Assembly (NCBI GenBank): GCA_038213805.1
Contig: JBBQSO010000072.1
Coordinates: 1-27,060 of the forward strand
DNA: 27,060 nt
Source: Planctomycetota bacterium
Lineage (GTDB): Bacteria; Planctomycetota; UBA11346
Direction: 5' to 3'
Within the stretch, counting starts at the first letter, position 1; each line of letters starts with the position of its first letter. The notes below the pieces were generated by a model that ran no database searches, had not been told where the DNA came from, and was given only the letters and a program-made list of their open reading frames with translations. This document shows, one piece after another, positions 1 through 27,060 of the stretch. The position numbers were made by a program, and so were the translations under genes.

Positions 1-2
1 GA

Positions 3-800
3 CTCGTCGCCCTCGATCTCGACGGCACCCTGCTGACCACGGATTGCCGCCTGCCCATGGGGCACGCACTCGCCGTGCAGGCCTTGCGGCGGATGGGCGT
101 GACGGTGGCGATCGCCACCGGCCGGCCGCTGCTGACCACGCGCTGGGTGCAGCGCGACCTGGGCCTCGACGGACCGCTGGTCTGCTTCAATGGCGGCTGG
201 GTCGGACAGCCCGACCGCACGCCGATCGCGGCCCACGGCCTTGCCGAGAGCGAGGTCCACGAGGTCATCGCGGTGCTCGCCGGCGGAAGTGGCGCGATCT
301 GCTGCTATCCCGACGCCGACACCTGGATCATGGACCGTGAGATTGCGCATACCCGCTACTGGCGTGACATCTACCAGGCGCCAATCGCCATCCACGACGA
401 TCTGCGCAGCGCCTGGCGCGGGCCGAGCCTCAAGATGATGTATGTGGTCGAGCCCGAGCACCTGCCGGCGACCCAGCAGCGTCTCGCCGAGCGCTTCGGC
501 GAGCGCTTCCACGTCGTCGCCAGCCAGGACGATCGCCTCGAGATCATGCCGCGCTGCATCACCAAGGCCTGGGGTCTGCGCCACCTCGCGGAGCACCTCG
601 GCATCGCGCGCGAGGATGTGTGGGCGGTCGGCGACGCCGAGAACGACCGCGAGATGGTCCAATGGGCCGGCCATGGCTGCATGATGGGTCAAGCCAGCGA
701 TCGCCTCCGTTCTCTGGCCCGTCACATCCTTCCCGGCATCGAGGCGCGCGGCTTGTGCGCGCTGCCGGGCCTGATCGCAAGGCATCTCGCCGACGACTGA
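3..800 (+). CDS. Cof-type HAD-IIB family hydrolase (5' partial)
   Basis: The frame from position 3 reads LVALDLDGTLL (motif I, DxDGT). It also has IATGR (motif II), K in ITKAWGL (motif III) and GDAENDREM (motif IV). The start lies upstream of the window. Confidence 0.93.
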   Translation, partial: LVALDLDGTLLTTDCRLPMGHALAVQALRRMGVTVAIATGRPLLTTRWVQRDLGLDGPLVCFNGGWVGQPDRTPIAAHGLAESEVHEVIAVLAGGSGAICCYPDADTWIMDREIAHTRYWRDIYQAPIAIHDDLRSAWRGPSLKMMYVVEPEHLPATQQRLAERFGERFHVVASQDDRLEIMPRCITKAWGLRHLAEHLGIAREDVWAVGDAENDREMVQWAGHGCMMGQASDRLRSLARHILPGIEARGLCALPGLIARHLADD

Positions 801-1035
801 ATGCCGAGAGGCGCCACGCGCGACGCGCCAGACACGTCCATACGACCCGGACGGATTGCTTCCACTGCCCATCATCTTCACAGCTGATCTGCGCGGCGGC
901 ACGCCATGGCTGGCGTCATGCGCGCACGCTCGGCCTCCTCGGTGACCGGCCCGCTGTTGCGCATCCGCGCGCTGCGCAGCGGTGCGTCCTGCTTGCTGCC
1001 CACTTGGCGGTTGCCGCAAGCCGGGTGGAAAAGCT

Positions 1036-1046
1036 GTAACGAAACC
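1036..1046 (+). promoter_or_regulatory. Candidate ECF-sigma promoter element GTAACGAAACC upstream of the sigma gene
   Basis: Contains the AAC core typical of ECF -35 elements. A 10/11 identical copy lies at 3171-3181, upstream of the next operon. Confidence 0.35.
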
Positions 1047-1142
1047 GCCTCTCCGGGACAAATGAGGGCCAATCGTACAACCCGCATTGCCGCAAGGCCC
1101 AGCTTGCCGATTCGGCATGTACAGGGCGCATGGGATCGGGGT

Positions 1143-1757
1143 ATGAGTCAGGCACGGGAATCCATGGATCAGACCCACGACATCACGGCGACTGCGGCGA
1201 ACCCTGGGATGGTCCCGGTCGACGGCACCGCCGCGCTCCGACTGCTGCTCATAAACCGTGGCATGTTGCTTGGTTATATCACCGCTATCACGGGCGACCC
1301 GACGCTCAGCGAGGATGTCTTCCAGGAAGTCTCGATCGTCGTCCTGGACAAGCATGCGCAACTCACCAGCAGCGAGGGATTCAAGCCCTGGGCGCGCACC
1401 ATCGCGCGCTTCCAGGCGCTCAAGGCAGTGGCCCGCCGCCGTGCCGGGCCGATCATGCTCAGCGGCGACATCGTCGACCTGCTCGACAAGAGCTGGAGCG
1501 CCCTCGACGAGGATCCCGCCGCCCTCGCCGACCATGAGCGCATGGCGGCCTTGCGCTCGTGCCTGACGCGCATCACCCCGCGTGCGCGCCGTCTGGTGGA
1601 GATGCGCTACTTCGAGAACCTGCCGGGTGCGCGCATCGCCGAGCTGCTCGGCAAGCCGCTCAACACCATTTACGTGGCGATCAGCCGTATCCACCGCGCC
1701 CTCGGTGAATGCGTGCGCGGCGAGCTGCAACGCCAGGGAGGCGCCCATGGCGAGTGA
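1143..1757 (+). CDS. ECF RNA polymerase sigma factor (Rhodopirellula/Verrucomicrobium-type)
   Basis: Region 2: LLGYITAITGDPTLSEDVFQEV...FKPWARTIARF. Region 4 HTH: LRSCLTRITPRARRLVEMRYFENLPGARIAELLGKPLNTIYVAISRIHRALGECV. The start may be 1143, 1164 or 1209. Confidence 0.92.
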   Translation: MSQARESMDQTHDITATAANPGMVPVDGTAALRLLLINRGMLLGYITAITGDPTLSEDVFQEVSIVVLDKHAQLTSSEGFKPWARTIARFQALKAVARRRAGPIMLSGDIVDLLDKSWSALDEDPAALADHERMAALRSCLTRITPRARRLVEMRYFENLPGARIAELLGKPLNTIYVAISRIHRALGECVRGELQRQGGAHGE

Positions 1758-3093
1758 GTCCGACACCCGCCCTGAGGACGTCCTCGAGCTCCTCGCCCTG
1801 CTCCACCTCGACGGGCTCGCCGATGCGGACCAGCGCCAGCGCCTGGAGCAGATCCTGCTCGGCGACGCCGACGCACGCGTCGCCTTCCTGCGCCTCGCCC
1901 GCCAGCACGGCGAACTCGGCGAGCTGCTCAAGTCCGGCAGCGAAGCTGGTGAAGAGCCGACGCGCCAGGGCACCTCCGCGTCCAGCCGGCGGCGCAACCG
2001 CGCACGCCGCCAGCCCCGCCTGCGCGCGGCGCGCTGGCCCGCATTGATTGCGGCCGGCGCTGCGGCCGGGCTGATCGGGGCCTTCCTGCTCGCGCCACGC
2101 CCGTCCTCATCGGACCCCGTGCCGCTCGTACTGGCGCCGCCGACCCCGATCCCGATCACGCCGTCCGCACCTGGTTTGCCGATGCTGGTCGGCGATTGGC
2201 GGGATTTCGCCGTCCAGCCGGCCACCGGCGACGATGTCTCGCGGCGCGCGCTGCTGCCAGGCGATCGCCTCACCGTCGGCCTGTCCGGCAACGCCACCCT
2301 CGCCTATGCCGATGGCACGCAGGTGGTCGTCAGCCGCGCCTCGCGCGTCACCATCCCGTCCTCTGCAACGGTTTCGGAGATCTCGCTGATCCTCGAAGTC
2401 GGCGTGCTCGATGCCGACGTCGCGGCGCAGCGCCCGCACCATCCGATGCAGGTGCGCACCGCGACCGCGGCGCTCGAAGTCGTGGGCACGCGCTTCCGCC
2501 TCAGTGCCGCCCACGGTTCGTCACGCCTCGAGGTTGCGCACGGCAGCGTGCGCATGACCGGCGCGGGCGACAAGGGCGGCACACTGGTCGCCGCCGGGCA
2601 GAGCGCCGACACCGCACGCAGCGGCACGCTGGTCGCGTCGCTGGGTGGAACCGGTGCGGATCGTCATGGCCTGCGTGGAGACTACTTCGACAACCTCGAC
2701 TTCACCGAATTGCGCTTCAGCAGGGTCGATCCGGTGATCGACTTCAACTGGGGAACAGACACCCCGGGTCCGGAGATCTCACCCGAGACCTTCTCCATCC
2801 GCTGGTCCGGCTTCATCCAGGCCGATTACGACGAGGACTACACTTTCACCTCGACCATGGACGACGGCGTGCGCCTGTACATCGACGGCAGGTTGGTGAT
2901 CGATCGCTGGGACCTCCATAAGATCGAGACCTTCAGCGGCGAGGCGCATCTGCCGGCCGGACGTCGGGTGCCGATCGTCATGGAATTCTATCAGGATCCG
3001 CATCAGTCACAGGTTAATCTGCGCTGGTCAAGCAAGAGCCAGCAACACGAGATCATCCCCGAGAGCCACCTATTCGTCGACGCCGGCAGGTGA
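1747..3093 (+). CDS. FecR-domain anti-sigma-like membrane protein with C-terminal PA14 domain
   Basis: Overlaps the sigma stop. N-terminal anti-sigma-like helices (LHLDGLADADQRQRLEQIL), a basic patch followed by a TM helix, FecR motifs (LAYADGTQV, VRTATAALEVVGTRF, LEVAHGSVRM) and PA14 motifs (GLRGDYFDN, DFNWG, FSIRWSGFI, DDGVRLYIDG, MEFYQ). Confidence 0.88.
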   Translation: MASESDTRPEDVLELLALLHLDGLADADQRQRLEQILLGDADARVAFLRLARQHGELGELLKSGSEAGEEPTRQGTSASSRRRNRARRQPRLRAARWPALIAAGAAAGLIGAFLLAPRPSSSDPVPLVLAPPTPIPITPSAPGLPMLVGDWRDFAVQPATGDDVSRRALLPGDRLTVGLSGNATLAYADGTQVVVSRASRVTIPSSATVSEISLILEVGVLDADVAAQRPHHPMQVRTATAALEVVGTRFRLSAAHGSSRLEVAHGSVRMTGAGDKGGTLVAAGQSADTARSGTLVASLGGTGADRHGLRGDYFDNLDFTELRFSRVDPVIDFNWGTDTPGPEISPETFSIRWSGFIQADYDEDYTFTSTMDDGVRLYIDGRLVIDRWDLHKIETFSGEAHLPAGRRVPIVMEFYQDPHQSQVNLRWSSKSQQHEIIPESHLFVDAGR

Positions 3094-3170
3094 GTGCATT
3101 CACGCTGTCCGGGTGACGCCTATGCGCACGTCCATTCCTGCGTCAGGCGACGCGAGCGCTGCAGCGAGCG

Positions 3171-3181
3171 GTAACGAGACC
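3171..3181 (+). promoter_or_regulatory. Candidate ECF-sigma promoter element GTAACGAGACC upstream of the pseudopilin cassette
   Basis: 10/11 identical to 1036-1046 and at a similar distance from the downstream start codon (117 bp versus 107 bp). Confidence 0.35.
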
Positions 3182-3287
3182 AAACCAGACCGCGCTGCAG
3201 GCGCGCACCGGTGATCGCACTTCAACCGCGCATCCCCCCGCGCCTTTCCCGTCGGTTTTTTCACGACTCCCTTTTGGAACCGCGCCG

Positions 3288-5216
3288 ATGATCGATGCCC
3301 AGTCCAGCCCGCGCCGCGGCTTCACGCTCTTCGAGGTGGCGATCTCGCTCGGTCTGCTCGCCTTCGGCGTGGTCAGTGTGATCATGCTCTTCCCGATGGG
3401 CATCCGGGCGCAGCAGCTGGCGCGCTTCCAGCTCTACGCCGCGGCCAAAGCGGAGGAGATGGTCGAGTGCTTCAGCACCACCCACAACGCCAACCCGGCC
3501 ATCGACGTCGAGGCCTACGATGCCTGGGACGTCCCCGTCGGCAGACGCAGCTTGGCGTGGGACCTCGAATCACGCCTCGCCTCGCACCGCTTCGGCATGC
3601 TGCCCCTGCCGCTTGAGATCGCGCGCCGCATCGACTCCGACGGCGACGAGATCCAGCACATCCTCGCCGAGGGCGGCTACCTCTACTACTCGCAGCCGAT
3701 GGCGACTTCCAACCTTGAGGAGCAGGCGATGTCCGCCGCTCCGCCCAACGAGGCGCAGCGCCTGGTCTTCGCCGTGACCGGCTACGCCCAGAGCAACGCC
3801 ATTGGCCTGCTCCCACAGAAGAGCTGGCCTTACGTCGTCCCCTACCCGTCGCCGCCCAGCTATGGCCCACACAAGCCAGATACGTTCATCGGCGGTAGCG
3901 GCACCGTCACCACAGCGAACACCCCGGGCTTCGATGCGAATGCCGCGACCAGCATCATCTGCTGGGAGGCCAACACCCCCAACGGCACGCCGCTGCCCGG
4001 TGCGGATCCCGAAATCAAAGGCGTGTTCGACGCCTATGTCGCCTATTACACCGCGCCCAAGGCCACGGTCACCGAGGCTTTGGCCACCGCCTACCTGCAG
4101 GCGGCACTGCTGTACTGCGCGCGGAAGATCACCGACACTACCCAGCTGAGCGGATTCATCTCGCCATCCAGTCCGTCGACCTTCCCCTACGACACCGAGA
4201 TCTTCATTCCCGGCACCAACCCCGTCGGCGCGTCACCAGCGATGACGTCGCTGCTGTGGAAGCAGGTGCAGGCGATGCGCTTCCTCAGCCACGCCGCGAC
4301 CTGCATGACGCGCTGGCACACCCTGAGCGAACTCAGCGGCGCGGGACTCGCCATCCCCGCGCTCAGCGGCTCGCCAGCGCTGACCCTGACCAACGATCTC
4401 ATCGTCTACTACCACGAGCGCTGCCTGCGCCTGGCCATGACCTTCGCCGCGAGCTTCCCCTACGACTGGGGCTGCCCGCGCCCGCTGCAGCGCACTATCA
4501 TGACCGACTACCCGCTGATCGAGTACGACATGTTCTCGCCGCCTTTGACTGGCAAGATCTTCTCCGGCAGCGTGGCCGCCAGCTCCATCGACGCCGCGCA
4601 GTGGCGGCCGCTCGGCGCCCAGCCGGTGCAGAACCCCGGGGTCAGCTACCAGTATCCGGGCCGTCCCCTGCCCGCCCCGGGCAGTGCGGGCGATGCCGGC
4701 TTCTGGGGCGATCGCAGCCACGTCACCCTGACCCGCGCGTTCGACGCGGCGGAACGCTGCCGGCAGATCGTGTTCTGGGCGGTCGACTGGCAGTCCTACG
4801 AGGATTGCGAGACCGCGCCGAGCGCCCCGGTGGATGCCAGCAAGTATCCGTTCCGCGCTCCGGTCGACGGCGAGGACCTCAATGCCCGCCTCAACACCGA
4901 GTTCCGCGACGAGCAGATCTACGCGTTCCGGAATCCCGAGAAGGTGCTGTCGTTCAGCAATGCACTCGCCCCGCTGAAAGATACCGGCGCCAGCGTGCTG
5001 GCCGACGAATTGCTCAACAACATGTCGAACTCCTTTCCGCCCGACCAGGGTTCGTCGACCAACGCCAAGAGCGTCTTCAGCGGTCTGTACGGCGGCGACC
5101 GCAACTTCAACAAGGTCCTCGACCGCGGGCCGGTGCCGCGCTCGGTACGCCTGCGCGCCATCCCGGTGGGGCGCTTCAACTACTACGATCCGCGCCTGAC
5201 CGCGATCGTGCGCTGA
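3288..5216 (+). CDS. Large prepilin-type N-terminal cleavage/methylation domain protein (642 aa)
   Basis: Class III signal RRG|FTLFEVAISLGLLAFGVVSVIMLFP with Glu at +5. The rest has no domain I recognise. Confidence 0.85.
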   Translation: MIDAQSSPRRGFTLFEVAISLGLLAFGVVSVIMLFPMGIRAQQLARFQLYAAAKAEEMVECFSTTHNANPAIDVEAYDAWDVPVGRRSLAWDLESRLASHRFGMLPLPLEIARRIDSDGDEIQHILAEGGYLYYSQPMATSNLEEQAMSAAPPNEAQRLVFAVTGYAQSNAIGLLPQKSWPYVVPYPSPPSYGPHKPDTFIGGSGTVTTANTPGFDANAATSIICWEANTPNGTPLPGADPEIKGVFDAYVAYYTAPKATVTEALATAYLQAALLYCARKITDTTQLSGFISPSSPSTFPYDTEIFIPGTNPVGASPAMTSLLWKQVQAMRFLSHAATCMTRWHTLSELSGAGLAIPALSGSPALTLTNDLIVYYHERCLRLAMTFAASFPYDWGCPRPLQRTIMTDYPLIEYDMFSPPLTGKIFSGSVAASSIDAAQWRPLGAQPVQNPGVSYQYPGRPLPAPGSAGDAGFWGDRSHVTLTRAFDAAERCRQIVFWAVDWQSYEDCETAPSAPVDASKYPFRAPVDGEDLNARLNTEFRDEQIYAFRNPEKVLSFSNALAPLKDTGASVLADELLNNMSNSFPPDQGSSTNAKSVFSGLYGGDRNFNKVLDRGPVPRSVRLRAIPVGRFNYYDPRLTAIVR

Positions 5217-5227
5217 GGAGCCCCGCC

Positions 5228-6451
5228 ATGCACCACCATCGCGCCGCCTTCACCCTGATCGAGGCGATGATCGCCCTCGCCCTCGGCTTGGTGCTGATCT
5301 TCACCGCCGCGTCCGGTTTCCGCGTCGCCTCGCAGGCGGCGACCGTCGCCAGCCGCATGTCGCTCGAGAACGCCATGCTGCGCGCCGGTTTCCAGACCGC
5401 GCACGAGCAACTCGATTTCTGGACGGACATCGATGACCCCGACGGCGGACCGGTCGGCATGGCCTTGCGCCAGCGCGGCACCAACAACGAGGGCGGCGCG
5501 GTCATCGGCATGCCCTTCACGCCGTTCAAGGACACCTGGTCTGGCCCCGATCCCGATCCCAACAGCAAGGACGAGTCCAGCCTGGGCTGGGATCCCCAAG
5601 ACCGCGCCTGGTCCGCGGACAACCCGCGCGGCTGGTTCCAGGGCGATATGGCGCAGAAGTGCACGGGTGGTGAACTCGACCTGCGCTCGGGACGGTACGC
5701 GCTCTTCACCAACACCGCTGACAACTTAGGGACCGGAGATTTCACGGCCATCAATACCAAGACCTACGGACCGATCTCCATCATCCCGCACCACTGGCGC
5801 GATCGCACCGTGGCCGCGCTGATCAACTCCCTCGGCTTCATGGGCCTCTGCGAGTACCTGCCGGCGAACGCGGTCTACTCGCTCTACTCCCCGGCCAGGT
5901 CTGGCGGCCCCTACTGGACCTCGACGGACATGGGCGGAATCCCCTCCTGGTGCACGCTGCCCGGCGGCAGCTTTGAGAACGGCGATGGCGGACAGCAGAC
6001 CACGCGCGGCAAATACCGCTCCACCTACATGACTTCTTACTGCATCCCGAACCCGGCATACAGCGCCACCCCGGACCTGCTCGGCGATCTGCGCCGCTAC
6101 TACCACGTCGGGTACGAGAACGATGCCGGCGCGATGCAGGAGTTCGACATCAAGACGGTTGTTCCCGCAGTCCTGCTGCAGGCGCGGCCGACCACCTGGC
6201 CGCGGGTCGCAGTGTCAGTTGCGCGCTTCATCAAGAACGCCCGGCACGTCGCCCTGTGCAAGGTGCGCTGGCAGAGCCCGGTCACCGGCGAGGTCATCGA
6301 GCTCTCCTTCGCCGGCTTCGGCACCAGCCTGCGCGGCGCCCGCCAGCAGCGCCAGCCGACCACCGGCTGGGCCGCCTGGGACAACGCCGCGTCCGTCCCG
6401 ACGAAGCCGGCGGGAACCTTCACCATCCCCCTGAACCTCGATTCGCGGTGA
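5228..6451 (+). CDS. Prepilin-type N-terminal cleavage/methylation domain protein (407 aa)
   Basis: RBS GAGGAG, then MHHHRAA|FTLIEAMIALALGLVLIFTA with Glu at +5. Confidence 0.85.
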   Translation: MHHHRAAFTLIEAMIALALGLVLIFTAASGFRVASQAATVASRMSLENAMLRAGFQTAHEQLDFWTDIDDPDGGPVGMALRQRGTNNEGGAVIGMPFTPFKDTWSGPDPDPNSKDESSLGWDPQDRAWSADNPRGWFQGDMAQKCTGGELDLRSGRYALFTNTADNLGTGDFTAINTKTYGPISIIPHHWRDRTVAALINSLGFMGLCEYLPANAVYSLYSPARSGGPYWTSTDMGGIPSWCTLPGGSFENGDGGQQTTRGKYRSTYMTSYCIPNPAYSATPDLLGDLRRYYHVGYENDAGAMQEFDIKTVVPAVLLQARPTTWPRVAVSVARFIKNARHVALCKVRWQSPVTGEVIELSFAGFGTSLRGARQQRQPTTGWAAWDNAASVPTKPAGTFTIPLNLDSR

Positions 6452-6453
6452 CC

Positions 6454-7530
6454 ATGACCATGCCGACCATCGCCCCCACCGCCCCCCGCGCCGCCCCGCT
6501 GCGCCAGGGCACCATCCTGATCCTGATCGCTGGCATCTCGGCGTTGCTGGTGACCCTGGCGGCCGCCTTCCTCGCGCACATGCGCAGCGACGCCGAGGAG
6601 ATGAAAGCGGTGATGCACGAGTCCCAGGCGCGCATCATGCTGCTCGCCGCCTGCAATTGGCTGCAGGAGGCCTCGCGCATCGGCTGGGAGACCACGCCGG
6701 CCACCGGCACCAGCCCCCACGAGGAGACCTTCGGCTGGATCGACGTGCGTGACGGCAAGCTCGGCCCGAAATTCCTCGCCGATGGCCTGGACGACGAAAG
6801 CCGCTTCCCACGCGGCACGGCCAAGCGCTTCCCGATGTACGTGATGGAGCGCCCGCCTTGCGCAACCCAGCTGACCGTCGCCTACAACCCCATCCGCACA
6901 CCGATCTCACCGAATCCGGTGGCAACCGGCGATGCGCTCTTCGGCATGCCGCTGCTGACCAATCCTGATCCCCAGCCGGTGGTCGCCAATGGCTGGACGA
7001 GCACGAATCTCGGCAGCTCGGTCTCACCCACGCTGTCGATCATCGAGAACGGCGTCACCCGCATCAACTGGGAGTCCTTCCTGGCCGGCGACAAGCGCCC
7101 GCGCGGCAACTCGCTCGGCATGTCCTGGTTCCGGCTCTTCCGCGACGGACCGGCGACCTTCGTCGTCACCTGCGGCGGCGACGGCACCATGGGCTTCCGC
7201 CTCCAGGATTGGAATAGCGGCAACCCGCTCACCGGGATGACCGCCGCCGACCGTGCCCAGTTCGGCGACGACTACGAGACCTTCCGCGCCATCGATGCCG
7301 CCGAGGTGCGGCTCTTCTACCGCGTCGAATGGAATGCGGCCTGTGCGTCGATGGACTACCACATGCTCTATCATTCGGTCGGACGTGATCAGGACCACTA
7401 CGCGATCTGGCCACCAAACGCGTCCCACACCCAGGGCGTGACGGAATACCGCACGTCGTCCCATGCCAACAATCAGGGCGGATCGATCCTCTGGACCCAG
7501 CGCCTGCGCACTGAGCCAAGCAACTGGTGA
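6454..7530 (+). CDS. PilX/GspK-like pseudopilin (no Glu5), about 358 aa
   Basis: RQG|TILILIAGISALLVTLAAAFL hydrophobic helix lacking Glu5, followed by ESQARIMLLAA. It abuts the previous stop. The start may be 6448, 6454 or 6460. Confidence 0.75.
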   Translation: MTMPTIAPTAPRAAPLRQGTILILIAGISALLVTLAAAFLAHMRSDAEEMKAVMHESQARIMLLAACNWLQEASRIGWETTPATGTSPHEETFGWIDVRDGKLGPKFLADGLDDESRFPRGTAKRFPMYVMERPPCATQLTVAYNPIRTPISPNPVATGDALFGMPLLTNPDPQPVVANGWTSTNLGSSVSPTLSIIENGVTRINWESFLAGDKRPRGNSLGMSWFRLFRDGPATFVVTCGGDGTMGFRLQDWNSGNPLTGMTAADRAQFGDDYETFRAIDAAEVRLFYRVEWNAACASMDYHMLYHSVGRDQDHYAIWPPNASHTQGVTEYRTSSHANNQGGSILWTQRLRTEPSNW

Positions 7531-7540
7531 CGGCAGGCGG

Positions 7541-9085
7541 CTATTTGGCCGCGGTCATCTTCAGCAGCACCACCCCGTGCGCCGGCACGGTGACGGTGAT
7601 CTTCTTCTCCGCATCGGGCAGGTCCTGCTGACGCCACAGGTCGCGCACGTGCTGCTTTCCAGGCAGGCCGATCTTGCCGAGCTTGGTGAACTCGTGGGTC
7701 TCCGCCACGCCGCCGCGATTGAAGAAGCCGAGCGCCTTGCCGCCGTCCTCAAGGTCCTTGGCGAAGACGTCGACCGCGCCGATGGTCGCGGCGCGCACGG
7801 CCTGCTTGCCGAGCGCGTCCTGGTCGATGGCCAGGACCTCGTCATTGCTGAGCAGGCCAACCGTGAACGGGTCGAGACGGTCGAGGTCGCAGCCGATCAG
7901 CAGCGGCGCCGAGAGCATCGACCACAGGCTGATGTGGGAGTATTGCTCATCGGCGCTCAGTTGCGTGCGGTGCAGGCTCGGTCCCCAGCCCACCCAGCCG
8001 ACCACCAGCATGTCGCAGTCGTTCCAGTGGCCCGGCGCGGCGAAAGGCACCCACGCCTCCTGCGCGAAGCCGATCTCCGAGATACTGTAGCGCCAGTCGT
8101 TGTCGTTGACGTCCCAGCGGTCCCAGATGTCGCCGGTGGTGCGCCAGCTGTTGGCCAGTCGCGCAAAGTCGGCGGCGTGTGCGATGGGGGCCGAATTCGA
8201 AAGGCTGTAGACCATGTCGCGGCCGCTGGCGCGCAGCGCCAGGCTCATCTCCTCGGTGTGCGCGACGTCGTTGGGGTTCCAGTCGTACTTGAGGTAATCA
8301 AAGCCCCACGCCCCCCACTGCTTCGCGTCCGCGGCGGCGAAGGAGTGCGCGCCGTGCTTCCAGAACTTCTGGGTGGCCATGTCCTTCGACCAGGCACCCT
8401 GCGCGTCGTCGCTGCCGCCGCCGGTGAACATCGCATAGGACGTCACCCATGGCGTGGAGTAGATGCCGGCCTTCAGACCCATGGCGTGGATCTGCGCGCA
8501 CAGCGCCTTCATGTCCGGGAACTTGGCGTTGCCCTGGATGCCGTTGAACTCACCGCCGCGCGGCCCCTGCCAGGTGTCGTCGATGTTGACGTAGGTCCAA
8601 CCGTGCGCCGCCAAGCCGCTGCTGACGATGGCGTGCGCGGATTTCAGGACCTTCTCCTGATCGACCGCCTCGGCCCAGCAGTTCCAGCTGTTCCAGCCCA
8701 TGGCCGGGGTCAGCGCGAGCTTGTCGCCGATGACGATGCGAAAGGGGCGGGTGACCGCGCCCTTGGCGTTGCTCGCCTTGAGCACCACCGCGTACTCGCC
8801 GGCCGCGGCCAGGCTGCCGGTGATGCGCCCGCTCGCCGCGTCCAGGGCCAGGCCGTCCGGCAGGTGCTCGGCCGCGAAGGTAAGCGGCTGCTCACCGGTC
8901 GCCGGGACGGTGTAGAGGAAGGGCGAACCCGGCCGTGCGCCGAACACGCTCGGGCCGTTGATGCGCGGCGTCGCCGCCGGCGCAGGCGTGAGGCTCGCAG
9001 GCAGCGCGGTCTCGGCGGCCGGTGCGGCGCCCATCATCGCCAAGGTCAGGACCAGGCCGGCGGAACGGCTGCGGTGAATCTGCAT
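7541..9085 (-). CDS. Secreted GH27 alpha-galactosidase with N-terminal Ig-like domain
   Basis: Signal peptide, then an Ig-like segment (LPDGLALDAASGRITG). GH27 motifs TPAMGWNSWN, YVNIDDTW, YLKYDW (nucleophile), WRTTGDI (acid/base) and WNDCDML, plus a C-terminal beta domain (VRDLW...VPAHGV). Confidence 0.93.
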   Translation of the reverse strand: MQIHRSRSAGLVLTLAMMGAAPAAETALPASLTPAPAATPRINGPSVFGARPGSPFLYTVPATGEQPLTFAAEHLPDGLALDAASGRITGSLAAAGEYAVVLKASNAKGAVTRPFRIVIGDKLALTPAMGWNSWNCWAEAVDQEKVLKSAHAIVSSGLAAHGWTYVNIDDTWQGPRGGEFNGIQGNAKFPDMKALCAQIHAMGLKAGIYSTPWVTSYAMFTGGGSDDAQGAWSKDMATQKFWKHGAHSFAAADAKQWGAWGFDYLKYDWNPNDVAHTEEMSLALRASGRDMVYSLSNSAPIAHAADFARLANSWRTTGDIWDRWDVNDNDWRYSISEIGFAQEAWVPFAAPGHWNDCDMLVVGWVGWGPSLHRTQLSADEQYSHISLWSMLSAPLLIGCDLDRLDPFTVGLLSNDEVLAIDQDALGKQAVRAATIGAVDVFAKDLEDGGKALGFFNRGGVAETHEFTKLGKIGLPGKQHVRDLWRQQDLPDAEKKITVTVPAHGVVLLKMTAAK

Positions 9086-9250
9086 GGGGAAGCTCCGGAG
9101 GTGTGCCGGGGCACGGTGCGGGTGCGCACGGGGACCTCAAGGGCGAGGTGCTGGTGCTGTGCACCCGCGGATCATGCAACCATCGCGGCAGCCCAGCCAC
9201 GCGCCTCCATGTGCGTCCGCCAATGGCCCCGACAGGCCCGGGAAAAGCGC

Positions 9251-9278
9251 TGGCAATCCCCGCCGTCCGTCCTATAAG
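9251..9278 (+). promoter_or_regulatory. Putative sigma-70 promoter of tRNA-Ala
   Basis: TGGCAA-N16-TATAAG, ending 12 bp before the tRNA 5' end. Confidence 0.5.
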
Positions 9279-9290
9279 CGCCACCCGTAC

Positions 9291-9366
9291 GGGGATATAG
9301 CTCAGTTGGTAGAGCGGTTCGTTCGCAATGAACAGGTCAGGAGTTCGAATCTCCTGATCTCCACCA
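9291..9366 (+). tRNA. tRNA-Ala (anticodon CGC)
   Basis: Cloverleaf with D-arm GCTCAGTTGGTAGAGC, anticodon arm GTTCG-TTCGCAA-TGAAC and T-arm AGGAG-TTCGAAT-CTCCT. Has the G3:U70 identity pair, discriminator A and encoded CCA. Confidence 0.97.
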
Positions 9367-9428
9367 GACGAAACGCCTCGTCGCGACCGCCCTGCGGCGG
9401 ACCGCACGAAGCGTCGGTAGCATCCAGA

Positions 9429-9464
9429 ACGGGGAGCCCGATCCCGGGCTCCCCGTAGTATTTT
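9429..9464 (+). terminator. Probable intrinsic terminator after tRNA-Ala
   Basis: 12-bp perfect stem ACGGGGAGCCCG-atcc-CGGGCTCCCCGT followed by AGTATTTT. Confidence 0.7.
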
Positions 9465-9558
9465 CCCTGTCAGCGCACCCACGCGCCCGGTTCTATGCCG
9501 CCCGGTCAAGGGCTTGCGCAGCGTGCACTGACTAACAGAGTCCCGCCTCGGAGTGATA

Positions 9559-10014
9559 ATGGCCATCCAGCGTACCTTCGTCATCCTCAAGCCCGACGCC
9601 GTGCAGCGCGGCCTCACCGGCGAGATCCTCGCCCGGCTCGAGCGCAAGGGCCTGCAGCTGGTGGGCATGAAGTTCATCAAGGCGACCGAGACCCAGTCCG
9701 CCAAGCATTACGAGGAACACAAAGAGAAGCCCTTCTTCAAGAGCCTCGTGCAGTTCTTCACCTCCAGCCCGCTGGTCGCCCTGGTCCTGGACGGCGACGA
9801 GGCCATCGCCGTGGTCCGCACACTGGTCGGCAGCACCGACGGCCGCAAGGCGCCCCCCGGAACCATCCGCGGCGACTTCGGCATCTCGCGCTCGAACAAC
9901 TTGGTCCACGCCAGCGACAGCCCCGAGAGCGCCGTGCGCGAGCTCGCCATCTGGTTCCCCGAGCCCCTCGTCACCTGGACCCCGGCCACCCAGGCCTGGA
10001 TCCAAGGGGACTAG
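9559..10014 (+). CDS. ndk: Nucleoside diphosphate kinase
   Basis: QRTFVILKPDAVQRGL, HYEEHKEKPFF, PGTIRGDF and catalytic NLVHASDS. GGAG RBS upstream. Confidence 0.98.
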   Translation: MAIQRTFVILKPDAVQRGLTGEILARLERKGLQLVGMKFIKATETQSAKHYEEHKEKPFFKSLVQFFTSSPLVALVLDGDEAIAVVRTLVGSTDGRKAPPGTIRGDFGISRSNNLVHASDSPESAVRELAIWFPEPLVTWTPATQAWIQGD

Positions 10015-10082
10015 CGCCGCGTCCGACCCCGGGCATCATCCGGCGGAGCGGACCCATCCATCGTCCGCAACGTCTTCGTCGA

Positions 10083-10153
10083 TACCCCGTGGTGTAACGG
10101 TAACACTAGAGACTTTGACTCTCTCATTCCTGGTTCGAATCCAGGCGGGGTAG
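10083..10153 (+). tRNA. tRNA-Gln (anticodon TTG), CCA not encoded
   Basis: Acceptor stem TACCCCG/CGGGGTA, D-arm GTGT-AACGGTA-ACAC, anticodon arm AGAGA-CTTTGAC-TCTCT, T-arm CCTGG-TTCGAAT-CCAGG, discriminator G. Confidence 0.96.
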
Positions 10154-10350
10154 CTTTTGGGGCCCAGGGCGGCGCAGAATCCCGCGCGCATTTTCACTGC
10201 TGCGCTCCACGCGCCACATAGATTGGCGCCGCATGAAAGATGGAAGTCCATATGGAAATAGGGCTTGCCGCCGAACCCTTAGCAGGGACCGGCTTAACAC
10301 CTATACAGGGTTTCGGAGTACACTATTCTCCCGCAGCACAGGAATAACTC

Positions 10351-11259
10351 ATGACGCCAGGATCGGACGCTTCCGTTTTGGACCTGCCCGTTGCCGAAAA
10401 CGTGGCCGTGGGAACCGTCGAGCAGAAACCCTGGGCCCGGAGCTGGTACTGGTGTGCCCCTGGTGAGATCCCGACCCTGGGCTGGGTCATATTCATCCAT
10501 GTGGCCGCGATCGCCGGACTTGCCCTGCTGCCCTTTCCGGGCTGGACCGCGGTGGGCATTGCCGTTGGGCTGCTCATCCTCGGCGGACTCGGGACGACGG
10601 TATGCTACCATCGCTACCTGGCCCACCGCTCGCTGAAGCTCAACGTGGTGGTCGAGCAGGTGCTGATCTTCTTCGCCATGCTCAACGGCTCGGGCAAGCC
10701 CACCACATGGGTCGGAGTCCACCGCTTCCACCACGCCAGCAGCGACCGCCCCAATGACATCTCCTCGCCGCACCACGGCGGTTTCTGGTGGGCGCACCTG
10801 CGCTGGCTGTGGCAGATCGACCTGGGCATCGCCAAGCCCTACGCCCGCGATCTCAGCTCATTCCGCTACCAGTTCTGGAGCCGGATGCAGGTGCCGATGT
10901 TGGCGCTCTCCGCCTTCGGCGGACTCATGCTCGGCGGCGGCTGGATGCATGCCCTCGCGGCGGCGTTGTGGATCGGACCGATCCGCCTGATCTGGGCGCT
11001 GCACACGCAGTGCACGGTCAACAGCATCTGCCATCTCGGCTCGATGGACGATGAGCACGGATCCGGGCAGAACGTCGGCTGGCTCGCGCTTGCCCACATG
11101 GGCCAGGGTGAGAACTGGCACGGCAACCACCACCGCACTGCAGGCAGCGCCCGACTGGGCTATGGCTGGCAGCTCGATGTCGGTTGGTGGACGATCAAGT
11201 CGCTGGCCCTGGTGGGCTTGGCCTCGCGCATCAAGACCTCGCCGCCCCCCAGTAAATGA
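10351..11259 (+). CDS. Membrane fatty-acid (delta-9 acyl-CoA/acyl-lipid type) desaturase
   Basis: His boxes HRYLAH, HRFHH and GENWHGNHH, plus GFWWAH, VNSICH and TM segments. Confidence 0.93.
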   Translation: MTPGSDASVLDLPVAENVAVGTVEQKPWARSWYWCAPGEIPTLGWVIFIHVAAIAGLALLPFPGWTAVGIAVGLLILGGLGTTVCYHRYLAHRSLKLNVVVEQVLIFFAMLNGSGKPTTWVGVHRFHHASSDRPNDISSPHHGGFWWAHLRWLWQIDLGIAKPYARDLSSFRYQFWSRMQVPMLALSAFGGLMLGGGWMHALAAALWIGPIRLIWALHTQCTVNSICHLGSMDDEHGSGQNVGWLALAHMGQGENWHGNHHRTAGSARLGYGWQLDVGWWTIKSLALVGLASRIKTSPPPSK

Positions 11260-11437
11260 TCCACGCTTGGCACATTAAGCGTTGCCAGGGTCAAACTTAG
11301 GGGCAGAGCGTGGCCATTCGGGCCCATCTGGCTGAAATTTTCGCACTGCGCCATGCGCATGTACATCAGTCTGCGCTTGCCGCTTCCTGCGGTAAGCGGG
11401 CATCCGTAGGATGGCTGGTGCTCCCCTGGAGGCACCG

Positions 11438-11701
11438 ATGCTGACCTCGTCCATGCTCGTCACCCTCCGCCAACTCGCCCCCCTCGTCGACCTGCGCGGC
11501 ATCTCGCACGCGCAGTGGGCGCGCGACGCCGGCACCACCGAGATGACCCTGCGGCGCTACCTGCGGCGCTCGACGCACGTTGGTGACGCGGCGATTTTGG
11601 AGCGCTTGCTCGTCGGGGCGGAATGCTTCGTCGTGGTAGCGTCGGATACGCTGGTAGAGGCGCTGGGCGCTGCGGGGGTGCAGGTGGTGGGGGCGGAGTA
11701 G
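11438..11701 (+). CDS. Small Cro/XRE-like HTH protein (87 aa)
   Basis: GGAGG RBS before the ATG. RGISHAQWARDAGTTEMTLRRYLR fits a Cro-type HTH pattern. Confidence 0.55.
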   Translation: MLTSSMLVTLRQLAPLVDLRGISHAQWARDAGTTEMTLRRYLRRSTHVGDAAILERLLVGAECFVVVASDTLVEALGAAGVQVVGAE

Positions 11702-11721
11702 GCGCCGCCCTCCGCAATCCC

Positions 11722-12635
<914 letters not shown>

Positions 12636-12639
<4 letters not shown>

Positions 12640-13775
12640 GGCGGGCTCTCCGTTCGCGGGACCTGCGGCGTGGACGGCGCCGCAGCGGCGCGGTGACGGG
12701 CGAGCAGCTCTGCCTGGCTGCGCTGGTATTCAGCGCGGTTGCGCGCGACCGTGCGCAGCACCAGGCGCGGCAGGAAGCCGATGATGGCCAGCGCCCAGCG
12801 CGTCACCGCACCCACCGGCTGGTTCTGCCAGGGGAACAGTGCGCGGCCGAGCGCGGACAGGATCTGGTCGGTGACCAGGCCGATCATGCCGATGATGGCG
12901 ATGCCGGCGTAGACGTTCGCGAAGTTGAGCAGCTTGCCCTGGCGGTTGATGAAGTAGCTGATGCCCGAGGTCGCGCCGATCAGCTCGGCGACGATCAGAT
13001 AGGTCCAGGCCCAACCGAGCAGCACGCGCATGTCGCTATAGAGGTTGGGCATGATGCCCGGCAGGATCACGCTGGTCACCAGCTGGCGATTGCGCGCGCC
13101 CAGGGTCTGCGCCGCCTCAAGCAGCGCGCGGTCGAGCTGGCGGGTGGTGTTGGCGACCACCAGCACCATCTGGAAGAAGGTGCCGATGAAGATGACCGCG
13201 ATCTTCGGCGCATCGTTGATGCCGAGGATCGCCACCATCAGCGCGCCGAAGGCCGGCGCCGGCATGTAGCGGATGAAATCGACGAACGGCTCGACCACGC
13301 GCGCGATTGCCGCGAAGGTACCGCACAGGACGCCCAGCGGCACGCCAACCAATGCTGAGAGCGTGAAGCCCCAGAAGATCACCTGGATGCTCTGCCACAG
13401 ACTCTGGTGCAGCCACGGATCGCCGCGCAGCCGTGGTGGCGTGACGAAGGCCTGGTAGAGCGCGACCGCCACCAGGTGCGGCGCCGGCAGGAACACCGGG
13501 TTTGCGGGCACCCCGGTGGCCGGCATCTGGCCGGCGGACACCAGGCGCTGGTTCTCGCGCACGAAGGAGCCGTGTTCGACCAGCGTTCCCGGCTTCAGAT
13601 AGCTGTCCTGCGCGCCGCGCTCCACCGCCATCATCGGATGCCAGATCCATGGCACATAGCTGACCGCGCTCCACACCGCGAGCGGCAGGATCACGGCGAG
13701 CAGGGCCAGCACCGCGCGCTGGCGCGGGGCCAGCTCGCGGCGCACGGCGAACCACGGGGTGGATGGGACGCCCAC
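12636..13775 (-). CDS. NitT/TauT-family ABC transporter permease
   Basis: Multiple TM helices, EAA motif [10 protein letters not shown] and [14 protein letters not shown]. Overlaps the ATPase start by 4 bp. Confidence 0.94.
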
Positions 13776-13777
13776 CG

Positions 13778-14758
13778 TTACTTCATCGCGGCGGTGAAGC
13801 TCGGGTCGAGGTAGGCCTTCACGTCCTGGGCCTCTTTGTAAACGCCGTGGGCGACGTTGAAGGCGTTGACGATGGTGCTCGATCCGTACACCGAGTCGAG
13901 GCCCGCGCCCACCGTGTAGGCGGTGTGGTTGGCCGCGAGGTCGAGCAGATGGGTGCCGTCGAGCAGCGGCTTGTACTGCTCCGCGGTCAGCATCACGCGC
14001 GCGCTCATCAGCTTAAGCGCTTCGGGCTGGGTCTTGGGATCGGCGATGAAGGCCACCACTTTGGGCCACACGGCGACGACCTTGGCCCACTCCGCCTTGT
14101 GCACGGCCAGGCTCTCGCGCGAGACGTAGAGGCCGTCGTAGATCAGGCCGGGCGCGTCCTTGCTGCTGAAGAGCACCTTGGAGCCAGCCACCTGGCGCAG
14201 CGCCTGACCCGCGTTCGGCTGCCACGCGGCGATCGCCGCCACGCCGCCGGAGGAGAGTCCCTGCGGAGTTTCGTTGGTCGGCATGTTGACCAGGGTGACG
14301 TCGCCCTCGCCCAGGCCGTTCGCCTCGAGCGCCTTGAGCAGCAGCAGGTGGTCGACCAGATTGAGCTCCACGCCGATCTTCTTGCCTTTGAGCGCCTTGA
14401 TGTCGGCGATCCCGGGCGCGGCGATGATCATGTCATTGCCGTTGCTGTAGTCGTTGAGGACGATGCAGGTCGAGGCCTTGCCGGCCGAGCCGGTGACCAG
14501 TGCATCGCCGTTGGTCACGCACACCGCGTCAACCTTACCGGCTGAGAAAGCGTCCATGCTCGGCCCGTATTCGAACCACACGAAATCGACGGCGACGCCG
14601 GCATCCTTGAACCAGCCCTTCTGGATCGCCACCTCCCAGGCGACCCAGCCCGGCCAGTCGCTGTAGGCGACCTTAAGAGGTTCGGCGGCCTGCAGCGGCA
14701 GGGCGAGTCCGAACACGCCCAGAGCGAGCAGGTGGAGGATGGTGCGGGTGACGTTCAT
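13778..14758 (-). CDS. NitT/TauT-family ABC substrate-binding protein (probable guanidine binding)
   Basis: Signal peptide MNVTRTILHLLALGVFGLALPLQA, then YSDWPGWVAW, DYSNGND and LKGKKIGVE. Lies downstream of a guanidine-II riboswitch. Confidence 0.92.
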   Translation of the reverse strand: MNVTRTILHLLALGVFGLALPLQAAEPLKVAYSDWPGWVAWEVAIQKGWFKDAGVAVDFVWFEYGPSMDAFSAGKVDAVCVTNGDALVTGSAGKASTCIVLNDYSNGNDMIIAAPGIADIKALKGKKIGVELNLVDHLLLLKALEANGLGEGDVTLVNMPTNETPQGLSSGGVAAIAAWQPNAGQALRQVAGSKVLFSSKDAPGLIYDGLYVSRESLAVHKAEWAKVVAVWPKVVAFIADPKTQPEALKLMSARVMLTAEQYKPLLDGTHLLDLAANHTAYTVGAGLDSVYGSSTIVNAFNVAHGVYKEAQDVKAYLDPSFTAAMK

Positions 14759-14937
14759 GGGAGGGCTCCGAAGTGGGACTGCTGCGCGGTGCACGTGCGC
14801 CGCGCCATCGTGGTGGCAAAAAATCGAGCAGCCGCCCGTTCGCTGAACGGCGGCCGTCATGGTCATGGAAGGTTTCTGAGCGCCGGGCAGAAGCCCGGAA
14901 TGCGCGGGAGGATCAGCGTACGGCATCGCAACATCCG

Positions 14938-14982
14938 TCCGGGCCGTCCCGGATCCTGAGCTGCCGCAGTGGGTCGTCCCAC
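14938..14982 (-). ncRNA. Guanidine-II (mini-ykkC) riboswitch upstream of the ABC transporter
   Basis: The minus strand reads GTGGG-ACGA-CCCAC, a 15-nt linker, then TCCGGG-ACGG-CCCGGA. These are two GC stems with ACGR tetraloops. Confidence 0.88.
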
Positions 14983-15045
14983 GTCGTCGATGCGCGGAAG
15001 GCGCATCATCGCTGGGGCCGCGCAGGGCGGTCCCACCGTGCTGAA

Positions 15046-15060
15046 GCAATCATCATTCCA
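15046..15060 (-). promoter_or_regulatory. Sigma-54 (-24/-12) promoter of the ABC transporter operon
   Basis: The minus strand reads TGGAAT-GATGA-TTGC with the exact GG-N10-GC spacing. Confidence 0.75.
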
Positions 15061-15113
15061 AGTCCGAGGGCGCTGCGAGCCGGGCGCGGAAATGAGGGAC
15101 GACGCTGACGCCT

Positions 15114-15141
15114 CTGGCAGGCGCGACAACGGGCCTGCCAG
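15114..15141. repeat. Inverted repeat between the divergent sigma-54 promoters (candidate activator binding site)
   Basis: CTGGCAGGC-N10-GCCTGCCAG, with perfect 9-bp arms. Confidence 0.5.
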
Positions 15142-15157
15142 CGGATTCCCTTGCGCT

Positions 15158-15172
15158 TGGCACGGTCATTGC
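15158..15172 (+). promoter_or_regulatory. Sigma-54 (-24/-12) promoter of the catabolic operon
   Basis: TGGCACG-GTCA-TTGC matches the TGGCACG-N4-TTGC consensus. Confidence 0.85.
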
Positions 15173-15238
15173 CTATGGATCCCACCACATCGTTCCTCCC
15201 TGAGCGCGGCTGCACCGCGACGAAACAGGAGGAGCCCG

Positions 15239-15282
15239 GACGGGACGACCCGTCTGGCGAACTGCCGTCGGGACGACCCGAC
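15239..15282 (+). ncRNA. Guanidine-II (mini-ykkC) riboswitch upstream of cgdAB/carboxylase
   Basis: GACGGG-ACGA-CCCGTC, a 12-nt linker, then GTCGGG-ACGA-CCCGAC. Confidence 0.92.
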
Positions 15283-15378
15283 CCCAGGTACCTGGGCCAT
15301 GACGATGACCCCCGACGTTCCCGATCACCGTTGCGGATGCCGCGCATCCCCAGCACCTGCACCGTCCATGGAGCGCCC

Positions 15379-16104
15379 ATGAGCGAGGTCTTCCACCGCG
15401 AAACCCTGCGCGGCGGCCAGAAGTGGTCGCGCATCGTCAAGCGCCACCAGGCGCTGCGCCTGATCGACGCGAGCAGCGGCGGCGGCGCCGGCGCCACCTG
15501 CGTGGCGGCGCTGCTCTTCAACGCCGCGGATCCGGCCGAGCGCTACAACATGCCGGACACGCTGAAGGCGCAGTTCTCGGCGTTCCTGACCGCTGGCCGC
15601 GTACTGTTCTCGGACATGGGGCACATCCTCGCCTCGTTCACCTCGGACACCTGCGGCTGGCACGACACCCTCACCGGCCACCAGGACGCCGCAGGCGCGG
15701 CGGCGCGCTTCGGTAGCGGCACGTATCAGGACCTGCGCAACGATTGCCCACGCAACACCCGCGACAACGTTCTGGTCGAACTGGTCAAACACGGACTCGG
15801 CCGCCGTGATCTGCACGCCAACCTCAACCTTTTCGCCAAGGTGGTGACCGACGAGGCCGGGCGCTTCGCCTGGGTGCCCGGAAATTCGCACCCGGGCGCC
15901 TACGTCGAGCTGCGCATGGAGATGGACGTGCTGGTGGTGCTGTCGAACACGCCGCACCCGCTCGACCCGGCCACCGCCTACGGGCCGCCGCCGGTGGCCC
16001 TGGAACTGCGCCGGGTGCCGCCCCCTGCCGCGGACGATCCCTGCCGCGTGGCGCGCACCGAGAACGGCCGCGGCTTCACCCTCACCGAGGGGTTGTTCCG
16101 ATGA
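15379..16104 (+). CDS. cgdA: Urea carboxylase-associated protein (DUF1989, UAAP-type), carboxyguanidine deiminase subunit
   Basis: [68 protein letters not shown]. The A/B assignment is by gene order. Confidence 0.9.
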
Positions 16105-16760
16105 GCACGCTCACCGCTAAGACCCGCGATCCGGCGCAGGCCGCGCTCGACGTCACTGTGCTGAGCGGCGATGGCTGGTGCCATCCGCTGCGCCGCGGCC
16201 AGGTGCTGCGCATCGTCGACCTGGAAGGCAACCAGGCGGTCGACACGCTGTTCTACGCGCTGCAGGACCCGGGCGAGCGCTATGACGCCTGCGCGACGAT
16301 GCGCGCGCAGGGTGCGCTCTATCTGACCACCGGCACCACGCTGCTGTCGAGCGAGGGTCGACCGATGCTGGTCATCACCGCGGACACCTGCGGGCGCCAC
16401 GACACCGTGGGCGGGGCGTGCTCATGCGAGAGCAACCAGGTGCGCTACGCCATCGACAAGCAGTGGATGCACAGCTGCCGTGACACCTTCCTGCTTGAAC
16501 TGGCGCGCTACGAGGGCCGGCCCACCGGCCCGCCACTCGCCAAGCGCGATCTGACGCACAACATCAACTTCTTCATGAACGTGCCGGTGACGCCGGCTGG
16601 CGAGCTGACCTTCGCCGACGGTATCTCCGCCACCGGCAGCTATGTCGAACTGCGCGCCGAGATGGATGTGCTGGTGCTGGTCTCGAACTGCCCCCAGCTC
16701 AACAACCCGTGCAACGGCTGGAATCCCACGCCGGTGCGCATGCTGGTGTGGGACGCATGA
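16101..16760 (+). CDS. cgdB: Urea carboxylase-associated protein (DUF1989, UAAP-type), carboxyguanidine deiminase subunit
   Basis: [65 protein letters not shown] overlap with the upstream gene. Confidence 0.92.
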
Positions 16761-19480
16761 CCAGCGCCGTCGCGCCGATGCGCTACCGGCTGCGCCAGCT
16801 CGCGGCCGGACACGGCATCGCCACCGCGCTGGGCGGCCCGGCGCCGTCCGGGCGGCGCCTGCTGGCGACGGTGGAGCGGGGCGCAGTGATGATCAGCGAG
16901 GTCTCGGCGCGCTGGCGCGGGCGGGTGCTGATCAGCGAGACTCCTGCCGCGCTGTCGACGGCGGCCACAGAGAAGGTGCAGCGTGCGGCGCGCGCGCTGG
17001 CGCAGCCGCTGCCTGGCCGCGAGATCGTCGCGACCACGCGCTGCGAATTCGTGCTCGACGCGGATGAGGATCCGATCCTGCTCGCGCTCAGCCAGGATGG
17101 CGAGCCGTCCAGCGCCCCCAGCGTTTCAGGCGAAGCGGTTGAATTCCGCGCCTTCATCACCGCCGGTGAGCCCCGCGCGACAGGCGCGACCGTGGCCGGC
17201 CTGCTCACGGCGATGGATCTGCCCGCTGGCGCCAGCGCGCATGCCGGCTGCGGTGATGTGCTGGAGATCGCACCCGGACATGCGCTCGCCGAAGTGGCCG
17301 GGCGCGGACCGGACCGCGGCGCAGCACTGCAGGCGCTGGGCGCGGCCCTTGCGCAGACCCGCATCGCCGGCATCGCCTCGAACCTCGCATTGCTGCGCGC
17401 AGCCGCAGCCAGCCCGGCCATGGCGCGCGGCTTGGCCGACGCGCGCGAACTCGATGCCCTGGCCTACGCCCCGCCCGCCATTGAGGTGCTGGCCGCCGGC
17501 ACTCACACCACCGTCCAGGACGCGCCGGGCCGGCTCGGCTCGTGGAGCGTGGGCGTGCCCCCGTCCGGGCCGATGGACGATCTCGCCTTCCGCCTCGCCA
17601 ACCGCCTGGTCGGCAACCCCTCGGACGCCGCCGGTCTCGAGTCGACCCTGGTCGGGCCGACCCTGCGCTTCCACCAGCCGACGATCATCTGCGTGGCCGG
17701 CTGCCCGCTCGCGACCACCCTCGATGGTGCGCCGCTGCCGGCCTGGCGCGCGGTGGCGGTGCCGGCCGGGGCGGTACTCAAGGTCGGCGTGCCGACTGGC
17801 GCCGGCTGCCGGGCGGTCATCGCCATCCGCCATGGCCTGGACGTGCCCACCTATCTCGGCAGCCGCGCGACCTTCGACCTCGGCGGCTTCGGTGGGCACG
17901 CTGGCCGCGCGCTCAAGGCCGGCGATTGGCTGCCCCTCATGCGTCCCTGTCCCGCCGAGGAGCTTGCCGTCTGCCCCGCACCGCTGCCCGCGGCCAGCCG
18001 CCCGGCCTACACCCGCAGCTGGGAGATCGGCGTGCTGGAAGGGCCACACGCGGCGCCGGACTTCTTCACCCGCGACGACATGGCGATGCTCTACGCCACC
18101 CCCTGGGAGGTGCACCACAACTCCAATCGCACCGGCGTGCGGCTGATCGGGCCAAAGCCGCGCTTCGCGCGCCGCGATGGGGGCGAGGCCGGGCTGCACC
18201 CCTCGAACATCCACGACAACGCCTACGCGGTCGGCGCCATCGATTTCACTGGCGACATGCCGATCCTGCTCGGCCCGGACGGCCCCAGCCTGGGCGGCTT
18301 CGTCTGCCCAGCCGTCACCATCGCCGCCGAACGCTGGAAGCTCGGCCAGCTGCGCCCGGGCGACCGCGTGCGCTTCGCGCGCCTGACCCCGACCGAGGCG
18401 GCGGGCCGCCAGCAGGCCTGGGACCGTCTGACCGGCGTGGCCGGGGTGACACCCGCCATCGTCGTCGCCGAGGACGACCCGGGCGACGCGGTGATCATGT
18501 GCCGGCCGGCCGCCGGCGCCGTCCCCGCGCTGTGCCTGCGGCGCAGCGGCGATTGTTATCTGCTCATCGAGATGGGCGAGGCGGAGCTCGACCTGGCGCT
18601 GCGCCTGCGCGTGCACCTGCTCGCCGAACGCCTCGCCGCGCGCGGCCTGCCCGGGATCATCGATCTGACGCCCGGGATCCGCTCACTGCAGGTCCACCAC
18701 GACCCGCACGTCCTGCCGCTGCTCACCCTGCGCGCCGCGGTCGAGGAGCTCGAGGCCGGCTTGCCGGCGATCGACGCGGTCGAGATCCCCAACCGCATCG
18801 TCGAGCTGCCGCTGTCGTGGGATGATCCCGCCACCCGCCTGGCCACCGAACGCTACATGCGCACGGTGCGCGCCGATGCGCCGTGGTGCCCGTCCAATCC
18901 GGAATTCATCCGCCGCATCAACGGCCTGGGCAGCATCGCAGAAGTGCGCGACATCGTGTTCTCGGCCGACTACCTGGTGCTCGGCCTGGGCGACGTCTAC
19001 CTGGGCGCGCCGGTGGCGACGCCGCTCGACCCGCGTCACCGCCTGGTCACGACCAAATACAACCCGGCGCGCACCTGGACGCCGCAAAACGCCGTCGGCA
19101 TCGGCGGCGCGTACCTGTGCGTCTACGGCATGGAAGGGCCCGGCGGCTACCAGTTCGTCGGCCGCACCGTGCCGGTGTGGAGCACCTGGCGCCAGCAGGG
19201 CGCCTTCGTCCCCGGCACGCCCTGGCTGCTGCGCCCGTTCGACCGCCTGCGTTTCTACCAGGTCTCGGCCGACGAGCTGACCGCCCTGCGCGCCGATCCC
19301 GCGCGCGCCGCCGCCGCCATCCGCGTCACCCCCGCGCGCTTCCGCTGGGCCGAGTACCAGACCTGGCTGGCCACGCACGCAGCACCCATCGCCGACTTCC
19401 GCCAACGCCAGCGCGCCGCCTTCGCGGCGGAACGCGAGCGCTGGGCCGCACCCCCCCTCGCCGCGGTCAGGACCACATGA
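16757..19480 (+). CDS. Urea/guanidine carboxylase-family protein: intact carboxyltransferase, vestigial biotin carboxylase, no biotin carrier (907 aa)
   Basis: CT motifs [93 protein letters not shown] and [14 protein letters not shown]. No GYGFLSE, Gly-rich ATP loop, NTRLQVEH or MKM motif. Confidence 0.9.
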
Positions 19481-19953
19481 GCGAACCCGTCGATCAGCAC
19501 GACCGCGACCTGCGCACGCTCTACGACCGCCCGGCCGCCACCCAGGCCTACCCGCCGGTGGCGCCTGACGAGGCCATCCCGGTGGCGGTGTTCGGCGCGC
19601 ACATGCGCGGCCAACCGTTGAATACCCAGATGCTCAGCCTGGGCGGGGTGTTCTCCGCGGACTGCCACACCGCTCCGCTCTACCGCTGCCACCTCATCGG
19701 CGGGCAAATCCCGCGTCCTGGATTGGTGCGTACCGCAGAGGGCGGCGCCAGCATCTCCGGAGAGATTTGGCGCCTGCCGCCCGCCGGCTTTGGCCGCCTG
19801 GTGAACGCCGTGGCCCCACCGCTGGTCATCGGCACCGTCGAACTCGCCGACGGCACCCGCCTCAAAGGGTACCTGTGCGAGGAACACGGCGCGCACGGCA
19901 CCACCGACATCACCCACTTCGGCTCGTGGCGGGCGTTCCTGGAAGCGCGCTGA
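19477..19953 (+). CDS. Stand-alone allophanate hydrolase C-terminal (GGCT-like) domain protein (158 aa)
   Basis: VAVFGAHMRGQPLN, TAPLYR, PRPGLVR, GEIWRLP, PPLVIGTVELADG, GYLCE and DITHFGSWRAFL. AGGA RBS and ATGA overlap. No amidase domain. Confidence 0.88.
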   Translation: MSEPVDQHDRDLRTLYDRPAATQAYPPVAPDEAIPVAVFGAHMRGQPLNTQMLSLGGVFSADCHTAPLYRCHLIGGQIPRPGLVRTAEGGASISGEIWRLPPAGFGRLVNAVAPPLVIGTVELADGTRLKGYLCEEHGAHGTTDITHFGSWRAFLEAR

Positions 19954-20004
19954 GGAGCAGCAAAGCAAGTGGTTCTGCGGTGAGATGAGCGGGCTGGATC
20001 TCAT

Positions 20005-20097
20005 CCTCCTGCCGTCTCCATGTCTCCATGGCGATCCTTCTGCGGAGGATTTCACGAAGAGGAATCGACAGGGAGACACCGAGAAACGCAGCGGAGG
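20005..20097. repeat. Long imperfect inverted repeat (REP/MITE-like)
   Basis: Left arm CCTCCTGCCGTCTCCATGTCTCCATGGCGATCCT. Reverse complement of the right arm is CCTCCGCTGCGTTTCTCGGTGTCTCCCTGTCGATTCCT. Confidence 0.6.
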
Positions 20098-20166
20098 CAT
20101 GGCGGATGAAGCCGGTCAGCGGCCACGACATGCCCTGACGTCACCCACTGATCTCGCCGAGGAATC

Positions 20167-20199
20167 AAAAAAGACGGGCGCCGTCGCCGGCGCCCGTCT
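20167..20199 (-). terminator. Intrinsic terminator of prs-rplY
   Basis: Stem GACGGGCGCCG-tcgc-CGGCGCCCGTC preceded by AAAAAA on +, which is a U-tract on the minus strand. Lies 25 bp past the rplY stop. Confidence 0.88.
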
Positions 20200-20224
20200 G
20201 GTTGAACCCGCAAGCGCAGAGCGC

Positions 20225-20953
20225 TCACTTCTTCTTGGCGGCGTCCTTGGCCGGGGCGCCCTTGGCGGCGGCGGCCGGAGCGCCCTTGGCGCCGGCAGCG
20301 GCCGCAGGGGCGGCAGCCTTGCCATCGGCGGCAGCCATCGGGGTGGCACCTTCTGCACCGGCGGCCGCGGCAGCGGTGGCCTCGGCTTCGGCGGTCTTCA
20401 TGCCGCGCGTGATGACCACGCTGAGCAGCGGCTGGCGGGCGGGGGTGACCAGGGTCACGCCCTTGGGCAGCACGCAGCGATCGGCATAGACGGTGTCAGT
20501 CAGCTCGACCGCGCCGAGGTCGACGACGATGCTGTCGGGGATGGCGTTGGCCTTGCACTTCACCTTCACCTTGCGCAGGTGCTGCTCAACGATGCCACCG
20601 GCCTTGACGCCGGGGCAGTTGCGCGCGTCGGGCACCACGGCGACGTCGACCTTGATCTCAGAGGCCTCGTCGACCTCGAGCAGGTCGATGTGGGTGATCT
20701 TGTCCGTCAGGCAGTCCTTCGCGATCTGCGCGCGCAGGGCGGTCAGGGTCTTGCCGCCGACCTCGATCTTGCACAGGTGGATGACGTGGGCGGCAAGGTT
20801 GGTCGCGCTCTTCAGATCGAAGGTCACGTGCTGGCTGGGGTGCCCCTTGCGGCTGATGGTCACGGGGACCTGGCCCGCGGCGCGCAGCTTGGACGCGGCG
20901 CTGCTGCCGGTCGCGGTGCGGGGCTGGGCGGAATAAGTAAGGATGGCGCTCAT
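20225..20953 (-). CDS. rplY: 50S ribosomal protein bL25/Ctc
   Basis: GSSAASKLRAAGQVP, ITHIDL, GVKAGGIVEQ, IPDSIVVDL, LPKGVTL and an Ala/Lys-rich tail. Follows prs. Confidence 0.93.
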   Translation of the reverse strand: MSAILTYSAQPRTATGSSAASKLRAAGQVPVTISRKGHPSQHVTFDLKSATNLAAHVIHLCKIEVGGKTLTALRAQIAKDCLTDKITHIDLLEVDEASEIKVDVAVVPDARNCPGVKAGGIVEQHLRKVKVKCKANAIPDSIVVDLGAVELTDTVYADRCVLPKGVTLVTPARQPLLSVVITRGMKTAEAEATAAAAAGAEGATPMAAADGKAAAPAAAAGAKGAPAAAAKGAPAKDAAKKK

Positions 20954-20969
20954 GGTGACTCCTGGCCTG

Positions 20970-21890
20970 CTACACGAACAGGGAGCTGACGGACTGGTTG
21001 GTGTGGATGCGTTTGATGGCCTCGCCGAGGAGCGGCGCGACGCAGAGGACTTTGATGGGCAAATCGGCGAACCTGCGCTTGAGCGGGATACTGTCGGTGA
21101 TCACCAGCTCGTCCAGCTGCACCTCGCTGAGGCGCTCGTAGGCGTCCCCGCACAGCACCGCATGGGTGGTCACCGGGATGACGCGCTTGGCGCCGTGGGT
21201 GCGCGCGGTCTTGATCGCGTTGGTCATGCTGCCGGCGGTGGTGATCATGTCGTCGATGATGATCACGTTGCGGTCGCCGATGTCGCCGATGACGTTGGCG
21301 ACCTCGGTCCTGCTGTCGCCCAGGCGGCGCTTGTCGATGATCGCGAGCTTGGCGCCGAGCGCCTTGGCGACGCGGTCGGCGAGCTTGATCGAGCCGGTGT
21401 CCGGGCTGACCACCACGGTGTCGCCGAGCCCGAGCGAGCTCAGGTAGCCGAGCTGCACCGGCAGCGCCGTGAGGTGGTCGACGGGCACGTCGAAGAAGCC
21501 CTGGATCTGCTGGGCGTGCAGGTCGAGCGTCAGCAGGCGCTGGATGCCCGACGTGGTCATGATGTTGGCGACCAGCTTGGCGGTGATCGGCACGCGGCCG
21601 TCGTGCTTGCGGTCCTGGCGGGCGTAGCCGAAGTAAGGCACCACCGCGGTGATGCGCTTAGCCGAGGCGCGGCGCAGCGCGTCGGCGATGATCAGCAGCT
21701 CCATCAGGAAGTCGTTGGTGGTCGTGGGCTGGACCACGAACACGTCGGCGCCGCGCACGTCCTCCTGGATCTGGACCTTGATCTCCCCGTCCGGGAAGCG
21801 GTCGCAGGTCATCTCGCCAAGGCGTGAGCCCACGGCATCGGCGATGGCCTGCGCGAGCGGACGGTTGGCGTTGCCGGAGAAGATCCGCAT
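20970..21890 (-). CDS. prs: Ribose-phosphate pyrophosphokinase
   Basis: IFSGNANRPLA, FPDGE, PYFGYARQDRK, DLHAQQIQGFF, IIDDMITTAGS, SVSSLF. Confidence 0.98.
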   Translation of the reverse strand: MRIFSGNANRPLAQAIADAVGSRLGEMTCDRFPDGEIKVQIQEDVRGADVFVVQPTTTNDFLMELLIIADALRRASAKRITAVVPYFGYARQDRKHDGRVPITAKLVANIMTTSGIQRLLTLDLHAQQIQGFFDVPVDHLTALPVQLGYLSSLGLGDTVVVSPDTGSIKLADRVAKALGAKLAIIDKRRLGDSRTEVANVIGDIGDRNVIIIDDMITTAGSMTNAIKTARTHGAKRVIPVTTHAVLCGDAYERLSEVQLDELVITDSIPLKRRFADLPIKVLCVAPLLGEAIKRIHTNQSVSSLFV

Positions 21891-22010
21891 GGGGTCCCAG
21901 GGAGGGGCGGGTGAGGGTCTGGAGCCTGTGCGTCCGAATACCGTTCGGATGCGAAAGGTCGAGGAGATTACGGCCGAGGTCGGGGACGCAAGCGGCAAGA
22001 AGGCGGCAGT

Positions 22011-23498
22011 TTATACGCCGGCGGCCGGGCCGCCCTCGCCGCCAGGCACGGGCAGCGGATCGCGCCGCGTGCCGGCCAGCCAGGCGCGGATCCGCGGCAT
22101 CAACACCTCGCTAAGCAGGATCTTGGCGCAGGCGGCCGCTGGGATGGCCAGGATCAGGCCATAAAGCCCTGCCAGCGACCCTCCGGCGATGGCCGCCAGC
22201 AGGATCGCCACCGGGTGCAGGTTGGTGGCCTTGCACTGGATGAGGGGATTCAGGACATAGTCCTCGAGCGCCTGGGCGATGACATTGACCAGGGCCGGGA
22301 AGAGCAGGACCTTCCACCAGATGATGGCGAGATGACCGCTCACCGGATCCTTGGTGGTGTAGAAGCCGGCTTCGCTCTCCCCGCCTACTCCTACCATCAG
22401 CAGCAGCCAGGCCAGCGGCAGGCCGAGCGCCGCCAGGTAGGGCACCAGGCTGGCCAGGCCGGTGGCCAAGCCCAGCAGCCAGCCGTGTGGTACCCCGCAC
22501 ATCGTCCAGCCGACGGCATAGATCAGGCCGACCACACTGCACACCAGGATGCGTCCGCGTACGAAACCGCTGATCGCGCGGTCCATCATCCCGAGCAGTT
22601 CCAGGGTGCGGCCGCGGCTTTCCGCCGGCACCAGCGAGCGGATCGAAGCGGCGACCGCCGGGAACGACAAGCTGAAATAGACGAAGCAGAAGGCGGTCAG
22701 GAAGACCGCCAATGCAAGTCCTACCGCACCCGCGAACAACCCACCGACGAAGCCGAGGACGCTCGCACCACCTTTGGCGAGGCGCGCCAGGAAGCCGCCA
22801 TCGACCCCGCTGGCGTCGCCCGTGGCGGCGGACGCATGACGCTCGAACTCCTCGCGCACCAGGACGCGGATGCGCGCCTCGTCGAGCGGCGGCGACGTGC
22901 CCGCGTAGTCACGGGCCGGGACGGCTGTAGCCGGGGTAGGAATAGGAGCGTCGGGTCGCGGGACTCCGGCAGCGGCGACGGCATCCCCGGAGACGTTGGC
23001 GTCAGTGCCTGAGGCGTGCCCGTTCGGAGCGCCGGTGCCTCCCACCGCCGTGGACGGATTGGGTGCGTCCGGCAGCAACTCCAGCACGGACGCGACCCCA
23101 CCACGCAGCCATTCCGGAACGTCCGGATCGCTGGCCATGGCACGTACGCGCTCGACGTACTTTCCGGCGTTGGCGCTCAGGGCCCGCACCTCGCGGGTGA
23201 TGACCGGCACCGCCAGCAGCACCACCACGGTCACCGCCATCACGCCGCCCAGCAGCAGCCCAAGCACCGCGCGCTTGCGCCCCAGCCGCGGCAGGCGCGT
23301 GGTCAGCCAGACGATCAGCGGCTCGACGATGTAGGCCAGGGCCAGCGCGACCAGCAGCGGCACGGTGACGATCGACACCACCGAGCCGAGCCAGACGATT
23401 CCGACCAGGACCGCGATCACCAGCAGGTCGCGCACCGCCTGGATCTGCCAGAGGTGGAGGCGGTACCAGGACTTCTCGGGATCCTGCGGGCTGGTCAT
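22011..23498 (-). CDS. AI-2E (PerM) family transporter
   Basis: LAYIVEPLIVWL, ISGFVRG, LVPYL, LEDYVLNPLI, LHPVAILLA...GLYGLILAIP and many TM helices. Confidence 0.9.
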   Translation of the reverse strand: MTSPQDPEKSWYRLHLWQIQAVRDLLVIAVLVGIVWLGSVVSIVTVPLLVALALAYIVEPLIVWLTTRLPRLGRKRAVLGLLLGGVMAVTVVVLLAVPVITREVRALSANAGKYVERVRAMASDPDVPEWLRGGVASVLELLPDAPNPSTAVGGTGAPNGHASGTDANVSGDAVAAAGVPRPDAPIPTPATAVPARDYAGTSPPLDEARIRVLVREEFERHASAATGDASGVDGGFLARLAKGGASVLGFVGGLFAGAVGLALAVFLTAFCFVYFSLSFPAVAASIRSLVPAESRGRTLELLGMMDRAISGFVRGRILVCSVVGLIYAVGWTMCGVPHGWLLGLATGLASLVPYLAALGLPLAWLLLMVGVGGESEAGFYTTKDPVSGHLAIIWWKVLLFPALVNVIAQALEDYVLNPLIQCKATNLHPVAILLAAIAGGSLAGLYGLILAIPAAACAKILLSEVLMPRIRAWLAGTRRDPLPVPGGEGGPAAGV

Positions 23499-23761
23499 GG
23501 CACCTCCGACGGGGGCAGGATGCCGTCACCCACAGCAGCGCAAAGCGCTTCTCGGGAGAGTCTGGAAAGACAGCCGAATAGGAGGGGCGCAGGCGCGCAG
23601 GCCGGAAGCGGCGAAAATGCGGCCCGTCCGAGTTGGATTCACAATCGCGATCCACCAGCGCAGCGAGCCGCCGTCGTTCTTCTCTGCTCTTCGCGGCTCC
23701 GCTGCTGCTGTGCACCGTCAGCTGTCTGCTGTCCCAGTCCGCCGCGAACGCCTGCCCGCAT

Positions 23762-25969
23762 TCACGGACCGAGCAGGCCCTTCACCGCCGTGCCGAGCTG
23801 GGCCATGGTGAAGGGTTTCTCGATCGCGGCGACGCGGCCCGGCTCGACCAGGGCGACCACGTCATCGCCGCCGGCGTAGCCGGAGGAGAACAGCACGCGC
23901 AGCCCGGGCCGCAGATGGCGCATCTCGCGGAAGGCCTCGACGCCGCCCATCTCGGGCATGATCACGTCGAGTACGGCGAGGCGGATGCGCTCTCCCTCCG
24001 CCGCGAGCACGACCAGGGCCTCGCGACCATTGCCGGCGGTCAGCACGGTACAGCCGAGATCGGCGAGGATGTCGGCGGTGAGCTGGCGGACCTCGGGGTC
24101 GTCGTCGACCAGCAGCACGACCGGCGGCTCGGTCGGGGCGGCAGATGCGGCCGGCGCGGCCATCAGTGGTGTTGTCGGCAGCCGCGGCACGGGTCGCGAT
24201 GGCGGCTTGGTGGTCAACGGCAACACCAGGCGGAAGCGCGCGCCCCCGCCCGGCAGGTTGCTGGCACTGATCGCCCCGCCATGCGCGCGCACCGTGCCGT
24301 AGACCGCCGAAAGGCCGAGGCCGGTGCCCTTGCCGACCGGCTTGGTGGTGAAGAACGGATCGAAGATGCGCGGCAGGACCTCATCAGGGATGCCGTGGCC
24401 GCTGTCGCTGACGGTCAGCTCGGCGTAGGGGCCGGGCGGCAGCTCGCCGCCGCCCGCCGCGCGCTCACCCGGGCCGGGCTCGACCGGCGCGGTGGTGATC
24501 GCCAAGGTGCCGCCGTCCGGCATGGCGTCGCGCGCGTTGATGCCGAGGTTGATCAGGGCATTGAGCAGTGCCGAGCGGTCGCCCAGCACGGGGAGGGGTA
24601 GCGTCCCGCAATCGCAGCGGATGGCGATGGCGCGTTCCAGGCTGTGGCGCAGCAGCTCGTGCGCCTGGCCGACCACCTCGCGCAGGTCGTGGACTTCGCG
24701 CCGCACCGGGTCCTTGCGCGCAAAGGCGAGCAGGCGGCGGTTCGATTCGGCGACCTGCTCGGCGCTGGTGATGATGGTGCGCAGGTGCCCGCGGCGCGCG
24801 ACGTCGCTCTCAGCGCGCTCGGCCAGCCCGGCCGCAGCGCACATCACCGCCAGCATGTTGTTGAAATCGTGGGCGATGCCGCCGGCGAGCTTGCCCACCG
24901 ACTCAAGCTTCTCCGCCTGGTGGAGGCGCTCCTCGGCGACCAGGCGTTCGGTGACGTCGCGAAGCACCACCACCACCCCGGCCACCGCGCCCGCCACCGG
25001 CATGGCCGTGATCTGCGCGCGGCGCGGCGCTCCTGTTTGGCCGTCCACCCCGGCAACGCGCGTGAAGGCCACCGCCTCGCCCGGGGCATAGGCCCGCCCA
25101 GCGTGCAGAACCTGCTCACGGATCGCGGCGACCAATGCCGGCGAGTCGGCGCAGCGGCCCTCGAGCAGCGCGAGCAGCGGCCGCCCCGAAGCGGCGGCGC
25201 GCTCGCTGCCGAGCAGCTCCGCCGCCGCGGGATTGATGCGCTCAACCAGCAGATCGGCGTCGGTGGTGATGACGCAGTCGGCGAGCGCGTCGAGCACCGC
25301 GGTGAGGCGCTCGAGCAGGACGCCGGCGCCCTCGACGGCGTGCGCCAATTCGTCGCCGCCGCGACCGGCGCGCAGGCGCATCTCCGGGGCCGCGTCGAGT
25401 ACCCGCACCAGCGAGCGCAGTCGTCGCTGCAGCAGGCGGCCGAGCAGCAGATAGACGACCGCGACCAGCACCGCATCGAGCACCACGATCTGCACCACCG
25501 CCTCGTAGCGACGCACCGCCAGCTCGGCGTTGATCTGGCGGCGGCTGACCGCCAGCTCGACCGTGCCGACCCGGCGCGGGCCGCTCGCCTGATCCATGGC
25601 CAGGTCACGCTGCACGTGGGGCAAGGCGGAGGCGTCCTCGACCGGACGGGCGGCCAGCGCCACCGGCCGCCAATCCGCATCGCGGCCCACGCGCACCGAC
25701 GCGATGGCGCCGATGCGCACCTCGGCCCACAGCAGGTGCTGGTCGCCGAGCAGCTCGGCCATGAGCATTTCGCTCACTTGCGGGGCGTTGATCGTCCACA
25801 CCGGTTCGACCAGGGTGCGGCCGAGGCGGTCGAGGCTGTGTTCGACATCCGCCGCAAGCTGCGCCTCGAGACGGCCGCGCAGCCCGGCCATGGCGAACGC
25901 GGCGAGTCCGCCGAGCACCAGCGAGGCGACAAGCAGGAAGGCCAGGGTGAGCTTGAGGCGGAGGGTCAT
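23762..25969 (-). CDS. Membrane-bound hybrid sensor histidine kinase (TM-periplasmic-TM, PAS, HisKA, HATPase, receiver)
   Basis: H-box [11 protein letters not shown]-box [11 protein letters not shown]1 DSGHGI, F/G2 [18 protein letters not shown]. Receiver motifs [19 protein letters not shown] and EKPF. PAS segment [13 protein letters not shown]...INPAA. Confidence 0.95.
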
Positions 25970-26058
25970 GCGCAGGTGCAAACCATTACCGGTTCCCCGC
26001 GCCGTCAAATGAACATGATGCAACCCTTCCCGGCATCCACCCCGCCCGGACCCGCCAC

Positions 26059-26919
26059 ATGCCCCGCCCAGCGCCGTTCCCGCCGCTCGTCCTCTTCATC
26101 CTGTGCGCGCTCGCGCAGCTGGTCGGCGCCGAGCCCCTGGCGGTGCTGGTGCCGGAGGACGTGCTGGTGGACTACCGCGCTTGGCTCGGCACGCGCGACG
26201 CCGCCACGCTCGACGATTTCGCGGGGCCGGGACTGCGCCGTGACGTGGTCGAGGTGGCGCTGCTGCAGCGTGCGCTGCGCGCCGGCGGGCGCAGCGACGC
26301 CGTGGTGTTCGTCACCGCGCCGAACTACCAGCGTTTTCTCGCCGAACTCGCCGACGGGCAGGCGGCGGTGATCGGGACCTCGGCTTGGCGCGCCGACCTG
26401 GTGGCGCTCGGCGAGCGCGTGCTGCTGAGCCGGCCGGTCATCGCGGACGGCGAGTTCGTGGCCGGCCTCTACACCCGCCCGGACGGACCCGCGCTGGCCG
26501 CCCGCACCCTGGCCGACGTGCGCGGGCTGAGCGCGATCTCCAACCCGGGCTGGACCGCCGACTGGACGGCGCTGGGCGGCCTTGGCCTGCGCGAGCTGCA
26601 GGCCACCACCACCTGGCCGGCGATGGTGCGCATGGTCGGGGCCGGAACCTGCGATTTCCTGCTCGCGCCCTTCCAGGCGACCCCCGACCTCGCGCTGACC
26701 TGCGACGGCACCCGCCTGGTACCGATCCCCGGCTTGAAGATCGCCCTTTCCGGCAGCCGCCACTTCGCCGTCGCCGCGCACCTGCCCGAGGCGGCGGCGC
26801 TGCACGCCGCCCTCGACCGCGGGCTGGCCGTCCTCGCCGCCGCCGGCATCATCCGCCGCGCTTACGAACAGGCGGGCTTCTTCAGCACGCGCACGGCGGA
26901 GTGGACGCGCATACCGTGA
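26059..26919 (+). CDS. Periplasmic solute-binding protein (type 2 PBP, family 3-like)
   Basis: Signal peptide, PNYQRFLAELADG, WTADWTAL, MVRMVGAGTCDFLLAPF, and C-terminal ALDRGLAVLAAAGIIRRAY. Divergent from the kinase. Confidence 0.7.
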   Translation: MPRPAPFPPLVLFILCALAQLVGAEPLAVLVPEDVLVDYRAWLGTRDAATLDDFAGPGLRRDVVEVALLQRALRAGGRSDAVVFVTAPNYQRFLAELADGQAAVIGTSAWRADLVALGERVLLSRPVIADGEFVAGLYTRPDGPALAARTLADVRGLSAISNPGWTADWTALGGLGLRELQATTTWPAMVRMVGAGTCDFLLAPFQATPDLALTCDGTRLVPIPGLKIALSGSRHFAVAAHLPEAAALHAALDRGLAVLAAAGIIRRAYEQAGFFSTRTAEWTRIP

Positions 26920-27060
26920 CAATGCCGTTGACTTAAGCGCACCAGGCCATGACCGGGATCGACATAACCCGTTTATATAAAAGTACTTGACATGCGATTC
27001 TCTCGGGGCCGCCGGGCCTCATGGGCATCTCACATGAGCGCGCGGTCCAGGACGACGTCC

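Follow-up and report, generated by a model that had tools for sequence, protein, structure and literature searches.

To our knowledge, all urea and guanidine carboxylases characterised so far are single-chain enzymes that depend on a biotin carboxylase (BC), a carboxyltransferase (CT) and a biotin carrier domain (BCCP) together. The canonical enzyme has these parts in the order BC–CT–BCCP, is about 1200 residues long and is represented by the family model TIGR02712 and the K. lactis urea carboxylase structure 3va7. Aspartates equivalent to K. lactis positions 1584 and 1330 serve as criteria for a guanidine carboxylase (PMC11410670), and Lys1605 of the K. lactis enzyme has been proposed as the general base (PMC5770610). 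Reliance of a CT on the carrier of another polypeptide, as we propose below, is described for carboxylases that share a BC–BCCP subunit, such as mycobacterial AccA3 with AccD4 or AccD5 (PMC13012033); the CT of the AccD4/AccD5 type belongs to the crotonase-type family, whereas the one studied here is of the CT_A_B/CT_C_D family. The two domains of the latter family are also found in MSMEG_0435–0436, KipA–KipI and PxpC–PxpB (3mml, 5dud), but there they form two small separate proteins with no BC remnant, which are described as lacking the key carboxylase residues; MSMEG_0435 binds BCCP-biotin in trans (PMC13012033).

Here we analysed a gene in a 27,060-nucleotide stretch of DNA from a Planctomycetota bacterium (the window). 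Its 907-aa product keeps the CT, the general-base lysine and both signature aspartates of the canonical enzyme, and its gene lies behind a guanidine riboswitch with the usual operon partners (allophanate hydrolase as its C-terminal domain only), but the protein is without the BC N-domain, ATP-grasp lid, catalytic loop and BCCP. As BC activity and the biotin carrier appear to have been lost, a CT-only enzyme must work by a route not yet described for guanidine carboxylase. We read this conserved, riboswitch-controlled form, without BC activity or a carrier, as a previously undescribed type of guanidine carboxylase with a predicted mechanism.

A complete carboxyltransferase behind a shrunken biotin carboxylase

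The gene is a single open frame (16757–19480) that translates into 907 aa, and ATGA start/stop overlaps at 16101, 16757 and 19477 run through it and its neighbours, just as an earlier note made from the DNA letters had read them. The protein consists of a shrunken BC remnant of about 240 aa and a complete CT, without a BCCP (Table 1). In Pfam, Biotin_carb_N, CPSase_L_D2 and Biotin_lipoyl gave no match in the 907-aa protein, and Biotin_carb_C at residues 175–229 stayed below threshold (25.4 bits against a cut-off of 32.4). Within the remnant our own BC HMM covered just model positions 227–282 and 328–434 of 438. Against the NCBIfam urea carboxylase model TIGR02712 the whole protein scored 1027.2 bits, below the cut-off of 1303.85, and matched model positions 329–1108 of 1201 only. 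The strings that had been quoted as traces of a BC C-domain in the N-terminal ~240 aa are all in the translation and align with full-length BC motifs.

Table 1 Features of the guanidine carboxylase locus in the window
Feature	Coordinates	Strand	Basis or remark
ABC importer, divergent, three genes	11722..15049	-	Pfam ABC_tran, BPD_transp_1, NMT1/NMT1_2
ABC importer ATPase	11722-12639	-	
ABC importer permease	12636-13775	-	
NMT1-like binding protein	13778-15049	-	True start uncertain
Guanidine-II (mini-ykkC) riboswitch	15237..15281	+	Rfam RF01068, 38.4 bits vs gathering score 32
DUF1989 gene 1 (CgdA-like carboxyguanidine deiminase subunit)	15379..16104	+	Pfam E 5e-53
DUF1989 gene 2 (CgdB-like subunit)	16101..16760	+	Pfam E 2e-64; ATGA overlap at either end
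BC remnant, residues 1-240	16757..17476	+	Alignment with full-length enzymes; parts of central sheet and BC C-domain kept
Complete carboxyltransferase, residues 241-907	17477..19480	+	Pfam; match to 3va7
CT_A_B, residues 265-541	17549-18379	+	Pfam E 2e-94
CT_C_D, residues 594-815	18536-19201	+	Pfam E 2e-37; helical C-terminal part beyond
AH_C-only gene, 158 aa	19477..19953	+	Pfam AH_C E 2e-44; ATGA-coupled to truncated carboxylase gene

Alignment with a full-length homologue of 1204 aa (P0044) placed the absent stretches at about 1–111, 130–195, 293–317 and 1113–1204. These contain GYGFLSE, the Gly-rich lid, NTRLQVEH and the MKM biotinyl domain, and the three BC motifs reported missing from the letters alone all fall within them. 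The N-domain, the Gly-rich ATP-grasp lid and the NTRxQVEH catalytic loop by which a functional BC is recognised are therefore absent from the 907-aa protein. So is the C-terminal BCCP (MKM) domain: consistent with the early stop that had been noticed, the chain runs for 11 residues past AFAAERERW and ends at the point where the BCCP linker begins in full-length enzymes. This pattern of motifs and deletions lies far beyond chance. The BC remnant is predicted to be catalytically dead, and the 907-aa protein alone should be unable to activate bicarbonate or to carry biotin.

An AlphaFold2 model of the protein (pLDDT 83, pTM 0.87) gave pLDDT values mostly above 90 for remnant residues 10–240 and below 50 for the active-site loops. 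The whole chain superposed on the K. lactis enzyme 3va7 with a TM of 0.80, and Foldseek aligned the remnant over about 250 columns with the BC subunits 2gps and 1dv2. The remnant is predicted to be a compact BC-like core, a fold that would fit the suggestion in the earlier note that it is a retained scaffold or docking module.

The CT had been called well conserved, and its two Pfam matches (Table 1) agree with this description. The protein matched 3va7 with an E value of 1e-179, and the CT was 52–59% identical to those of bacterial full-length enzymes. In the alignment to 3va7, Lys767 is equivalent to K. lactis Lys1605, and Asp746 and Asp496 are equivalent to positions 1584 and 1330; all three are invariant among 68 aligned sequences. 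The protein has both CT_A_B and CT_C_D with the general-base lysine of a urea or guanidine carboxylase, and it has the pair of aspartates that sets guanidine carboxylases apart from urea carboxylases. Across 89 full-length enzymes, 254 columns of the CT show a conservation of 95% or more; in 227 of these columns, 90% or more of 36 truncated proteins have the same residue. A strong shift was found in only 11 CT columns, several of which are common to full-length sister enzymes. A conserved CT alone does not discriminate biotin-dependent from biotin-independent carboxyl transfer.

Membership of two related groups was rejected. A single 907-aa chain that keeps Lys767, Asp746 and Asp496 excludes the KipI/KipA or MSMEG_0435–0436 regulator type. 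For 5-oxoprolinase, PxpC scored 132.5 bits against a cut-off of 500 and PxpB 43.5 against 145.55, and a LamB/YcsF (PxpA) partner gene was absent among the window ORFs scanned. The parallel with PxpBC drawn in the earlier note holds for fold and ancestry, but does not extend to membership, as the PxpB and PxpC scores are far below their cut-offs.

A truncated clade under purifying selection

Among the 120 homologues listed, 36 were without CPSase_L_D2, Biotin_carb_N and Biotin_lipoyl; these include at least 33 clusters of 829–944 aa, 55–65% identical with 97–100% query coverage. The truncated family has four deletions in common, which remove the BC N-domain, the ATP-grasp lid, the catalytic loop and the BCCP. 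The deletion at 130–195 was found in all 12 members examined, and the one that starts at 293 was found in 11 of them, with a start at 295 in the other. The truncated proteins formed one clade, with a support of 100 in FastTree (36 of 36 rows) and an SH-aLRT of 100 in IQ-TREE (23 of 23 rows), and in the trees this clade groups with full-length actinobacterial enzymes.

Related loci were sought with patterns from a 77-aa segment of the CT, which also matched full-length enzymes. Of 80 loci that matched, 72 had both BC motifs, three were cut by contig ends (L042, L060 and L065) and five were of the truncated kind (L001, L002, L008, L011 and L016). All five are from Planctomycetota MAGs, and on these five loci the form has so far been seen only in Planctomycetota. 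One of the homologues (P0002) sits on the contig of L001, another (P0032) is identical to the L002 protein, and others are near L008 and L016. The closest relatives with DNA sequence are also truncated, not full-length. The architecture, with at least 33 clusters and five genome loci, is not unique to one assembly, which settles the question of orthologues that had been raised along with the find.

A phmmer search of 1.84 billion representatives with the remnant as query yielded 90 hits, eight of which cover residues 4–92 (P0006 and fragments); the others are the BC C-domains of ordinary carboxylases. None of the 90 showed a fusion of the remnant to another domain. An atlas search with residues 1–245 returned just BC/ATP-grasp fragment clusters, with scores of at most 0.90.

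We then compared selection on the two parts of the gene. Between the window and L001, dN/dS was 0.13–0.16 for the CT and 0.46 for remnant residues 1–240. The second half of the remnant (residues 121–240) gave 0.31, and residues 1–120 gave 0.80 over 119 codons, which is near neutral (out-of-frame control, 0.89). L001 has a one-base insertion within this first region, and its cgdA is also frameshifted. It is possible that the remnant is losing its role in the sub-lineage of the window and L001. Between L008 and L016, dN/dS was 0.06–0.08 for the CT, with values of 0.10 and 0.31 for the remnant. More distant pairs (window/L002, window/L008, window/L016, L002/L008 and L002/L016) were not used, because dN/dS was saturated or distorted by GC-rich codons. 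The per-domain check that had been called for thus gave values well below 1 for the CT (0.06–0.16) and below 1 for the remnant in two pairs. Because the architecture recurs, the CT is far below 1 and the remnant is below 1 in two pairs, simple decay of the gene is now unlikely. None of the outcomes that the earlier note had named as refuting its reading was encountered.

The operon and its reduced allophanate hydrolase

The riboswitch upstream of the operon has two hairpins with an ACGA loop on each, and L001, L002, L008 and L016 have the same riboswitch 5' of their first DUF1989 gene. The window and these four loci share the order of riboswitch, two DUF1989 genes and truncated gene, and no locus with enough upstream sequence departed from it. 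The first DUF1989 gene may start at either of two in-frame ATGs (15379 or 15337). Its dN/dS was 0.13 against L001, and that of the second was 0.11. The operon is predicted to be induced by guanidine via the guanidine-II riboswitch. The divergent transporter recurs in L001, L002 and L016; such ABC importers, linked to guanidine uptake, are associated with guanidine carboxylase operons (PMC11410670).

For the guanidine carboxylase pathway, the window holds the riboswitch and both DUF1989 genes, but allophanate hydrolase is present as its C-terminal domain only. The 158-aa AH_C protein gave no Pfam match to an Amidase domain and is 55% identical to residues 432–557 of the full-length L008 enzyme. 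It is found in this 158-aa form in L001, P0121 and P0122 too, and the gene is under purifying selection (dN/dS of 0.17). A full-length allophanate hydrolase is encoded in L002, L008, L011 and L016, which are four of the six truncated loci when the window is included.

Candidate routes for the carboxyl group

We favour, at a probability of roughly 0.45, the reading that this is a lineage-specific guanidine carboxylase acting as a CT subunit, with carboxybiotin supplied by a carrier whose gene lies elsewhere. A biotin carboxylase encoded elsewhere in the genome would charge this biotinylated carrier, and the truncated protein would take carboxybiotin from it; the enzyme would be split, and its BC/BCCP module shared. 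The CT would then move the carboxyl group from carboxybiotin to guanidine, forming carboxyguanidine in the second half-reaction. The dead BC core may have been retained for its packing against the CT or as an aid to docking of the partner. There is a precedent for the transfer in trans, as MSMEG_0435–0436, free-standing CT_A_B/CT_C_D homologues, bind the BCCP biotin of another carboxylase (PMC13012033). A six-frame search with our own HMMs (E<=10), on which the absence of a nearby BCCP rests, found no BC or BCCP coding sequence in the 27-kb window or in L001, L002, L008, L011 and L016, which leaves the guanidine-controlled operon with no dedicated partner. This counts against supply in trans, as does the point that use of a housekeeping carrier would couple guanidine use to fatty-acid synthesis. 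The near-neutral evolution of residues 1–120, the L001 insertion there and the low pLDDT of the active-site loops also weigh against the favoured reading. If the enzyme is split in this way, it would borrow carboxybiotin from another carboxylase and link nitrogen scavenging to central carboxylation by a new form of cross-talk.

It is also conceivable, though on balance unlikely, that the CT works without biotin and ATP, by carboxylating guanidine from CO2 or bicarbonate or by transcarboxylating from allophanate to fresh guanidine. Strongly downhill deimination by CgdAB would pull the flux, and ATP, BC and BCCP, having become dispensable, would have been deleted. The loss of both BC activity and BCCP, with no substitute in any of the six loci, is consistent with this, as is the lack of an ATP requirement for overall guanidine hydrolysis, for which the guanidinase route offers a comparison (PMC11410670, PMC12186494). 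The window sub-lineage has also lost the amidase domain of allophanate hydrolase while its other genes are under purifying selection, and such a loss would suit a departure from the usual hydrolysis of allophanate. However, four of the six truncated loci retain a full allophanate hydrolase, which makes the standard downstream pathway ancestral for the truncated clade. Moreover, only 11 CT columns are strongly shifted, several of them also in full-length sisters, and nothing in the alignment points to a relaxed cofactor pocket. We know of no carboxyltransferase of the CT_A_B/CT_C_D urea carboxylase family that acts without biotin. The propionibacterial transcarboxylase shifts a carboxyl group between two substrates with no ATP and no BC, but it does so via a biotinylated 1.3S carrier and its CT subunits are unrelated; it serves only as an analogy for the route considered here. 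Were guanidine used without biotin and ATP, the view of its energy cost would change.

A more elaborate proposal, which we regard as a long shot, is that the pathway runs without ATP and uses the carboxyl group as no more than a handle that can be recycled: the CT would load CO2, or the carboxyl of allophanate, onto guanidine, CgdAB would take one nitrogen, and the carboxyl would be released or reused. If this is true, the net reaction would be guanidine plus water to urea plus ammonia, without BC or ATP and perhaps without biotin, and the window sub-lineage, in which the amidase domain is gone and selection maintains the decarboxylase-like C-terminal domain, would have gone furthest in this direction.

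Somewhat less probable still is a non-catalytic regulator like MSMEG_0435–0436 or KipI/KipA, which would sequester the biotin arm of another carboxylase, or some other partner, under guanidine. Homologous stand-alone mycobacterial proteins do so (PMC13012033), and 3mml and 5dud, from the same fold family, are among the Foldseek and PDB matches. However, the described regulators are without the key urea carboxylase residues (PMC13012033), which are invariant here, and the gene shares its operon, a catabolic one, with CgdAB and allophanate hydrolase. A decaying pseudogene or an assembly artefact is very improbable. In its favour, large pieces of a normally indispensable enzyme are absent, L001 is frameshifted in cgdA and in the remnant, and residues 1–120 are near neutral in one pair, but the architecture is found in independent assemblies of several sources as well as in the five genome loci, and it forms one deep clade with open frames, a CT dN/dS far below 1 and a conserved riboswitch and gene order.

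The truncated form also bears on annotation. JGI names label the truncated genes 'urea carboxylase', and a survey of guanidine use that relies on the pair of signature aspartates would take truncated forms for complete enzymes.

Domain content of the truncated carboxylase

The guanidine carboxylase gene at 16757–19480 (+) is one open frame encoding 907 amino acids, and ATGA overlaps join it to both neighbours, as they also join the two DUF1989 genes upstream. A Pfam scan of the translation identified a complete carboxyltransferase (CT), made up of CT_A_B and CT_C_D (see table), together with a sub-threshold Biotin_carb_C match at residues 175–229 and no match to Biotin_carb_N, CPSase_L_D2 or Biotin_lipoyl. 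The protein covers only positions 329–1108 of the 1,201 in the NCBIfam urea carboxylase model, scoring 1027 bits against a cut-off of 1304. Alignment to full-length enzymes, with gaps counted against the 1204-aa homologue P0044, revealed four missing blocks. The biotin carboxylase (BC) parts that are kept are a 39-residue segment, the strand near RCEFVLD and the BC C-domain. The lysine of the QKVIEE motif is substituted; in E. coli biotin carboxylase, this lysine and the NTRLQVEH-bearing loop are catalytic. The 907-aa protein can neither make nor carry carboxybiotin. These results confirm what the earlier note had read from the DNA: an uninterrupted frame with overlapping neighbours, a well-conserved CT, BC motifs that are all present in the translation and align with the counterparts named for them, and the absence of the BC A-domain, the lid, the NTRLQVEH segment and the biotinyl domain.

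Features of the guanidine operon and of the 907-aa protein
Feature	Position	Description
Guanidine-II riboswitch	15237–15281	Upstream of operon
AH_C-only gene	19477–19953	158 aa, directly after carboxylase gene; Pfam AH_C alone
CT_A_B	Residues 265–541	Pfam E 2e-94
CT_C_D	Residues 594–815	Pfam E 2e-37
Missing block 1	P0044 about 1–111	BC N-domain including GYGFLSE
Missing block 2	P0044 130–195	ATP-grasp lid including Gly-rich loop
Missing block 3	P0044 293–317	Loop bearing NTRLQVEH
Missing block 4	P0044 1113–1204	Linker and MKM biotinyl domain

We mapped CT residues by alignment to 3va7, whose chain is indexed 593 below the K. lactis numbering, through blocks that were gap-free or carried one counted gap. 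K. lactis Lys1605, the likely general base according to the accessible text of PMC5770610, corresponds to Lys767; Asp1584 and Asp1330, which define guanidine carboxylase in the accessible text of PMC11410670, correspond to Asp746 and Asp496. All three were invariant across 68 aligned proteins, truncated and full-length. In 89 full-length enzymes, conservation reaches 95% or more at 254 CT columns. At 227 of these, 90% or more of 36 truncated proteins have the full-length residue, and only 11 were strongly shifted, several of them shared with a full-length sister clade. This conservation suggests that the CT of the truncated protein retains its chemistry.

AlphaFold2, run on the 68-row alignment, gave a model with a pLDDT of 83 and a pTM of 0.87; pLDDT was mostly above 90 at residues 10–240 and below 50 in several active-site loops. 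In Foldseek, the whole chain superposed on 3va7, the K. lactis urea carboxylase, with a TM of 0.80 over 949 columns, and about 250 columns aligned with free biotin carboxylases, 2gps and 1dv2 among them. Because of this model and these superpositions, the remnant (residues 1–240) looks like a compact BC core, lacking lid and loop, in its usual place against the CT.

Distribution and selection

Among the best 120 homologues listed, 36 lacked the BC catalytic and biotin carrier (BCCP) Pfam domains. Of these, 33 were 829–944 aa long, with 55–65% identity to the query over 97–100% of its length, and the other three (P0002, P0020 and P0025) were shorter gene calls; P0002 is encoded on the contig of locus L001. 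Deletion boundaries were about identical in all 12 truncated members examined. A tree of the CT region placed the truncated proteins in one group with support of 100 (FastTree; 36 truncated and 99 full-length rows, the latter being 77 listed proteins of 1150–1260 aa and 22 hand-chosen loci; every partial protein and the three shorter gene calls were excluded). The group was again single, with an SH-aLRT of 100, in an IQ-TREE mixture-model analysis of a hand-picked 59-row subset, and in both trees it clustered with full-length Actinomycetota enzymes. The simplest reading of these sequences is that a single ancestral event, or series of events, would have been followed by long diversification. 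In a survey of one genome per species (80 loci), both BC motifs were present in 72, contig ends cut three, and five were of the truncated kind, all labelled as Planctomycetota MAGs (L001, L002, L008, L011 and L016). L001 shares 88% DNA identity with window positions 15150–19955, so the window comes from a close relative.

We measured dN/dS with our own Nei–Gojobori script. Between the window and L001, values were 0.13 for cgdA, 0.11 for cgdB, 0.13 and 0.16 for the CT, 0.31 for remnant residues 121–240 and 0.80 for residues 1–120 (119 codons), where an out-of-frame control gave 0.89. Between L008 and L016, they were 0.08 and 0.06 for the CT and 0.10 (dS near saturation) and 0.31 for the remnant. 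Thus, the CT (0.06–0.16) is under strong constraint, and the remnant (0.10–0.80) is constrained family-wide, more weakly than the CT; in the sub-lineage of the window, constraint on its first 120 residues may have relaxed. Within this stretch L001 carries one extra base, flanked on either side by conserved protein sequence. Compared with the window, one- and two-base indels at L001 7639–7683 and 9157–9271, this base included, break the frames of cgdA and the remnant within conserved protein sequence; either the assembly is wrong there or the damage is very recent.

Operon context and possible mechanisms

The two upstream DUF1989 genes belong to the family that includes CgdA and CgdB, the subunits of carboxyguanidine deiminase, and Pfam identified an NMT1-type ABC importer on the opposite strand. 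The order riboswitch, DUF1989, DUF1989, truncated gene recurs in L001, L002, L008 and L016. The operon is built for guanidine response and carboxyguanidine processing.

In the window's sub-lineage, allophanate hydrolase is reduced as well. The 158-aa AH_C protein is 55% identical to residues 432–557 of L008's complete allophanate hydrolase; L002, L008, L011 and L016 all encode the full amidase-plus-AH_C enzyme, and neither the window nor L001 holds an amidase remnant. The short form, with a conserved N-terminal tail, also occurs in L001, P0121 (91% identical) and P0122 (85%), and further stand-alone AH_C proteins exist, one of them named 'allophanate hydrolase-related protein'. With a dN/dS of 0.17 (window and L001), the gene is under purifying selection and is a working gene, not debris.

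The earlier note's core inference, that the BC remnant looks like a retained scaffold or docking module, is supported. The best-supported reading, to which we give a probability of roughly 0.45, is that the protein is part of a split enzyme whose CT would depend on a BC/BCCP module from elsewhere in the genome. Such a carrier in trans has a precedent in a homologous stand-alone CT_A_B protein that was observed with a foreign BCCP's biotin bound to it, as described in the accessible text of PMC13012033. Counting against a split enzyme, the operon lacks a BC/BCCP partner in every locus examined: HMMs that we built from the BC and BCCP parts of 77 full-length enzymes detected neither a further BC nor a BCCP when all frames of the window, L001, L002, L008, L011 and L016 were searched. 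A biotin- and ATP-free route, including carboxyl-recycling transcarboxylation, is the main rival and seems rather improbable; it would explain the loss of the amidase domain and is thermodynamically allowed because guanidine hydrolysis needs no ATP. A regulatory role, with the protein sequestering biotin, is unlikely. Decay or artefact is very unlikely, given that the truncated form recurs in those 33 homologues of 829–944 aa.

In the full-text literature open without subscription, we found no paper on a truncated or '-like' urea/guanidine carboxylase, and none treating Planctomycet*, guanidine and urea carboxylase jointly; the accessible portions of reviews and papers on guanidine/urea carboxylase describe only a biotin-containing, ATP-dependent enzyme. 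The truncated protein is a known enzyme in altered form, with an experimentally tractable mechanism.

Other features of the window

A 27-codon ORF (15299–15382) starts 18 nt past the riboswitch, and an ATGA overlap joins its stop codon to the in-frame ATG at 15379 in the first DUF1989 gene. The arrangement could couple a riboswitch-controlled leader translationally to cgdA, or be chance. A weak second guanidine-II-like match (14969–15023, minus strand; 15.7 bits, below the gathering score) sits at the 5′ end of the ORF for the binding protein of the divergent transporter; at the corresponding position, a second riboswitch is clear in both L002 and L016.

At 906–3093, an ECF-type sigma factor gene is followed by one for a FecR-PA14 protein; the two look like a sigma/anti-sigma pair. 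Long ORFs at 3288–5216, 6256–7530 and 10351–11259 (642, 424 and 302 aa) have coding-like GC3 and no Pfam family. tRNA genes (9291–9363 and 10083–10153) lie on either side of a nucleoside diphosphate kinase gene (9553–10014). A GC-rich hairpin with an A-run before it (20170–20205) lies between the minus-strand L25/Prs genes and the point where the guanidine operon ends, and reads as the terminator of the L25/Prs genes.
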